Virus record (IMG/VR): IMGVR_UViG_3300025840_003125
Length of the DNA: 64,000 nt
DNA from: a virus
Direction: 5' to 3' (one strand)
This document shows, piece after piece, positions 1-64,000 of the stretch. A program made the translations under genes and the position numbers. Every line of letters starts with the position of its first letter. The stretch's first letter is position 1. The notes under the pieces were generated by a model, which was given only the letters and a program-made list of their open reading frames with translations, made no database searches and was not told where the DNA came from.

Positions 1-1
1 A

Positions 2-127
2 AATAATAACTCAGCTGCAGTTTCAAAAGTTGACACAAAGGCTGAAGTAAACTCAAAAGAAATAGAACTATTAAAATTACAAATTAGAGAATTACAACTT
101 AAAGCTAAAAACCCATTAAGTAATTAA
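2..127 (+). CDS. partial CDS (3' end), coiled-coil-like hypothetical protein
   Basis: Open frame from window edge (NNNSAAVSKVDTKAEVNSKEIELLKLQIRELQLKAKNPLSN*), stop 125-127 just before next ATG. Confidence 0.6.
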   Translation, partial: NNNSAAVSKVDTKAEVNSKEIELLKLQIRELQLKAKNPLSN

Positions 128-128
128 T

Positions 129-578
129 ATGACAGATTTAAACAAGTTAGCAACCGATTTACAAGTACTTAAAAATGAAGTAGAGCAGGTTGCTAGCGTC
201 AATACAAAACTTGATAATGCTATAGATAAACTAACAGACATATCTGGTAGTATCAAATCTATGTTAGCAGTACACGAAGAAAAACTATCAAAACAAGAAG
301 AAATTGATAAAGCAATATTCAACCTGATAGAGAATCGTAGGGTTGAGTTTGATACGAATTACAAAGAGTTACACGCTAGAATCAACAAGATTCATAAGGA
401 ATTGACAGATGAAATAGAGATGTCAGAAAAGCGTTTAATGTGTGAAATTAAGACTTTAAACTCAAATTTAGACGGTAGGATCGGCGTATTTGAGAAATAC
501 AGATGGATCATCATAGGGGCAGCAATCGTACTAGGGCTGTCTATGCCTCAGATATTAAGTGTTATAAAAGCCATATAG
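129..578 (+). CDS. coiled-coil protein with C-terminal transmembrane helix
   Basis: Heptad-rich body; C-terminal WIIIGAAIVLGLSM hydrophobic stretch. Confidence 0.7.
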   Translation: MTDLNKLATDLQVLKNEVEQVASVNTKLDNAIDKLTDISGSIKSMLAVHEEKLSKQEEIDKAIFNLIENRRVEFDTNYKELHARINKIHKELTDEIEMSEKRLMCEIKTLNSNLDGRIGVFEKYRWIIIGAAIVLGLSMPQILSVIKAI

Positions 579-582
579 TGGC

Positions 583-611
583 TTGACAAACACGTATATA
601 TAGTATATACT
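583..611 (+). promoter_or_regulatory. sigma70-type early promoter for primase (likely leaderless mRNA)
   Basis: TTGACA(583-588)-N17-TATACT(606-611); ATG at 619. Confidence 0.8.
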
Positions 612-618
612 GTTTTAT

Positions 619-1632
619 ATGAGTGGTTACATTGATCTAAATTATATCAGCAAGATACAGCCTAGACTACAACAATTTAAAAAGAAAAGAGATTATCTAT
701 TCAATTTTCGTTGTCCTGTCTGTGGTGATTCTAAAAAGTCTAAAACAAAAGCAAGAGCATATCTTTATAGAGTAAAGAATGATATGTTTTTCAAATGCCA
801 TAATTGTAGTGCTTCACACAATTTGGCTAATCTTATAAAACTAGTTGATCGGCCATTGTACGACCAATACATTTTAGAAAGATATAAAGGCAGTAAACCT
901 GCTAGTGAAGAAAGTCTGTTTGAAAGATTTAAAACAGATACAAAAACAAAATTAAAATCTACACCCCTACAAGGTCTTATGGCCTTCAGTAAATTAAATG
1001 ATGAGCATCCTGCAAAGCAATATCTTCTCAACCGAAAGTTGCCTACGGAATATTTTGATAGATTATATTATTGCGACAAGTTCCAAGAGTATGTAAATAG
1101 CATACGCCCAGGGACGTTTGAGAGTCTAAATAAGAAGTACGAGCATCCTAGATTGATTATACCTTTCTATGATGTTGATAATGAAGTCTTTGCTTTGCAA
1201 GGACGTGCATTTGGTAAAGAACAACCGAAATATCTTACAATAAAACTACAGGAGAACAAACAAAAAATATTTGGCCTAGAACGAATTAATCTACATAGAA
1301 GATTACATATTGTTGAAGGTCCTTTAGATAGTTTGTTCCTTGATAATTGTCTAGCGGCTGGTGGCGCTGATCTACAACTACCTGTTGATAAAAAAGATGT
1401 TGTCTTTATATTTGACAACGAACCTCGTAATAAAGAAATAATAGATAGAATGTATAAAATGATAGATGACAATTATATGATAACAATATGGCCAGAAGGG
1501 CAGAAAGAAAAAGATATTAACGAGATGATCGTAAACGGCAAGACAAAAGAACAAGTACAAAAAATTATATCAGACAATACCTATTCAGGTTTGTCAGCAA
1601 TCACAAAATTAAATTCATACAAACGTTGTTAA
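619..1632 (+). CDS. gp61: T4-like DNA primase
   Basis: Zn finger CPVCGDS...CHNC; TOPRIM motifs IVEGPLDSLF, FDNEPRN, KDINEM. Confidence 0.95.
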   Translation: MSGYIDLNYISKIQPRLQQFKKKRDYLFNFRCPVCGDSKKSKTKARAYLYRVKNDMFFKCHNCSASHNLANLIKLVDRPLYDQYILERYKGSKPASEESLFERFKTDTKTKLKSTPLQGLMAFSKLNDEHPAKQYLLNRKLPTEYFDRLYYCDKFQEYVNSIRPGTFESLNKKYEHPRLIIPFYDVDNEVFALQGRAFGKEQPKYLTIKLQENKQKIFGLERINLHRRLHIVEGPLDSLFLDNCLAAGGADLQLPVDKKDVVFIFDNEPRNKEIIDRMYKMIDDNYMITIWPEGQKEKDINEMIVNGKTKEQVQKIISDNTYSGLSAITKLNSYKRC

Positions 1633-1642
1633 GGAGAGAAAA

Positions 1643-3955
1643 ATGGTAATGGGAAACGAGTCTATAAACGTCAAAAAAAGAAAAGATAGAGGAACAGAAC
1701 CTCTTAACATTGAAAAGATACATGAAATGGTTGAGTATGCTTGTGAAGATATAACAGGAGTTTCTTCATCACAAGTAGAAATGAAAAGTGGTTTACAATT
1801 TTATGATGGTATTACCACAGACGAAATACAACAGATTTTAGTTAAGTCGGCTGCAGACTTAATAGATTTAAATTATCCAAACTACACTTACGTTGCATCC
1901 CGATTATTACTTTACAGTTTAAGAAAACAAGTTATTGGTAAATTATGGGATCATCCACACCTATATGATCATGTTAAAAAAGTAGTTGAGATGGGACTAT
2001 ATGATAAAGAAATTTTAGAAAACTATCAAAGAAAAGATTTTGATAGAATGGAAAACTGGATCAACCATAATAGAGATTATGATTTTACTTATGCTGGATT
2101 AAGACAAGTGATAGACAAATATCTAGTACAAGATAGAAGTATTAATCAAGTGTATGAAACACCACAATTTATGTATATGCTTATTTCAGCAACGTTGTTT
2201 GCCAAATACCCAAAAGAAACGAGGATGAGTTATGTTAAAAAATATTATGACGCAATTTCGCAATTCAAAATCAATATTCCTACTCCCGTTATGGCTGGTG
2301 TACGAACTCCTTTACGTCAGTATGCGAGTTGTGTACTGGTTGATATTGATGATACCTTACCTAGTATTTTCTCTGGTGATATGGCGATTGGAAGATACAT
2401 CGCTCAAAGAGCTGGAATCGGAATCAATGCAGGAAGGATTCGTGGAATCAATGCAAGGATACGAGGAGGAGAGGTCCAACACACTGGTGTTATACCTTTT
2501 CTTAAAAAGTTTGAGGCAACGGTTAAGTGTTGCACTCAAAATGGAGTCCGAGGAGGATCAGCAACAGTCCACTTCCCAATCTGGCACCAAGAAATAGGTG
2601 ACATTATTGTTCTTAAAAACAATAAAGGTAGTGAAGATAATCGAGTCAGAAAACTTGACTACTCAATACAGTTATCAAAACTGTTTTATGAAAGATTTAT
2701 AAACAACCAAGATATAACTTTATTTTCACCACACGAAGTACCTGAACTGTATGAGGCATGGGGTACACCAGAGTTTGATGAACTTTATGAAAAGGCAGAA
2801 AGAAAAATTAGCGTTAAGAAAAAGAAGATAAATGCACAAGAATTATTTTTTGACATATTGAAAGAACGTGCTGAAACAGGCCGTATCTATATTATGAATA
2901 TTGACCATTGTAATACTCACTCATCTTTTAAAGATAGAGTTTACATGTCCAATCTATGTCAGGAAATAACTTTACCAACCACTCCAATACAACACATTGA
3001 TGGTGAAGGTGAGATTGCTTTATGTATCTTATCTGCCATCAATGTGGGTAAAATAAACAAACGTGATGAACTAGAACCTTTATGTGATTTAGCAGTAAGA
3101 GCATTAGATGAAATAATAGATCATCAAAAGTATCCTATTGACGCTGCTGAAAAATCTACAAAGGCACGTAGAAGTTTAGGTATTGGTTACATTGGTCTTG
3201 CTCATTACCTTGCAAAGAAAGGTTACAAATACGATCAGAAACTTGCATGGCGACAAGTTGATAAACTTACCGAAGCATTTCAATATTTTCTATTAAAGGC
3301 AAGTAATCAACTTGCAAAAGAAAAAGGCCAATGTTCAGCATTTAAACAAACAAAATATGCAGATGGTATACTACCTATTGACACTTATAAAAAAGACGTA
3401 GATGAATTAGTAAAAAGAGATTACACTTACGATTGGGAACATTTAAGAAAAGAAATTAAAGAACATGGTTTAAGACATAGTACATTGTCAGCACAAATGC
3501 CTAGTGAATCTTCTAGTGTAGTTTCAAATGCGACAAACGGTATTGAACCACCTAGAGATTATTTGTCTGTTAAAAAGTCTAAAAAAGGCCCATTAAAACA
3601 GATAGTACCAGAGTATAATAAATTAAAAAACTTCTATACACTACTTTGGGACATGAAGGGGAACGAAGGATATATAAATATCGTTGCAGTAATGCAAAAA
3701 TATTTTGATCAGGCAATAAGTGGTAACTGGTCATATAATCCTGAAAATTATACTGATGGTCAAGTACCAGTATCAGTAATGGCACAAGATTTATTAACAA
3801 CATATAAGTTAGGTTGGAAGACTTCTTATTATCAAAACACATATGATAGTAAAAAAGACGAAGACGAACCCACCCATACAATTGGGTTCCACGATAATGT
3901 GCCTGAAGATAAACCAAAAGAGGAGGACGAGAATTGCGACTCGTGTACAATTTAA
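1643..3955 (+). CDS. nrdA: class Ia ribonucleotide reductase alpha subunit
   Basis: N-terminal ATP cone, PTPVMAG, ASCVL, SNLCQEI, C-terminal CDSCTI. Confidence 0.97.
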   Translation: MVMGNESINVKKRKDRGTEPLNIEKIHEMVEYACEDITGVSSSQVEMKSGLQFYDGITTDEIQQILVKSAADLIDLNYPNYTYVASRLLLYSLRKQVIGKLWDHPHLYDHVKKVVEMGLYDKEILENYQRKDFDRMENWINHNRDYDFTYAGLRQVIDKYLVQDRSINQVYETPQFMYMLISATLFAKYPKETRMSYVKKYYDAISQFKINIPTPVMAGVRTPLRQYASCVLVDIDDTLPSIFSGDMAIGRYIAQRAGIGINAGRIRGINARIRGGEVQHTGVIPFLKKFEATVKCCTQNGVRGGSATVHFPIWHQEIGDIIVLKNNKGSEDNRVRKLDYSIQLSKLFYERFINNQDITLFSPHEVPELYEAWGTPEFDELYEKAERKISVKKKKINAQELFFDILKERAETGRIYIMNIDHCNTHSSFKDRVYMSNLCQEITLPTTPIQHIDGEGEIALCILSAINVGKINKRDELEPLCDLAVRALDEIIDHQKYPIDAAEKSTKARRSLGIGYIGLAHYLAKKGYKYDQKLAWRQVDKLTEAFQYFLLKASNQLAKEKGQCSAFKQTKYADGILPIDTYKKDVDELVKRDYTYDWEHLRKEIKEHGLRHSTLSAQMPSESSSVVSNATNGIEPPRDYLSVKKSKKGPLKQIVPEYNKLKNFYTLLWDMKGNEGYINIVAVMQKYFDQAISGNWSYNPENYTDGQVPVSVMAQDLLTTYKLGWKTSYYQNTYDSKKDEDEPTHTIGFHDNVPEDKPKEEDENCDSCTI

Positions 3956-4653
3956 TGAACGAAGTAATAGACATTTTTAGTAAAAGAAAACATCCATCAG
4001 TTTATGACGATAAGATTATACCTACTGAAACTGAAATAAGAGATATAGTCAGTAAGGCATATCCTTTAGTTACATCATTTAGAAAAATGTACGGATATAA
4101 AATACATGTTTTAGGTCCTAATAAAGAACGTAGTAATCATATATGGGAACTATGCGAAGGATTTAAACAATGGATTGATGATACCCACTATGGTGAAGAA
4201 GCTAGACAAACAAAGAGTATAGGTTTATCACATATACAAACAGCACCTTGGATATTAATTTATACACCAAGAGTTTCTCCTCCTAATGAATATCATGCTG
4301 GTGAAACCGATCATATAGATGGTAAAAGTGTATGGGATGGTCTTAATTGGGATTATATGAATAATCAGAATAGAGAATCTGGTGCAGTAGAAATAGGAAT
4401 GGTTGCTCAAATGATAATGGGTGGTGTATTAGATAAAGGTTATGACACTGGTTTTTGTGTTTGTTTACCAAGATCAGGCGATAAAGGGCTAGAAAAATGG
4501 AAAAATTATCCTTTTTTAGATTTTTATCCTACTGTGATACAAACAATAGGTAAAGCAAAAAAATATCAATATCAAAATAAAACACCAAAACAACTTAAAA
4601 AAGATACAAGGCCACCTATAGATGATATATTTAATTTTGTAGGAAGTAATTAA
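3955..4653 (+). CDS. nitroreductase-fold flavoprotein (paralog 1)
   Basis: Start probably ATG overlapping nrdA stop (TAATG); KRKH..YD..IP, TAPWILIY, VEIGM; clear paralog of 5761..6438. Confidence 0.65.
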   Translation: MNEVIDIFSKRKHPSVYDDKIIPTETEIRDIVSKAYPLVTSFRKMYGYKIHVLGPNKERSNHIWELCEGFKQWIDDTHYGEEARQTKSIGLSHIQTAPWILIYTPRVSPPNEYHAGETDHIDGKSVWDGLNWDYMNNQNRESGAVEIGMVAQMIMGGVLDKGYDTGFCVCLPRSGDKGLEKWKNYPFLDFYPTVIQTIGKAKKYQYQNKTPKQLKKDTRPPIDDIFNFVGSN

Positions 4654-4654
4654 T

Positions 4655-5761
4655 ATGAAAACAGTATTTAATAAGAAACAAAATTTAGACGCTACAAAAC
4701 AACCATTGTTTTTTGGTGAAGACCTTGCAGTACAAAGATATGATACGTTTAAGTATCCTGTATTTGATAGATTGGCTCAACAACAACTAGGTTTCTTTTG
4801 GCGACCTGAAGAAGTTTCTTTACAGAAAGATAGAAACGACTATGCTCAACTATCAGAATCACAAAAGTTTATCTTTACATCTAATCTAAAATATCAAACT
4901 ATGTTAGATAGTGTACAAGGTAGAGGTCCATGCCTTGCATTTTTACCTTTTGTAACTAATCCTGAATTAGAAGGTGCCATAGTTGCATGGGACTTTATGG
5001 AAACAATTCATAGTAGAAGTTATACATACATAATTAAAAACTTATATTCAGACCCTAGTGATATATTTGATACTATTATTGCAGATAAGAAGATTGAAGA
5101 AAGATCAAAAGCAGTTACAGAAGCATACGATAAACTAATTGCATTAGGCTACAAATGGCATACTGATCCTAAATCAGTTGATATGTACGAACTAAAGAAA
5201 GCATTATGGCTTGCGTTAGTAACTGTAAATGTACTAGAAGGTTTAAGATTTTACGTATCATTTGCTTGTTCGTTTGCATTTGGTGAATTAAAACTTATGG
5301 AGGGTAGTGCTAAGATATTATCTCTTATTGCTAGAGATGAAAGTCAACACCTTGCAATGAGTCAACAGATTATCAAAGCATATCTTACAAAAGAAAATGA
5401 TAAGGTTATGAATAAAGTTATTAAAGATACACAAAAAGAATGTTATAAAATATATGATGACGCAGTACAACAAGAGAAAGATTGGGCAACTTATCTATTT
5501 CAAAAAGGTTCTATGATAGGACTATCAGAAAAACTACTACATCAATATGTTGAATATATAGCAAATAGAAGAATGAGAGTTATTGGTTTAGAACAAAAGT
5601 ATGAACACTCATCATCACAGAATCCATTACCTTGGACACAACATTGGTTTAATAGTCACTCACTACAAAACGCACCACAAGAAACTGAAATAGAAAGTTA
5701 TGTTATTGGTGGTCTTAAACAAGACGTAACAAAAGATCAGTTTAAAAAATTTAAACTATAA
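4655..5761 (+). CDS. nrdB: class Ia ribonucleotide reductase beta subunit
   Basis: FFWRPEEV, LDSVQGR, ETIHSRSY (radical Tyr), LEGLRFYVSF, RDESQH, APQETEIESY. Confidence 0.97.
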   Translation: MKTVFNKKQNLDATKQPLFFGEDLAVQRYDTFKYPVFDRLAQQQLGFFWRPEEVSLQKDRNDYAQLSESQKFIFTSNLKYQTMLDSVQGRGPCLAFLPFVTNPELEGAIVAWDFMETIHSRSYTYIIKNLYSDPSDIFDTIIADKKIEERSKAVTEAYDKLIALGYKWHTDPKSVDMYELKKALWLALVTVNVLEGLRFYVSFACSFAFGELKLMEGSAKILSLIARDESQHLAMSQQIIKAYLTKENDKVMNKVIKDTQKECYKIYDDAVQQEKDWATYLFQKGSMIGLSEKLLHQYVEYIANRRMRVIGLEQKYEHSSSQNPLPWTQHWFNSHSLQNAPQETEIESYVIGGLKQDVTKDQFKKFKL

Positions 5762-6438
5762 TGAATCAACAACCGATCCTAAATTTATTAAATAGAAGAC
5801 AACACGTTATGGCCTACGATACAGAGGACATACCTGAAAAACAATTGATTGAAGATTTATTATGGAAGGCATGGAAAGTTACACCATCTAAAAACAATTT
5901 TATGCCATATAATTGTAATGTATTAGGTCCTGATAAGGTAACAGAAAAACACTCTATATGGATGAAAAGTGTAAAGAATAAAAAACATATAAATGAAAAA
6001 AACATTGAAGATCATAAAGAAGAAGGATACAATCCGTACTTTGAACATATAAGTACAGCACCTTATCTATTAGTATTTACACAAAGGGTATGTGATCCTA
6101 ATGAGTACTACAGAAAGAGAATAGAAAAAGGAGACTACTACGAGCAAATGCACGAAGACGAGGTAGACTCAATGATGAGAACTACAACCGTAGAAGTAGG
6201 AATGTGGATGGCTAATTTATCAGCCTTTGCATTAGAGAAAGGTCTAAATACATCTACAATAGCATGTTTTCCATATAAACCTTTGTCAGCATGGGCAGAT
6301 TTACCTTGGGTAAAACATCCTGTTGTATTGTTAGGTAGTATAGGTAAAGCAAAAGAATTTCGTAGAGAAAGTATGAGTGATGTTGAAAAGAAAGACGACA
6401 AGAAACCAGAACCTGAAACAATAATAAAGTGGATATGA
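5761..6438 (+). CDS. nitroreductase-fold flavoprotein (paralog 2)
   Basis: LLNRRQH..YD...IP...IEDLL..AW..TPSKNN..PY; TAPYLLVF; ALEKGLNTS; VLLGSIGK. Confidence 0.75.
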   Translation: MNQQPILNLLNRRQHVMAYDTEDIPEKQLIEDLLWKAWKVTPSKNNFMPYNCNVLGPDKVTEKHSIWMKSVKNKKHINEKNIEDHKEEGYNPYFEHISTAPYLLVFTQRVCDPNEYYRKRIEKGDYYEQMHEDEVDSMMRTTTVEVGMWMANLSAFALEKGLNTSTIACFPYKPLSAWADLPWVKHPVVLLGSIGKAKEFRRESMSDVEKKDDKKPEPETIIKWI

Positions 6439-6983
6439 TATTAAGACCTACAACAATTATAATGCTTATTGACTTTGAAGGACATCCTGTTTTAGGTGAT
6501 GAGTTTATAAACAATCAACGTTTTTCTACATTGAATGCTTTACTAAATCCTGTACGAGAGAAACCTCTTTTTATTATATCTAATCATCTTCCTCATAGAC
6601 ACAAACGAGTAGAGGAAGTTGCAAAGATGGTAAAAATAGAAAACAGACACATATGGAAAACTATTAATCCAGATGACAGCTCTGTTGAAAGTATTGTTGA
6701 AGAATTAAAACAAATGGATTACAGAATAGAAAATGTTATAATAGGTGGTACAAATATATCTGGTTGTGTGTTAAGAACTAAACCATATAGTGCCATGAGT
6801 TGGGCAAAGAAAGGATATGACGTACAAATATTATCAAACATGTGTGCTGATTATCAAATTACAGGTGTCAACTCATTAGAACAAAATCAAAACTCCGTAG
6901 CGATAGTGTGGCATGAGGTTGCACAAGCAGGGTTTTTTAATAAAGTAAGTTATATAAGGGAGCATGAATGTCAGATAACATAA
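6435..6983 (+). CDS. cysteine hydrolase (isochorismatase/nicotinamidase-fold) protein, paralog 1
   Basis: IIMLIDF (catalytic Asp position), VIIGGTNISGCV (catalytic Cys position), GYDVQILSNMC. Confidence 0.6.
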   Translation: MILRPTTIIMLIDFEGHPVLGDEFINNQRFSTLNALLNPVREKPLFIISNHLPHRHKRVEEVAKMVKIENRHIWKTINPDDSSVESIVEELKQMDYRIENVIIGGTNISGCVLRTKPYSAMSWAKKGYDVQILSNMCADYQITGVNSLEQNQNSVAIVWHEVAQAGFFNKVSYIREHECQIT

Positions 6984-7147
6984 ACAAGGTACAAATAAGT
7001 TGTCCTAATTGTGATGTTAGTTATTGGGTCAAGTGGAAAGACGAAGACAATGAGCCTACTACATGTCCATTTTGTGGCGCTGATACTTCAATAGATGATG
7101 ATGACGCAATCTTTGAGCATGATGAAGAAGAAGACGATTGGAATTGA
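6968..7147 (+). CDS. small zinc-ribbon protein with acidic tail (59 aa, not in ORF track)
   Basis: MSDNINKVQISCPNCDVSYWVKWKDEDNEPTTCPFCGADTSIDDDDAIFEHDEEEDDWN*; two CxxC; upstream AAGGGAG. Confidence 0.75.
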   Translation: MSDNINKVQISCPNCDVSYWVKWKDEDNEPTTCPFCGADTSIDDDDAIFEHDEEEDDWN

Positions 7148-7664
7148 TTATAGTTTAAGCAGTCCTGCTATATGTGTATGTAGAGGCGAGTTTAAATTAG
7201 ATAACTGTAAGATATACTATCTTACAAATGTGAAAAAATATGAAGGCAACTATTGTAATGGTAAAATAAATGGCAGATTACATCTACCCTATACCTCCGA
7301 GCAACAACGACACGACCAGATTTCCGAGTGGGCAATTTCTGTTATTGATACTGCTATTGGTAATATTTTTATAGAAGGATATTCATTTGGTAGTAAAGGA
7401 CTTGTATTCAACCTAGCAGAGAATATGGGTGCTCTCAAACATAAACTATATAAACTCAATAAACGATTTCAATCTATAGTACCAGGTCAGATAAAGAAGA
7501 ATGCTACTGGCAAGGGTAATGCAGATAAACTAAAGATGTATGAGCAGTTTACAAAAGATACTGGCGTTGATTTAGTCAAAGAATTTGAACAAACGAAACT
7601 CAATAATCCAGTAACCGACATAGTAGATTCATATTATATCGCAAAATATGGGTACGAATCATAG
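7095..7664 (+). CDS. RuvC-like (RNase H fold) endonuclease / Holliday junction resolvase
   Basis: IGIDYS, IFIEGYSF, KKNATGKGNADK, DIVDSYYIA; true start probably about 7119-7122. Confidence 0.75.
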   Translation: MMMTQSLSMMKKKTIGIDYSLSSPAICVCRGEFKLDNCKIYYLTNVKKYEGNYCNGKINGRLHLPYTSEQQRHDQISEWAISVIDTAIGNIFIEGYSFGSKGLVFNLAENMGALKHKLYKLNKRFQSIVPGQIKKNATGKGNADKLKMYEQFTKDTGVDLVKEFEQTKLNNPVTDIVDSYYIAKYGYES

Positions 7665-7666
7665 AT

Positions 7667-7681
7667 GTTCTCGTTTTGTTC
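7667..7681 (+). promoter_or_regulatory. alphaproteobacterial LexA (SOS)-type box
   Basis: GTTC-TCGTTTT-GTTC (GTTC-N7-GTTC), intergenic, 45 bp upstream of a -35. Confidence 0.6.
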
Positions 7682-7726
7682 TCATAATTATTCCTAAAAA
7701 GTCAATAAAATCAACGTTTTTAACGC

Positions 7727-7755
7727 TTGACAATTCCGTATTTTTCTGATATATT
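7727..7755 (+). promoter_or_regulatory. sigma70-type early promoter
   Basis: TAACGC-TTGACA-N17-TATATT with extended TG. Confidence 0.75.
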
Positions 7756-7765
7756 ATGTGTATAT

Positions 7766-8188
7766 ATGACAAAAGAATACTTTAAAAGTTTTAATATCGT
7801 TTACAAAAGAGAATATGTTGATCCAGAATCAGAATATGATACGTTCTGGTCTTCAGCTACTATCTACAGAAATGTACCTATAGATAAAATTAAATTCTAT
7901 AGAAAACAATTACTTAAATTCAAAGCCTATGCGAACAAGACGTATAGAGAAGACGCTACTAATTTCACAGGTGCTACTGGTATTGAGATAGTATATCCAG
8001 ATGAGTATTACCAAACATACGAAGATGTGTTCGGTCCTGAAACGGCTGCAGGTGATGACAACCTATTCAACGACTTCGGTCAGATGTATAATGGCAGACA
8101 AGGTTTTAGAAAAGATTTTGATCCTGACTTTACAAAGAATTACAAAACTAAAAAGAAAAACCCAAATTACATATACAACTTAAACTAA
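7766..8188 (+). CDS. hypothetical early protein
   Basis: ATG at 7766 downstream of promoter (the ORF-track TTG start lies in the -35). Confidence 0.7.
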   Translation: MTKEYFKSFNIVYKREYVDPESEYDTFWSSATIYRNVPIDKIKFYRKQLLKFKAYANKTYREDATNFTGATGIEIVYPDEYYQTYEDVFGPETAAGDDNLFNDFGQMYNGRQGFRKDFDPDFTKNYKTKKKNPNYIYNLN

Positions 8189-8198
8189 AGGAGACATT

Positions 8199-8501
8199 AT
8201 GCAAATAAAACTAGGCGACACGATAAGAGATGATAAAGGTAGAGAAGGTGTTATAACAAACATTGGTATTGCTACTGATCCTGCTGATATAGCTGCTGAA
8301 TTAGGAGTAAACGCAAAAGAATATGATACTGATTTAAATTATGTTGGTGCAATTACATTTGGTAGTAACTGGTGTTATTTTATGCAGATAGAAGAAGTTA
8401 TTAAAAAGAATGATTATGTTGAAGACACAGCATGGATGAAAGAAGATTCAGATGTTGATGTTGCAATTAATTTAGAAAACGAAAGTAAGTTGGGTAAATA
8501 A
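8199..8501 (+). CDS. hypothetical protein
   Basis: SD AAGGAG; coupled to next gene. Confidence 0.7.
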   Translation: MQIKLGDTIRDDKGREGVITNIGIATDPADIAAELGVNAKEYDTDLNYVGAITFGSNWCYFMQIEEVIKKNDYVEDTAWMKEDSDVDVAINLENESKLGK

Positions 8502-8905
8502 TGAACGGATATTTTGCTGTACAATTAGATAGACAAAGTTGTAACGTTGTAAAGAAACTTGCTACAAAAGACATACTTGTATCAGATCACGTTACACTTG
8601 CATTTAAACCTATTAAGAAAGTTTATAACAAATATTCTAAACTTGTAGGTAAAAAGGTGGGTGTGTTTATTAAAGGTTACAGAGCAAACAATCATATTGA
8701 CGCTTTATGGGTTGACAAAATGTGGGATAAAGAGTACAATAGAATCAAAAGACATGATAAAGGCGCTGCCCATATTACACTTTCACACAAGAAAGGTTAC
8801 AAATCAGGTGACGCTAACACTATGTTTACAAACCCTAAAGTAAAAGATAAAAAATACGGATACGTAGAAGGAACTATAAAGTATATTGATTATGACAAAA
8901 GATAA
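8501..8905 (+). CDS. 2H phosphoesterase family protein
   Basis: Two HxT motifs: SDHVTLAF and AAHITLSH followed by G..SGDAN. Confidence 0.6.
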   Translation: MNGYFAVQLDRQSCNVVKKLATKDILVSDHVTLAFKPIKKVYNKYSKLVGKKVGVFIKGYRANNHIDALWVDKMWDKEYNRIKRHDKGAAHITLSHKKGYKSGDANTMFTNPKVKDKKYGYVEGTIKYIDYDKR

Positions 8906-9158
8906 ATGGTTGAAGATTAATAGAGAGTCATTTACTAGAACTCTTAAAGGATTTGAAAGACCTGATTATACATTAGATATAAACGGTCTACCAAGAAATT
9001 CTATACCTACAAGTGATAGAATATCTGGAGCATGTACTAAAGAGTCAAAACCTAAAGTACAACTACCCGAAGGCAAAACAATCGGCATTGCCTACAACAA
9101 GGGTAACTACCAGATAGTTGACAAAGCCGATTTTAAAACAATGGGAAGGAAGACATAA
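8886..9158 (+). CDS. hypothetical phage protein
   Basis: ORF with IGIAYNKGNYQIV motif, coupled to neighbours. Confidence 0.7.
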   Translation: MIMTKDKWLKINRESFTRTLKGFERPDYTLDINGLPRNSIPTSDRISGACTKESKPKVQLPEGKTIGIAYNKGNYQIVDKADFKTMGRKT

Positions 9159-9385
9159 TGTGGAATATGAAAAAATCATTGTTATTCGCTACGTTATTAG
9201 TTGCAGTAATACTAGTATCAATGAATATAGCAAGTGCTAATCCAGTAACTAACTGGTTAACAAATGAGAAAAACAAAATTGTTGAGTATCAAACAAAGAG
9301 TTGGGCAGATAGTAAAGCTCAATTGACTAATACAAAAAAGTCAATTCTAAACATATTTAGGAAGAAAAATGCTACACAAGATTAG
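9158..9385 (+). CDS. small secreted/membrane protein
   Basis: Signal peptide MKKSLLFATLLVAVILVSMNIASA. Confidence 0.65.
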   Translation: MWNMKKSLLFATLLVAVILVSMNIASANPVTNWLTNEKNKIVEYQTKSWADSKAQLTNTKKSILNIFRKKNATQD

Positions 9386-9557
9386 TGATTTTTGTAAGAA
9401 GATTGATAGTATCAAAGCTCAGGCAGATAAGTTATACAACCTAAAGTATAATCAGATCAAAACGCCTGAGCGGGATGCTGAAGTGAATCACCTTATAGAT
9501 GACATACAATCCATGTGTAAAGTAGTGGGTAATGACAATAAACCCTATGATTTATAG
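9369..9557 (+). CDS. hypothetical protein
   Basis: ORF in operon with SD AGGAAG. Confidence 0.6.
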   Translation: MLHKISDFCKKIDSIKAQADKLYNLKYNQIKTPERDAEVNHLIDDIQSMCKVVGNDNKPYDL

Positions 9558-9569
9558 GGTTTTTAACGC

Positions 9570-9598
9570 TTGACAAATAGACTATTTTATGATAGAAT
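9570..9598 (+). promoter_or_regulatory. sigma70-type early promoter
   Basis: TTTTAACGC-TTGACA-N17-TAGAAT with extended TG. Confidence 0.8.
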
Positions 9599-9628
9599 TA
9601 ACGAATAAACTAACAAAAGGACTATATT

Positions 9629-10012
9629 ATGATAACTAAAGAAACTATATTTGAAGAATTTAAGATTGCAAAACAAAAAGATATTGCAAAATCTAAATCT
9701 AAACCTCCGTATGAAAATGTGTTTACAAACAGAATTACTGTATTGAAATCACATGTTGACACTAAAAAAGCAAATCCTAAAATGTACAGAAATTTAGATA
9801 TTAATTTTGATAAACTGTTGCTTGCGTATCAATCGCCTGTGCCAGTTGATCATTTTTACAAAGTCGGTTTCGGTAAGACTCTTGCAGAATATGAACACGA
9901 TAAAAGACTTGCTGAACTTACAGAAAAACAAAAAGAAAGAGAAGAAGCTCTTAAAAAAGAATTAAAAGAAAAAAATAAGGTAGACGGTGTTGAAGAAGTT
10001 ACTTTTAATTAG
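9629..10012 (+). CDS. hypothetical protein
   Basis: ORF after promoter, SD AAGGA. Confidence 0.7.
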   Translation: MITKETIFEEFKIAKQKDIAKSKSKPPYENVFTNRITVLKSHVDTKKANPKMYRNLDINFDKLLLAYQSPVPVDHFYKVGFGKTLAEYEHDKRLAELTEKQKEREEALKKELKEKNKVDGVEEVTFN

Positions 10013-10475
10013 TTGTTTGTTGTTGCTCTCTAACTGTGCTAGTAAACAGTCCTATATTGGTGCGTCCAGTACAGCGGCTGTTGCTGGTACGGCTTGTTGG
10101 CAATATATAAGTGACAATCCTGCTGTTGTGGCTACTTGTGCAGTTGCAGGTTCATTTAAAGGTGCAGATATTATGAATGCTGAAACAGATGACCAATTAA
10201 TGACAAGAGCATTTGTAGATCATTTAGAAAACGCACCTAATAGTCCAGGGTTTACAACTTGGCAAAATCCTAAAACACAAAGTAACGGTATTATCAAAAC
10301 TACAGGTTTTTATTTAAAAGGTCCAATTAAATGTACGATGGTCGAAACTACACACGATCAAAATTTAGACAATACAAGATTTTTTGACTCAATACTATAT
10401 GGCAATCCATATAGAAAAATGGAATGGCACGAAGCTTGCAAAATGCCTGATGGAAGATGGATGATAAATGAATAA
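9987..10475 (+). CDS. lipoprotein resembling Rickettsia 17-kDa surface antigen family
   Basis: Lipobox LSNC, Ala/Gly zipper, LENAP...WQNPKT..NG, C-terminal ACKMPDGRW. Confidence 0.7.
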   Translation: MLKKLLLISCLLLLSNCASKQSYIGASSTAAVAGTACWQYISDNPAVVATCAVAGSFKGADIMNAETDDQLMTRAFVDHLENAPNSPGFTTWQNPKTQSNGIIKTTGFYLKGPIKCTMVETTHDQNLDNTRFFDSILYGNPYRKMEWHEACKMPDGRWMINE

Positions 10476-10890
10476 AAAGAGAACATTATTTTTTATATTT
10501 CTATTGTTATTATTGATACCAATATTAATGCAAGTTGCTTACTCGGAAGACTCATTTGAAAACACAATGAAGAAACTAGAGGCATTAGAAAACAATGGTA
10601 CAAAAGTTGAATATGATAAAATACAACCTATCAAAGATCAATATTGTTTCATTAAAGTAGAAATTAAGCAATTAGACAATGGTGAGATTGTTAAACAGGA
10701 AGTAGTAGAATGTGCAGATGGCCGAAAGGCATACGATGGCCCTAGTTATTGGGAGTTGTATGCTCAATTTTACTATAGAGATATGTTTACACCTGCCTAT
10801 TGCAGATATTATGAAAGGCCGAAACATGCTTATCATAAACCTGGCAAAGTTTGCCTTGATAAAGACGGTAATTGGGAGGTACAAAAATGA
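10468..10890 (+). CDS. exported protein with C-terminus like the 17-kDa antigen
   Basis: N-terminal TM/signal; CRYY...GKVCLDKDGNWEV. Confidence 0.6.
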   Translation: MNKKRTLFFIFLLLLLIPILMQVAYSEDSFENTMKKLEALENNGTKVEYDKIQPIKDQYCFIKVEIKQLDNGEIVKQEVVECADGRKAYDGPSYWELYAQFYYRDMFTPAYCRYYERPKHAYHKPGKVCLDKDGNWEVQK

Positions 10891-11045
10891 TAAGAGGTCT
10901 ATTGACACTTACAATATTGTGGGTTATCCTTGCTTTTGCATGGGATCCATTTACGTCAACCGTTGAGAAAACACAGGCTGTTGACAAAACAAAAGAAATA
11001 GTATATAATGTGTTTAATAATGTAAAGGAGAAGGTGAATGAGTAA
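10887..11045 (+). CDS. small membrane protein (52 aa, not in ORF track)
   Basis: MIRGLLTLTILWVILAFAWDPF...KVNE*; SD GGAGG; overlaps both neighbours. Confidence 0.65.
   Translation: MIRGLLTLTILWVILAFAWDPFTSTVEKTQAVDKTKEIVYNVFNNVKEKVNE
10981..11009 (+). promoter_or_regulatory. sigma70-type promoter
   Basis: TTGACA-N17-TATAAT, perfect consensus. Confidence 0.75.
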
Positions 11046-11646
11046 GATACTCAAATATATAATGATCGGTTCTATAGGTCTGTTACTTGCAAATTGTTCT
11101 AGTAGCACTTATAAAATCAAACAAGAAAAGGATAAACAAGTCCTTAAAGTACCATCTTGGTATATGAAAGATTATAACGAGAAGAAAGAATGTGGTACTA
11201 AAACGTTCGGCAAAGGCAAAGATAAAGTTTGTATCTTTGGTGTCGGTACAAGTGTTTCACCAGATTTAGAACTTGCAATTGAAAAAGGTATGATGATTGC
11301 AAAGGCTGAACTTGCTGATAAAGTAAAAGGTGAGATGAATAAGAAAGCAAAAATATTTACTACAGAATTAGGTAAGAATACTAATAAAACTGTTGTAACA
11401 GATGTAGAAACTACATTAGTCAATATCATAAAACAAACACCAGTTAGAGGATACGAAGTGTTTGCTCAGGAAGTAACACTTACGAAGAACGGTTACTATC
11501 GTGCTTGGATTGGTTTAAGATTGCCTATGGGTGAGTACAATAAGATGTATAATTACTCTGTTGAAACCGTAGTTGACGCTTTCAAACTAAAGGAAATGGC
11601 TGATAAGGCATATGATGAAGTAGAGGTTATTGCAAATGAGTCATAA
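11038..11646 (+). CDS. lipoprotein, LPP20-like
   Basis: Lipobox LANC; VPSWY; FGVGTSVSPDLELA...AKAELA. Confidence 0.65.
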   Translation: MSKILKYIMIGSIGLLLANCSSSTYKIKQEKDKQVLKVPSWYMKDYNEKKECGTKTFGKGKDKVCIFGVGTSVSPDLELAIEKGMMIAKAELADKVKGEMNKKAKIFTTELGKNTNKTVVTDVETTLVNIIKQTPVRGYEVFAQEVTLTKNGYYRAWIGLRLPMGEYNKMYNYSVETVVDAFKLKEMADKAYDEVEVIANES

Positions 11647-11923
11647 AATAGAAATATACTCAAAACCTAATTGTGTCTATTGCGAGAAGTCTAAACATCT
11701 TGTAAAGACACTAGGCTTTGAATACACAGAAAAAATGTTTGGCAAAGACTTTAAAACGCCAGATGAATTGTTTGAAGCTGTAGGTAAACAAGTTAGAACT
11801 ATGCCACAAATAATAATAGATGATAAACACATTGGTGGATATAATGAGTTAGTTGAGTATCTTGCTGATAAAGGTCTATGTAATTTTAAAGGTGAAGTAA
11901 CAAAGAATGTTGATGGCAAATAA
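11636..11923 (+). CDS. nrdC: glutaredoxin (T4 NrdC-like)
   Basis: IYSKPNCVYC, RTMPQI, HIGGY. Confidence 0.9.
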   Translation: MSHKIEIYSKPNCVYCEKSKHLVKTLGFEYTEKMFGKDFKTPDELFEAVGKQVRTMPQIIIDDKHIGGYNELVEYLADKGLCNFKGEVTKNVDGK

Positions 11924-12284
11924 AAACAAAGATAACGTAATATTGTTTCCTAAAATTCCTAAACAGCCACCTAATGCTAAGGCTCTGGAATTAGATGCCA
12001 AAAGACAAGAAATGATAAGACTTGAACATAATAAAATTTTTGTTCAATCAGTAAGTGAAGACCTCACAGAAACAATGTTAATGAGATTAAAAGATGAAAA
12101 TTTTAATTTAACTGATCCAAAATTTTTAAGTGATTATAAATTATTATCTGAGTCGTTAAAATCAATGCTATTAAGACAAGTACACATGAAACACCCTTTA
12201 CAAGAAAGAGTCGATAAGGCTGTAACAACAAAAGGTGAAGGTGAAAATTTATATGCTATTACAATTGATTATAAAAAATTTTAA
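11907..12284 (+). CDS. hypothetical protein
   Basis: ORF with DNVILFP motif; start probably 11913. Confidence 0.7.
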   Translation: MLMANKNKDNVILFPKIPKQPPNAKALELDAKRQEMIRLEHNKIFVQSVSEDLTETMLMRLKDENFNLTDPKFLSDYKLLSESLKSMLLRQVHMKHPLQERVDKAVTTKGEGENLYAITIDYKKF

Positions 12285-12380
12285 AGAATTCCATAAAGCA
12301 CTTTGGAATACTATGAATGCTATAACGTGCCTAGTATTCAATAGTTTAAATAAGGCACATTATATAATAGGAGTGAATAA

Positions 12381-12713
12381 ATGTTTAAATCATTATTCTC
12401 AAATGACTCATTAAGAGTTGTAAAAAAAACTAAAAAAACTGAAACTAGAGGCAGAAAAACTTTGTCAAAAAGACAAAAAGTTTTAAACCTTTTATCAAAA
12501 GGTGAGTCTGTGACTTGGAAAACTCTAAGGAACAAATTTGATCTAGTATCACCAAGAGCTTTAATTGATACATTAAGATCAGAAGGAAACATGATCTATG
12601 TTAATCAAACTGCTAAAGGTACTTCATACAGAATGGGTGTACCAACAAAAGCGATTATCGCTGCTGGTATTAAAAAATTATATGGGACTCCGTTCGCATA
12701 TAAAAATGCGTAA
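12381..12713 (+). CDS. basic putative DNA-binding (winged HTH-like) protein
   Basis: KVLNLLSKG...LRNKFDL.SPRALIDTLRSEG..IY; SD AGGAG. Confidence 0.6.
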   Translation: MFKSLFSNDSLRVVKKTKKTETRGRKTLSKRQKVLNLLSKGESVTWKTLRNKFDLVSPRALIDTLRSEGNMIYVNQTAKGTSYRMGVPTKAIIAAGIKKLYGTPFAYKNA

Positions 12714-12741
12714 TCTCTCTCTTTAAAAACGCATAAATAAA

Positions 12742-12781
12742 TGTAGAGGCGGCCTTGTGCCGCCCTTACATAACAAAATGA
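12742..12781 (+). promoter_or_regulatory. late promoter followed by GC-rich leader hairpin
   Basis: CATAAATA, then ATGTAGAGGCGGC-CTTGT-GCCGCCCTTACAT. Confidence 0.5.
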
Positions 12782-12791
12782 GGAGGGCATT

Positions 12792-13280
12792 ATGCCAATG
12801 ACAACATCACAATTACATGGTATGGATACAGCAGGTTCATCTGCTCCATTACTACATGAAATTCTAATCAAAGTAAACAACGCCAAAGACAAAGCAAAAA
12901 AGATTGAAGTATTAAGAGAAAACGATTCAGTACCTTTAAGACAAGTACTGAAAGGTGCTTTTGATCCTAAAATTAAATGGGCTTTACCAGAGGGTACGCC
13001 ACCATACAAAGAGAATGACGCACCAGCAGGTACTGAACATACAACACTACACCAAGAAGCCAGAAGACTATGGCATTTTGTAGAAGGCGCTGATCAAAAA
13101 CTTTCTAAATCCAAAAAAGAAACCATGTTTATTCAAATGCTAGAAGGCCTACATAAAGATGACGCTAAACTTTTAATTGCAGTTAAAGAAAAAGAACTGA
13201 ACAAAATATATAAAGGTTTGACTGATTCTGTGGTCAAAGACGCATTTAGATGGAATGAAGAATACAAAACCATCGGATAG
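12792..13280 (+). CDS. conserved T4-like marine phage protein
   Basis: FDPKIKWALPEGTPPYKEND...FIQMLEGLH. Confidence 0.75.
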   Translation: MPMTTSQLHGMDTAGSSAPLLHEILIKVNNAKDKAKKIEVLRENDSVPLRQVLKGAFDPKIKWALPEGTPPYKENDAPAGTEHTTLHQEARRLWHFVEGADQKLSKSKKETMFIQMLEGLHKDDAKLLIAVKEKELNKIYKGLTDSVVKDAFRWNEEYKTIG

Positions 13281-13387
13281 CATAAATATTATAGAGTGAT
13301 TCTATAAAATTCAATTATAGGGTGTATTGACAAGATGTCGCACCCTATAAACCATTGATTTATCTACATTATTAGTCCATTTTTTGC

Positions 13388-13416
13388 TTGATTTCTTTGT
13401 TGATTTCTGATATTAT
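13388..13416 (+). promoter_or_regulatory. sigma70-type early promoter
   Basis: TTGATT-N17-TATTAT with TG; upstream ATTAGTCCATTTTTTG shared with the promoter at 46186-46214. Confidence 0.65.
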
Positions 13417-13448
13417 TATCATATGAAAACAACAAAGGAGAATATATA

Positions 13449-13643
13449 ATGTCAAAAACAAAACAATGGATTGAAGATACTACTGAAACTAAAGTTGACA
13501 ACATTATTGCTAAATTAACATCTGGTGAGATTACTAGAACAGACGCTAGAAATCAAATTATGAATGTTGATAATATTGCAATGTTAGGTATTGATGAAAA
13601 TACAGTTGATGAAGTAATTTACGAGGCTCATGCCAATGCGTAA
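13449..13643 (+). CDS. hypothetical protein
   Basis: SD AAGGAG. Confidence 0.7.
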   Translation: MSKTKQWIEDTTETKVDNIIAKLTSGEITRTDARNQIMNVDNIAMLGIDENTVDEVIYEAHANA

Positions 13644-13956
13644 ATCTTTTTTAATTTTATTTTTATTATTTGTCTATACTTGGTCTTGGTCTATCTTTAA
13701 TGTTGCCAAGGCAGATGATTATAACAAGGCAGTAATTGGTCATGTTATTTCTGAAACTATTAAAGGCACAGATATTGATACATCATATATTATGGAGCAA
13801 GAACTTGAAAAACTTGCACATAAATTTATGATTGATTCTGTAGTTATATTACAGGCATACTTACCACAAATACTTGATGGTGTTGCCGCTGATTTAAGAT
13901 TAAAACTTGACGAGAAATACAAAGAGGCAATTTTAAATGGCGAAAATAACAACTAG
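13630..13956 (+). CDS. exported hypothetical protein
   Basis: Signal peptide ending AKA. Confidence 0.65.
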   Translation: MPMRKSFLILFLLFVYTWSWSIFNVAKADDYNKAVIGHVISETIKGTDIDTSYIMEQELEKLAHKFMIDSVVILQAYLPQILDGVAADLRLKLDEKYKEAILNGENNN

Positions 13957-14356
13957 AAAAATGAAGGCAATGAAGTTGAAAAAGGCTCTTAAAAAGGAGT
14001 TTTCTTCTAAGCGTCAATATAAGACTACCTATAAAGATATTAAAAAGTATTTCAAAATTCTAAACAATGTTATTTTTAATAGCAAGTTAAGTCCGTTCGG
14101 ACAAATTGAAATAAAAGATTTACAAAGAGAGAAGTGTGTAGGACAAGTAGTAACCTTTGAATGGAAAAGAAAAGGTACTAGATTATACAAATTAGAGATG
14201 TTACCTACATATCCTGATAAAAGAGATTTTATGGACACGTTAGTACATGAAATGGTACATTTGTACCAAATGCAAAACCTGGGAGACTCGGGCAATCACA
14301 ATAATGTGTTTTGGTCGTTTAGTCCAAAAGTAAACTACTTAGGTTTACAATTATAA
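13937..14356 (+). CDS. SprT-like zinc metalloprotease domain protein
   Basis: TLVHEMVHLYQ (HExxH) plus downstream H..F. Confidence 0.7.
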   Translation: MAKITTRKMKAMKLKKALKKEFSSKRQYKTTYKDIKKYFKILNNVIFNSKLSPFGQIEIKDLQREKCVGQVVTFEWKRKGTRLYKLEMLPTYPDKRDFMDTLVHEMVHLYQMQNLGDSGNHNNVFWSFSPKVNYLGLQL

Positions 14357-14369
14357 GAAAGAATATATT

Positions 14370-14648
14370 ATGAAAAACGGTGAGAAGAACCACATTGATG
14401 AGTGGCTACAAAAACAAATCAAAAAAGGTATTGTCATTATTGACAAGGTACTTAACAATAACATAAAAGAGTGGGAACTATACTATACAGGTCATCTACA
14501 AAAAGATATACTAACTAACTTTCCTGGTAGAACTAGTAAAAAGATTTTCAAAGGATATAGAAGTCATTTGGATAACGACAACCTTGTCTTTACACAAAAA
14601 AAATTTGAAGAACATGGTTATGAATACTATGTAAAGAAAGGTATATAA
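14370..14648 (+). CDS. hypothetical protein
   Basis: ORF in operon. Confidence 0.65.
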   Translation: MKNGEKNHIDEWLQKQIKKGIVIIDKVLNNNIKEWELYYTGHLQKDILTNFPGRTSKKIFKGYRSHLDNDNLVFTQKKFEEHGYEYYVKKGI

Positions 14649-14938
14649 TGAAACTATTGAAAAAACATAAAGAGATATTAAACGAACTAATCAAAGGTAA
14701 AGGCTTCTGGAAGACGCCTACTCTACCTAAAGATTACAAAGACAAAACAAGTGTGCTAGATATACTTGTGCCATTGTACTTAAAAGGCTTATTGACGTTT
14801 CAAAGACAATACGACATACCAATAATCGGACCTAGTAACGAGCATATGATTAGATTTAAATGGTATAATGTTAAGATTGATAAAAAGAAAACAATTAAAG
14901 ACTTGAAAAAGGTGGTTAAAGATGGGCAAATCATATAA
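14648..14938 (+). CDS. hypothetical protein
   Basis: TAATG coupling. Confidence 0.65.
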   Translation: MKLLKKHKEILNELIKGKGFWKTPTLPKDYKDKTSVLDILVPLYLKGLLTFQRQYDIPIIGPSNEHMIRFKWYNVKIDKKKTIKDLKKVVKDGQII

Positions 14939-15605
14939 TTGGCATACATTAGCAAATAAGGCTTGGTTTTATACAAAGGTATTTTTTACAATATTAACTT
15001 TAATGGTTGCTGCTTATATCTACGGCACATACAATCCTAATAATACAGCAAAGACTATAGTCAACGAAGAGCTTGATTTATTCTATATGAAAAAAATAGA
15101 AGACATGGGATTACAAGAACCTGAATTTACTTACAACAATGATATTCAATTTATACGTGCTATGCACAAATGTATAAATTATATAAACTTTTCATTATCA
15201 AAGGATAAAAGAGTGCCATACGAGATGATTATAGGTCAGGCTGCGTTAGAGTCTGGTTGGGGTAAAAGTAGATTTGCTATAAAGGCAAACAATTTATTTG
15301 GTATTAGAACATGGTCAGAATCAACACCACACCTATTACCACAAGGTATAACTGAATGGCCAGGTTGGGGTGTAAGAGCATTTGCTAGTAAGTGTGATAG
15401 TGTTAAAGAGTATGTAAGATTATTAAACGAACATAATGCTTACAAAGAGTTTAGAGTGTTAAGGCAAAAGATGTTAGATAAAAATCAACAACTTGATTCT
15501 ATACAACTTATAAAAACTTTAGATAAGTTTTCTACTACAGGAGATTATGACAAAAGAGTTATAAGAATGATAAAAAAAATAAGAAAACTAGAGGAGAGTA
15601 AATGA
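14922..15605 (+). CDS. membrane-anchored GH73/Bax-like glucosaminidase (peptidoglycan hydrolase)
   Basis: N-terminal TM; GQAALESGWGKSRFA..ANNLFGI; LNEHNAYKEFR. Confidence 0.8.
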   Translation: MGKSYNWHTLANKAWFYTKVFFTILTLMVAAYIYGTYNPNNTAKTIVNEELDLFYMKKIEDMGLQEPEFTYNNDIQFIRAMHKCINYINFSLSKDKRVPYEMIIGQAALESGWGKSRFAIKANNLFGIRTWSESTPHLLPQGITEWPGWGVRAFASKCDSVKEYVRLLNEHNAYKEFRVLRQKMLDKNQQLDSIQLIKTLDKFSTTGDYDKRVIRMIKKIRKLEESK

Positions 15606-15784
15606 CAGTAGAGCATGGTTTGTTAATGGGTTTTATAGGTTGCTCAGTAACGTTTATCGGTTTCTTTATTGCACATCTAATTGCTAATAGAAATCATATG
15701 AAGTTATATAAAAAGAAAGCCAAAACCCCTATGGATGATCTAATGAAAGATATGCCTGGGTGGAAAGCAGATGATTGTCAATAA
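15602..15784 (+). CDS. small membrane protein
   Basis: Single TM; SD GAGGAG. Confidence 0.6.
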   Translation: MTVEHGLLMGFIGCSVTFIGFFIAHLIANRNHMKLYKKKAKTPMDDLMKDMPGWKADDCQ

Positions 15785-15812
15785 GTACTGTAAAAACAAG
15801 TATTTTTAATGC

Positions 15813-15841
15813 TTGACTTTGCAGATAAATTGATATATAAT
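15813..15841 (+). promoter_or_regulatory. sigma70-type early promoter (leaderless mRNA)
   Basis: TTGACT-N17-TATAAT; ATG 7 nt after -10. Confidence 0.75.
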
Positions 15842-15848
15842 AGACCCT

Positions 15849-16031
15849 ATGATACACGAAGAAGACATTAAAAGACAAGAAGACCCAAAGATTAGAAGAC
15901 TCAAGGCATTAGCAAAAGCATGTTCCAATGCTCAACTTGACTCTTTCAAAAATTTATGGTATAATAAACTAATGCAACTTGCTAAACAATACAACATGAC
16001 AGATTATGTTACGAGAAAGCTGATACACTAA
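15849..16031 (+). CDS. hypothetical protein
   Basis: ORF after promoter, coupled to next gene. Confidence 0.6.
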   Translation: MIHEEDIKRQEDPKIRRLKALAKACSNAQLDSFKNLWYNKLMQLAKQYNMTDYVTRKLIH

Positions 16032-16609
16032 TGAATATTTTTTACGTTGACAAAGACCCGAAGACAGCGGCTAAGATGATGTGTGATAAACATATTATCA
16101 AAATGATACTAGAGTCTGCTCAGATGTTATGTACTGCTAAAAGAGTACTTGACGGCACAGAATATTTTGATACTACAAAGAATGGTCGTAAGATTAAAAG
16201 ATGGCGACTAGATAATTCTAACGAAGAAGCAATAGTTTACAAGGCAGGTTGGTTAGGTCACCCTAGTACACAATGGGTACTAAAGTCAGCATATAATTAC
16301 AAGTGGTTATTCAATCACTTCATAGCACTAAACGAAGAATACAAATTAAGATGGCAAAAAGATACAGACCATGTATCAATAACTAAACTTGCTGATCTAC
16401 TAAAACACCCACCTAAAAATGCACCATTGAATGTAATTGCTACAGACGCTACACCAGCAATGCCAGATCATTGTAAGATACCAGGCGATGTTGTAGGTTC
16501 GTATCGTAAGTATTACATATTAGAAAAAGTAAGATTTGCTAAATGGGAAAAACATGGTGCAGTTATGCCTGATTGGTTCAAACAAGGTATAGAACAAAAT
16601 GCCAGGTAA
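16031..16609 (+). CDS. pyrimidine-dimer DNA glycosylase (DenV-related) family protein
   Basis: MNIFYVDKDP..AA..MCDKHIIKMILESAQML; HPSTQW; PAMPD; YRKYY. Confidence 0.7.
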   Translation: MNIFYVDKDPKTAAKMMCDKHIIKMILESAQMLCTAKRVLDGTEYFDTTKNGRKIKRWRLDNSNEEAIVYKAGWLGHPSTQWVLKSAYNYKWLFNHFIALNEEYKLRWQKDTDHVSITKLADLLKHPPKNAPLNVIATDATPAMPDHCKIPGDVVGSYRKYYILEKVRFAKWEKHGAVMPDWFKQGIEQNAR

Positions 16610-16742
16610 GTGGGACGGTAAAAGTAGGATACCTACTCAACTATACAAAGATAATTACGACAGAATATTTGGTAAGAAGGATGATAAAAGAAAGAATACA
16701 ACAAAAAGGCGAAGACCTAAAAATGTTGCAAGGACACGATAG
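16599..16742 (+). CDS. small basic phage peptide (47 aa, not in ORF track)
   Basis: MPGKWDGKSRIPTQLYKDNYDRIFGKK...; fills the gap before sufE. Confidence 0.55.
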   Translation: MPGKWDGKSRIPTQLYKDNYDRIFGKKDDKRKNTTKRRRPKNVARTR

Positions 16743-17085
16743 ACTTGCATATTTAATTGACATTGCCAAAGACGTAGAATCACTACCACAAGAATTAAGA
16801 ACAGATCAAAATAGAATACGAGGGTGTGCTAGTAATCTATGGTTGATTGGTGGAGCAAAAGAAGATAATACAATGATATATAAAATAGACGCTGACGCAT
16901 TTATAACAAAAGGCACAGCGAAATTAGTAACAGACCTAGTCAATGGTTGTCCTAGAGATGAAGTGGCTGCTCTTACTATAGAGGATTTTTTACCTTTAGG
17001 TGTTAGAGAACTACTTACAATGCAAAGACAGAATGGTTTAGGGTCATTAATACAGAGGATAGTAGATATAGCAAATACTAAATAA
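16681..17085 (+). CDS. sufE: SufE-family Fe-S sulfur-transfer protein
   Basis: RIRGCASNLW (active Cys), DADAFITKG, RQNGL. Confidence 0.85.
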   Translation: MIKERIQQKGEDLKMLQGHDRLAYLIDIAKDVESLPQELRTDQNRIRGCASNLWLIGGAKEDNTMIYKIDADAFITKGTAKLVTDLVNGCPRDEVAALTIEDFLPLGVRELLTMQRQNGLGSLIQRIVDIANTK

Positions 17086-17089
17086 TATT

Positions 17090-17470
17090 ATGAATAATAC
17101 AACAGATTTTATACAATTAAATATGAACTTTTTGAATGATATTCAAAGTTACCATTGGCAAACAGAGTCATATTCTGAGCATGAAAGTACAGGTGAATAT
17201 TATGAAAAGTTTAGTAAATTAAATGACGAGTTTGTAGAAACTTGGCAAGGCAAATCAGGTACTAGAATTAAGTTTAGTGCTGAATTAAGACCTGGCATAA
17301 TGAATTACGCTGACAATGGTCAAGTTAAAGGTGAAGTACAAAAACAAGTAGCACGAATAACGAAGATTGCAGAAAACAGCAAAGTAAAAGGTCAAATGGA
17401 TTTAGAAAGCATACTTGAAGATATGCTTTTAACAACTAATCAGTTATTGTTTCATCTAACATTAAAATAA
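17090..17470 (+). CDS. ferritin/Dps-like four-helix bundle protein
   Basis: YHWQTESYSEHE..GEYYE...DEFVETWQG; late promoter CTAAATA just upstream. Confidence 0.6.
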   Translation: MNNTTDFIQLNMNFLNDIQSYHWQTESYSEHESTGEYYEKFSKLNDEFVETWQGKSGTRIKFSAELRPGIMNYADNGQVKGEVQKQVARITKIAENSKVKGQMDLESILEDMLLTTNQLLFHLTLK

Positions 17471-17785
17471 ATGCCCATATACACATTTACAAATAAAAGA
17501 ACTGGTAAAGAGTTTACCGAAATGATGACTATTGACGAGAGGGAAAAGTATCTTAAAAAGAACAAACACATCAAGCAAAATATATCAGGCATAAGAATTG
17601 TTGCAGGTGTAAGTGGCGCTAGTTATAGATCAGATAGTGGTTGGAAAGAAACATTATCAAAAGTAGCAGAAGCACACCCAATGAGTGCTTTAGCAAATGA
17701 AATGGGAACAAAGTCAACAAAACAAATCAAAACAGAGCAAGTTATGAAAAAACACAAGGCTAGACAAAGTGCAAAATCTAAATAA
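17471..17785 (+). CDS. FmdB-like conserved phage protein
   Basis: MPIYTFTNKRTGKEF...GWKETLSKV. Confidence 0.6.
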   Translation: MPIYTFTNKRTGKEFTEMMTIDEREKYLKKNKHIKQNISGIRIVAGVSGASYRSDSGWKETLSKVAEAHPMSALANEMGTKSTKQIKTEQVMKKHKARQSAKSK

Positions 17786-17787
17786 TA

Positions 17788-17868
17788 TAGGGGTGCAGAG
17801 CGAGCAACTGAAAAACAACGGTCGTATACCAGAGTCTAATAAGTCAATCCGCTCATTGCACCTACCTA
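17788..17868 (+). ncRNA. candidate structured RNA / 5' leader
   Basis: GGTGCA-GAGCG...CGCTC-AT-TGCACC closing stem, GC-rich, directly after late promoter CTAAATA. Confidence 0.4.
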
Positions 17869-17884
17869 AACAAGGAGAAAACTA

Positions 17885-18274
17885 ATGGCAGACATACCTG
17901 ATTTTATGAGGGAGTTTGATACCGATGTAGATTATGGTTTTACTCCTGTATCAAAGAAACCAGTTGAAGACACACCAGCAATAGATCCGAAGGTTGTAGA
18001 AGACTCTAATTTAGAGATTGCAAAAGTTAAAGCAGACGTAGGCGATATAAAGTCTATGATGAATGAGATTATGCAAATTGTAGCAGAGAAAGATTCTGTT
18101 AACAAAGAGATACAGGACGCTGACGTATCAGCGAGATTTAAAGAGATTGAAAAGACTATACTACCGTTTTTGTATAATCTTTCAAAAACCAACGAACCTT
18201 ATATACATTGGCCTAATAGAGGACCAATTATTAAGGCACAGATGGATAAAATATTAAAACTTACAAGGGGATAA
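17885..18274 (+). CDS. conserved hypothetical phage protein
   Basis: SD AAGGAG; ILPFLYNL...YIHWPNR. Confidence 0.75.
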   Translation: MADIPDFMREFDTDVDYGFTPVSKKPVEDTPAIDPKVVEDSNLEIAKVKADVGDIKSMMNEIMQIVAEKDSVNKEIQDADVSARFKEIEKTILPFLYNLSKTNEPYIHWPNRGPIIKAQMDKILKLTRG

Positions 18275-18275
18275 T

Positions 18276-18449
18276 ATGTTAGAAGTAAAAGCTCATCACA
18301 AAGAATTAAAACGAGCGGTGAATGAAATTGAAGATAAAAGAAAACAAGACAGATCAACTAAATTATGGTACGATATAAGAACCTTAAAGAAAATAAAACT
18401 TATAGCAAAGGATAAATTAAATGCAACTAAGCAAAAACTTTTCGCTTAA
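18276..18449 (+). CDS. small coiled-coil protein, DUF465/YdcH-like (57 aa, not in ORF track)
   Basis: HKEL...I..LKKIKLIAKDKL; SD AGGGG. Confidence 0.6.
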   Translation: MLEVKAHHKELKRAVNEIEDKRKQDRSTKLWYDIRTLKKIKLIAKDKLNATKQKLFA

Positions 18450-18891
18450 AGAACTAACTGCTTCTCAAACAGCAGATAGACATGGGATTAGTAATAATCC
18501 AAGCGAAGATCATATGGATAACTTAAAGAAGCTATGTGATAATGTTCTACAAAAAGTTAGAGATCATTATGGCAAAGTGGTATCTGTATCTTCAGGATAT
18601 AGAAGTCCTGAACTATGTTTAAAAATAGGTTCAAGTGCAAAATCACAGCACGCAAAAGGTCAAGCCGCGGATTTTGAAATCTTTGGCGTGCCGAATGCTG
18701 AACTAGCAAAATACATCATTGACTCGTTAGATTTTGACCAGTTGATATTAGAATATCATAATCCAGAAGAGCCTAACAGCGGTTGGATTCATTGTTCGTA
18801 CAAGAATGCTGAAGACAACAGAAAACAAGTATTAAGAGCATACAGAAATGATGATGGTAAGACGGTATATGAACCGTACGATCCCAGCTGA
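18421..18891 (+). CDS. peptidase M15 family (probable endolysin)
   Basis: LSKNFSLKEL, SSGYRS, SQHAKGQAADF, WIHCS. Confidence 0.85.
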   Translation: MQLSKNFSLKELTASQTADRHGISNNPSEDHMDNLKKLCDNVLQKVRDHYGKVVSVSSGYRSPELCLKIGSSAKSQHAKGQAADFEIFGVPNAELAKYIIDSLDFDQLILEYHNPEEPNSGWIHCSYKNAEDNRKQVLRAYRNDDGKTVYEPYDPS

Positions 18892-18970
18892 GCGTTTGAA
18901 CGTCTTAATAATGATAAAAAACTAGAGCAAGATAAGATCATAGATCAATATATGCAGAAAGGTATATGAG

Positions 18971-19528
18971 GTGAAGACGGTTATATTATTAATAGATTTT
19001 AAAGGACATCCTGCCCTCGGTAGCGAATATCTTAACAATAGGAGATATGCCGAGGTGCAGAAAATCTTAACAGATACACAAATAGATAGATCAAAAATAA
19101 TATTTGCAGTTTCCAAAGGCAATAAAGATTTAAAACTTGAAGAACTTAAATTTATGGCTAAACACCTTGATATTAAGTATTACGAATATGATTCACATAT
19201 AACCTTTGAAGATTTACAAAAACAATTACTTCAACACCACAATTTTTTAATGGGTACAGATAATACACAGATTATAATTGGTGGAACTAATACAGCAGGT
19301 TGTGTTATAAAATCATCTAAACCTATGAACGCAATTAATTCATATATTAAAGGTTATGCAACAACCATATATTTGCCAATGTGTGCTGAATATGAGCAAC
19401 CAGGTATTAATGATATTGAAAGAACAATGGTGTCTTTAGTTGATGTATATAAATGGATTAAAAAGTATGGAGCATATAAAATAAAACTTGAAACAAATTA
19501 TACAGAATTAAATTTACCCAAAAAATGA
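18971..19528 (+). CDS. cysteine hydrolase-fold protein, paralog 2
   Basis: ILLIDFKGHP, IIIGGTNTAGCV, GYATTIYLPMC. Confidence 0.6.
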   Translation: MKTVILLIDFKGHPALGSEYLNNRRYAEVQKILTDTQIDRSKIIFAVSKGNKDLKLEELKFMAKHLDIKYYEYDSHITFEDLQKQLLQHHNFLMGTDNTQIIIGGTNTAGCVIKSSKPMNAINSYIKGYATTIYLPMCAEYEQPGINDIERTMVSLVDVYKWIKKYGAYKIKLETNYTELNLPKK

Positions 19529-20199
19529 ATACACTTATATTATTAATAGACTTTGAGGGTGAAAAAGAATTACAAGATCAGAATTACCTACACAAAAGAT
19601 ATCTTGCTTTAGCGAACATATTATCTAATAGATACATAGATAGAGAAAAATGTTTAGTTGTCTTTAATACTTACAATAAACAGAAATCATGGATAAATCA
19701 ATGGTCTAAACCACTTGATGAAAAATTAAGAGCATTAAGTAAATTTGCATGGATTAATAAATGGCAAGTATTTGAAACATCAAAAGAAACTCAAACTGAA
19801 GATGGCTCAATAAAAGATATAGATATTGATTTTTTTATAGACACAATAAACAAAAAAGTATCAAATTTTCAATTTGATTCTAAAATTACAAAAGTAATAA
19901 TAGGTGGTACAGAAACATCAGGTTGTTGTTTAGATAGTAAAAAACTAGGTGCCTTAAATTGGGTAAAACGAGGTTACGATACAACAATATATTTACCTAT
20001 GATGTGTGATTATTCAACTGAAGGTGATACTTGGTATGAAAAACAACAATGTGGTTTTGTTAGCTTCTGGAGAACAGTAATTAACTCTAATTTAAGACCT
20101 GATTATTATACAAAATTGAGTGTAGAATACAAATATCAATCAATTTTAAAGAAATTACCAATGGTAACAAAAGATAAAAAAGTTGATCCATTAGCTTGA
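19525..20199 (+). CDS. cysteine hydrolase-fold protein, paralog 3
   Basis: ILLIDFEG, VIIGGTETSGCC, GYDTTIYLPMMC. Confidence 0.6.
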   Translation: MNTLILLIDFEGEKELQDQNYLHKRYLALANILSNRYIDREKCLVVFNTYNKQKSWINQWSKPLDEKLRALSKFAWINKWQVFETSKETQTEDGSIKDIDIDFFIDTINKKVSNFQFDSKITKVIIGGTETSGCCLDSKKLGALNWVKRGYDTTIYLPMMCDYSTEGDTWYEKQQCGFVSFWRTVINSNLRPDYYTKLSVEYKYQSILKKLPMVTKDKKVDPLA

Positions 20200-20224
20200 C
20201 AATATTGACAAATTGTGATATAAT
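20196..20224 (+). promoter_or_regulatory. sigma70-type promoter
   Basis: TTGACA-N17-TATAAT with TG. Confidence 0.8.
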
Positions 20225-20255
20225 AATTATATAAATTTATACGGAAAGGTATATT

Positions 20256-20957
20256 ATGTTTAAACATGTTAAATTGAATGAAGAAGTATTGCCTAAATCG
20301 TTAGGTGTGAAAGGCAAGAATCAAAACGGTGTAAGATATTATACTATTGATGGTGTTAATATGCCTTCCGTTACATCTATACTAGGACAAATACCCGAAA
20401 AACAAGCAGGTCTACAGGCATGGCGAAATGCAGTTGGTGAGAAAATGGCTAACTACATATCAACGTCTGCTGTCAATAGAGGTAAGACAACTCATACCTT
20501 GATTGAGAATCACTTGAACAACGAAGACGAGAAGTCGGTAGGTATAACTGCTGTTACACCACTAGGTCTTTTTAGAATTATTAAACCATATCTTGCTAGA
20601 ATAGATAACATACATTGCCTAGAAGAATACCTATACTCAAAAGAAATAAGTGTTGCAGGTCAGGTAGATTGTATTGCTGAGTATAGAGGTAAACTATCAG
20701 TTATTGATTTTAAGACCTCTACAAAGAAAAGGGATGCCAATTACAATTATGCTAACTTTTTACAATGTTCGGCATATGCAAAAATGTATGAAGAGCTATA
20801 CCCAAATCACAAAATAGAACAAACTGTTATATTAGCCACATGTGAAGATGGTTTTGTACAAGAATGGATACATACCGAAGATAAAATCAAAGAACACCAA
20901 GAGTTATTTTATAAACACACTAAAGACTTTTTTAACAGAAATAATATAAATAGTTAA
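20256..20957 (+). CDS. PD-(D/E)XK (Cas4/RecB-like) exonuclease
   Basis: PSVTSIL, RGKTTH, AGQVDCIA...IDFKTS, QCSAYA. Confidence 0.85.
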   Translation: MFKHVKLNEEVLPKSLGVKGKNQNGVRYYTIDGVNMPSVTSILGQIPEKQAGLQAWRNAVGEKMANYISTSAVNRGKTTHTLIENHLNNEDEKSVGITAVTPLGLFRIIKPYLARIDNIHCLEEYLYSKEISVAGQVDCIAEYRGKLSVIDFKTSTKKRDANYNYANFLQCSAYAKMYEELYPNHKIEQTVILATCEDGFVQEWIHTEDKIKEHQELFYKHTKDFFNRNNINS

Positions 20958-20960
20958 TAA

Positions 20961-21033
20961 AGAGTCAATAGTTGAATTAATAAAAAAGGCGATTTATATA
21001 TCCTACTTGCGACCATAACAGCTAAAGGGAAAT
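20961..21033 (+). promoter_or_regulatory. SAM-II/SAM-V-like riboswitch candidate
   Basis: AGTTGAA, GATTT, TTGC, GCTAAA-GGGA elements abutting the SD; follows late promoter TATAAATA (20945-20952). Confidence 0.35.
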
Positions 21034-21369
21034 ATGAAAAAAATATTAATAGTTTTAAGTATATTATTTGCAACTGTAGTTTATGCCGAGCATGAAGAAT
21101 TTAGTAATGAAGTTTATATGCAACAGGTACCTGCTTTATGTGGTACAGTAAATGCTATACAAACTTATGTTGATCATTATAAATTTAAACCATATCACTT
21201 AACACTAGGTAGAACAGGTATGGTAGAAGATGGTGAACCAGTTTATATGATAACTTATATGGTAAATGAAGATAATACACAATCAATTGCTGTATTAGAT
21301 ATACCAAGTGGACTTGAAAGATGTATTTTATTTCATACATTTGATTTAGTAGTGCCACAAAAGAATTAA
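21034..21369 (+). CDS. exported hypothetical protein
   Basis: Signal peptide MKKILIVLSILFATVVYA; two Cys. Confidence 0.7.
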   Translation: MKKILIVLSILFATVVYAEHEEFSNEVYMQQVPALCGTVNAIQTYVDHYKFKPYHLTLGRTGMVEDGEPVYMITYMVNEDNTQSIAVLDIPSGLERCILFHTFDLVVPQKN

Positions 21370-21593
21370 ACGTTGAAGGTAAGAGAATACCTGGAGAAGA
21401 CGTGGCTGCAATGCCACCCACTCCACCATTTAAACAATGAAATTTAAGGGGTGGAACTAGGATCGATTCACAGTTAAAACTTACTGGAGTTTAGTCGCTG
21501 ACAACGTAAAGTCATCTTATAAATGCTAACAATTTAGCGATGGCAGCTTAATACTGCTAAACGGTTTGCCTGTACCGAGTAACAGAAACAGGC
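21370..21593 (+). ncRNA. ssrA: circularly permuted (two-piece) tmRNA, tag (A)ANNLAMAA
   Basis: Acceptor piece ends GTGGC-TGCAAT-GCCAC-CCACTCC-ACCA (21428); 19-nt spacer; coding piece starts GGGGTGG (21448) giving a 7-bp acceptor stem with G3-U70, then GGATCGA; ATAAAT before tag ORF 21525-21551. Confidence 0.9.
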
Positions 21594-21621
21594 TTGACAA
21601 ACACGTAGATTGTGATATAAT
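21594..21621 (+). promoter_or_regulatory. sigma70-type promoter
   Basis: TTGACA-N16-TATAAT with TG. Confidence 0.7.
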
Positions 21622-21644
21622 ATTATTATAAAGTGAGGTAAATT

Positions 21645-21848
21645 ATGAGTGAAAATATAGAAAGAGATTCCCGTGAGCATGATATGACTTATGAGAATGA
21701 ACAATCAACGGTAACAATACCGTTAAAAGAATATGATAGACTAAAAGCAGAACAAACTTATATCACAGACCCAAGTTTAATTAGTATCATAGATAAAATA
21801 GAAGAACTAACAAGAGCATTAAGAAAACACATAGTAAGAAAATTCTGA
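21645..21848 (+). CDS. hypothetical protein
   Basis: SD GAGGT. Confidence 0.7.
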   Translation: MSENIERDSREHDMTYENEQSTVTIPLKEYDRLKAEQTYITDPSLISIIDKIEELTRALRKHIVRKF

Positions 21849-22069
21849 TGTTAATGAATAGTAAAAAGTTTGCTCAAATAATAGAGGCAATAGTAAAAGA
21901 GAAACGGATGTCCTATATGGATGCCGTGTTAAAATATTGTGAAGAAAATGATATTGACACAGCGTCTGTAGGTCCTTTAATCAACAAGTCACTAAAAGAA
22001 AAGATAAAAGAAGAGGCAGAAAAGCTAAACTTGGTTGAACGATCAAGCACAGCAATCTTACCTATATGA
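21848..22069 (+). CDS. gp33: late promoter transcription coactivator
   Basis: F...IE..V.EK.MSYMDAVL.YCEEN.ID......LI.KSLKEKI..EA..LN; synteny with gp59 and gp32. Confidence 0.85.
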   Translation: MLMNSKKFAQIIEAIVKEKRMSYMDAVLKYCEENDIDTASVGPLINKSLKEKIKEEAEKLNLVERSSTAILPI

Positions 22070-22668
22070 ACAGTTATGAGGCTTATACATTATATTTGGC
22101 TATTAAACTACACTTCACTTCCGATAGTTATGATTTTTACAGGCACAATGCCAAAGTTAATTCAACATTTAACACATTTTTAAAACGTAATGATAGGTTC
22201 TTTTTTCATAAACTTACAACTAAATATACAAAGGAAGAAATGCTAGACTATTTTGTATCTAATTTCTTTCATAATTCAAAAACATGGATAGGTAATCTAG
22301 TTAGAGCAGATGGAGAAACAACTTATAACAAGTGGAAAAAATATAATCAATCTTTTACGTACAATTTTAGAGGGGATTGTGTATTACTTTCTAATGTCAT
22401 TAATGATAATAGGATTCGGTTTGATGATTTGTTTCGTGTACATAGTGGGCAACATCCACGATTGCTACGATTACTTCTATCTGAAAAAATATCAGTACAG
22501 ACAATCATCATCTTGGATAAAGTTTTATCATTTGTTAAAAGATGGGACAAAGAGATTGCTGAAACAGTTATCTGGCCTGAAAAATCGTTTAAAATAAAGA
22601 AATTATCACCTTTTATTAAGTTTAACCTTACTAAATGTAAGTTTATAATGAAAGAGGTGTTTGTGTGA
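22066..22668 (+). CDS. gp59: helicase loader
   Basis: YLAIKLHFTSDSYD, KRNDRFFFHKL, HPRLLRLLL..KIS. Confidence 0.9.
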   Translation: MNSYEAYTLYLAIKLHFTSDSYDFYRHNAKVNSTFNTFLKRNDRFFFHKLTTKYTKEEMLDYFVSNFFHNSKTWIGNLVRADGETTYNKWKKYNQSFTYNFRGDCVLLSNVINDNRIRFDDLFRVHSGQHPRLLRLLLSEKISVQTIIILDKVLSFVKRWDKEIAETVIWPEKSFKIKKLSPFIKFNLTKCKFIMKEVFV

Positions 22669-22838
22669 GTGATGACTATGTACCTACGCCGTGCATAAAC
22701 ATATGTACGATTGACCAAGATAGTGGTTATTGCATGGGTTGTAGTAGAACACCAGATGAAATAGATAAATGGGGTAGGCCTGAAACAACTAAAGAATGGA
22801 AAGAAAACAATTTGAAGGAGTTGGATGGAAGAACGTAA
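22665..22838 (+). CDS. DUF1289-like Cys-rich (putative Fe-S) protein (57 aa, not in ORF track)
   Basis: TPCINICTIDQDSGYCMGCSRTPDEIDKW; GTG start after GAGGT. Confidence 0.8.
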   Translation: MSDDYVPTPCINICTIDQDSGYCMGCSRTPDEIDKWGRPETTKEWKENNLKELDGRT

Positions 22839-22989
22839 ACTAACAGAGCAAGAAGTAAGAGAAGAATACAGATCACAACGTAAGGACAGAGTCTTTGCTG
22901 CATGTTGGCCTGCTAATAATGATAGTTTTTACGAGTGGTGTTCTGAATATGTAGATTACAAACATATAACAAAAAATAAAAAGAAATGA
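22825..22989 (+). CDS. small hypothetical protein (54 aa, not in ORF track)
   Basis: SD AAGGAG; MEERKLTEQEVREEYR...; overlaps neighbours. Confidence 0.65.
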   Translation: MEERKLTEQEVREEYRSQRKDRVFAACWPANNDSFYEWCSEYVDYKHITKNKKK

Positions 22990-23297
22990 CAATTGAACCT
23001 ATAAGAGAAAAACTAGATGATAAGATTGCCAAACTAAACTCAAGCAGAGTTTATAAAAAGGTAACACCTAAAGGTGACTTGTCATGGTACATCAAGTGGG
23101 CAAGTAGTATTATATTAATTATTGCTATGATGTTTACAGCAGTAGAGTTGTTTCCTTTAAACATGTTTATTGCTAACATAGGTTTCATAGGTTGGTTAAC
23201 TGTAGGTTTGTTATGGCATGACAGGTCCTTAATTGTATTGAATGCTATATCACTTACAATATATTCTATGGGTTTATTGAATTATTATTATGGCTAA
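22986..23297 (+). CDS. small three-TM membrane protein
   Basis: WYIKWASS...PLNM...GWLTVGLLWHDRSLIVLN. Confidence 0.7.
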   Translation: MTIEPIREKLDDKIAKLNSSRVYKKVTPKGDLSWYIKWASSIILIIAMMFTAVELFPLNMFIANIGFIGWLTVGLLWHDRSLIVLNAISLTIYSMGLLNYYYG

Positions 23298-24141
23298 GAA
23301 ATATTTTGATGAAGAATGGCCTAGACAAGGTAAGATTATGAAAAAAAGAGCATTTATTATAGGTAATGGCGAGTCACGTAAGGACTTTGACTTGACAACA
23401 TTAAAAAAGCATGGTAAGATATATGCCTGTAATGCTTACTATAGAGATAATCCTCTACCAGATGTATTGATTGCTGTTGACAGCACAATGACACACGAAA
23501 TATATCACAAGGGTGTTGCTCATAAGATACCTTGTTACTTTAGAGAGTGGACTAAATGTCCCAACTTCATGTATGACACAATGGTGTTAGGCATGTTACA
23601 TACACAAGACAAAGACAAGGCAGATAGTTTTATAACTAATAAAGGCCCAACTAATTACTATGTTATGAATGCCCATACAATCAAAGGCAACGCAACAATA
23701 AGAAAAGAAGACGGTACGAAGTATAAGAAAGATATTGACAATACCCACATTTATGTGTCTTGGATCACAGACGGCGATAAGACACAAGAATGGGAAGACC
23801 CAGGATATCATGCTGGTGCAACAGCAGGTTATATTGCTTGCAAGTATGATACAATAGACGAAGTGTATATGATAGGTATGGATTTGAGATCGGATACAAA
23901 AATGTTCAATAACATTTACAAAGGCACTAAAAACTACTCATCAGCACATTATGAACCTAGTCCTACAGGCGTATGGGAAGCAGAGTGGTTACAAGTATTG
24001 AAAGACAACCCTAAAGTGTCATTTTTTAAGGTAAACAAGGCAGATGATGACAATACAACTAATCAAAAACTACTAGGAAACGAGAAGAATTTAACATATA
24101 TTACTCAAGCACAGCTGCTTGACAATATCAGTAAATGGTGA
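23290..24141 (+). CDS. DUF115/Maf-like (glycosyltransferase-related Rossmann) protein
   Basis: AFIIGNGESR, IYACNAYYRD..PDVLIAVD, AGATA, VYMIGMD. Confidence 0.55.
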   Translation: MAKKYFDEEWPRQGKIMKKRAFIIGNGESRKDFDLTTLKKHGKIYACNAYYRDNPLPDVLIAVDSTMTHEIYHKGVAHKIPCYFREWTKCPNFMYDTMVLGMLHTQDKDKADSFITNKGPTNYYVMNAHTIKGNATIRKEDGTKYKKDIDNTHIYVSWITDGDKTQEWEDPGYHAGATAGYIACKYDTIDEVYMIGMDLRSDTKMFNNIYKGTKNYSSAHYEPSPTGVWEAEWLQVLKDNPKVSFFKVNKADDDNTTNQKLLGNEKNLTYITQAQLLDNISKW

Positions 24142-24181
24142 TACAATATTATAATGGTTGAGTATGTTGCCAGTATAAATA
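24119..24181 (+). promoter_or_regulatory. tandem early and late promoters for gp32
   Basis: TTGACA-N17-TACAAT (24119-24147) and TATAAATA (24174-24181). Confidence 0.75.
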
Positions 24182-24239
24182 ATAGTAATACTTACATTAA
24201 TACAAATACGTACAACAATATATACAAGGAGAAAATACA

Positions 24240-25139
24240 ATGTCAAGTGCATTAGAAGCCCTAAAAAAGTCAAAGTCAAATTTTGACGTACTAACGAAGA
24301 AGTTAGAAAACACAATAGAACAACCCGAAAAGAAAAACAAGTACCAAGACGACAGGTTATGGAAACCTGAACTAGATAAGTCTGGCAATGGTTACGCAGT
24401 ATTGAGATTCTTACCTGCTGTAGAAGGCGAAGATATGCCTTGGCAGAGAGTCTGGAACCATGCGTTTCAAGGACCAGGTGGTCAATGGTATATTGAAAAC
24501 TCATTAACAACTTTAAACAAAAAAGATCCTGTTAGTGAAGAAAACACTAGACTATGGAATACTGGCATAGAAGCCGATAAAGAAATTGCTAGAAAAAGAA
24601 AAAGAAAGTTATCTTACTATTCAAATATTCTAGTAGTATCTGATCCAAAACATCCTGAAAACGAAGGTAAAGTTTTCTTATTCAAATTTGGTAAAAAGAT
24701 ATTTGATAAGATTACAGAAGCAATGAACCCAGCGTTTGAAGATGAAAAGGCTGTTAACCCATTTGATTTTTGGGAAGGTGCAAACTTTAAACTAAAAATC
24801 AGAAAAGTTGATGGTTATTGGAATTATGACAAATCTGAATTTGAGCAACCAAGTAGAGTAAAACCTACTGATGAGGAGATTGACAAAATATGGAAATCTC
24901 AACATGCTCTAAAGCCCTTCATTGACCCTAGTAATTTTAAATCTTATGATGAACTCAAAGAGAAACTGAATAAGACACTTACTGGACAAAGAAGTACCGA
25001 GTCAGTTGAAGATATTGACCTCCCACCTGTCAGCAATGACATACCAACGTCTTCTAACAATTCGGTAGAGAAAGTTGAATCGTCTAACGACAGCGATGAC
25101 CTGTCGTATTTTAGTAAACTAGCTGAAGACGATTCATAA
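24240..25139 (+). CDS. gp32: single-stranded DNA-binding protein
   Basis: DDRLWKP..DKSGNGYAVLRFLP, WYIENSLTT, FGKKIFDKI, NYDKSEF, acidic tail SYFSKLAEDDS. Confidence 0.97.
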   Translation: MSSALEALKKSKSNFDVLTKKLENTIEQPEKKNKYQDDRLWKPELDKSGNGYAVLRFLPAVEGEDMPWQRVWNHAFQGPGGQWYIENSLTTLNKKDPVSEENTRLWNTGIEADKEIARKRKRKLSYYSNILVVSDPKHPENEGKVFLFKFGKKIFDKITEAMNPAFEDEKAVNPFDFWEGANFKLKIRKVDGYWNYDKSEFEQPSRVKPTDEEIDKIWKSQHALKPFIDPSNFKSYDELKEKLNKTLTGQRSTESVEDIDLPPVSNDIPTSSNNSVEKVESSNDSDDLSYFSKLAEDDS

Positions 25140-25164
25140 TCTATCTCTCTCACTTTCTCAATAT

Positions 25165-25185
25165 GGGGTGCCTTCGGGCACCCTA
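25165..25185 (+). terminator. UUCG hairpin after gp32 (terminator or mRNA stabiliser)
   Basis: GGGTGCC-TTCG-GGCACCC; no strong U-tract. Confidence 0.55.
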
Positions 25186-25191
25186 CTAAAT

Positions 25192-25206
25192 GTTCACGTT
25201 TTGTTC
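25192..25206 (+). promoter_or_regulatory. alphaproteobacterial LexA (SOS)-type box
   Basis: GTTC-ACGTTTT-GTTC, 24 bp upstream of a -35. Confidence 0.6.
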
Positions 25207-25230
25207 TCATTTTACACACCAAAATAACGC

Positions 25231-25259
25231 TTGACAAAAGCCGTATTTTCTGATATACT
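25231..25259 (+). promoter_or_regulatory. sigma70-type early promoter
   Basis: TAACGC-TTGACA-N17-TATACT with TG. Confidence 0.8.
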
Positions 25260-25306
25260 TAAAGTAACAATGGTCATAAGACCTTTAAACTATAAGGAGT
25301 ATCGTA

Positions 25307-26878
25307 ATGATAACAATAAAAAAAACACTTGAAGTAGAACAAGTACCAAATGCTACATTTCAATGGTTATATACCAATCTTTCACACAAAACAATTGTAT
25401 CATGTCCAGAATTAATACAAAGGGCATTGATGAAACATAGATGGAATAATAAAGTTATAAAAGATTATTTTGAGTCTAACTTTGTATTTACTGGTGCTTC
25501 AAAAGCACAAACTTTTCATATAGTATCAAAGAAATCACTTTTAGATTCTTTTGAACATGCTCATACGTTGTGTTTAGATGATGATGAAAAGAATTTTTTA
25601 CAAGAGTGTATTGACATTATAAACTATTATGAAGACTCTGAATATTTTATTATTGATGGACAAAGTAGAGGTTATTTAGCACACTTACCTTTCTTTAATA
25701 GTGAATTTAAGTGGACAATGGATATCACTTTTGTTAACGAAGAAACAGGAGAAGAATATACAAAAAGTGATTTTTTCTTTGAAGATTTAACAGAAAATGA
25801 AAGAACTGCTTTTCTTTCACAAGAAATAACTGTTTTAAAATACACAAAAGGCACGTTGCAAGATTATGCTACATTAGTTGTAGGTATCAACCAAGGTTTA
25901 CAATGGGCTGATTCTGAAATGATGTGGACAAAATGGTTTGCAGGATTAAAGTTTGATATTAAAAAAGATATTATTCAAACATTGAACTGGAAAAATCTAT
26001 TTAAAAATGTTGTGACAGGTACAAGTGAAAAGTATGAGTACAATAGGGCAGGTTATGTTTCATTTATATTAGAAACTATACATTTATTAAGAAACCTTAA
26101 TAATTCATCCAGTAAGTTAAACTTTCCAAGCTCAACAGAAATGTTAAGTTGGTTTGATAAACCTTCCTTGTATGCAAAGAAGGTAGAACTTGATAAGTCA
26201 GAATATAAAATGTTAAAATTAATATTAAAACAGGTATCTGATATACAAGAAACAAATGTTAAATTACCTAAATTTGCAAACTTAACAAATTTAGTTATAA
26301 CAACAATGTTGATACTTAATAAAAATTCAGTTGAGGGTCAGAAAATGTTGAAAGAAACATTTACTACCTATAAAGATAAAACTTTTATTAGAGTTGAAAA
26401 TCCAGTTGAATTTATTAAAAAACTGGCAACAAGTGAGGTAGATGAATATTCTAAAGATATTTACCTAACTGATAGTAAAGGTAAACTTATAACTGATGAA
26501 CTTGGTAATAATAAGAAAAACTATGATTGTTACCATTATTATGGTTCTAAAAATAAAGGCGACTTTTTAATTAAAAGAAAAAATAATATTTTAAAAAGAT
26601 TACCAAAAATGTTAAAAGAACTTTATGATAAAAAAATAATATCAGTTTGTACAGATAGAGAATTTATTGACTATCTTGCAGTTTATGACCAAACTAATAA
26701 AACAGGTGGTATAAGTGATATGTTTGATAGACCAATTTCTAAAGATGAACTTTTAGATAAAAGTAAATTTCAAAAAGGTCATAATAAATCCTTGAGAAAA
26801 TCTGGCACAAATGATATTACAAATTTTACATTAGAAGATGGTCAGATTAATGTAAGAAAACAGGCACAAAACTATTAA
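25307..26878 (+). CDS. DUF262 (ParB/Srx-like) plus C-terminal HNH-like protein, GmrSD-like
   Basis: FIIDGQSR; INQG; C-terminal GH..S...SGT....N...E....N.RK. Confidence 0.55.
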   Translation: MITIKKTLEVEQVPNATFQWLYTNLSHKTIVSCPELIQRALMKHRWNNKVIKDYFESNFVFTGASKAQTFHIVSKKSLLDSFEHAHTLCLDDDEKNFLQECIDIINYYEDSEYFIIDGQSRGYLAHLPFFNSEFKWTMDITFVNEETGEEYTKSDFFFEDLTENERTAFLSQEITVLKYTKGTLQDYATLVVGINQGLQWADSEMMWTKWFAGLKFDIKKDIIQTLNWKNLFKNVVTGTSEKYEYNRAGYVSFILETIHLLRNLNNSSSKLNFPSSTEMLSWFDKPSLYAKKVELDKSEYKMLKLILKQVSDIQETNVKLPKFANLTNLVITTMLILNKNSVEGQKMLKETFTTYKDKTFIRVENPVEFIKKLATSEVDEYSKDIYLTDSKGKLITDELGNNKKNYDCYHYYGSKNKGDFLIKRKNNILKRLPKMLKELYDKKIISVCTDREFIDYLAVYDQTNKTGGISDMFDRPISKDELLDKSKFQKGHNKSLRKSGTNDITNFTLEDGQINVRKQAQNY

Positions 26879-27336
26879 AAAGTCTTTAAGTGGTCTTCGG
26901 TTAGTATCAGAAATTTCATATTTCGTTTTATACACCAAGCATACGCCGTTGACCACTTTCTTCTATTTCTCTCATAAGTAATCAACGCATTTTTATAAGT
27001 ACGGGTTTCACGTAAAGGTTTTTTAGGTTTGCGTGTTTGTGCTTTAGGTTTAATCTCTACAACAAACTTTTTGAATGTGCCGTCTGATTGTCTAACTTTC
27101 ATATAAAAATCAGGATAGTATCTATGTGGCCTATTGTCAACTGAACGATAGTAAATTGCTATTTCTTCACTACCCCATTCCATTACAGCCCTAGTTTTAT
27201 CACAATAAATCATAAAACGTTTCTCCCAACTAGACCTATAAATAATGTTGTTTACATTGCCTTTATATTTCTGTGGGTTGAGTGGTTTGTATATACCTGA
27301 ATAAGGGCGTTTATCTGGATTCTTCAACTTCTTCAT
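26875..27336 (-). CDS. gp4: head completion nuclease (TnsA-like)
   Basis: YKP.NPQKYKG...IIYRSSWE..FM.YCD...W.SEE...HRYYPDF...EIKP...ILTE. Confidence 0.9.
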   Translation of the reverse strand: MKKLKNPDKRPYSGIYKPLNPQKYKGNVNNIIYRSSWEKRFMIYCDKTRAVMEWGSEEIAIYYRSVDNRPHRYYPDFYMKVRQSDGTFKKFVVEIKPKAQTRKPKKPLRETRTYKNALITYERNRRKWSTAYAWCIKRNMKFLILTEDHLKTF

Positions 27337-27342
27337 AGAATC

Positions 27343-27363
27343 TATTTATTATCAACATAAATA
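27343..27363. promoter_or_regulatory. divergent T4-type late promoters (gp4 / gp2)
   Basis: AATAAATA on minus (27343-27350) and CATAAATA on plus (27356-27363), each 5-6 nt from an ATG. Confidence 0.7.
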
Positions 27364-27368
27364 GTAGT

Positions 27369-27923
27369 ATGGCAAGTGTATTTGACACAATCAAACAAAG
27401 AGCAGGAGACGCTCAAAAATCTGCTACTTGGTATAGAACGCAAGTAAATAAAATAGCGAGTGGCACAACTGCTAAACAATTGTTTAGACAAAACAAACTA
27501 AATGGTCGTCCTAGCGTAGGTAGATTGAACTTGTTTGGGTACAATCCTAAATTAAGAAAAACTCTACCTTATTATGACGTGTTCCCATTAGTGTTGCCAT
27601 TAGAACCAATATCAGGTGGGTTTATGGGTATGAACTTTCACTATTTGCCACCTCTATTGAGATTTAAACTATTAGAACGTATGCAGGCAAGAGCGTCTGA
27701 TACAAGATTTGATAAGAATACAAGATTTGAAGTCAACTATGATGATGTAAAGAATGTGAAAATAGTAAAACCAACAATAAAGAAATATTTGTACTCATAT
27801 GTACAGACAGGTTTTTTAAGAATAAATGCTGATGAGGCTGCAACAGCGATTTATCTACCTGTACAAAGATTTAAAAAGGCGTCTGTAGGACAAGTCTATG
27901 CAGATAGTAGGAGATTTATTTAA
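27369..27923 (+). CDS. gp2: DNA end protector protein
   Basis: YNPK...LPYYDVFPLV...GMNFHYLPP..R. Confidence 0.85.
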   Translation: MASVFDTIKQRAGDAQKSATWYRTQVNKIASGTTAKQLFRQNKLNGRPSVGRLNLFGYNPKLRKTLPYYDVFPLVLPLEPISGGFMGMNFHYLPPLLRFKLLERMQARASDTRFDKNTRFEVNYDDVKNVKIVKPTIKKYLYSYVQTGFLRINADEAATAIYLPVQRFKKASVGQVYADSRRFI

Positions 27924-29023
27924 TGTCATTAATTAGTATAGGCAAAAGAATAGGTGACATGGATATACGATTAGGTATACCACCTAGTAAACCACAATTC
28001 AGTACAACAGAAACAAATAAAAGATTCTCATATAACAACGTATCATCTAATTACAATTCTGTATTCAATCAATTTAGATCAGGTCTAACAGGTGCTGGTG
28101 GGTTGGCTAGACCTACGCAGTTTCTATGTACGATTGATGGACCACAAAGTAAAACATTACCACGTGATTACGTTTATGCTGACCCTACAGGTGGTAAGAA
28201 GGCTGCTGCTAGAATGGCAAAGAGTGCTAGATTAGCAGGTGCAATAAAAGAGAATTTACAATTAAGAATGGATCTATTCTGTTCTAACGTATCATTGCCA
28301 GGTAAAACAATTACAGATGATGTGAATGAAACATACTATGGTCCTAAAAGAGCGATAGCAAAGAATGTTAGTTTTGAAGAGGTTACATTAGAATTTTATA
28401 CAAGTGTTAACTATGATGAACGATTATATTTTGAGGCATGGCAAAACTCTATCGTAGATCCTATTACTCACAACGTGGGTTACTATGATGACTACGCTAC
28501 ACCATGTATGATTACGATTACACCATTACATAAATCATTTACAGCAGCTCTTGCTAACTTTGAGCCATCAGGTGACGCAGTAAAAGATAGGGAAAGAATA
28601 CGTAAGAGTTTAGGTGACTCATCTGGTTTTACGTCATATCAGGTACAGATGTACGAAGTATGGCCTAAAACTATTGCTTCAACACCATTGTCATATGACG
28701 CTCAAAATCAATTAGTAAAAACAAGTGTAACATTTACATATAGAAATTATGCTACATCAGCATGGAACTATTTAAGACAAGGTATGGATGTAGAGAATAG
28801 AAGAAACAAAAAAAATAGAGAAGAATATAGATCAAATACTACAGCACTACAAACTAACTTTTTAGATAACTTACCATTTGGTATAGGTAACGAGATAGGT
28901 AGAGCAGGTAGACAAGTCTATGAAAAGTTAAGAAGAAATTTGCCTATTGGGCGAGTAACGGGAGGGCGTGTGTTCCCGAAAGGTCTGCCAGACCCTAAAA
29001 TCATACGTGATATATTATATTAA
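27923..29023 (+). CDS. gp54: baseplate tail-tube initiator (gp54/gp19-like)
   Basis: GLARPTQF, CSNVSLPG, FEAWQ, GYYDDY, EVWPKTI...VTFTYR. Confidence 0.7.
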   Translation: MSLISIGKRIGDMDIRLGIPPSKPQFSTTETNKRFSYNNVSSNYNSVFNQFRSGLTGAGGLARPTQFLCTIDGPQSKTLPRDYVYADPTGGKKAAARMAKSARLAGAIKENLQLRMDLFCSNVSLPGKTITDDVNETYYGPKRAIAKNVSFEEVTLEFYTSVNYDERLYFEAWQNSIVDPITHNVGYYDDYATPCMITITPLHKSFTAALANFEPSGDAVKDRERIRKSLGDSSGFTSYQVQMYEVWPKTIASTPLSYDAQNQLVKTSVTFTYRNYATSAWNYLRQGMDVENRRNKKNREEYRSNTTALQTNFLDNLPFGIGNEIGRAGRQVYEKLRRNLPIGRVTGGRVFPKGLPDPKIIRDILY

Positions 29024-29034
29024 AGGAGTAAATA

Positions 29035-29751
29035 ATGCTTAATTTTATGAAGACGCCTGAACATGACTTGATATTGTCAAACGGTGTGAAGGTAAAGTAC
29101 AGACCATTTTTAGTAAAAGAAGAAAAGATTTTATTGATGTCTGTAGAGAACAATGTAGAACAGGAGATGGTTAATACACTAATTAAAACTGTTCAAACTT
29201 GTGTATTGACAGATGGTATTGACGTTACAAAGTTACCAGTTTATGATTTTGAATGGTTATGGTTAAACATAAGATCAAAGTCAATAGGTGAAACTGTACA
29301 ACTTAAACTAAAATGTCCAGATGATGAAACACAGGTTGTAGATTATGATTTTAATATTGAGAGTGTAAAACCAGACTTTAGTAAAAAGGTGGACACACAT
29401 ATACCTTTTTCAAAAGATTACGGTGTGATAATGAAAGTGCCTACTATAATTGAAGTGTCGAATAAGAAGACTATTATTGACCTTACAGTTAATTTAATGA
29501 GGGATTGTATTGCTCAGATTTACAATGGTGATGAAGTGTTTGAAACTTCAGACCTTGAAGCAAAAGAACTTGAGCAGTTTGTTGACAACTTGACTATGCC
29601 ACAATTCAAAAAACTAAAAGATTTTTTTGAAACGTTGCCTATCATAAGTCACAAAATAAAATACAAGAACCCTAAATCAGGTGTAGAGCATGAGTTATTA
29701 TTACAAGGGGCTTCTGATTTTTTTCAGTTACCCTCTTACATGAAAGCCTAG
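29035..29751 (+). CDS. gp26: baseplate hub assembly chaperone
   Basis: VKYRPFLVKEEKILL, IRSKSIGE, CPDD, FFETLP, L.G.SDFF. Confidence 0.9.
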   Translation: MLNFMKTPEHDLILSNGVKVKYRPFLVKEEKILLMSVENNVEQEMVNTLIKTVQTCVLTDGIDVTKLPVYDFEWLWLNIRSKSIGETVQLKLKCPDDETQVVDYDFNIESVKPDFSKKVDTHIPFSKDYGVIMKVPTIIEVSNKKTIIDLTVNLMRDCIAQIYNGDEVFETSDLEAKELEQFVDNLTMPQFKKLKDFFETLPIISHKIKYKNPKSGVEHELLLQGASDFFQLPSYMKA

Positions 29752-29915
29752 AGAGTTTTTATAGGACAAACTTTGCTTTAATGCAATACCATAAATACTC
29801 ATTAGGTGACCTTGAAGGAATGTTACCATGGGAGAGGGAAATATATGTTGACTTATTGTTACAACATATACGAGAAGAAAACGAGAAGATAAGAGAAAAA
29901 CAAAGAGGGAGATAA
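29724..29915 (+). CDS. gp51: gp51-like baseplate assembly protein, probably reached by -1 frameshift from gp26 (internal ATG at 29781)
   Basis: Frame reads SVTLLHESLESFYRTNFALMQYHKYSLGDLEGMLPWEREIYVDLLLQHI...; conserved-looking part starts before the only ATG. Confidence 0.75.
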   Translation, partial: SVTLLHESLESFYRTNFALMQYHKYSLGDLEGMLPWEREIYVDLLLQHIREENEKIREKQRGR

Positions 29916-29916
29916 T

Positions 29917-30216
29917 ATGAACTTTTTAAAAAATATGTTAACTACAGGTTGGCTAGGTTTTAAATACGGATGCAAATCATTATGGCATTTTATTGAGGTA
30001 GAGATACCTGAATTGATGTCTAACTGGAGACTAGTACCAAGACTATTAATGCTTGCTTATGGTTGGGCATTTTTAGATGTAATCAATTGGTTTATGGCAC
30101 TAGAGAATCCTAACAACGCACAGGCAGGGTTAGTGTCAGTAGTCGTTGGGGCTGGTGCAGGTTGGTTTGCAATATACGTAAACGGTAAACCATCAAAAGT
30201 AAAGAATAAAGAATAA
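29917..30216 (+). CDS. two-TM membrane protein (possibly holin-like)
   Basis: WRLVPRLLMLAY...QAGLVSVVVGAGAGWFAIY, basic C-terminus. Confidence 0.55.
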   Translation: MNFLKNMLTTGWLGFKYGCKSLWHFIEVEIPELMSNWRLVPRLLMLAYGWAFLDVINWFMALENPNNAQAGLVSVVVGAGAGWFAIYVNGKPSKVKNKE

Positions 30217-31892
30217 TGGCAGCACAAGTCGAATCCAAGGTCTTTAAAAAGGCTTCAGCAGAGAACTTTAAGTCGATTCTAAAAAGACAAAAAGAAGATG
30301 AATCTGATCCTAAGTTTGCTATATCTGACTCGTTACAAGAGTACCAATCTCAATTAGAGAGGTCTGCTGGTTACACGAGTCAGGCAAAGTTGAATGACGC
30401 ACAAATACGACAAGAGATAATCAACTTTGTTATAGACTATTCTGTTGTTGAACTTGACTCTTTGAAAGGTATGGATTTTGATGACGCAAAAACTCAACAA
30501 CAAACTACAGAAAAAACAATCAAAGAGTATGAAGGTCTATTTAAGAAAGGTATTATTTCAGAGGAAGAACTTGCATATATCCAAGAAACTGTAGGTAAAA
30601 CGAATGCTGAATTAAAAAAAGTATTAGGGTTATCAACTAAATTATCATTATCATTTAGAGATTTTAAGAAAGAATTAAAACCACTTAAACTTGCTAAACG
30701 TATAGGTCTTACAAATGTTCCTATTATAGGCAAAAGAATAGAAAGAGCAATTGAGTCTGAAGAAAGAGCAGAGCAAAGAGGTATATCTGCTAAAAGACAA
30801 TTGCGTAGAAAAGAAACAAAAGGTTCTTTAAAACAAGGCGATAGCACATCAACAGCTGCAGGTACAAAAGGTGGTAGAGAAGATATAGCAAAAGACGCAA
30901 CTGCTGGGTCGTTAGGTATGGATCTTATGCCTGATACTGCCGATAGTGGTCTTGCAGATAGTGAAGAGGCAACTGAACAAGAAAGAGAATCAGATAAACA
31001 ATTTGATACATCATCAGGTTTATTAGAAAAGATTTACGAAGAATCAAAACTTACAAACGAACTATTAGGTGGTAAAAAAGAAGACGATAAAGGTTTCTTT
31101 GAGGGCGTAGGTAATGCCTTGTTACCACTTGCAGCCTTATCAACATTAGGTGGTACAATTACAGGTGCAATCACAGGACTAGGTAGTACACTTGCAGGCT
31201 CAGTAAGAAGTATGTTAGGTCTACCACCAAAAGCACCTAAAGGACCTGTGGGTGCAAAACCAAAGGTACTTGGTACTGGTTCAGGCACTACAGCAGTAAC
31301 AAGCACAGGTGCAGATAAAAAAGATTTAAAGACTAAAACAAAAACAGGTTCACTTGTTAAAAACAATCTTAAAAAAGGTGTCAAGGTAGCAGGTAAAGTG
31401 GCAGGTGGTGCTGCTAGAGTTGCAGGACGTGTATTCTTACCTCTTGCTGCTGTTATGGGCATGTTTGACGCTGCTAAAGGTGTTGCAGAAGCAGGTGATT
31501 TACTTGACAAAGAAGAAGGTGAAGAACTAACATTTAGAGATAAAGCGTCATCAGGTTTTGCTGGGTTCTTATCAGGTTTAACATTAGGATTAGTAGATAA
31601 GAAAAAGACTGCTAAGTTTCTTGCAGGCGATAGTGACTCACCATCAATTGCTGATCAACATAATGATTTGGGTCTTGTAAAGAACGATCAAAAGACGCTT
31701 GACAAGGTAGAAGAATTAAAGGCAGATAAAATAGAGAAATTAACAATAGGTAATGGTGAGGCTGGTACTATAATTAACAACATTAATAACAGCTCATCTA
31801 ATACAACAAATAAAACAGAATACGGTTCAACAAACATAGGAACAACAAATCCAGATAGTACAGTTAAAGATCAATCTGTGATGATACCTTAA
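30216..31892 (+). CDS. baseplate hub / tape-measure-like protein (gp29-like)
   Basis: Helical, Gly/Ala-rich hydrophobic segments; position between gp26/51 and gp48. Confidence 0.55.
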   Translation: MAAQVESKVFKKASAENFKSILKRQKEDESDPKFAISDSLQEYQSQLERSAGYTSQAKLNDAQIRQEIINFVIDYSVVELDSLKGMDFDDAKTQQQTTEKTIKEYEGLFKKGIISEEELAYIQETVGKTNAELKKVLGLSTKLSLSFRDFKKELKPLKLAKRIGLTNVPIIGKRIERAIESEERAEQRGISAKRQLRRKETKGSLKQGDSTSTAAGTKGGREDIAKDATAGSLGMDLMPDTADSGLADSEEATEQERESDKQFDTSSGLLEKIYEESKLTNELLGGKKEDDKGFFEGVGNALLPLAALSTLGGTITGAITGLGSTLAGSVRSMLGLPPKAPKGPVGAKPKVLGTGSGTTAVTSTGADKKDLKTKTKTGSLVKNNLKKGVKVAGKVAGGAARVAGRVFLPLAAVMGMFDAAKGVAEAGDLLDKEEGEELTFRDKASSGFAGFLSGLTLGLVDKKKTAKFLAGDSDSPSIADQHNDLGLVKNDQKTLDKVEELKADKIEKLTIGNGEAGTIINNINNSSSNTTNKTEYGSTNIGTTNPDSTVKDQSVMIP

Positions 31893-31903
31893 TAAATATT
31901 AAT

Positions 31904-33016
31904 ATGAAAGCATTTAAAGCACTAACAACACTTATCAACGGCCTGAAGAACAAAGGCAACGTTTTACAAGGTCGTAATATACCATCATTTAGAACGATAG
32001 CAAGTAAAGCAGGTGTTATCAATTATAACCCTGGTAATGCAGATTACACATCAACAAGACACTCAATGAGCAATAACTTTTTTGTGTACCCTATAAACCA
32101 TGAAGACCAAGAGCATTACATGTTATTTGATATTATAGAACGTGTAGCTGAAGAAGGTGGTGCAGGTAATAATAGAAGTGTAGGTAATCAATACTTAACA
32201 AAAAGAGCAGATAACCTTAACAAGGTCGTGTACAATGCAAATAGATTTTTTGGTGAAGGTTCTTCTAACATAGGATTCGGTATACCTACAGGTAAAGGTT
32301 CTGCTAGAAATATAAAAAATACAATTGCAATATACATGCCACAAACATTAAAATTCAATATGCAGGCAGACTATGGTGCTGAAGAGGTTGGTATGATAAC
32401 AGGTGCAATGGCAAAACTAAAAGACGCAGTTAATAGTGGTAAATTCTTTGGGTCAGATTTAGGATCAATTACAGCACAATTAGGTAAGGCTGTATCAGGT
32501 GTAGGTGCATTTGCCTCTGGTGGTCTATTGTCAGGTACACAGGCTGCATTGCAACGTAGAACAGGTATTGCCCCAGCAGCCATGCAAGAGATGATATTCA
32601 ATGGCATAGATTACAGAAATTTTAGTTTTACATTTAAATTTACACCACGTAGTAAAGAAGAATCAGATGTGGTTAATAAGATATTACATGCTATCAAAGA
32701 CGCTATGTTGCCTGAAAGATACGGTGACGGTAGTAGTATTGCAGCCTACAAGGTGCCACATGAATTTGTAATTAGATTTATGAAAGGTACAGCAATCAAC
32801 CCATACATAGATCAAATAGGATTGTGTGCTTGTACAGGTGTTGATATAGATTATGGCTCAGACAAATTTAGTACACACCCTAGTGGTGATCCTGTGTCAA
32901 TAGACGCAACATTAAGTTTTAGAGAACTAGAACTAATGGAAAGAAAACGTTACAACGAATTAAGATTGTCAGCAAGCAACGCACCGTCAGCTGCTGAAAC
33001 AAAGGGGGCTAGATAA
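31904..33016 (+). CDS. gp48: baseplate tail-tube cap
   Basis: IAIYMP, F.GIDYRNFSFTFKFTPRSKEE, LSFRELE. Confidence 0.85.
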   Translation: MKAFKALTTLINGLKNKGNVLQGRNIPSFRTIASKAGVINYNPGNADYTSTRHSMSNNFFVYPINHEDQEHYMLFDIIERVAEEGGAGNNRSVGNQYLTKRADNLNKVVYNANRFFGEGSSNIGFGIPTGKGSARNIKNTIAIYMPQTLKFNMQADYGAEEVGMITGAMAKLKDAVNSGKFFGSDLGSITAQLGKAVSGVGAFASGGLLSGTQAALQRRTGIAPAAMQEMIFNGIDYRNFSFTFKFTPRSKEESDVVNKILHAIKDAMLPERYGDGSSIAAYKVPHEFVIRFMKGTAINPYIDQIGLCACTGVDIDYGSDKFSTHPSGDPVSIDATLSFRELELMERKRYNELRLSASNAPSAAETKGAR

Positions 33017-33546
33017 TGCCATCATATTTTGAGAACTTTCCTAAAATTTACTATGACGCAGTAGGCAAAGGTGATTACAAGTTAGTCACAAACCTATTAA
33101 GACGTGTACAGATTAAAGAAGGATTAAGTGAAACGGCTGCTCTATTTGATCTATATGACATAGGTGGTGAAGACACACCAGAGTCAGTATCAGAGCAGTT
33201 TTATGGCGATCAACGATATTACTGGATAATATTGTTATTCAACAAAGTCAAAGATAGATTTTATGATTGGCCTTTACCTCAAGCACAGTTTGAGCAATAT
33301 GTAAATGACAAGTACAATGCACCTAATGGCATACATCATTACGAAGTTGCTCAGTCTTCTGGTTCAACATCTTCATTTGACGACTCACATATGATAGAAG
33401 TAAACAGCACCGTGTCAGGTGCTACGTCTGTTTCTAATTACGAGTATGAATTACGAATACAAAATAAGAAGGCAAGGATCAAACTAATCAAACCAGAATT
33501 TTTAGAACTGATTACACAAGAATTTAAAACCTTGATAGGAGGATAA
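33016..33546 (+). CDS. gp53: baseplate wedge subunit
   Basis: YFENFPKIYY, DTPESVS..FYGD..YYWIILLFN, DWPL, IHHYE. Confidence 0.9.
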   Translation: MPSYFENFPKIYYDAVGKGDYKLVTNLLRRVQIKEGLSETAALFDLYDIGGEDTPESVSEQFYGDQRYYWIILLFNKVKDRFYDWPLPQAQFEQYVNDKYNAPNGIHHYEVAQSSGSTSSFDDSHMIEVNSTVSGATSVSNYEYELRIQNKKARIKLIKPEFLELITQEFKTLIGG

Positions 33547-33547
33547 G

Positions 33548-35539
33548 ATGGCCGATAAGGCAGCTCCCAAATATGATGACCTGAACAACAGATTCCCTGG
33601 CGATTTTAGAGCAGGTGAGATAATACTTTACAGTTACGGTGGTTCGCAGTTAGAAATATCAGGTATGACAGCCGTAGTCAACGTCTACCAAGATTTAGAT
33701 TCAGCATTTTTATCAGGCAACCTCATGTTCATAGACAGCGTAGGTGCAGTTAATAAGTTGCCTATCATAGGTAACGAGTTTTTAGAGTTTAAATTTAGAA
33801 CACCTATAGACGCAGGTGGTGATGAAGAAATGAACGCTACAAACCACAGATTTCAAGTATATGAAAAACGATCAGTAAGATCAACACAAAACTCACAGGC
33901 TGTTGCCTTATTCTTTACATCAATCGAATCAATACGAAATGAGCGAATACGTGTATCAAAATCATTAACAGGATCATATGCAGAAATGGTTGACAAGATA
34001 GTCAAATCAGACAAATCCTTGCTCAACTCTAAAAAAGACCTATTCATTGACCCTACAAAAGGCGTGTACAAATACACGTTTCCTAATTGCAGACCTGCTG
34101 AAGGTGTAAGGCACATGACGTTTATGTCAGAGCCAGTCAATTACAAAACACCTGATTATATGTTCTATGAAAACAATAGAGGTTTTCATTTTAGATGTTT
34201 AGAGTCATTGTATAGAGAGAGTGGTGACACATCACGTAACAGACCATTTGTTGCCTTTGTAGACCTATTGTCAGCGTTTAATCCTAACTTTAGTACACCA
34301 GACGTAGAGTCAGAGTCGCCTATAACTAAACCATATTCATTTTCATTTAACGACTCATATAACACATTAAAAAATACAAGACGAGGCATGTTCGGTAGTG
34401 TGACCTATGCACACGACCTAATAGATAAGAAATTTGTAAAGAGTAAATTGACATACACAAACTACTATGAACAGGCATTACACATAGACGCACCGACAGG
34501 TGCTGGTGCAGTATATCAAGGTATCATGCCACCTGGGCCTGCTGACTTTGATGATGACTATACAATAGATGATAAATCATATGGTTCAAAAAACAAACAC
34601 CAGATCAATAGACTACATGCTAGTAAATTGACCAAGGCGTCAAGTGCTGACAATCGTAAGTACATGGATGATTATTTTGCTCGTGTATTTGTTGTACCTG
34701 ATACTAAATCAAATCACATTTTCAATAGTGAGGGTATGGGATCAGATCCTAGAATGACAGGAAAACAGAATTTATCAGAAGCAACGAGAGATTACTTCTC
34801 AATGAATATAGACGTACCAGGTAACTTTACATACAATGTAGGTGACCTAGTATGGTGTGAAGTGCCATCATATAACGCTGCAGATATGACAACAGATAAT
34901 AAGGTTATGAGAGAAGACGTGATAGACCCATTCCTTACAGGTCGTTATCTAATATCTAAATTACACCATCAAATTGATATGATAGATCAGAAACACACTA
35001 CAGCGATGACTGTGGTTAGAAACGTATTTGCTAATGATTTACCAAATGCTGATACATTTAAAGCAGGTGCTCACTTTAGATCACAACCTATAGATGTAAT
35101 CGGGTCAGGTGTAGATATATCAACGTTAACACCTATTAAGAACAAATTAGACGGCAAAATACCGTCACCACAGATTAGTAACGTAAATGACATTGCTAAG
35201 AAGTTAGGCGTAGATTTGAATAGTAGTGACATGTCCATCAAGGATGCCGCTAATAAGGCGGTTAATAACGTCCTAAACAGTACTTCCAATAGAGTTTTGA
35301 TGAACGAACACCTTGCAAAGATCAATAGCACAATACTACAAAGAAAGACCGTAGTAGAGAAAATTGCAGAAAAGGCTAAACTAGCATTAGGAGGCATAAA
35401 CCTCAGTAACGTAAACAACATACCACCATCAATGAGGGGCTCAATGCAAGGGAATATCAATAGCTTTGTACAATCTAGTATGGTTGCCTTTAAGAAGAAC
35501 TTATCTAGTGCTAAGAGTTTTTTTAAAGGATTCTTCTAG
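33548..35539 (+). CDS. baseplate hub protein (gp27-like)
   Basis: LPIIGNE, YMFYEN..GFHF, VPGN....VGD, GRYLI..LHH; between gp53 and gp5. Confidence 0.65.
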   Translation: MADKAAPKYDDLNNRFPGDFRAGEIILYSYGGSQLEISGMTAVVNVYQDLDSAFLSGNLMFIDSVGAVNKLPIIGNEFLEFKFRTPIDAGGDEEMNATNHRFQVYEKRSVRSTQNSQAVALFFTSIESIRNERIRVSKSLTGSYAEMVDKIVKSDKSLLNSKKDLFIDPTKGVYKYTFPNCRPAEGVRHMTFMSEPVNYKTPDYMFYENNRGFHFRCLESLYRESGDTSRNRPFVAFVDLLSAFNPNFSTPDVESESPITKPYSFSFNDSYNTLKNTRRGMFGSVTYAHDLIDKKFVKSKLTYTNYYEQALHIDAPTGAGAVYQGIMPPGPADFDDDYTIDDKSYGSKNKHQINRLHASKLTKASSADNRKYMDDYFARVFVVPDTKSNHIFNSEGMGSDPRMTGKQNLSEATRDYFSMNIDVPGNFTYNVGDLVWCEVPSYNAADMTTDNKVMREDVIDPFLTGRYLISKLHHQIDMIDQKHTTAMTVVRNVFANDLPNADTFKAGAHFRSQPIDVIGSGVDISTLTPIKNKLDGKIPSPQISNVNDIAKKLGVDLNSSDMSIKDAANKAVNNVLNSTSNRVLMNEHLAKINSTILQRKTVVEKIAEKAKLALGGINLSNVNNIPPSMRGSMQGNINSFVQSSMVAFKKNLSSAKSFFKGFF

Positions 35540-35842
35540 TATGCTCAAAGTTTATTGCGAGTTTAGAAAAAAATTTCCATATAAGGGTATGGCCACATGA
35601 GAGGACACAATAGAATAGACCTACAAACAATGTAAGAACGAACTATTACAAACTTACAAAGGACCAAAGACAATTTGAACAATATGAAAGAAATATACAC
35701 AAAAAGATCAATGAATATAAGAGGTATCAACGATAGGCCTCTAATAAGTGCTTCGCACCGCGGCGCCTACGCAATCCTTTTAAATACGGATAAATATAAG
35801 GAGGTGACCGCTTTAAATACGGTCATTTATGGGAAAAAATAA

Positions 35843-36934
35843 ATGAGTACTACAGATTTTATGGGCAGAGATGGCTTCATCTGGTTTACAGGTGTCGTTG
35901 AGGATAGAAAAGACCCACTTAAATTGGGCCGAGTAAGAGTAAGATGTCTAGGTTATCACACGGAAGACAAAGAGGCCTTACCTACTACAGATTTACCTTG
36001 GGCACATCCAATGTTGCCAATTACTGCCAGTGGCACATCTGGCATTGGGCAAACTCCCCTTGGCCTTTTAGAAGGCTCGTGGGTGGTTGGTTTCTTTAGG
36101 GACGCAGATACTAAACAAGACGCAGTAATTATGGGGAGTTTGCCAGGCAGACCCATTACTACAGGCGCACAGAATTTAGCAGAGGGCCTTGGGTTTAGCG
36201 ACCCTAATGGCAATTACCCACGTTACGCAGGCGAATCAGATGTTAATAGACTAGCACGGAATGACGCAGATAATCAGAGCATTACGCTAGAAGCACGTAA
36301 GACATTTAGAGCGGCCTCTTATACAAATATACCTAGTGCAAATATACTCCCTATCGCAGATGGCATAGTAGATATAGCACAGTCGGAGGGTGATGTATGG
36401 TCCTTACCTGAAAATACATATGCAACTGAATACCCATACGGCCATGTATATGAGAGCGAATCAGGCCATCTATTAGAGTTTGACGATACACCAGACCAAG
36501 AGCGTATTCTATTATATCATCATAGTGGTACTGAAACAGAAATCACGGCCGAAGGAACAAAGAACGAAGTAAACAAAGATTCAACTCATACGATAACCGA
36601 GAAAGACAATAAGGTCTATATCAAAGGGTCCTCTGACCTAACAATCGGTGGTCGCCATAAGATAACAATAAACGCTGATGGTGCTGCTAATAACAATTAC
36701 GATATACAGGTAGGGCCTAACGCTAATGTCAATATACAAGTAGATAAAGGTAACATTAATATGGCCGCTTTAGATGGTGATATTAATATGTTTGCTAATA
36801 ACAATATGAATGTAAGAGTAGGTGGTACGTATAAACTTGTTGCTGGTAAGATATTAGAAACATCACAAAGTACAACCACACGTAGCGCTCAGAATGAGTA
36901 TCACACGTATGGTAACCCAATTGACCACAACTAA
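35843..36934 (+). CDS. gp5: baseplate central spike (gp5 OB-fold and beta-helix, no lysozyme domain)
   Basis: WFTGVVEDRKDPLKLGRVRVRC.GYH, LPWA, GSWVVGFFRD, YPYGHVYESESGH..EFDDTP. Confidence 0.9.
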   Translation: MSTTDFMGRDGFIWFTGVVEDRKDPLKLGRVRVRCLGYHTEDKEALPTTDLPWAHPMLPITASGTSGIGQTPLGLLEGSWVVGFFRDADTKQDAVIMGSLPGRPITTGAQNLAEGLGFSDPNGNYPRYAGESDVNRLARNDADNQSITLEARKTFRAASYTNIPSANILPIADGIVDIAQSEGDVWSLPENTYATEYPYGHVYESESGHLLEFDDTPDQERILLYHHSGTETEITAEGTKNEVNKDSTHTITEKDNKVYIKGSSDLTIGGRHKITINADGAANNNYDIQVGPNANVNIQVDKGNINMAALDGDINMFANNNMNVRVGGTYKLVAGKILETSQSTTTRSAQNEYHTYGNPIDHN

Positions 36935-37012
36935 AACTGGCTAGGCTTTCTAATCTATAAAAGTAGTAAGTAACATAGAGATATAACGAAGCGGTATTTT
37001 ATGGTTTTATAT

Positions 37013-37162
37013 ATGAGAATTTTTTTCGTGCTATTTTTTGTGTTATTAGTCGGCTGTGTCAAAGTGTCGGTATCATGTAAAGTAGATAATATAGATGAAA
37101 TCGCATCCGCGGTCGAAGACTGTAAAGAACAACCTAACATGGCTATATCAAAGGAGTTTTAG
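37013..37162 (+). CDS. small lipoprotein (49 aa, not in ORF track)
   Basis: MRIFFVLFFVLLVGC lipobox; two further Cys. Confidence 0.6.
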   Translation: MRIFFVLFFVLLVGCVKVSVSCKVDNIDEIASAVEDCKEQPNMAISKEF

Positions 37163-37186
37163 AAGTTATTACTTTTATACATAGTT

Positions 37187-37516
37187 ATGTTGAAACCCAA
37201 AGGAACCATGCTAGAGCTAACAGATAACGCAATAAAGAGATTAACTTACATTGCCAATAAGGCAGGCACTCGTTATGTGAGATTAGACATTAAGGGTGGT
37301 GGATGTGCAGGCTTTGAATATAAGTGGAGTACTACGGATACAAGGGAAGATACTGATTGTTTATTAGGCGATATATTAGTAGCGTCTTTAGAATTAGAGA
37401 TGTACTTATTAGGTACAACGCTTGATTGGGTAGAGGAAGAGTTTAGTAGTGAATTTAAGATAACTAATCCTAATAGTAAAAGTAGTTGTGGCTGTGGGGA
37501 GAGTTTTAGCGTCTAG
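37187..37516 (+). CDS. iscA: A-type Fe-S carrier (IscA/SufA/HesB family)
   Basis: GGGCAGFEY, NPN..SSCGCGESF; start probably 37208. Confidence 0.9.
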   Translation: MLKPKGTMLELTDNAIKRLTYIANKAGTRYVRLDIKGGGCAGFEYKWSTTDTREDTDCLLGDILVASLELEMYLLGTTLDWVEEEFSSEFKITNPNSKSSCGCGESFSV

Positions 37517-37583
37517 GAACTATCGTTAAAAATTTTTCGCTTTACTGTGCGAATACTTTGATGTTAACTTGTGCGGAAACTAT

Positions 37584-38390
37584 ATGAAATATGAAAAAGC
37601 AGATTTACCTGTATTAATCTCTATGCCACGTGCTGGTTCGCATTACGTAGGTCATTATATAAGACAAGCATATCTTAAACGAGGTATTGTAGGACCTGAA
37701 AATCGTAGTTCGGAGTTTTTTAATAACGAAGACTATAGACAACCTATACAACAGAAAATAAAGTTATTTGAAGATTTAAGAGATAACTTTGGTGTAAATA
37801 TGTTTTCTATCTATCATGGCCATCATATGAGTCAACATATATCAATGCCTAGTAAACCTCATTACACTTATCTATTTGATTGGTTTAAAGACTTCTATTT
37901 AGGTTATACGGTTGTTTTATTAAGACGTAAGAATATATGGAAACACTTTGTATCTTTTACGTTTCATAATATTATTAGAGATGAATTAGACAAGTATGGT
38001 AAAGAAAATGAAATAACACATCCTTGGCATTCTATGAATGTTACAGATGATGATGTATTAAAATCAACAATACAAACATACAACATAAAGTTTAAGTTTA
38101 CGGATGCTCATTTTGAAAAGTTTTTATATTATGTAAGATTTTTTAATGAACATGTAATCAACTATTATAAAGATAAATTAAATGTACATAATCTATGGTT
38201 AGAGGATTGTACTCATAGTAAAATGGTTGATATGTTTATACCAGAAGAACGTAAATTAACTTATACAAATCCTTTTGAACCTAGTAAGATAAAGTATTTA
38301 ACATATTTTAACAATACAATAGAATACAAAGCAAAGTTTACTAATTTATATAATACTCATTTTAAGCCATATGGGTATGAGGTAGATTAA
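37584..38390 (+). CDS. sulfotransferase-like (Stf0/P-loop) protein
   Basis: LISMPRAGSH (5'-PSB-like), EFFN, LLRRKNIWKHFVS (3'-PB-like). Confidence 0.55.
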   Translation: MKYEKADLPVLISMPRAGSHYVGHYIRQAYLKRGIVGPENRSSEFFNNEDYRQPIQQKIKLFEDLRDNFGVNMFSIYHGHHMSQHISMPSKPHYTYLFDWFKDFYLGYTVVLLRRKNIWKHFVSFTFHNIIRDELDKYGKENEITHPWHSMNVTDDDVLKSTIQTYNIKFKFTDAHFEKFLYYVRFFNEHVINYYKDKLNVHNLWLEDCTHSKMVDMFIPEERKLTYTNPFEPSKIKYLTYFNNTIEYKAKFTNLYNTHFKPYGYEVD

Positions 38391-39222
38391 ACGCCCACGC
38401 TTTTTCATAACACCAAAAACATTGCCAACACCATGCAGTAAAGTCTTTAGTTTGTTTACCTGAACCTACACAAGAACGTGTAATAGGAAACAAGTCTTCC
38501 ATTAAACCTTCTTCTTTAAATACACCAGCAACAAATCTTTTATTTACATTTATATAAGGTTGATATACGTTATATGTTATATTAGGTTTGTTTGAAACAT
38601 CACGTCTTGTTTCACCTTGTATTCTTTCTAAATTTTTAGGAGTATAATTGATTTCAGGAAATCTTTCTTTTGCATATTTGGCAAATGCCATACGTATTTG
38701 TACAGGTGGGTTTGCTGTCATACCATCTAATCTAATAGGTCCTTTAAATTGACTCATAAATTCAGGTATTAGTTTATCTAATTGTAAAATCTTTGCAACA
38801 GCAGTTACAGACATATTGCCATATAACTTTTGATTTTCTAACATACTATCTCTTGCTTTAGGCCACCAGCCACCTACTTCTCTATCGTTAAAGTCTTTGA
38901 TTGTTATGTCATTTAACTTACCATTAGGAAACTTCTTTTGTAAATATTCAACTATTTCTCTAGCTGCGTCAGCGTCTTTAGGGGCGTTTACGTCATTACA
39001 CATAAAAGGAAATATTTCTATTTGCGGAAAGTGTTTTAATGTTAAGTATGTTGCTGACGCTGAGTCACAACCACCTGATAATGACATAACTATTTGTTTA
39101 GGTAAAAAATCATCATCAAAGTCAATATCTTTTAATGCTTGTTCTTTATATGGTGATTTGTTTATTTGTTCTTTTATATTTGTCCAAAATTCAATTGTTT
39201 GATTTCCATATGTTAAGTTCAT
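38362..39222 (-). CDS. QueC-like PP-loop ATPase
   Basis: SLSGGCDSA PP-loop; C-terminal TRSC...CWQCFWCYEK Zn motif. Confidence 0.7.
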   Translation of the reverse strand: MNLTYGNQTIEFWTNIKEQINKSPYKEQALKDIDFDDDFLPKQIVMSLSGGCDSASATYLTLKHFPQIEIFPFMCNDVNAPKDADAAREIVEYLQKKFPNGKLNDITIKDFNDREVGGWWPKARDSMLENQKLYGNMSVTAVAKILQLDKLIPEFMSQFKGPIRLDGMTANPPVQIRMAFAKYAKERFPEINYTPKNLERIQGETRRDVSNKPNITYNVYQPYINVNKRFVAGVFKEEGLMEDLFPITRSCVGSGKQTKDFTAWCWQCFWCYEKAWAFNLPHTHMA

Positions 39223-39977
39223 TTTAATGCTCCTTGTCTAACTTGTCTCCAACGTTGTAGTTCTGGTGTAACGTTAAAGTATTCTTCACTTTTTATTTTT
39301 TTAACTCTATTCTTGTCACTAGGTACAGCAAAGTTATCATAAGCCTTTTGTACATTTTTTCTTAATTTTCTACTTCTAGGATCAAAACCTCTATTTGTTT
39401 TTACTAATAATAATGTTATGCCTTCTTTATGTGCAATCTCTTTTGCTTGTTCTATTTCATGTTCATTGTATCCAAATATTATATATTGCCACACTATAGG
39501 GTGACCTGCCTGTACTCCCATTTTCATAGTTTCCCATACTTGTTTAAAATTAGAACCTATACGATACAATTCTGATTTCTCATCTAAACCATCAACACCA
39601 AAGTACCAACAATTTTCTCCTAGACCATAACTATATGCTTTTTCCCACCACTTCTCATCCATGCCTTTTGTATTAGTACCATTAGTTGCAACTCTTAAAC
39701 CTTTACCTAAACCGTCCATCATTTCTAAAAATGCAAGAAAGTCAGGATGATATATTGGGTCTGATATTTGACCACAAAAGGTTATCTGATTTTCATAATA
39801 GTTTAATACTTTTCTAAATTCTGCTTTACCTATATCAAATGATCTTGCTATTCTAGGTAGACCTTCTACCTTTTGTCGTAAACATTGTGGGCAACGTAAT
39901 ATACATCTATGTGATAGATCCATATTAGGTGAAGATAGTTTTTGATTTTGAATATAGAAGTCTGTTAAATGGCTCAT
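39219..39977 (-). CDS. radical SAM protein
   Basis: CILRCPQC; FCGQISDPIYHP; ATNG; FGVDG...YRIG; WQYIIF.YNEH. Confidence 0.9.
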   Translation of the reverse strand: MSHLTDFYIQNQKLSSPNMDLSHRCILRCPQCLRQKVEGLPRIARSFDIGKAEFRKVLNYYENQITFCGQISDPIYHPDFLAFLEMMDGLGKGLRVATNGTNTKGMDEKWWEKAYSYGLGENCWYFGVDGLDEKSELYRIGSNFKQVWETMKMGVQAGHPIVWQYIIFGYNEHEIEQAKEIAHKEGITLLLVKTNRGFDPRSRKLRKNVQKAYDNFAVPSDKNRVKKIKSEEYFNVTPELQRWRQVRQGALK

Positions 39978-40297
39978 TTTTTATAAGTATCTTTTTCTAA
40001 ATTACCACACTTGTATTGGCATTGTTTCAAAGCACAACTTGGATTATTTATTAGCGTATCAAAGAAGTGTTCCCACTCTTTAGATCCATATATATCTTCT
40101 AACTTGTCAACATTTTTTAGTGCAAGGTGATCGTCTTTTAAATGAAAGACTTCCGTTACACCGTGATCGTTTTTAGGATCATCTAACCAACAACAAGGTA
40201 ACATATAACCATCAGATGTATAGGCTGCTGGTTTATGATAACTTTTAGGTTGATATGTTAAACATCTAGGTTTAATTTTTATATCTTTAGGATTCAT
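39974..40297 (-). CDS. stand-alone SPASM/twitch Fe-S domain protein
   Basis: C...AYTSDGYMLPCCW...C...CQYKC; ATG at 40297 follows its own promoter. Confidence 0.7.
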   Translation of the reverse strand: MNPKDIKIKPRCLTYQPKSYHKPAAYTSDGYMLPCCWLDDPKNDHGVTEVFHLKDDHLALKNVDKLEDIYGSKEWEHFFDTLINNPSCALKQCQYKCGNLEKDTYKK

Positions 40298-40303
40298 TTT
40301 TAT

Positions 40304-40332
40304 ATTGTAACACAATCTTAACATAAAGTCAA
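40304..40332 (-). promoter_or_regulatory. sigma70-type promoter (leaderless) for SPASM-rSAM-QueC
   Basis: Minus strand TTGACT-N17-TACAAT with TG; ATG 6 nt downstream. Confidence 0.75.
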
Positions 40333-40333
40333 G

Positions 40334-41755
40334 CTAGTAATACTCCTTTAGTTCAGGAAATACATCAAATAAATTGTACTCCCATTTAGTTCCCTTGTAA
40401 CGTTCATCTATTTGTAATAAGTATTTAATTGTTTCTTTATAGTCATACCCATTATTGTCTTCTCGTAATACTTGTTGTATATCTGGCCACTTTTCATATT
40501 TAGGTATCAGTTCTTGTTTGAGTTTATCAGGCAATACGTTTGCAGCTAATTTTTCGGGACTTCTTATATTAGACCAGTTTATCATAGAGCCTCTTTCCCT
40601 TGTTTCAAATATATCAATATTTTTGTCGTACCATTCAGGCAACTCATAAAATCTAAGCACACTTAAAAACGATATAGCGCCATTAATATTTATTTTTACA
40701 TTAGGGTACTTTCTAACGGTCTTAATGTTATTAACAATCTCATCCCAATTTGATCTTCTTCTAATATAGTTATTATATATTCCTACACTATCAAGTGATA
40801 CGGTAAACTCAAATAAACCAAACTTAGGAATAAAATCTGTAACTTTCATTTTATCCATATTCATAGTTTGCATATTTGTCTGAAATTTTAAAAGCATTTT
40901 TTGACAATCATCAGGCGCCTTTTCTACCAATTTTTCAAGTAACTTATAATATGGTTTCATAACTAATGGTTCACCACCTATAAGTTTCATTGCATAGATG
41001 TAAGGTGCTATATCTACTACCTGATCTGATATTTTATCTAAACTATCATTATCTAAATTAAATGATACTCCTGCTCTAGCATACTTTTGTAATTTTTGTG
41101 AATATATGGTTTGATTATCTAATGCCTTGTGTTGTATTGTTTCTATTCTTTTTGTTGAATCCCAAGGATGGCACATAAAACAATCAAGGTTACATTTGTT
41201 ACCATATACTTTTATCTGTACCTCAAAACATCTATCTTTTATATGACCTCTCAAATCTTCTTGGTATCTTCTTACAGATTTTTTTAGTTCAGGCCATATA
41301 AGTGAATCATTAGTTTGTATTTTAAGTGCAGCTTGTCGCCTTGATCTTCCGTATAGTTTTTCTTGTTTTCTACAAGTTCTACACCATTCATTTGTAAGTT
41401 TTAAATCAGAATTTTCATCTAGCATTTCTGCTCTTAACTTGTTTAGATTTTCATTATTTTCAAACCAATCTCTAAATGTAACGTCATGTATTTTAGGTGC
41501 TAAATGATCGTTGTTTAATTCAGCCCAAGAGCATGGTGCATATCTGCCTCTTGTATTGGTGTATAACATTTGAAAGGGAGCGCTACAGAAAAACATTTTT
41601 TGATCTTTGATTTTTTGTTCAAACTCACCATCACTCCAAGGTTTCATACAACCTGCTTGAAACCATTGACTAGTATCAACTTTACCATCGCCAAGATATT
41701 TGTCGCCTGGACCACCTTTTGTTAGATGTGATTTATCTTTTGTATCTTTTGTCAT
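40334..41755 (-). CDS. radical SAM protein with N-terminal twitch/SPASM domain
   Basis: FCSAPF...APCSW...CRTC; CNLDCFMC; GGEPL; QTN; VSLDS. Confidence 0.9.
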   Translation of the reverse strand: MTKDTKDKSHLTKGGPGDKYLGDGKVDTSQWFQAGCMKPWSDGEFEQKIKDQKMFFCSAPFQMLYTNTRGRYAPCSWAELNNDHLAPKIHDVTFRDWFENNENLNKLRAEMLDENSDLKLTNEWCRTCRKQEKLYGRSRRQAALKIQTNDSLIWPELKKSVRRYQEDLRGHIKDRCFEVQIKVYGNKCNLDCFMCHPWDSTKRIETIQHKALDNQTIYSQKLQKYARAGVSFNLDNDSLDKISDQVVDIAPYIYAMKLIGGEPLVMKPYYKLLEKLVEKAPDDCQKMLLKFQTNMQTMNMDKMKVTDFIPKFGLFEFTVSLDSVGIYNNYIRRRSNWDEIVNNIKTVRKYPNVKININGAISFLSVLRFYELPEWYDKNIDIFETRERGSMINWSNIRSPEKLAANVLPDKLKQELIPKYEKWPDIQQVLREDNNGYDYKETIKYLLQIDERYKGTKWEYNLFDVFPELKEYY

Positions 41756-42518
41756 TTATATACACTTCAATTTTTTCAAACCCATAGTGATAATTTTTAT
41801 ATAGGTCTTCATTTAACATAGATGGGAAAGTCCATCTCTTATCTTCATCGCCATGTTTACCTTCTTTGATACTTATGTCTTTATTAAGTACTTCAGGATG
41901 TTCTAATCTATCCATATCTGGATGAGGATATCCTACACCCACAAGTAGTTTAGGTTCTGACTCTAGTTTTAATAATTTTTGTACATTATCGCCTTTTACA
42001 TCTCTTTCAAAGGCACTACAATAACCTGTTTTATATCCTAGTAAAGCTGCAGCCATAACTAATTGACCAGATGATATACCTATTGATGTATTCTTTTGTT
42101 CTTCTAAAGTATCTATTGCTATTTTAGTTGCGTTTGGTTGTGTAGCAACAATGTGTGTACCACTTCTTATATTTTTAGTTTCATCACAATACACAAAAAC
42201 AACAGGCGCTAGTATTTGTGAATTTGTTACAGCATATCTATGATCGGTAACAAACTTCTTTTTAGTATCTGTAAATATTTTATCTGTTTGAGTATTTGTT
42301 TGAAAAGTAAATAACTTTGTTCGGTTATAGATTTTTCTTATAACATTAGGATTAGTATATACTCTTAAACTATAATGTGTTTCATTTTGCTTTGATGGTG
42401 AGTTAGCTGCAACATAGATAAGTGTTTCTAAATCTTCCTCTGATACAGGTTTAGTCAAATCATAATTACGCTGTGCTTTTTTACATACATCAATAGCATT
42501 CTTTATTTCATCATTCAT
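41733..42518 (-). CDS. nitroreductase-fold flavoprotein (paralog 3)
   Basis: AQRNYD..KPVSEEDLETL...AANSPSKQN; APVVFV; SIGISSGQLVMAAALLGYKTGYC; VGVGYP; ATG at 42518. Confidence 0.8.
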   Translation of the reverse strand: MNDEIKNAIDVCKKAQRNYDLTKPVSEEDLETLIYVAANSPSKQNETHYSLRVYTNPNVIRKIYNRTKLFTFQTNTQTDKIFTDTKKKFVTDHRYAVTNSQILAPVVFVYCDETKNIRSGTHIVATQPNATKIAIDTLEEQKNTSIGISSGQLVMAAALLGYKTGYCSAFERDVKGDNVQKLLKLESEPKLLVGVGYPHPDMDRLEHPEVLNKDISIKEGKHGDEDKRWTFPSMLNEDLYKNYHYGFEKIEVYINDKRYKR

Positions 42519-42523
42519 ATGCC

Positions 42524-42538
42524 TATTTATTATAAATA
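42524..42538. promoter_or_regulatory. back-to-back late promoters
   Basis: TATTTATT (AATAAATA on minus) overlapping TATAAATA on plus. Confidence 0.65.
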
Positions 42539-42597
42539 TAACTAATATAATCTTATATTTACATTCCCGAACATTGCAGATAACTAGGAGGTAGTCT

Positions 42598-42855
42598 ATG
42601 CCAAAGAAGCATAAGAAAATAACTATATCCTCTCTAAAAAAGAAGGCACCTAAAGTACCTCCTTTCACGTGTATAAAGATTGACAATGTTATAAGTAAAT
42701 TAGAGAAGATAGTAGATAAGAAAAAAGCGTTAGATAAGAAACAATTAAAAGAATTAGTAAAGAAACTTGAGGTATTAAGGGACGCCAATGATAAACTACG
42801 TGATAGTGGGATATATTGGTATGAAAAATTAAAACACTTATTAAAAACGAGGTAG
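42598..42855 (+). CDS. basic hypothetical protein
   Basis: SD AGGAGGT; APKVPPFTC..ID...LEVLRDAN..LR. Confidence 0.75.
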   Translation: MPKKHKKITISSLKKKAPKVPPFTCIKIDNVISKLEKIVDKKKALDKKQLKELVKKLEVLRDANDKLRDSGIYWYEKLKHLLKTR

Positions 42856-42865
42856 GAGGTCTTCT

Positions 42866-42943
42866 ATGAATTATTATTTTACAGGTGCTCTTATAATATT
42901 GTTTATTTTGTTTACTTTATTTGTTACACCCTACCCATATTAA
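42866..42943 (+). CDS. 25-aa membrane peptide (not in ORF track)
   Basis: SD AGGAGGT; MNYYFTGALIILFILFTLFVTPYPY*. Confidence 0.55.
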   Translation: MNYYFTGALIILFILFTLFVTPYPY

Positions 42944-43030
42944 AGTTTTGTTACAATCGGTTTTCCTATGTTAAATACTAGCGATAGTTATTAAACTATC
43001 AATCTCTAAAGTAAAACATAGGAAACCTAG

Positions 43031-43963
43031 ATGAGAAAATTATTATTCAGTTTAATTATGATTTTGATGACAACTACATTATATGCAAGGGATCAAATTA
43101 ACATTGTTGGTTCTTCAACAGTTTATCCATTTTCAACAGTAGTCGCAGAAAGATTTGGTAAGTCAGGTAAGTTTCAAACACCTGTCATTGAATCAACTGG
43201 TACTGGTGGTGGAATGAAACTATTTTGTAAAGGCATTGGTACAAACACACCAGATATGTCAAACGCAAGTAGAAAAATAAAACCAAAAGAAGTTAAACTT
43301 TGTAAAGATAATGGTGTTACCGATATTACACAAGTGATTGTAGGTTTAGATGGTATTGCTTTTACAAGTTCAGTACAAGGCAAACAATATAACTTTACAA
43401 AAAAACAACTTTGGGAAGCGATGGCTGATCTAGGATCAAAACCAACTAAATGGTCAGATATTGATCCTTCTTTACCAGACATTAAAATAGCAATACTTAC
43501 ACCACCTGCTACAAGTGGTACAAGGGATGCTTGGAATGATCTAGTAATGAAAAAAGGATGTCCTGAAACTATAAAAGGCAAAGAATGTTTTTTATTAAGA
43601 GAAGATGGTGCAGTAATTGAAGTCGGTGAAAATGATACTTTGATTATTAACAAACTTGTAGGTGAACCAACATACTTTGGTATATTTGGTTTTAGTTATT
43701 ACGATAATTCAAAAGATAAAGTTCAAGCACATACAATTGAAGATGTTAAAATATCTTTATCATCAATACAAGATGGTTCTTATCCAATAAGTCGACCATT
43801 ATACTTTTATGTAAAAAATCAACACATTGATGTAATACCAGGTATTGAGGAATTTGTAAAAGAGTTTACATCTAAAAGAGCTGCAGGTAAAAGAGGTTAT
43901 CTTTTAGATTTAGGATTAGTACCTTTGAAAAGTTTAGATGAATCTATTTCTAAAGTAGAATAA
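43031..43963 (+). CDS. pstS: phosphate ABC transporter substrate-binding protein
   Basis: Signal peptide; GSSTVYP, ESTGTGGG, ASR.IK, SGTRD, YPISRPLYFY. Confidence 0.95.
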   Translation: MRKLLFSLIMILMTTTLYARDQINIVGSSTVYPFSTVVAERFGKSGKFQTPVIESTGTGGGMKLFCKGIGTNTPDMSNASRKIKPKEVKLCKDNGVTDITQVIVGLDGIAFTSSVQGKQYNFTKKQLWEAMADLGSKPTKWSDIDPSLPDIKIAILTPPATSGTRDAWNDLVMKKGCPETIKGKECFLLREDGAVIEVGENDTLIINKLVGEPTYFGIFGFSYYDNSKDKVQAHTIEDVKISLSSIQDGSYPISRPLYFYVKNQHIDVIPGIEEFVKEFTSKRAAGKRGYLLDLGLVPLKSLDESISKVE

Positions 43964-43988
43964 AAAAAAGGGCGCCAAAAGGCGCCCC
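43962..43988 (-). terminator. intrinsic terminator between convergent pstS and hydrolase genes
   Basis: A8 tract plus GGGCGCC-AAAA-GGCGCCC (U-tract on minus strand). Confidence 0.75.
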
Positions 43989-44008
43989 TAACAAACAACA
44001 AAGGTATT

Positions 44009-45313
44009 TTATAATTTTTCGTGTACCAACTTCATCCAATTATAATTTCTATGGATTGCCATTGTGCTAATGATTTTATTATTTTCAAAATCAATTGTAA
44101 TTGTTTGACCACCAAAACCATCTAATATGAATATTGGTTTATCTCTCTTACCAGAGATACCCATATGAAATTGACCACCGTATGATTTAGTGTGTGAAAA
44201 TGCGTCTGTTGTATTTGCATTATTAGTTTTACCTTTTTTAATTCTGTTTTCATGTAAAGATTTTAAATATTGACCTTCACAAGTATTGTTGTTCCAATCA
44301 TCTAACATTGCAACAGCAACTCTCATATAATCATATCTGGTTAGGTACATTCCATAATTTATAGACAAGTCAGATTTTTTAGATTCACTAGGTTGTTTCA
44401 TCACAACATTATATTCAATACCAATTTTATTTTGAAATATATCTTTTAACATTTTTTTGTATTCTTTAGCACCCATAGTTGACATAACATAACTAGCAAA
44501 AACGTTTGTATTTAAATTTGCATAGTGATATTTGTTTTTACCAGGTGTAGTATTTTTTAATTCTTTTTTTGCAATACTATTTACTGACCATCTATTAGAC
44601 CATCTTTTTGAATTTTTAAAACTACCACCACCTTTGTTATCAACATATTTTTGTGAACCTGACGCCATATTAAGCACGTTAATTATAGGTTGATTTTCAA
44701 ATAAAGTATTTTCTAATACATCCCAGTTCATAGTTTCATGTATACCATTAACATATCCTCTACAAAGAGCATGCCCGTATATATATGACATAATTGATTT
44801 ACCCATAGAGTTTGAAACATACAAAGAATTGTTTTTAAATATTTTACCAAATCTATCTTTAGGTGTAATTTGATCTATTACTATCTCACCATCAACATAC
44901 ATAAGGTAACTTAATAGAGCAGTTTTTTGAAATGCCTTTGTAACTTTCTCATCTTCTGTAAGATTAAAAGTAAACTCTTTATAATTTTTTGATTTCTTTA
45001 TAACGATTTTGTGTTTTTCTTTTACTGGTTCGTTAATATATTTTTTTAGATATTTTTTTAATATCCTATAATCTGGATTTGCATCCCAAGGTATTTCAGA
45101 TGAAGTGCCATTTTCGTAACCTTTCCAAGGTGTATTCTTTGTATTCTTACCTGATACTTTTTTTATTTCTAATGTTTCGCCATCACAACCATTGATGTAC
45201 CATATCTGACTATATTTTTGTTCATGTTTACAAACGTCATGTTCTTCAGCGAATACAGCAGCGGCAGAAAATATAAATGAAAATATTAATATTGTTATCC
45301 AAAGTCTAAACAT
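44009..45313 (-). CDS. exported serine hydrolase, beta-lactamase/PBP (AmpC-like) family
   Basis: Signal peptide; SNSMGKS (SxxK), LNMASG, YANLN (YxN), DGFGGQ. Confidence 0.8.
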   Translation of the reverse strand: MFRLWITILIFSFIFSAAAVFAEEHDVCKHEQKYSQIWYINGCDGETLEIKKVSGKNTKNTPWKGYENGTSSEIPWDANPDYRILKKYLKKYINEPVKEKHKIVIKKSKNYKEFTFNLTEDEKVTKAFQKTALLSYLMYVDGEIVIDQITPKDRFGKIFKNNSLYVSNSMGKSIMSYIYGHALCRGYVNGIHETMNWDVLENTLFENQPIINVLNMASGSQKYVDNKGGGSFKNSKRWSNRWSVNSIAKKELKNTTPGKNKYHYANLNTNVFASYVMSTMGAKEYKKMLKDIFQNKIGIEYNVVMKQPSESKKSDLSINYGMYLTRYDYMRVAVAMLDDWNNNTCEGQYLKSLHENRIKKGKTNNANTTDAFSHTKSYGGQFHMGISGKRDKPIFILDGFGGQTITIDFENNKIISTMAIHRNYNWMKLVHEKL

Positions 45314-45591
45314 TATATTCCCATCCCTTCTAATCTAAAATCTACAACAGGTACAAAGTCGTAAGCGTATTCTTCATCCTCACCCATAGGACCTGACATC
45401 TTAACAACACAATCATTTTTCTTTCTGTTGTCAAAGAAAGTTTGTAAAGCAAGTTTTAAACTATCTGCCATTTGTTGATGTACAGATACGTTAAACTTCG
45501 TAAACAAAGTACCACAACAAATTGTAATACCATCAGCAGACTCTGCCCTTGCAATGTTCATTATATCTTTTTTCAATTGTGTATCTTTCAT
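45313..45591 (-). CDS. hypothetical protein
   Basis: SD AGGGAG; coupled to the hydrolase gene. Confidence 0.65.
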   Translation of the reverse strand: MKDTQLKKDIMNIARAESADGITICCGTLFTKFNVSVHQQMADSLKLALQTFFDNRKKNDCVVKMSGPMGEDEEYAYDFVPVVDFRLEGMGI

Positions 45592-45595
45592 AGTG

Positions 45596-45724
45596 TTATA
45601 TCTCCCTTTTAGTTTTCATTATTTGTATTACTTCAAATAAAGATTTTGTTTTAAGTAATTTGTTTCCGTAAGCAAGTCTTTTTTCAAGTTTCTTAATTGC
45701 AGTTTTTAACTCTTTATTATTCAT
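45596..45724 (-). CDS. small basic protein (42 aa, not in ORF track)
   Basis: MNNKELKTAIKKLEKRLAYGNKLLKTKSLFEVIQIMKTKREI*; fills operon gap. Confidence 0.55.
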   Translation of the reverse strand: MNNKELKTAIKKLEKRLAYGNKLLKTKSLFEVIQIMKTKREI

Positions 45725-45961
45725 TTATTTGTTTTGTAATGCGATTGTTATTAAACCAGATACTATACCTGTTAAGGCCATCATAGCACCTATCATAAAG
45801 TTATTTGCTTCGATAGCACCAACAGATCCTACCATACTGAATAAAAATACAATAGCAGTAACTAATGATATGTTTTCTTTTATTTTTTTCATAATTTCTT
45901 CCTTATATCTCAACTGATTGTAAGCTTCAATTTGATTAAGTGCTTGTTTTTGTAGTGTCAT
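45725..45961 (-). CDS. small two-TM membrane protein
   Basis: SD AAGGAG; two hydrophobic helices. Confidence 0.6.
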   Translation of the reverse strand: MTLQKQALNQIEAYNQLRYKEEIMKKIKENISLVTAIVFLFSMVGSVGAIEANNFMIGAMMALTGIVSGLITIALQNK

Positions 45962-45973
45962 AGTGTTTTCTCC

Positions 45974-46177
45974 TTATTTAATTTTTAATACACCAGTTTG
46001 TTGGTATACTTTGTAGTTGTTAATGATTTTATTAATTGCATTTTTCATATTAATATCAATCATTTCTAAAAGAGTATTATCAACTTCAATAATTTCTTTT
46101 ATATTTTTGTTTATTTTACCGATTTGTCTATATGCAACGTTTCTAACAATTGCCATATTCATATTATTTGTTTTCAT
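45974..46177 (-). CDS. hypothetical early protein
   Basis: First ORF after minus-strand promoter. Confidence 0.6.
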   Translation of the reverse strand: MKTNNMNMAIVRNVAYRQIGKINKNIKEIIEVDNTLLEMIDINMKNAINKIINNYKVYQQTGVLKIK

Positions 46178-46185
46178 ATACTACT

Positions 46186-46214
46186 AATATACCGTATTTT
46201 TATGTAAAAATCAA
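46186..46214 (-). promoter_or_regulatory. sigma70-type early promoter (minus strand)
   Basis: TTGATT-N17-TATATT. Confidence 0.65.
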
Positions 46215-46273
46215 CAAAAAAATGGATTAATTGTCCGATTCTTCCGTAGCTTGTCGGCATTCTGGCGTATATA

Positions 46274-46288
46274 GAACAAAAGTAGAAC
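46274..46288 (-). promoter_or_regulatory. alphaproteobacterial LexA (SOS)-type box
   Basis: GAAC-AAAAGTA-GAAC (GTTC-N7-GTTC on minus) in a divergent intergenic region. Confidence 0.55.
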
Positions 46289-46297
46289 AAAAACCCT

Positions 46298-46305
46298 TAT
46301 AAATA
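46298..46305 (+). promoter_or_regulatory. T4-type late promoter
   Basis: TATAAATA. Confidence 0.7.
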
Positions 46306-46334
46306 GTAGAAAAACATCAAAATATGAGGAAATT

Positions 46335-46598
46335 ATGAAAAAAATGAGAATTTTTAAGTTTTGGAACGAATCGGGTGACGAAAAAGAGAAGGAAGCCATG
46401 AGTTTGAAGAAAGCCACTATGTCCGTACAAGGGGATTTCAAGGATAAAATCATTGGAGTTGAATATATCAGTAAAAAAGGCAAAAAAATCGTAGATTCGG
46501 TAAAAATACCAGTAGGACGGAAGATTCGTCAATCAATTATTATTGAACAAAGAAGATTAGCAAGAAAAGCTGCGTTAGAACAAAGACAAAGAGGATAA
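46335..46598 (+). CDS. basic hypothetical protein
   Basis: SD GAGG; after late promoter. Confidence 0.65.
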   Translation: MKKMRIFKFWNESGDEKEKEAMSLKKATMSVQGDFKDKIIGVEYISKKGKKIVDSVKIPVGRKIRQSIIIEQRRLARKAALEQRQRG

Positions 46599-46599
46599 T

Positions 46600-46899
46600 A
46601 TGGCTGTTAGAGAAGGAGATCCGTTGACTACAGGTCATGCTTGTACTGGAATTACTAATTTAGCAACTTCATTAGTAAGAACGGTTAAAGCAAATGCGAT
46701 TCCAGGTGCTGTACAAGGCACTCCTACCGTATCTCACACTTTTCCACCAGTTCCTTTGTGTCCTGCCCATGTTGCAAATTTAAACAAAGGATCAACAAAC
46801 GTTAAAATAGGTGGTATACCTTGGGGTCGTGTGGGAGATAGTGCTGACGCAGGTGCAATGATTTCAGGTTCTTTAAATGTATTAGTAAATGGTCTGTAA
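46600..46899 (+). CDS. PAAR spike-tip protein (gp5.4-like)
   Basis: R.GD..TTGHAC...H...GSTNVKIGG.P.GRVGD...GSLNVLV. Confidence 0.85.
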   Translation: MAVREGDPLTTGHACTGITNLATSLVRTVKANAIPGAVQGTPTVSHTFPPVPLCPAHVANLNKGSTNVKIGGIPWGRVGDSADAGAMISGSLNVLVNGL

Positions 46900-46904
46900 A
46901 GTCA

Positions 46905-46912
46905 TATAAATA
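46905..46912 (+). promoter_or_regulatory. T4-type late promoter
   Basis: TATAAATA 5 nt before gp25 ATG. Confidence 0.75.
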
Positions 46913-46917
46913 TTGCT

Positions 46918-47349
46918 ATGGCTTATTCAAACTATGACGCAAGTACAACGAATCAAAGTAAACGATCAAATCGTATTTACAAAGATTTAAATTTAAACTT
47001 TACTAAAAATCCAGCAACTAAAGATGTTGCAAGATTATTTGATGTACAGGCAATTAAGAGAGCTGTTAAGAATATAATCTTAACAAACAAATACGAAAAA
47101 CCTTTTAATTCTGACTTTGGTTGTAATTTAAGAGGTTTCTTATTTGAGAACATGACCGAACCTATGATGGTAATCATCAAAGATAGGGTTGCAATGGCAA
47201 TTGAGAAATACGAACCTAGAGTTTCAGTAGAAGATGTAGTTGTTCGGGAAGATGAAAACAATAATGGGTTAGATATTATGGTTTCATTTTTAATTAATGG
47301 TGCAGAAGCGCCTATATCAGTATCAACATTTTTACAAAGAGTAAGATAA
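46918..47349 (+). CDS. gp25: baseplate wedge subunit
   Basis: YKDLNLNF..NP.TKD...AIKRAVKNIILT...EKPF...FG..L...LFE...YEPRV. Confidence 0.92.
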   Translation: MAYSNYDASTTNQSKRSNRIYKDLNLNFTKNPATKDVARLFDVQAIKRAVKNIILTNKYEKPFNSDFGCNLRGFLFENMTEPMMVIIKDRVAMAIEKYEPRVSVEDVVVREDENNNGLDIMVSFLINGAEAPISVSTFLQRVR

Positions 47350-47350
47350 G

Positions 47351-49207
47351 ATGGCACAACACAAATTAGAAATTTCAGAATTAGATTTTGAAAATATAAA
47401 AGGTTCACTCAAAAGATTTTTAGCAAATCAAAACGAATTTAAAGATTACGACTTTGAAGGTAGTTCAATGGCAATATTGCTTGACCTACTTGCTTACAAT
47501 ACACATTACTTGGCTTACAATGCAAACTTTGTAGCAAACGAAATGTTTATGGACACAGCACAGTTAAGATCAAGTGTTGCGTCATTGGCTAAATTAGTAG
47601 GATACACACCTAACTCTGCTAGAGCACCAATCGCTGATTTAAAATTAGTAATCAACGATGGTACAGGTGCTTCAATTACAATTCCTGCAGGTACAAAATT
47701 TACTTCATCAATAGATGGTTTAACTTACACGTTTGTTTCAGTATCAGATAAAGTTGTACAACCAATTGATGGTATTTACACAGCACAAAGTTTAAATGTT
47801 TACGAAGGTACATATGTTACCTATGCTTACACATATGACAGCCAAGATATAGATCAAAGATTTTTAATACCTAGTGACAGAGCAGATACAACTACAATAA
47901 AAGTTGTAGTGCAAAATAGTGCTTCAGATGTAACACAAACCACATACACTAAAGCAAGTTCAATAACAGAATTAGATAGTACATCAAAAGTTTATTTCTG
48001 CCAAGAGGCTGAAGACGGTCAATTTGAAATTTACTTTGGTGATGGTGTAATTGGTAAATCATTAGACGATGGTAATATAATTAGTATTAGTTATGTTGTT
48101 ACAAACAAAACAGAAGCTAACGGTGCAACTGCATTTACATTATCAGGCTCTATTTCTGGATTTACAGACGTAACTACAACTGTTAACTCATCAGCACAAG
48201 GTGGTGCTGAACCTGAAAGTTTACAAAGTATAAAATTCAATGCACCTAATTTTTATGCCTCACAAGACAGAGCAGTTACAATAGAAGATTATAAATCAAA
48301 AGTAAAACAACTTTATGCTAACACACAATCAGTTAGTGCTTGGGGTGGTGAAGACGCTGAAACGCCATTCTATGGTAGAGTTTATCTTTCTATTTTACCA
48401 ACAAGTGGTTCTAATCTTACAGACGCTACAAAAGATAAAATAGTAAAAGATTTAAAAAAATATTCAGTTGCTTCAGTTACACCAGTTATCATTGATCCTG
48501 AAACAACAGATATATTAATTACATCTAACGTTAAGTTTAATGAGGCAACAACACCCAAAACTGCTGACACAATTAAATCAAACGTTGTTACAACAATAAC
48601 AGATTACAACGCAAATACATTACAAAAATTTGATACAATGTTTAGACATTCAAAACTTACAGGATTAATTGATGATACAGATGAAAGTATTTTATCAAAT
48701 GTTACTACAGTTAGATTGAGAAAATCTTTTTTACCAACAATTGGAAGTTCTACAAAATATACAATTAACTTTGCAAACGCATTATACAATCCACATTCAG
48801 GTCACAATTCTGCTTCTGGTGGTATTTTAGAATCAACAGGATTTAAAATTGATGGCGACACTACAAACATTTGGTTTTTAGATGATGATGGACAAGGTAA
48901 TGTAAGAAGATATAGAAATGATGGTTCTGTAAGATCATATGCTAACAGTACACAAGGTACAATAGATTACTCAACAGGTAAAGTTGAAGTAAACTCTTTA
49001 AATGTTTCTAATATAGAAAACGTAAGAGGTGCAGCTTCAACAGTTATAGAAGTTACGGTTAAACCTAATTCAAACGATATTGTTCCTATCAGAAATCAAG
49101 TATTAGATATTGATGTTGCAAACAGTTCAGTTACAGTTGAGGCTGACACATTAGCAGGAGGCTCAGCAAACGCTGGTATAGGATATACCACGACTAGTAG
49201 TTATTAG
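47351..49207 (+). CDS. gp6: baseplate wedge subunit
   Basis: ELDFENIK, FKDYDFEGS, LAYNTHY, FGDGVIG, QDRAVT..DY. Confidence 0.95.
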   Translation: MAQHKLEISELDFENIKGSLKRFLANQNEFKDYDFEGSSMAILLDLLAYNTHYLAYNANFVANEMFMDTAQLRSSVASLAKLVGYTPNSARAPIADLKLVINDGTGASITIPAGTKFTSSIDGLTYTFVSVSDKVVQPIDGIYTAQSLNVYEGTYVTYAYTYDSQDIDQRFLIPSDRADTTTIKVVVQNSASDVTQTTYTKASSITELDSTSKVYFCQEAEDGQFEIYFGDGVIGKSLDDGNIISISYVVTNKTEANGATAFTLSGSISGFTDVTTTVNSSAQGGAEPESLQSIKFNAPNFYASQDRAVTIEDYKSKVKQLYANTQSVSAWGGEDAETPFYGRVYLSILPTSGSNLTDATKDKIVKDLKKYSVASVTPVIIDPETTDILITSNVKFNEATTPKTADTIKSNVVTTITDYNANTLQKFDTMFRHSKLTGLIDDTDESILSNVTTVRLRKSFLPTIGSSTKYTINFANALYNPHSGHNSASGGILESTGFKIDGDTTNIWFLDDDGQGNVRRYRNDGSVRSYANSTQGTIDYSTGKVEVNSLNVSNIENVRGAASTVIEVTVKPNSNDIVPIRNQVLDIDVANSSVTVEADTLAGGSANAGIGYTTTSSY

Positions 49208-49212
49208 ATGAA

Positions 49213-51786
49213 ATGGCCGACTTTAAAGATAAAATATCAAACCTTATAAATTCACAAGTACCTGATTTTGTACTTGAAGACCACCCATTATTTTTAGACT
49301 TTGTAAAAGCATATTATCAGTTGATGGAATCAGCTGAGATTACATTAACAAACATTGGCGATCCAGATCATTTAGTATTAGAAGGTACAACAGCTGCAAA
49401 GATTGTACTTGATGGTACAAACGTAAGTAAAGATGATGGTGACGATAACGTTCTTTTAGAAGACACAAGTTATGGTGATTTTATAAACGGCGAAACTATT
49501 ACAGGTTCTACATCTGGTGCAACGACAACAGTAATAATAGAAGACGTTGATGGTGGTGGTCGTTTGTTTGTTACTCATCAAAATAAATTTATAGAAGGTG
49601 AATTAATAACAGGTTCGTCTTCAGGTGCTCAGGCAACTATAGGTAAGTACAGAGCAAACCCAGTTCAAAATATTCAACAACTTTTAGATTACGCTGATGT
49701 AGATAAAACTATATCAGGTTTCTTATCTAAATTTAGAAACTCATTTTTAACAAGTGTACCTGATAGATTATACGAAGGTATAGATAAAAGAAATCTTACA
49801 AAAAATATTAAATCACTATATCAATCTAAAGGTACAAAACGTGCAAGTGAAATATTTTTTAAATTACTTTTAAACGAAGACGCTGAAATAAGATACCCTA
49901 AAGATGAAATATTAAGGGTGTCTGATGGTAAATGGGATACTAAAAAAATAATTCGTTGTTTAGCATTAGGTAATTCAGAGCCTACAAATCTTATAGGTCA
50001 AACAATCACACAAGCAAACAACCCGACAGATACAAATATAAATGAAGCGACTGCAATTGTAGAAGATGTATTTAAATTTTTAATAGGTGGTGTAGAAGTT
50101 ACTGAATTAGTTGTAGGTGATAATTCTGTTTCTGGTACTTTTGTTGCTGGTGAAACAATTACAGGTACAGATAATACAGACGCTGATGTTTTAGTTTCAT
50201 TAACAGTTTCAAAAATTATAGATCAAAAAACAATTACAAATGATGGTGCATTATATAACGAAGATGACCAAGTAGAAATAACAGCAGGTGGTACAGGTGC
50301 AAATGTTAAAGTTGGTACAATAGGTCCTGGTACAATACAAGAAGTATTAGTAGATACAGGTGGTACAGGTTACGCTGTAGGTGATACCATAAACTTTGGC
50401 ACAGGAAATGCGACTGCAAGAGTATCAGTTGTAAATGGTGGTGTTACATTAGAGTCTGGTACAGGTCAATTAATATTAGAAGATGAAACAGGTAAGAATG
50501 ACCAATATTTTGGTAACAAAGTTGTACAAGAAGCAGGTTCAGGTAACGAAGATATTACAGATGTTAGAATGATTGAGTTTGGTAATGGTTATACATCTTT
50601 ACCTAGTGTGACGGTTACGTCATCTGGTGGTAGTGGTGCAAAACTATTAGCATATGGTTCTGAAATAGGACGTGCATTAACAATGAAAGTAATTGAGTCT
50701 GGTTATAATTATCAAGCAAGTCCTGCACCAACAATAAAGTTACCAACTTATATTTTATACAATGGTCTTTCAGGTGGTTTAAGTGAAGGAGAAACAATAA
50801 CTGGTGGTACTAGTAGTGTTACTGCTGAGATAGTTTCTATAGATACGGATTTGAATATTGTAAAAGCAAAAAATCATAGTGGATCATTTGTAGAGGGAGA
50901 AACAATTACTGGTGGTAATGGCGCTACATTTACTGCATTAAGATTACAACAAGCAACTGGTACAGTTTCAACAGGTACAGTTGTAACTACAGATGGTACT
51001 TTTATAAACGAAGATGGTTGGGTATCTGAAAACTCAATGAAAATACAAGACAGTTTATTATACCAAGATTATTCATATATCATAAAAGTTGGTAGATCAA
51101 TTAATGAATGGCGTGACGCATATGTAAAAACTTTACACTCTGCTGGTTTTTATTTTCAAGGTGAGATTGCCATACAGTCAAGTTTAAATGCTCAGATTAG
51201 AAGAATAACTGGAGTAAACTCTGGTGTAGAAGGTATCTTAAAAACTCTACTTACAAGAATTTACTCAAAACTTATTGGTCGTAGATTGGGTACAGAAACA
51301 GATGGTACAAGTTTAAGAGCAAATGCAAAAGCGGCTGTTGCAGCTGATTTTGATACAGATACTATAACACAATTTGATAAAACAACAAGAGATGTAACTT
51401 TAAAAACACAACCACTTGTAATAGATTATGTAAGTAGAGTTAGACGTACTATAAACAATGTCAATGTAAGACAAGGATTTGTATATGCAGGACCTAGATT
51501 TGGCACAATAAACAAAATGATACAAACTGCATTTGGTCTTACAGCAAACGGAACGCCTAGTAGTAGTGGTATTACATTTGAACAATTAAGTGCTATTAAA
51601 GTAAAAGGTACAAGAACATCACTAGATGGTTCTAACGCAATATTTTTAATGACATCTTCAGAGGATGGTAGAAAAATCAAAACAAATTTCACAATTCCTG
51701 CACAAATAGGTGTTTTACAAGGTGATACTTTTGATGAAACACAAACCACATTTGATAATACTAATATTACAATGGATGCAGGTTAA
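49213..51786 (+). CDS. gp7: baseplate wedge initiator (gp7-like)
   Basis: Q.PDFV.EDHPLF..F.KAYY, YQSKGT, SDGKW, IQDSLLYQDYSY.IK, LHSAG; between gp6 and gp8. Confidence 0.75.
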   Translation: MADFKDKISNLINSQVPDFVLEDHPLFLDFVKAYYQLMESAEITLTNIGDPDHLVLEGTTAAKIVLDGTNVSKDDGDDNVLLEDTSYGDFINGETITGSTSGATTTVIIEDVDGGGRLFVTHQNKFIEGELITGSSSGAQATIGKYRANPVQNIQQLLDYADVDKTISGFLSKFRNSFLTSVPDRLYEGIDKRNLTKNIKSLYQSKGTKRASEIFFKLLLNEDAEIRYPKDEILRVSDGKWDTKKIIRCLALGNSEPTNLIGQTITQANNPTDTNINEATAIVEDVFKFLIGGVEVTELVVGDNSVSGTFVAGETITGTDNTDADVLVSLTVSKIIDQKTITNDGALYNEDDQVEITAGGTGANVKVGTIGPGTIQEVLVDTGGTGYAVGDTINFGTGNATARVSVVNGGVTLESGTGQLILEDETGKNDQYFGNKVVQEAGSGNEDITDVRMIEFGNGYTSLPSVTVTSSGGSGAKLLAYGSEIGRALTMKVIESGYNYQASPAPTIKLPTYILYNGLSGGLSEGETITGGTSSVTAEIVSIDTDLNIVKAKNHSGSFVEGETITGGNGATFTALRLQQATGTVSTGTVVTTDGTFINEDGWVSENSMKIQDSLLYQDYSYIIKVGRSINEWRDAYVKTLHSAGFYFQGEIAIQSSLNAQIRRITGVNSGVEGILKTLLTRIYSKLIGRRLGTETDGTSLRANAKAAVAADFDTDTITQFDKTTRDVTLKTQPLVIDYVSRVRRTINNVNVRQGFVYAGPRFGTINKMIQTAFGLTANGTPSSSGITFEQLSAIKVKGTRTSLDGSNAIFLMTSSEDGRKIKTNFTIPAQIGVLQGDTFDETQTTFDNTNITMDAG

Positions 51787-51788
51787 GA

Positions 51789-51796
51789 TATAAATA
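51789..51796 (+). promoter_or_regulatory. T4-type late promoter
   Basis: TATAAATA. Confidence 0.7.
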
Positions 51797-51809
51797 GTAA
51801 GAGAGATAT

Positions 51810-52976
51810 ATGGCAAAACAAACAATAAACATCGGATCAATCGCAAATGACGGCACAGGTTCAACACTTCGAGCCGCTGGTGATTTAGTTAATGATAACT
51901 TTAATGAAATTTACACAGCAATAGGTGACGGTACAACTTTAACAAATATATTAGCTGCTGGTTATATTACATCATCAAGTACAGATACATTAACTAACAA
52001 ATCAGGTAATATAAGTCAATGGACAAATGACTCAGGTTATTTAACTTCATTTTCTGAAGCTAATGATTTATCATCAGCAGTTACTTGGGCTGATGTTCCT
52101 GATGCTAATATTACACAATCAAGTGTAACACAACACCAAGCTGCAATAAATTCAGGTGTTTCCATTACAGAAAGTCAAATAAGTGATTTACAAAGTTACA
52201 TAACTGCAGGCTCAACAACAGCACTTACTAATAAAACTTTTGACGCAAATGGCACTGGTAATTCAATTTCAAACATTGAAGTTGCTGACTTAGCGTCTGG
52301 TGTATTAGACACAGATTTAACTACAGTTGCAGGCACAGATACTACACTTGCTTCAGCAAAAGCAATTAAAACTTATGTTGATAATGTTGCAGCTGCAGGT
52401 ATACATTATCATACAGCAGTAAGAGTAGAGTCGCCAATAAATTTAAATGCTTCATATGATAACGGTACTTTAGGTGTTGGTGCAACTTTAACTAACACAG
52501 GTACTTTAGCAGCCATTTCAATTGATGGTGTTGCTTTAAATTTAAATGATAGAGTTTTAATTTATAATCAATCAAATGCAGCTCACAATGGTGTATATTA
52601 TGTATCAACTGTTGGTGATGGTGCAACTGCTTGGGTATTAACAAGAACAACAGATACAGACAGTTATGGTGCTTCTGATCCAGACTCTTTGGGGGAAGGT
52701 GATGCCTTTTTCGTAAGTGAAGGGAATACAGGTGCTGGAGAATTATATGTAATGAATACTAATGGTACAATTACATTTGGTACTACAAATATTACATTTT
52801 CTGTAATTGCCGAAACAGCAGTATATTCAGCAGGACAGTCATTAACACTATCAGGCACAGTATTTTCAGTAACATCGGGTTCTATAAGTTCAACACAACT
52901 AACAAGTGCTGTTGAATTGCAAATATTAGATAGTTCTGGATCAACAGTTAAATCACTATATGGTGCAGGATCGTAA
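51810..52976 (+). CDS. virion structural / fibre protein with gp9/gp10-like N-terminus
   Basis: MAKQTINIGSIANDGTGSTLRAAG..VNDNFNEIY; DRVL..NQ..A.HNGVY. Confidence 0.7.
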   Translation: MAKQTINIGSIANDGTGSTLRAAGDLVNDNFNEIYTAIGDGTTLTNILAAGYITSSSTDTLTNKSGNISQWTNDSGYLTSFSEANDLSSAVTWADVPDANITQSSVTQHQAAINSGVSITESQISDLQSYITAGSTTALTNKTFDANGTGNSISNIEVADLASGVLDTDLTTVAGTDTTLASAKAIKTYVDNVAAAGIHYHTAVRVESPINLNASYDNGTLGVGATLTNTGTLAAISIDGVALNLNDRVLIYNQSNAAHNGVYYVSTVGDGATAWVLTRTTDTDSYGASDPDSLGEGDAFFVSEGNTGAGELYVMNTNGTITFGTTNITFSVIAETAVYSAGQSLTLSGTVFSVTSGSISSTQLTSAVELQILDSSGSTVKSLYGAGS

Positions 52977-52985
52977 TAAAAAGAT

Positions 52986-52993
52986 TATAAATA
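52986..52993 (+). promoter_or_regulatory. T4-type late promoter
   Basis: TATAAATA. Confidence 0.7.
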
Positions 52994-53008
52994 TAAAGAG
53001 GAATAACA

Positions 53009-54505
53009 ATGCCAGCAATAATAACAAATAAATTTAGAATGAACAATGCGGAACAGTTTCAGGAATCATTTTCTGAAGCTTCTCCAACAGTTTACTACTT
53101 AGGAATAGGTAGAGCACAAGAATTTGGTACTTTAACAAGACCAGATGGTAGAACAGACTACGAAGGTACAGAAACAGCACCTACTACACCAGGTGATAGT
53201 GTACTAAATGAATTTAAAAACTATGATGATCTGCTGGCTGCAAAAAAGATCACAGGTTCAGACGTTTCATTTGTTATTCCTAGAAGAAACTGGACATCAG
53301 GTACAACATACGATATTTACAGACACGATTACGAGGAGTTTGTAACAGGTAGCACATCAACAAGGGTTACATCAAATAGTGGTGCAACAACTTTGTTTGA
53401 CTCTACTTTTTATGTAATAACTTCAGATAGAAACGTTTACAAGTGTTTAGACAATGATGGTAATACTGCTTCGACAGTAGAACCAACAGGTACTGGTACA
53501 ACTTTAATTACAACTGGTGATGGATACAAGTGGAAATATATGTACACTTTATCTGCTGCTCAACAATCAAATTTCTTATCAACTGACTTTATGGCAGTTT
53601 CAACTGACTCAACTGTATCATCAGCTGCTGTTGATGGCGCACTAGACGTAGTAAAAGTTAAAACTGGTGGATCAAGTTATACAGTTTCAGGTGGTGGTAC
53701 ATCAGGAACAATAACTGCTGTGCCAATTAGAGGTGATGGTAGTGGTGGTGTTTGCTCTGTAACTTTAACTTCAGGCGCTATAACTGCTGTATCTATAACA
53801 ACTGCTGGTACTGGTTACACTTCAGGTTATATTAAAAATGCTGACATCATTGCAGCTACAAATGCTGGTGGTGCTGGATCAGGTGCAGAATTAGACGTAA
53901 TCATTCCACCAAAAGGTGGTCATGGTTTTAACGCCGTAGAAGAATTAGGTGGATTCTTTGTTATGTTAAATACAACATTAGAAGGAACTGAAAGTTCTAA
54001 CTCTGGTGATTTTACGGCTGCAAACGACTTTAGAAAAATTACTTTAATTAAGAATCCAAACAACGCAGCTGGTTCGGCTGCTTCTGCGTCAACATTAAGA
54101 GGCACATATGCTGTTAAAATTAATACTTCACCCACTCCAGGAACATTTGTTGTTGATGAAGAAATTAATCAGGCAAGTACAGGTGCTGTAGGTAAAGTTG
54201 TTGAATGGGATGCTACAAATAAAATTTTATATTATGTTCAGACTAGACACAATGGCGCTGGTGCTGATACAAATGGTAACGTTACTGCTTTTAGTGGTAC
54301 AAATGTAATTACTGGACAAACATCTAGTGCTACAGGTACTCCCGAAAATACTACTTCAACTGTTAACAATGTTTCATTCACTTCTGGTTATGCTACTCCT
54401 GAATTGAAACATGATACTGGAGAAATCTTATACGTTGAAAATAGAACAAAAATTGCAAGAGCGACTGACCAAACTGAAAACATCAAACTCATTATTGAGT
54501 TTTAA
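53009..54505 (+). CDS. gp8: baseplate wedge subunit
   Basis: MPAIITNKFR..NA, VIPRRNWTSG, VYKCLDN, DGYKWKYMY, GEILYVENR. Confidence 0.92.
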   Translation: MPAIITNKFRMNNAEQFQESFSEASPTVYYLGIGRAQEFGTLTRPDGRTDYEGTETAPTTPGDSVLNEFKNYDDLLAAKKITGSDVSFVIPRRNWTSGTTYDIYRHDYEEFVTGSTSTRVTSNSGATTLFDSTFYVITSDRNVYKCLDNDGNTASTVEPTGTGTTLITTGDGYKWKYMYTLSAAQQSNFLSTDFMAVSTDSTVSSAAVDGALDVVKVKTGGSSYTVSGGGTSGTITAVPIRGDGSGGVCSVTLTSGAITAVSITTAGTGYTSGYIKNADIIAATNAGGAGSGAELDVIIPPKGGHGFNAVEELGGFFVMLNTTLEGTESSNSGDFTAANDFRKITLIKNPNNAAGSAASASTLRGTYAVKINTSPTPGTFVVDEEINQASTGAVGKVVEWDATNKILYYVQTRHNGAGADTNGNVTAFSGTNVITGQTSSATGTPENTTSTVNNVSFTSGYATPELKHDTGEILYVENRTKIARATDQTENIKLIIEF

Positions 54506-54521
54506 TAGGGGAAAATAGATA

Positions 54522-57500
54522 ATGCCAAGTCCAACTGATTTTAATGTCAGTCCTTACTATGACGATTTTACAGAGTCAAAAAAGTTTCACAGAATACTTT
54601 TTAGACCTGCTTTTGCTGTTCAGGCTAGAGAATTAACTCAATCTCAAACACAATTACAAAATCAAATAGAAAGAATGTCAGATCACCTTTTTGATAAGGG
54701 ATCAATGGTCATTCCTGGTGAAATTGGTTACGATTTAAAATACTATGCTGTTAAGTTAACATCTAAATCTGCTTCAACTGTAGATAGTTATATTGACACT
54801 ACACTAACAGGTGGTACTTCAGGCGTTACTGCTAAAGTTGTAAACGCTGTTGCTACAGACGGTACTGATCCAGATACACTATTCGTTAAATACATGAATA
54901 CTGCTTCTGATGGTGCACAAATTCCTTTTACACATGGTGAAACAATAACATCATCTAATACTTCAACAGCTGTTGTTGCTTCTTGTCATACAGGATCAGC
55001 TGCACAGATTAAAGAAGGTGTATATTACATCAATGGTTTTCACGTTCAAGTATCTGCACAAACTTTAATACTTGAAAAATATTCAGATACTCCTAGTTAT
55101 AGAGTTGGTTTATCAGTAACAGAATCTTTTGTTGCACCTGGTGATGATACATCTCTAAACGATAACGCACAAGGCGTATCAAACTCAAACGCTCCTGGCG
55201 CTCACAGATTTAAAATACTTTTAACATTAGGCAAAAAAGCATTAAACAATACTGAAGATAGTAACTTCTATGAATTGTTAAGATTGTCAAGTGGTGTATT
55301 ACAAAACCAAGTTAGAACAACTGAATACGCTGTATTAGAAGATACACTTGCTCGTAGAACATTTGACGAAAGTGGTGACTATGTTGTAAGACCTTTTGAT
55401 ATAGATGTTAGAGAACATTTATCTTCAGGCAACAATAGAGGTATCTTTACATCATCAGCAGGTGGTGACGCAACTAAACTTGCAGTAGGATTCTCTCCTG
55501 GAAAAGCATATGTAAAAGGTTATGAGATAGACACAATCGCAACAACTTTTTTACCTGTAGATAAGGCAAGAGATTTTGACACACAAAATAATTTTAGTAC
55601 TAGATTTGATGTAGGTAACTTTGTAAACGTAACAAACGTTTATGGTTCTCCTGACATTTCAACTGCTTCAGGTGTAGAAGGATTTAAAGGTTTAACTTTA
55701 CACAATACAGCAACAAGTTCACGTGGTACTGCAAACACAGGATCAAGTTCAGATATTACTACAATTGGTAGAGCAAAAAGTAGAGGCTTTGAATATTCTT
55801 CAGGTACTGCTGCTTCAAACATATTTTCAAGTTCAAGTGTAACAAGTGCTGTTTATAAACATTATCTTTTTGATATAGTTTTATTTACACACTTAAATAT
55901 TAAAACTGCACAAGCATTTACAACAGGTGAAACTGTAACTGGTAGTACTTCTGGTGCTACTGCAACAGTTCAATCTGTATCTACTACAGAAAGTGCTACA
56001 ATCACAGGTGCAACAGCAGCTGATCCTGTAGTTATTACATCTTCAAATAAATTTAAAGAAGGTCAACAAGTAACAATAACAGGTGTAGGTGGTATGACTG
56101 AATTAAATGGTAACGTTTATACGGTTAGAAATCCATCGGCATCAAATTTTGAATTATACGACACAGACGGCACTACTTCAATTGATGGATCAGGATTTAC
56201 TAGTTATACTTCAGGCGGTGCAGCTGCACATGGTGTAGTTATAGTATCAAACGTACAAGGTACTTTTGCTACTGGCGAAACAATAACAGGTGGCACATCA
56301 AGTAACACAGCAGTTATTCAAGCAGACGCTGTTGGTTTAAAAGGTGTTACTGCATTTGATATACCACAAGTTAAACAAATTGCAATGGCAGGTTCGCCTA
56401 CATTTACTGCTGATACAGCATTAGACGCTACAAATGGCGACAATGCAACATTAACAGGTACACTATCTATCGCAAATAGTGGTACATCTGTAACAGGTTT
56501 CAATACAAGATTTACATCTGAATTATTAGTTGGCGATTCAATATCATTTACTACAGACGGTGGTACCTCTTTAACTAGAATAGTTGAGGCTATCATTAGT
56601 GATAGTTCAATAACACTATCAGCTGCTGTTGGTGGATCAGACGTATCCACAAAAACAATTGCAACGAGAAGAAGAACAAAAATACAATCACCTGATAAAA
56701 ATATTTCTATATTCAAACTGCCGTATGAAAATATTAAAACATTAAGAACAACTGCAAATGGTAATGCTTCAGATACAAGTTATACATTTAGAAAACATGA
56801 AATTAAAACACTAACTGGTGATGGTATTGCAACATTTACTGCTGGTGTAGATGAAACGTTTGCCGATTTATCAGAAAATGATTTTACTATTTCAATTACA
56901 AGTTTAGGTTCTGGTGGTTCTGGTGCTGTAGGTGATGTATTAAGTTTGACAGGAAATAACCACGAAGGTTCTGCAATCTTTACTTTAAATGTTGCTAAAA
57001 CACAATTAACTATTGACTTTGGTGCTAACTACGCTTCACATGACGTTAAAGCATTATTAACTATAAACAAAACGGTAGGTACTTCGAAAACAAAAACACT
57101 TAACAGTAATGAAACACTTGCTGTATCTACACAGGCAACAATAGAGAGTGGTGTAATTAGTTTAGCAAAAGCAGACGTAATTGCTATCAATTCAATTTAC
57201 ATGGCACCTGACTTTAGTACGGATGCAACAATATCACATACAGACGTTACAGATAGATTTGATTTAGATACAGGTCAAAGAGATAACTTCTATGATGTTG
57301 GTAGAATAAAATTAAAAACTGGTGCGTTAACACCAACAGGTAGATTACTTGTAAACTTTAACTATTACTCTCATAGTGCAGGAGATTATTTTGATGTTGA
57401 CTCATATTCAGCAATTAATTACGAAGACATTCCTGCTTACACTTCAGACCATACAGGTGTTAGATATGAATTAAGAGATAGTTTAGACTTTAGACCAAGA

Positions 57501-60500
57501 GTTGATGACGCAAGTACAATCAGTTCAGGTAACCAAGATAGATCATTTGATGGTACTGGTAATTCAGTAGTACAACCTATCAAATTTAATTCAGACGTTA
57601 GATCAGACTTTGAATACTATTTAGGAAGAGTAGATAAAATATTTTTAGATAAAGATGGTAACTTTAAAGTATTAAAAGGTGCTAGTTCATTAGAACCAAG
57701 AGTACCTGGTACATTAGATAACGCAATGCACCTATACACATTGTTTTTACCTGCATATACATTGGATACATCTGAAGTTGGTATAGAACACGTTGACAAC
57801 AAACGATATACAATGAGAGATATTGGTAGAATAGAAAAGAGAATAGAAACTACAGAATACTATACTCAATTATCTCTACTAGAAACAGCTGCACAGAATT
57901 TACAAATACAAGACTCAAATGGTTTTGATAGATTTAAAAATGGTTTCGTTGTAGATAACTTTACAGGTCACGGTATTGGTGATGTAGGAAATAACGATTA
58001 CAAAGTTTCTATAGATTACGCAAACGGTGAGTTAAGACCTACATTCCATGAAGACGCTGTACAACTTATTGAAAGAGATGATGATGGTACTGCAATTACA
58101 GCTGATGATAGAACAACACATAACTATCAAAAGACTGGCGACTTAATAACATTACCATATACTGAGGAAACATTAATAGATCAACCTTATGCAAGTAAGG
58201 CTATCAATGTTAACCCATTTGGTGTATTTACATGGATAGGTGCAATAGAATTAACACCTCCAGGTGATGAATGGAAAGAAACAGAAAGAGCACCTGAATT
58301 AGTTATCAACAACCCTAATGGTAGTTGGGACAACTTAACTAAAAACTCTGGTAACTCTAATCAGTTATCTGAATTTCCTATGTCAACAGTTTGGAATTCA
58401 TGGCAAGATACATGGACAGGAAGACCTGTTGAAACAGAAAGAAAAAATGTAGGTACATATAAGAAAAGAGGTGGTCATGGTTGGAGAGTAATTGCAAAAG
58501 AAGAAGTAACTACTGCTCAACAAGTATCACAAACAAGAACAGGAATTAGAGCAGTTGCTGTACCTGAAACAGTAAGAACATCTATCGGTGATAGAGTTGT
58601 TTCAGTTGCATTTGTTCCTTTTATTAGAAGTAGAACATTAACATTTACTGCAACAAGATTAAAACCTAATACAAGAGTTTATCCATTCTTTGATAATATA
58701 GACGTTACTGCATATGTAACTCCAGACGGTGGTGCATTAGGTGGTAATTTAGTTACAGACGCTAATGGTAAGGTTGAAGGTACATTTGCAATACCTGATC
58801 CTAAAACAAATTCAAATCCTAGATGGAGAACAGGTCAAAGATTATTCAGATTAACAAGTTCATCTTCAAACAGTTTAACAAACGCAAACGTAGAAACGGC
58901 TGCAAACGTTGAATATGTTGCAAGAGGTCTATTAGAAACAGTAAGAGAAACTATTATTTCAAGTAGAGAAGCTCGTGTAGAGATGAGAAGTGTAACAGAA
59001 AGTCAAAGTATTACTAGAACATCCACAAGAACGGAAGAAAGACAAGTTGGTTACCATGACCCACTTGCTCAAACTTTCTTAATTGATGATGAAGGTGGTG
59101 TATTCTTAACATCTATTGATATATTCTTTAGTACAAAAGACGCTGCAATACCAGTAACAGTTCAAGTAAGAGATGTTGTAAATGGTTATCCAGGTCAGAA
59201 AATATTACCATTCTCGGAAGTAACTTTAAATCCTAGTGCTGTAAATACAAGTACAGATGGTACAACTGCAACTAAATTTACATTTGCAAGTCCTGTTTAC
59301 ATACAATCAAACGTAGAGTATTGTTTTGTTGTAATGGCAAACTCACAAGACTACAATGCTTATGTGGCAAGAATAGGTGAAACATCTTTAGATACAAATA
59401 GAACAATATCTGCTCAACCATATGCTGGTGTATTATTTAAATCACAGAATGGTATGACATGGTCTGCTGAACAAAATGAAGATATGAAATTCAAATTAAG
59501 AAGAGCAGAATTTAGTAACGTAACTGGTACAGTTACATTAACTAACGATACATTAGGAACAAGAACACTTAAAAATAATGCTTTAAGAACAACAAATGGT
59601 TCTGGAGTAATTAGAGTATTCCATCCTAACCATGGTATGCACGGTACAAGTAATAACGTAACAATTGCTGGTGTACCTAGTGGTGATCACAATGGTATTG
59701 CTCATAGTGATATTAATGGAACATATACATCTATTTCAAATGTAACTTTAGATAGTTACGATATTACAACTTCTGGAACTGCAACTGCAACAGGTGATGT
59801 TGGTGGTGTTGCTGTAACAGCAACTCAAAACAGATTGTTTGATGTATTAAATTTAGGTGGTATTCAAACCGTAACTTTACCTGATACTAATATAGATTTC
59901 TATGTTAGAACAACATCTGGTAGATCAATACACGGATCAGAAACAGAATTTGATTTAACAACAGCTGCAAATAAAGTTGCTGTAATAGGTAACGACAATA
60001 TTGCTTTCACAGCACCTCAAATGGTTGCAAGTGAAATAAATGAAACAAACGAAACGCAAATTATAGGTGGTAAATCTTTCTATACAATATTAGAATTGAC
60101 AACTGCAAATACTAAACTTTCTCCTGTATTAGATACTCAAAGAATGAGTGCCTTTACTATTCAAAACAGATTAAATAGTCCAACATCAAGTAACACACCT
60201 AATTTTGTTGCTGATACAGCAAGTATAGGTACATCATCTGCTGCTGTTTATTGTACTAAACCAGTATTGCTAGAAAACAACTCAAAAGCGTTAGACATTA
60301 GATTAACTGCAAACATAAGAGCAACATCTGAAGTTGAAATGTACTTTAGAGCTGCAACAGATGGCGACAAACTAGATGATTTGGGTTGGACACCTTTCAA
60401 TACAGATGGTAGTCCAGATTCATCTATTGTACCTGCTGAAGATGATACAACATTTAAAGAATACAAATATACAGCAAGTGATATAAATGACTTTACTAAC

Positions 60501-60587
60501 TTTCAACTTAAAATAGTTATGAAAGGAACAAATTCATCATATCCACCTGTATTAAGAGATATGAGAGGAATTGCATTGGCGATATAA
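54522..60587 (+). CDS. large virion structural protein (VrlC/DUF4815-like)
   Basis: NVSPYYDDF..SKKFHRILFRP..AVQARELTQ.Q, LARRTFDESG, RFKNGFVVDNF, DPLAQTF. Confidence 0.85.
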   Translation: MPSPTDFNVSPYYDDFTESKKFHRILFRPAFAVQARELTQSQTQLQNQIERMSDHLFDKGSMVIPGEIGYDLKYYAVKLTSKSASTVDSYIDTTLTGGTSGVTAKVVNAVATDGTDPDTLFVKYMNTASDGAQIPFTHGETITSSNTSTAVVASCHTGSAAQIKEGVYYINGFHVQVSAQTLILEKYSDTPSYRVGLSVTESFVAPGDDTSLNDNAQGVSNSNAPGAHRFKILLTLGKKALNNTEDSNFYELLRLSSGVLQNQVRTTEYAVLEDTLARRTFDESGDYVVRPFDIDVREHLSSGNNRGIFTSSAGGDATKLAVGFSPGKAYVKGYEIDTIATTFLPVDKARDFDTQNNFSTRFDVGNFVNVTNVYGSPDISTASGVEGFKGLTLHNTATSSRGTANTGSSSDITTIGRAKSRGFEYSSGTAASNIFSSSSVTSAVYKHYLFDIVLFTHLNIKTAQAFTTGETVTGSTSGATATVQSVSTTESATITGATAADPVVITSSNKFKEGQQVTITGVGGMTELNGNVYTVRNPSASNFELYDTDGTTSIDGSGFTSYTSGGAAAHGVVIVSNVQGTFATGETITGGTSSNTAVIQADAVGLKGVTAFDIPQVKQIAMAGSPTFTADTALDATNGDNATLTGTLSIANSGTSVTGFNTRFTSELLVGDSISFTTDGGTSLTRIVEAIISDSSITLSAAVGGSDVSTKTIATRRRTKIQSPDKNISIFKLPYENIKTLRTTANGNASDTSYTFRKHEIKTLTGDGIATFTAGVDETFADLSENDFTISITSLGSGGSGAVGDVLSLTGNNHEGSAIFTLNVAKTQLTIDFGANYASHDVKALLTINKTVGTSKTKTLNSNETLAVSTQATIESGVISLAKADVIAINSIYMAPDFSTDATISHTDVTDRFDLDTGQRDNFYDVGRIKLKTGALTPTGRLLVNFNYYSHSAGDYFDVDSYSAINYEDIPAYTSDHTGVRYELRDSLDFRPRVDDASTISSGNQDRSFDGTGNSVVQPIKFNSDVRSDFEYYLGRVDKIFLDKDGNFKVLKGASSLEPRVPGTLDNAMHLYTLFLPAYTLDTSEVGIEHVDNKRYTMRDIGRIEKRIETTEYYTQLSLLETAAQNLQIQDSNGFDRFKNGFVVDNFTGHGIGDVGNNDYKVSIDYANGELRPTFHEDAVQLIERDDDGTAITADDRTTHNYQKTGDLITLPYTEETLIDQPYASKAINVNPFGVFTWIGAIELTPPGDEWKETERAPELVINNPNGSWDNLTKNSGNSNQLSEFPMSTVWNSWQDTWTGRPVETERKNVGTYKKRGGHGWRVIAKEEVTTAQQVSQTRTGIRAVAVPETVRTSIGDRVVSVAFVPFIRSRTLTFTATRLKPNTRVYPFFDNIDVTAYVTPDGGALGGNLVTDANGKVEGTFAIPDPKTNSNPRWRTGQRLFRLTSSSSNSLTNANVETAANVEYVARGLLETVRETIISSREARVEMRSVTESQSITRTSTRTEERQVGYHDPLAQTFLIDDEGGVFLTSIDIFFSTKDAAIPVTVQVRDVVNGYPGQKILPFSEVTLNPSAVNTSTDGTTATKFTFASPVYIQSNVEYCFVVMANSQDYNAYVARIGETSLDTNRTISAQPYAGVLFKSQNGMTWSAEQNEDMKFKLRRAEFSNVTGTVTLTNDTLGTRTLKNNALRTTNGSGVIRVFHPNHGMHGTSNNVTIAGVPSGDHNGIAHSDINGTYTSISNVTLDSYDITTSGTATATGDVGGVAVTATQNRLFDVLNLGGIQTVTLPDTNIDFYVRTTSGRSIHGSETEFDLTTAANKVAVIGNDNIAFTAPQMVASEINETNETQIIGGKSFYTILELTTANTKLSPVLDTQRMSAFTIQNRLNSPTSSNTPNFVADTASIGTSSAAVYCTKPVLLENNSKALDIRLTANIRATSEVEMYFRAATDGDKLDDLGWTPFNTDGSPDSSIVPAEDDTTFKEYKYTASDINDFTNFQLKIVMKGTNSSYPPVLRDMRGIALAI

Positions 60588-60588
60588 G

Positions 60589-60810
60589 ATGAGCAAATTA
60601 AGAGTAGAAGGATTTTCTGGACTAGTAAGAGATACCAACTCAAATGCCATCGTTAATGTAAACAGGACTGAATATCAAGTTTATATGTCACGTCACAAGA
60701 CTAGACAAAAACAAGGTGATGAGTTAAGAGAAGCAATAAAAGAAATAAATACTTTAAAACAAGAATTGTTTGAAATAAAAAGATTAATAAAAGAGGTAAT
60801 TAAAAAGTAA
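60589..60810 (+). CDS. small coiled-coil phage protein
   Basis: VEG.SGLVRD..SNAIVN. Confidence 0.7.
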   Translation: MSKLRVEGFSGLVRDTNSNAIVNVNRTEYQVYMSRHKTRQKQGDELREAIKEINTLKQELFEIKRLIKEVIKK

Positions 60811-61643
60811 TGGCTGCACGACAAATAACTGCTACACAAACATTAGAAGACTTTAGAACACAGTTTAATGCTCTATCGGCTACTGATTTTGGTGATATTG
60901 CTACGTTAGATTCTGGTTTAACCGCAACGTCTGTAATAGGCGCTGTTAATGAATTATACGCTGCGATTGCTGGTGCATTATCTTTTACAATTTCAGATGG
61001 CAATGGTGGTAATGAAACACTTGTAAATGGAAATACATTATCATTTAGAGGTACAGTAAATCAAATTACAGCAACGGTATCACCAACAGATACGGTTACA
61101 TACTCATTAACCGATGATGTAACAATTGCTGGTGAGTTTACTGCTTCAGGCACAGGTGCTCACACATTAGGTGAGTTATCATTTACAGGCAGTACAATTG
61201 CAAGTTCAGGCTCTACTATCACAATGAGTGATGATGTAACAATGCCTGCAACTAAAACGCTAACTGTTGATAAGATTTCAAGTAATCAATCATTTGTTGA
61301 TTTCGGAAGTAAAAACGTATCAACTGACGGATACTTCTACACAACATTAGCAAGTGGAGGTCTGGTATTTGAAGGAACAACACCAGACGCACACGAAACT
61401 ATAGTAACCGTTGTAGACCCCACAGCAGATAGAACAATCACTTTGCCTAATGTGACAGGAACAGTTATAACTACTGGCGATACAGGTACTATCGTTGGTT
61501 CTATGATTGCAAACGACACTATAGGTGAGGCAAATATGGCTGATGACGCCATAGGGCAAGATCAACTAAAAAGTGTAGTAACCTTGCAGATTTTAAATTC
61601 TAGTGGCGTTGTTGTTAAAACAATGTATGCTGCAGGTGCATAA
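60810..61643 (+). CDS. fibre-like structural protein
   Basis: TLEDFRTQFN N-terminus; FEG.T.D.HET...V.DPTADRTITLP. Confidence 0.7.
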   Translation: MAARQITATQTLEDFRTQFNALSATDFGDIATLDSGLTATSVIGAVNELYAAIAGALSFTISDGNGGNETLVNGNTLSFRGTVNQITATVSPTDTVTYSLTDDVTIAGEFTASGTGAHTLGELSFTGSTIASSGSTITMSDDVTMPATKTLTVDKISSNQSFVDFGSKNVSTDGYFYTTLASGGLVFEGTTPDAHETIVTVVDPTADRTITLPNVTGTVITTGDTGTIVGSMIANDTIGEANMADDAIGQDQLKSVVTLQILNSSGVVVKTMYAAGA

Positions 61644-61647
61644 ATAG

Positions 61648-61655
61648 TATAAATA
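61648..61655 (+). promoter_or_regulatory. T4-type late promoter
   Basis: TATAAATA (also CATAAATA at 61639). Confidence 0.7.
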
Positions 61656-61710
61656 AGTAAAGAGAGGTACTTACTGAAAGACGTGGTACCAGATAAAAAA
61701 TGGAGAAATT

Positions 61711-62652
61711 ATGGCAGTAAGAAAACCTTTATATGTAGATTCAGGCAATCTACGAGAGATGGACACTACTATGGTCGAACAGATCGTAGATCAGGCTGTC
61801 TATCAATATTCATTAAATCCTAGTGTTGCATTATCTGTAGTTGGATCAGGTGGTAGTTTAGGTTCAATGAACGACACAAGAAAACAAGCAGGATCATATT
61901 CAACAAGTACTACTTCATTCCCAAGTGAGGCAACAACAGCAGAACCAAGTACGGTTACAGTAACTTACGATAAAGTTTCTGAAACTAGAACAGCAGGATC
62001 GCCTACGGCAGATACTGGTAAAACATGGCCTGTGTATTACAACACATCTGGTCAGATACAAGCAATGAATTTATCGGATGTAAAAGATACATTTTTACAC
62101 CCAGCAATTGATCTATTGGCTTCAGGATCAACAGGTACTCAACAAGGTGGAACTTATCACGTTTCAACAAGTGCTTCTGTTGCAGGTTCAACTGAAGTGT
62201 CTGGTGCTTCAACACCAATCTTTTCAGATACAAGAGCAGATACATCTTTATATACTGCTGGTGGTATTCCTGAAGCGCTTGACCAACCTACAACAGTTAC
62301 AAACTATTACTTACATAGAATTGATGGTTCTCAAATTACATATACTGAACCATACTTTTTAGATGGTTCTAATAACATCAAAGAATTTACAACATCTGCT
62401 TTTGATACATTGTTACAAGAATGGATGAAGTACACAGCAGTATCATCTGCTGATGGTTATTCTTTAAGTTATAACATTGGTACTTCTGGTTCTGGTAATA
62501 CAAGAGGTTCTGGTATGGGTGATACTATATTAGATGGTTCTGGTAACTATCAACAATTGTTTGTAAACGCTGATGACTATAGAGCACAGGAATTTCCAAA
62601 TGGATCTGCAACTACAGCTGCAACATATTATTTAAGAATATATAAGTCTTAA
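61711..62652 (+). CDS. virion structural protein (Thr/Ser/Gly-rich)
   Basis: MAVRKPLY...GNLREM; YRAQEFPNG; late promoter. Confidence 0.65.
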   Translation: MAVRKPLYVDSGNLREMDTTMVEQIVDQAVYQYSLNPSVALSVVGSGGSLGSMNDTRKQAGSYSTSTTSFPSEATTAEPSTVTVTYDKVSETRTAGSPTADTGKTWPVYYNTSGQIQAMNLSDVKDTFLHPAIDLLASGSTGTQQGGTYHVSTSASVAGSTEVSGASTPIFSDTRADTSLYTAGGIPEALDQPTTVTNYYLHRIDGSQITYTEPYFLDGSNNIKEFTTSAFDTLLQEWMKYTAVSSADGYSLSYNIGTSGSGNTRGSGMGDTILDGSGNYQQLFVNADDYRAQEFPNGSATTAATYYLRIYKS

Positions 62653-62678
62653 TAGACTTATAAATTATATTATGAATT

Positions 62679-63410
62679 ATGAAAATATTATTAACAGGTA
62701 GTGAAGGCTTCATAGGTCAACACTTAAATAAATTCTTAACAGATCAAAAACACGAAGTAATTTGTCTGGACAAAAAAACAGGCAATGATTTACTTACTTG
62801 CGACTTAAAATATTCTGTAGATTTAGTTATACATCTCGCTGGTTTATCTGGCGTTAGAGATAGTTTAGATAAATCGGAAGAGTATTGGATACAAAATGTA
62901 ATCGCAGGTCAAAGACTTTTTGATTTTTTCAAAGATACAAGAATCTTATACGCAAGTTCATCAACAGCACACGAACCTTGGAAAAATCCATATGCAATGA
63001 GTAAATATGCTTTAGAGCGTATTGCTCCTGCAAACAGTATGGGTATGAGATTTACAACCGTGTATGGTCCTAATGCTAGAGAAACAATGTTGATACCAAG
63101 AATCTTACGAAATGATGTTCCTTATATCAACACAAATCATAGTAGAGATTTTATACACGTTGACGATTTAGTGAGAGGGATAGATACTTTAATTAAATCA
63201 AATTTAAGAGGTGTAACAGATTTAGGTTCTGGTACTACAAACAATCTTGTAGAGTTAATTGAATACTTTGGAATTAATTGTAAACGTGTTGTGGGAGAAC
63301 AAAACGAAAGATTGAATAACCTTGCTGATAATACACTACTAAATAAAATAGGTTGGTCACCTAAAATAAACTTATATGACTATATTAAGGAGAACAAACA
63401 TGTTAACTGA
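62679..63410 (+). CDS. NAD-dependent epimerase/dehydratase (extended SDR)
   Basis: LTGSEGFIG, HLAG, YASSS, YAMSK (YxxxK), RFTTVYGP, RDFIHVDD. Confidence 0.9.
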   Translation: MKILLTGSEGFIGQHLNKFLTDQKHEVICLDKKTGNDLLTCDLKYSVDLVIHLAGLSGVRDSLDKSEEYWIQNVIAGQRLFDFFKDTRILYASSSTAHEPWKNPYAMSKYALERIAPANSMGMRFTTVYGPNARETMLIPRILRNDVPYINTNHSRDFIHVDDLVRGIDTLIKSNLRGVTDLGSGTTNNLVELIEYFGINCKRVVGEQNERLNNLADNTLLNKIGWSPKINLYDYIKENKHVN

Positions 63411-63894
63411 AGAATATTTAAAAGAACATTTTATAACTGCTCATTTTTGTGACAATGAAAGACAAAACATTGAGATATTAATGACAAATGAAGATAAGAC
63501 AGCAACAATACCATATTACATTCCTTTTGATGAAAATGATGTAAAATATAAAGCATTATCAACCGTTATGAATTTAGATCAATTGCATGAGGCAACGTAT
63601 CAGAAAAAGAAAGACGAAAGACGAGATTTTGAAAATATGGTTTTAGAAATTGCAAAAAAAGACGGTCTAATAATGGACTCAAATAAGATTGACACTAAAT
63701 TTTATCCTAGAGTAGTAGAAGCTATTTTTGGTGATGAAGAAAATTTAGATCACGTTTTTGCTTTAAAACTTGCAATATTTGAGTTAGACGGAATTAAGGA
63801 TTCTAAAAAAGAAGAATTAAAGAAAAAGCTAAGACAATCAAAAACTAAAAGAGATATTATTGCTACTGCTTGTCAGATTTTAGAAAATAGTTAG
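63400..63894 (+). CDS. hypothetical protein
   Basis: SD AAGGAG before ATG 63400. Confidence 0.7.
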   Translation: MLTEEYLKEHFITAHFCDNERQNIEILMTNEDKTATIPYYIPFDENDVKYKALSTVMNLDQLHEATYQKKKDERRDFENMVLEIAKKDGLIMDSNKIDTKFYPRVVEAIFGDEENLDHVFALKLAIFELDGIKDSKKEELKKKLRQSKTKRDIIATACQILENS

Positions 63895-64000
63895 AATACC
63901 AACCAGTCCAACCTTTTTCCATTATATGTTGCATTTGACCAAGTGTACATATACTATATGACAAAGGTTTATAATACAGATAGTCTTTAATTGAAGGACA
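63863..64000 (-). CDS. partial CDS (3' end) entering from the right edge
   Basis: Open frame CPSIKDYLYYKPLSYSICTLGQMQHIMEKGWTGWYSNYFLKSDKQ*. Confidence 0.5.
   Translation of the reverse strand, partial: CPSIKDYLYYKPLSYSICTLGQMQHIMEKGWTGWYSNYFLKSDKQ

Follow-up and report, generated by a model that had tools for sequence, protein, structure and literature searches.

The question raised by this locus is what an uncultured, marine, T4-like phage of SAR11 type does with five tightly packed genes, among them two radical SAM genes and a gene for a QueC-like PP-loop ATPase. An earlier note on the 64,000-nucleotide stretch of IMGVR_UViG_3300025840_003125 analysed here (the window; the whole genome is 165.7 kb) proposed an undescribed phage pathway that modifies nucleotides, virion proteins or glycans, or a small metabolite. 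The pathway does appear undescribed and the evidence favours its glycan or sugar branch, while the known nucleotide routes and a RiPP route are unsupported; the five genes (module A) form one part of two in a bigger gene set that is widespread in phages and whose most likely role is the editing of an unusual amino sugar.

The five-gene minus-strand cluster is real and conserved. Its genes run 5' to 3' in the order nitroreductase, N-twitch radical SAM, 116-aa Cys-rich protein, 252-aa radical SAM and QueC-like PP-loop ATPase (Table 1), linked and on the minus strand as first described, and they are translationally coupled, since successive junctions overlap or nearly abut (23-bp overlap, 9-bp gap, 4-bp overlap and 4-bp overlap). 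A sulfotransferase-fold gene on the plus strand converges on the PP-loop gene, shares 29 bp with its 3' end and adjoins an IscA-like gene, an arrangement already seen in the earlier note and now backed by a fold match for the one and a TIGR00049 match for the other. The neighbour of module A in this phage is gp5, and the fibre region is elsewhere. The two promoters proposed for the operon fared less well. The sole exact copy of the late consensus TATAAATA in the 5' intergenic region, at 42531-42538, is on the plus strand and points away from the operon, and the late promoter as proposed was rejected; an internal sigma-70 promoter is indistinguishable from chance, since 36 sigma-70-like sites were found where 35.5 are expected.

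Table 1. Features of module A, its convergent neighbours and the edge of module B, in window coordinates
Feature	Position	Strand	Remarks
Nitroreductase-fold predicted flavoenzyme	41733..42518	-	261 aa from ATG at 42518; PF00881; first gene of module A
N-twitch radical SAM enzyme	40334..41755	-	473 aa; NF033640
Cys-rich protein	39974..40324	-	116 aa; without family match
Radical SAM core enzyme	39219..39977	-	252 aa; PF04055
QueC-like PP-loop ATPase	38362..39222	-	286 aa; weak QueC/NadE matches at N-terminus
Sulfotransferase-fold protein	37584..38390	+	268 aa from ATG; ORF opens at TTG 37569; predicted structure
A-type Fe-S carrier (IscA/SufA/ErpA-like)	37187..37516	+	109 aa; TIGR00049
Family c28 gene, 3' end (last gene of module B)	63881..64000	-	tblastn; module B extends beyond window

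The core genes of module A are co-conserved, as seen in about 30 close contigs and in 83 wider loci that carry the PP-loop gene. In all close loci (L002-L038) that are long enough, the genes for the 116-aa protein, the 252-aa radical SAM and the PP-loop ATPase are adjacent, and the first always adjoins the second; of the 83 wider loci, 71 have the 252-type radical SAM and 63 have the Cys-rich protein. There is no N-twitch gene in L003, L004, L009 and L012-L015, which are close relatives, and the nitroreductase gene is variable, being present, absent or moved, with a place in 42 of the 83 loci and a position 3' of the PP-loop gene in L017-L019. As module A can lose either of these two enzymes, its exact chemistry would be expected to vary.

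The cluster had also been called an orphan, a description that does not survive the comparison with other phages, where partner families are contiguous with the QueC-like gene. Across the 83 loci these include a DegT aminotransferase (39), SGNH-like proteins (35), a further radical SAM family, rSAM284 (30), and a carbamoyltransferase (25), and an SDR epimerase gene and genes of methyltransferase-like and GT8-like type likewise co-occur with the PP-loop gene. When the co-occurring families were searched by tblastn in this genome, they were found to form a second cassette, module B, at 65.8-76.5 kb, about 23 kb from module A, and the same two-cassette layout recurs in four of five related records. 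From c28 (genome 65,771-66,331) the order is c25, GT8-like, u267, u230, carbamoyltransferase, rSAM284, s102, DegT and two SGNH-like genes, followed by a twitch protein, a radical SAM and u293, the far end lying at genome position 76,467. The glycosyltransferase assignments are weak, GT8 scoring 19.4 bits, below cut-off; the GT8-like gene and other candidate transferase genes sit at the operon end. Relaxed Pfam scans of u230, u199, u293, c25, c28 and s102 returned nothing usable, and no gene of the phage was recognised as a sugar-nucleotide-activating enzyme or as a membrane export component.

The larger of the two radical SAM enzymes in module A is a full-length member of the N_Twi_rSAM family (NF033640; 278.7 bits against a cut-off of 170, profile positions 3-398 of 398), of which we know of no characterised member. 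It joins an N-terminal Cys-rich auxiliary-cluster domain to a CX3CX2C core (CNLDCFMC), matches PF04055 (Radical_SAM) at 47.1 bits, where the cut-off is 29.5, and has a paralogue, 36% identical, elsewhere in the genome between gp23 and uvsY. The 252-aa enzyme carries the same motif as CILRCPQC and scores 33 bits against PF04055, with a weak match to NF033640 (20.8 bits, positions 183-347). Its 116-aa neighbour, in which C21, C44, C45, C102 and C106 are invariant, had been labelled a SPASM protein; this is plausible in view of a weak SPASM match (E 0.008) of an aligned family member in A4 (L062:4588-4962), but the phage protein itself matches no family, BLASTP against the N-terminus of the twitch enzyme gave no significant similarity, and hhalign of its profile against that N-terminus aligned only a G..PCCW stretch at a non-significant probability of 2.3%. 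Judged from sequence, the 116-aa protein is probably a free-standing auxiliary Fe-S subunit, twitch- or SPASM-like, which the 252-aa radical SAM would require as a separate partner; at these low scores (20.8 bits; hhalign 2.3%), the two together may resemble a split, divergent relative of NF033640.

The QueC-like PP-loop family comprises 1,202 clusters at 50% identity and is almost entirely viral. Across 38 sequences (alignments A1 and A3), residues S49, G50, G51, D53 and S54 of its motif SLSGGCDS (SGGxDS) never vary, and the same alignments show an invariant C-terminal C251, C265, C268 and C271 (Cx13CxxCxxC), a putative metal site. The phage protein scores 21.5 bits against the QueC Pfam model (PF06508; cut-off 22), over its N-terminal 50 residues only, and 18.9 bits against the NCBIfam QueC model (TIGR00364; cut-off 150.3), whereas more distant family members align with the QueC model at its two ends, scoring 20-31 bits; a PDB-sequence profile search with A1 matched only the PP-loop N-terminus. 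VIA structure comparison of its AF2 model (pLDDT 93.5) gave Z scores of 12.8 for TilS, 12.6 for Cap9, 11.6 for QueC, 11.3 for NcsA and 11.2 for LarE, and since these scores (Z 11.2-12.8) do not set QueC apart from TilS, NcsA and LarE, thiolation or nucleic-acid chemistry has also to be entertained. QueC (PDB 3BL5) and Cap9 (PDB 9nto) have in common with the phage protein the SGGxDS motif and a four-Cys C-terminus ending CxxCxxC, and match it structurally over residues 41-280. Identity is below 20%, however, and the phage family stands in a DegT context, where N-twitch radical SAMs are its partners and in places are joined to it as fusions. Natural fusions of the PP-loop protein to the N-twitch enzyme (about 744 aa) are found in 10 loci and to the 252-type radical SAM (458 aa) in three (L114-L116), and long PP-loop forms turn up in a representative search as well; the recurrence of such fusions suggests that the family and its radical SAM partners make up an enzyme pair not yet described. 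Among cultured phages, tblastn found no match to the PP-loop protein and megablast none to the module A region.

In preQ0 synthesis the step of QueC comes after that of QueE, a radical SAM enzyme, and T4-like phages are known to glycosylate DNA. A module that modifies nucleotides in phage DNA or RNA, for example one where the QueC-like protein and the radical SAMs build a modified base or a DNA-linked sugar, would fit these precedents and the nearness of the PP-loop fold to the tRNA-modifying TilS and NcsA, but we regard it as very unlikely. The lack of folE, queD and dpdA in the window was confirmed, and a search of the whole 165.7-kb genome, which the earlier note had recommended, found no match to FolE, QueD or TGT/DpdA; QueE was likewise not found there or in 30 related PP-loop-bearing viral records, which also lack FolE and QueD, and TGT/DpdA occurs in none of the 30. 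The deazaguanine pathway was rejected on these grounds, and the QueC-like gene belongs outside a preQ0/dpd pathway. Hydroxymethyl-pyrimidine DNA hypermodification was also rejected, the whole genome containing neither a ThyA-like hydroxymethylase nor ThyX. The two radical SAMs had been judged unlike QueE, which agrees with the NF033640 membership of one and the weak NF033640 match of the other, and the QueC model scores are below cut-off.

Nucleotide-linked keto sugars are substrates for transamination by DegT-family enzymes, and in DesI/DesII and BtrS/BtrN a DegT-type aminotransferase is paired with a radical SAM enzyme. These systems, together with PP-loop enzymes of the PseA/WbpG type (TIGR03573), provide sugar pathways in which DegT aminotransferases, twitch-type radical SAMs and PP-loop ATPases are combined, although an NCBIfam scan gave no sequence-level match to any of these families. 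The phage twitch domain also differs in being N-terminal or a separate protein, and the phage PP-loop enzyme is QueC-like and not WbuX-like, in contrast to the PseA/WbpG N-acetyl sugar amidotransferases. Cellular relatives of the N-twitch enzyme are informative here; 401 genomes were sampled and two Pseudomonadota genomes scored, both with their N_Twi_rSAM genes in polysaccharide loci. In one genome the gene is present four times in tandem, flanked by rmlCD/wzm and by methyltransferase/WbsX genes, and one of these copies is fused to the O-antigen exporter Wzt; in the other the gene adjoins a GT2 and an SDR epimerase. The amino-sugar or glycan reading is favoured because the core is co-conserved and carries fusions, because DegT is present in 25 of the 30 PP-loop-bearing records and TGT in none, because a second cassette exists, and because of these polysaccharide loci and the neighbouring sulfotransferase fold. 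We consider it fairly probable that modules A and B are the two parts of an amino-sugar/glycan modification pathway encoded by the phage, in which module A has an accessory tailoring role.

In such a pathway, module B would supply the DegT-type PLP aminotransferase, SGNH-like proteins, carbamoyltransferase, methyltransferase-like and GT8-like proteins, two unnamed families and more radical SAMs. The PP-loop enzyme may spend ATP on adenylating a sugar intermediate at a carboxylate or carbonyl oxygen, which would ready it for a substitution such as amidation, and the N-twitch radical SAM, touching it, may carry out radical chemistry at an adjacent carbon of the same substrate, the product probably decorating a cell-surface or virion glycan. 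A bolder proposal, which we regard as possible but rather doubtful, is that the two catalyse a transformation new to sugar chemistry, in which ATP activation is coupled to radical substitution, for example to turn a carboxylate into an amide or nitrile or to insert sulfur, and that marine phages use the resulting new modification of surface or virion sugars to change recognition or superinfection; if true, its users would span pelagimyophage-type to jumbo marine phages.

The enzyme set could instead make a free small molecule, like an aminoglycoside or nucleoside antibiotic, that manipulates the host or competitors, given that DegT aminotransferase, twitch radical SAMs, carbamoyltransferase and methyltransferase resemble the aminocyclitol and nucleoside antibiotic clusters of the butirosin, tobramycin and albomycin pathways. 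A similar aminotransferase/radical SAM set of a cyanomyophage has been labelled 'antibiotic synthesis genes' (PMC12801897), a label that carries no test. Set against this are the GT8-like and other candidate transferases at the operon end, the polysaccharide setting of both cellular N_Twi_rSAM contexts, one with its O-antigen exporter fusion, the apparent lack of a scaffold-forming enzyme such as 2-deoxy-scyllo-inosose synthase, and the placement of module B in the cultured Pelagibacter phage Mosig EXVC030M, where it lies beside VrlC in a fibre-linked region; a free small molecule seems unlikely to us. Mosig rSAM284 is 75.6% identical, but Mosig is without the QueC-like and N-twitch genes, neither of which has a match among cultured phages. 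The literature treats radical SAM cassettes only in passing. Pelagimyophages, the same phage group as the phage described here, carry such cassettes and GT8 genes, with a glycosyltransferase-rich host recognition cluster, and the cassettes were given no function (Zaragoza-Solas et al. 2020, PMC7029224).

SPASM/twitch radical SAMs and nitroreductase-fold dehydrogenases are frequent in RiPP clusters. A role for module A in the maturation of a ribosomal peptide, or in direct modification of a protein, might also be suggested by the QueC-like Cap9, which modifies a protein (PDB 9nto title), and by small conserved ORFs in related loci (s102, s85 and s70), but among the translated ORFs of module A no conserved precursor-like gene was seen, the sole small one coding for the Cys-rich twitch-like protein, Pfam and NCBIfam scans gave no RRE or peptidase family match, and the genes co-occur with sugar enzymes, which leaves a peptide or protein substrate highly improbable.

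Returning to the amino-sugar pathway, its cost makes the product worth pursuing: in an iron-poor habitat, phages that infect SAR11 or resemble SAR11 phages, SAR11 being among the most abundant organisms in the ocean, spend 15-20 kb and as many as some seven Fe-S radical enzymes on one pathway, and encode an Fe-S carrier of their own. Identifying the product would explain what a sizeable block of viral dark matter does and could reveal new radical sugar chemistry, as well as a new phage route for surface remodelling.

Three further proteins may take part. The nitroreductase-fold flavoenzyme (PF00881, 41 bits, cut-off 23.5, profile positions 7-167 of 167; without significant similarity to family u230) may perform a redox step. 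The sulfotransferase-fold protein may sulfate the same glycan; it has no Pfam or NCBIfam match, and a PDB-sequence profile search with its alignment A2 returned nothing, but the first 22 VIA rows retrieved with its AF2 model (pLDDT 87.5) are sulfotransferases without exception, with Z 8.0-10.5 over 185-213 aligned residues, and P-loop kinases come next at Z below 8. Sulfotransferases also head the Foldseek results, weakly (E 0.01-0.1), and its atlas features resemble Stf0 clusters (score 0.95-0.96). Against Stf0-type and cytosolic PAPS-dependent sulfotransferases (PDB 1TEX and 5X2B), the fold is the same over about 190-205 residues (Z 10.0-10.5) at about 10% identity. A2 shows conservation of a PRxGS loop near the N-terminus and of an RR...S stretch. 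These may be the PAPS-binding motifs, as they lie where the family would have them. The supply of PAPS is uncertain, as no APS kinase or other phage-encoded PAPS supply was found in the phage and SAR11 hosts are not known to have assimilatory sulfate reduction. This gene is confined to the close T4-like lineage (22 loci). The IscA-like protein, predicted to load the many Fe-S clusters, scores 84 bits against TIGR00049 (cut-off 58.8), with three conserved Cys in the GGGC and CGCG motifs of its translation; it has no close homologue in cultured phages, and its gene is kept beside module A in 22 loci.

Module A lies in a 165,693-bp IMG/VR virus record (CheckV completeness 100%; G+C ~32%), of which the window represents bases 1891-65890, and which carries the T4-like myophage markers gp5, gp23, UvsY, UvsW and UvsX-like genes. 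The best cultured relatives of one tail protein are found in Methylophilales phage Melnitz and the Pelagibacter phages HTVC008M and Mosig, on which similarity the phage is taken to be of the pelagimyophage type. ORF coordinates, junctions and family scans bear out the earlier note's description of five linked minus-strand genes, convergent with an overlapping plus-strand gene beside IscA, and the junctions within module A (one 23-bp overlap, one 9-bp gap and two 4-bp overlaps) have the spacing that would be expected of a single operon. Neither promoter proposed in that note survived: the exact TATAAATA in the intergenic stretch 5' of the nitroreductase gene, read as a late promoter, is one of 10 in the window, all on the plus strand, and faces away from the operon towards an 85-aa ORF with a strong ribosome-binding site (AGGAGG), while sigma-70-like matches, the basis for an internal promoter, numbered 36 against 35.5 expected by chance. 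One more very short ORF precedes pstS, and two genes flanking module A, pstS and that of a 434-aa secreted-looking protein, are kept in related contigs.

Features of the phage genome and of the bacterial locus L162 (window positions unless genome or locus is stated)
Feature	Position	Strand	Remarks
Nitroreductase (module A)	41733-42518	-	PF00881, 41 bits
N_Twi_rSAM (module A)	40334-41755	-	NF033640, 278.7 bits (cut-off 170)
116-aa Cys-rich protein (module A)	39974-40324	-	Nothing in family scans
252-type Radical_SAM protein (module A)	39219-39977	-	33 bits
PP-loop protein (module A)	38362-39222	-	Weak N-terminal matches to NAD synthase, QueC and ThiI (PP-loop region)
Sulfotransferase-like gene	ends 38390	+	Convergent; end 29 bp inside PP-loop gene
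IscA	just upstream of sulfotransferase-like gene		TIGR00049, 84 bits
Exact TATAAATA	42531-42538	+
85-aa ORF	42598-42855	+
PstS-family phosphate-binding protein	43031-43963	+
434-aa secreted-looking protein	44009-45313	-	No family match
Extra u230 and u199 copies	~3955-4650, 5764-6435, 6456-6950, 18977-19516, 19531-20079	+	No family match
Module B	genome 65,771-76,467	-
616-aa B12-binding radical SAM	L062:6536-8386 (genome ~76.5-79.0 kb)	+
Redoxin-like gene	L062:8332-8967 (genome ~76.5-79.0 kb)	+
Asp/Asn beta-hydroxylase-like gene	genome 79.6-80.2 kb
Second full N_Twi_rSAM	L063:4371-5936 (genome ~119.4-120.9 kb)	+	521 aa, 271 bits
DNA-methylase-like gene, 223-aa radical SAM and 98-aa SPASM protein	L064:3372-5579 (genome ~142.4-144.6 kb)	+
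Wzt::N-twitch fusion (bacterial)	L162:8579-11143	-	854 aa

The absence of folE, queD and dpdA noted earlier for the window holds for the whole 165,693-bp genome, in which FolE, QueD and TGT/DpdA have no match anywhere; TGT is also missing in 30 of 30 related viral records tested, and a deazaguanine pathway is rejected for module A. With neither a ThyA-like enzyme nor ThyX in the genome, the known route through hydroxymethyl-pyrimidines to hypermodified DNA is missing as well.

Across 38 aligned family members of the PP-loop protein, the PP-loop motif SGGxDS is kept, as are four cysteines towards the C terminus (Cx13CxxCxxC), and the AlphaFold model of the protein is confident (pLDDT 93.5). Foldseek returned general PP-loop enzymes only (TM ~0.4), and VIA-align placed TilS (Z 12.8), QueC-like Cap9 (12.6), QueC (11.6), NcsA (11.3) and LarE (11.2) all within ~1.5 Z, the QueC and Cap9 alignments extending through the Cys cluster. 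Such a fold is compatible with sulfur insertion of the NcsA/LarE kind and with TilS-like action on nucleic-acid substrates, and the enzyme could conceivably perform either. Searching 1.84 billion representatives with the family profile gave 1,202 clusters (E up to 0.001), and in sampled distant family members the QueC model was the sole match, at both model ends (20-31 bits), so that, together with the structure ranking, the protein is fairly called 'QueC-like', as a member of a sister family and not as QueC proper. This family is almost confined to viruses, with 150 relatives in IMG/VR and two in 185,579 species genomes, both on small MAG contigs, and its nearest clusters in the Atlas are 96-100% viral.

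Co-conservation of these genes is found at two scales. Some 30 close contigs share the order gp5, IscA, sulfotransferase-like gene and then, on the opposite strand, the PP-loop, 252-type radical SAM and 116-aa genes; the N-twitch enzyme and nitroreductase are variable and can be absent, and variants include duplication of the Cys-rich gene or a moved nitroreductase. Of 83 PP-loop loci, counted from clustered ORFs, 71 have the 252-type radical SAM, 63 the Cys-rich protein, 42 the nitroreductase, 39 a DegT aminotransferase, 35 SGNH-like proteins, 30 another radical SAM and 25 a carbamoyltransferase; methyltransferase-like, GT8-like and several unnamed families co-occur as well. The PP-loop protein is naturally fused to the N-twitch radical SAM (~744 aa, ten loci) and to the 252-type (458 aa, three loci), and such fusions strongly indicate joint action of these enzymes.

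The gene set was originally called an orphan cluster; it is real, but not an orphan, since the partner families form a second minus-strand cassette, module B, and module A is thus one half of a split pathway and module B the other. In transcription order, module B encodes u293 (an unnamed family), a radical SAM, a twitch-like protein, two SGNH-like proteins, DegT, s102, the radical SAM rSAM284, a carbamoyltransferase, u230, u267, a GT8-like protein, c25 and c28, the last gene just reaching into the right end of the window. Four of five related records with module A also contain rSAM284, some 25-30 kb off, and the fifth is a 37-kb fragment; DegT occurs in 25 of 30 PP-loop-bearing records, the other five being fragments rated 10-39% complete. 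In the cultured phage Mosig, module B adjoins VrlC while the QueC-like and N-twitch genes are absent, and by this gene content module A seems to be an optional supplement to module B.

As regards a link to glycans, NF033640 scored in two of 401 sampled Pseudomonadota genomes. In one, at locus L162, a tandem array of four N_Twi_rSAM copies is bordered at one end by rmlC, rmlD and wzm and at the opposite end by a WbsX glycosyltransferase and by TylF-like and other methyltransferases; one copy forms a fusion with Wzt, the ATPase of an O-antigen ABC exporter (ABC_tran, Wzt_C, SPASM, Radical_SAM), and three more copies follow it. In the second, the gene has a GT2 glycosyltransferase and an SDR epimerase as neighbours, and prophage recombination genes adjoin. 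These contexts, with the DegT, carbamoyltransferase, SGNH-like, GT8-like and SDR epimerase genes of the phage loci, point to sugar or polysaccharide tailoring. The PP-loop enzyme would adenylate a sugar intermediate at a carboxylate or carbonyl group, the attached radical SAM would modify the same molecule, the 116-aa protein may be a detached auxiliary-cluster domain, the nitroreductase would perform a redox step, and the product would finish on a glycan. Pelagimyophage radical SAM cassettes and GT8 genes have been mentioned in a host recognition cluster, the cassettes being given no function (PMC7029224), and a similar cyanomyophage aminotransferase/radical SAM set was named 'antibiotic synthesis genes', role unclear (PMC12801897).

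The 268-aa sulfotransferase-like protein has no match in family scans; the top 22 VIA rows for its model (pLDDT 87.5) are sulfotransferases (Z 8.0-10.5), ahead of P-loop kinases, and its Atlas features point to Stf0-type clusters. The phage genome has no APS kinase. Within the 83-locus set, conservation of the gene does not extend beyond the close T4-like lineage (22 loci), which ties it to this locus and not to the wider system. IscA is distributed over 22 loci in the same way and lacks close homologues among cultured phages; a role in Fe-S supply to module A would fit this.

The genome holds further radical SAM genes. The second full N_Twi_rSAM is a solitary gene flanked by gp23 and uvsY, well away from modules A and B; the radical SAM/SPASM pair directly precedes the UvsX/RecA gene, in reversed order relative to module A, and is itself preceded by a DNA-methylase-like gene. 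The B12-binding radical SAM and the redoxin-like gene adjoin module B on the opposite strand, and the Asp/Asn beta-hydroxylase-like gene is next. The unnamed families u230 and u199 occur together with the QueC-like gene in 37-38 of the 83 loci, but here their extra copies are scattered over other parts of the genome.
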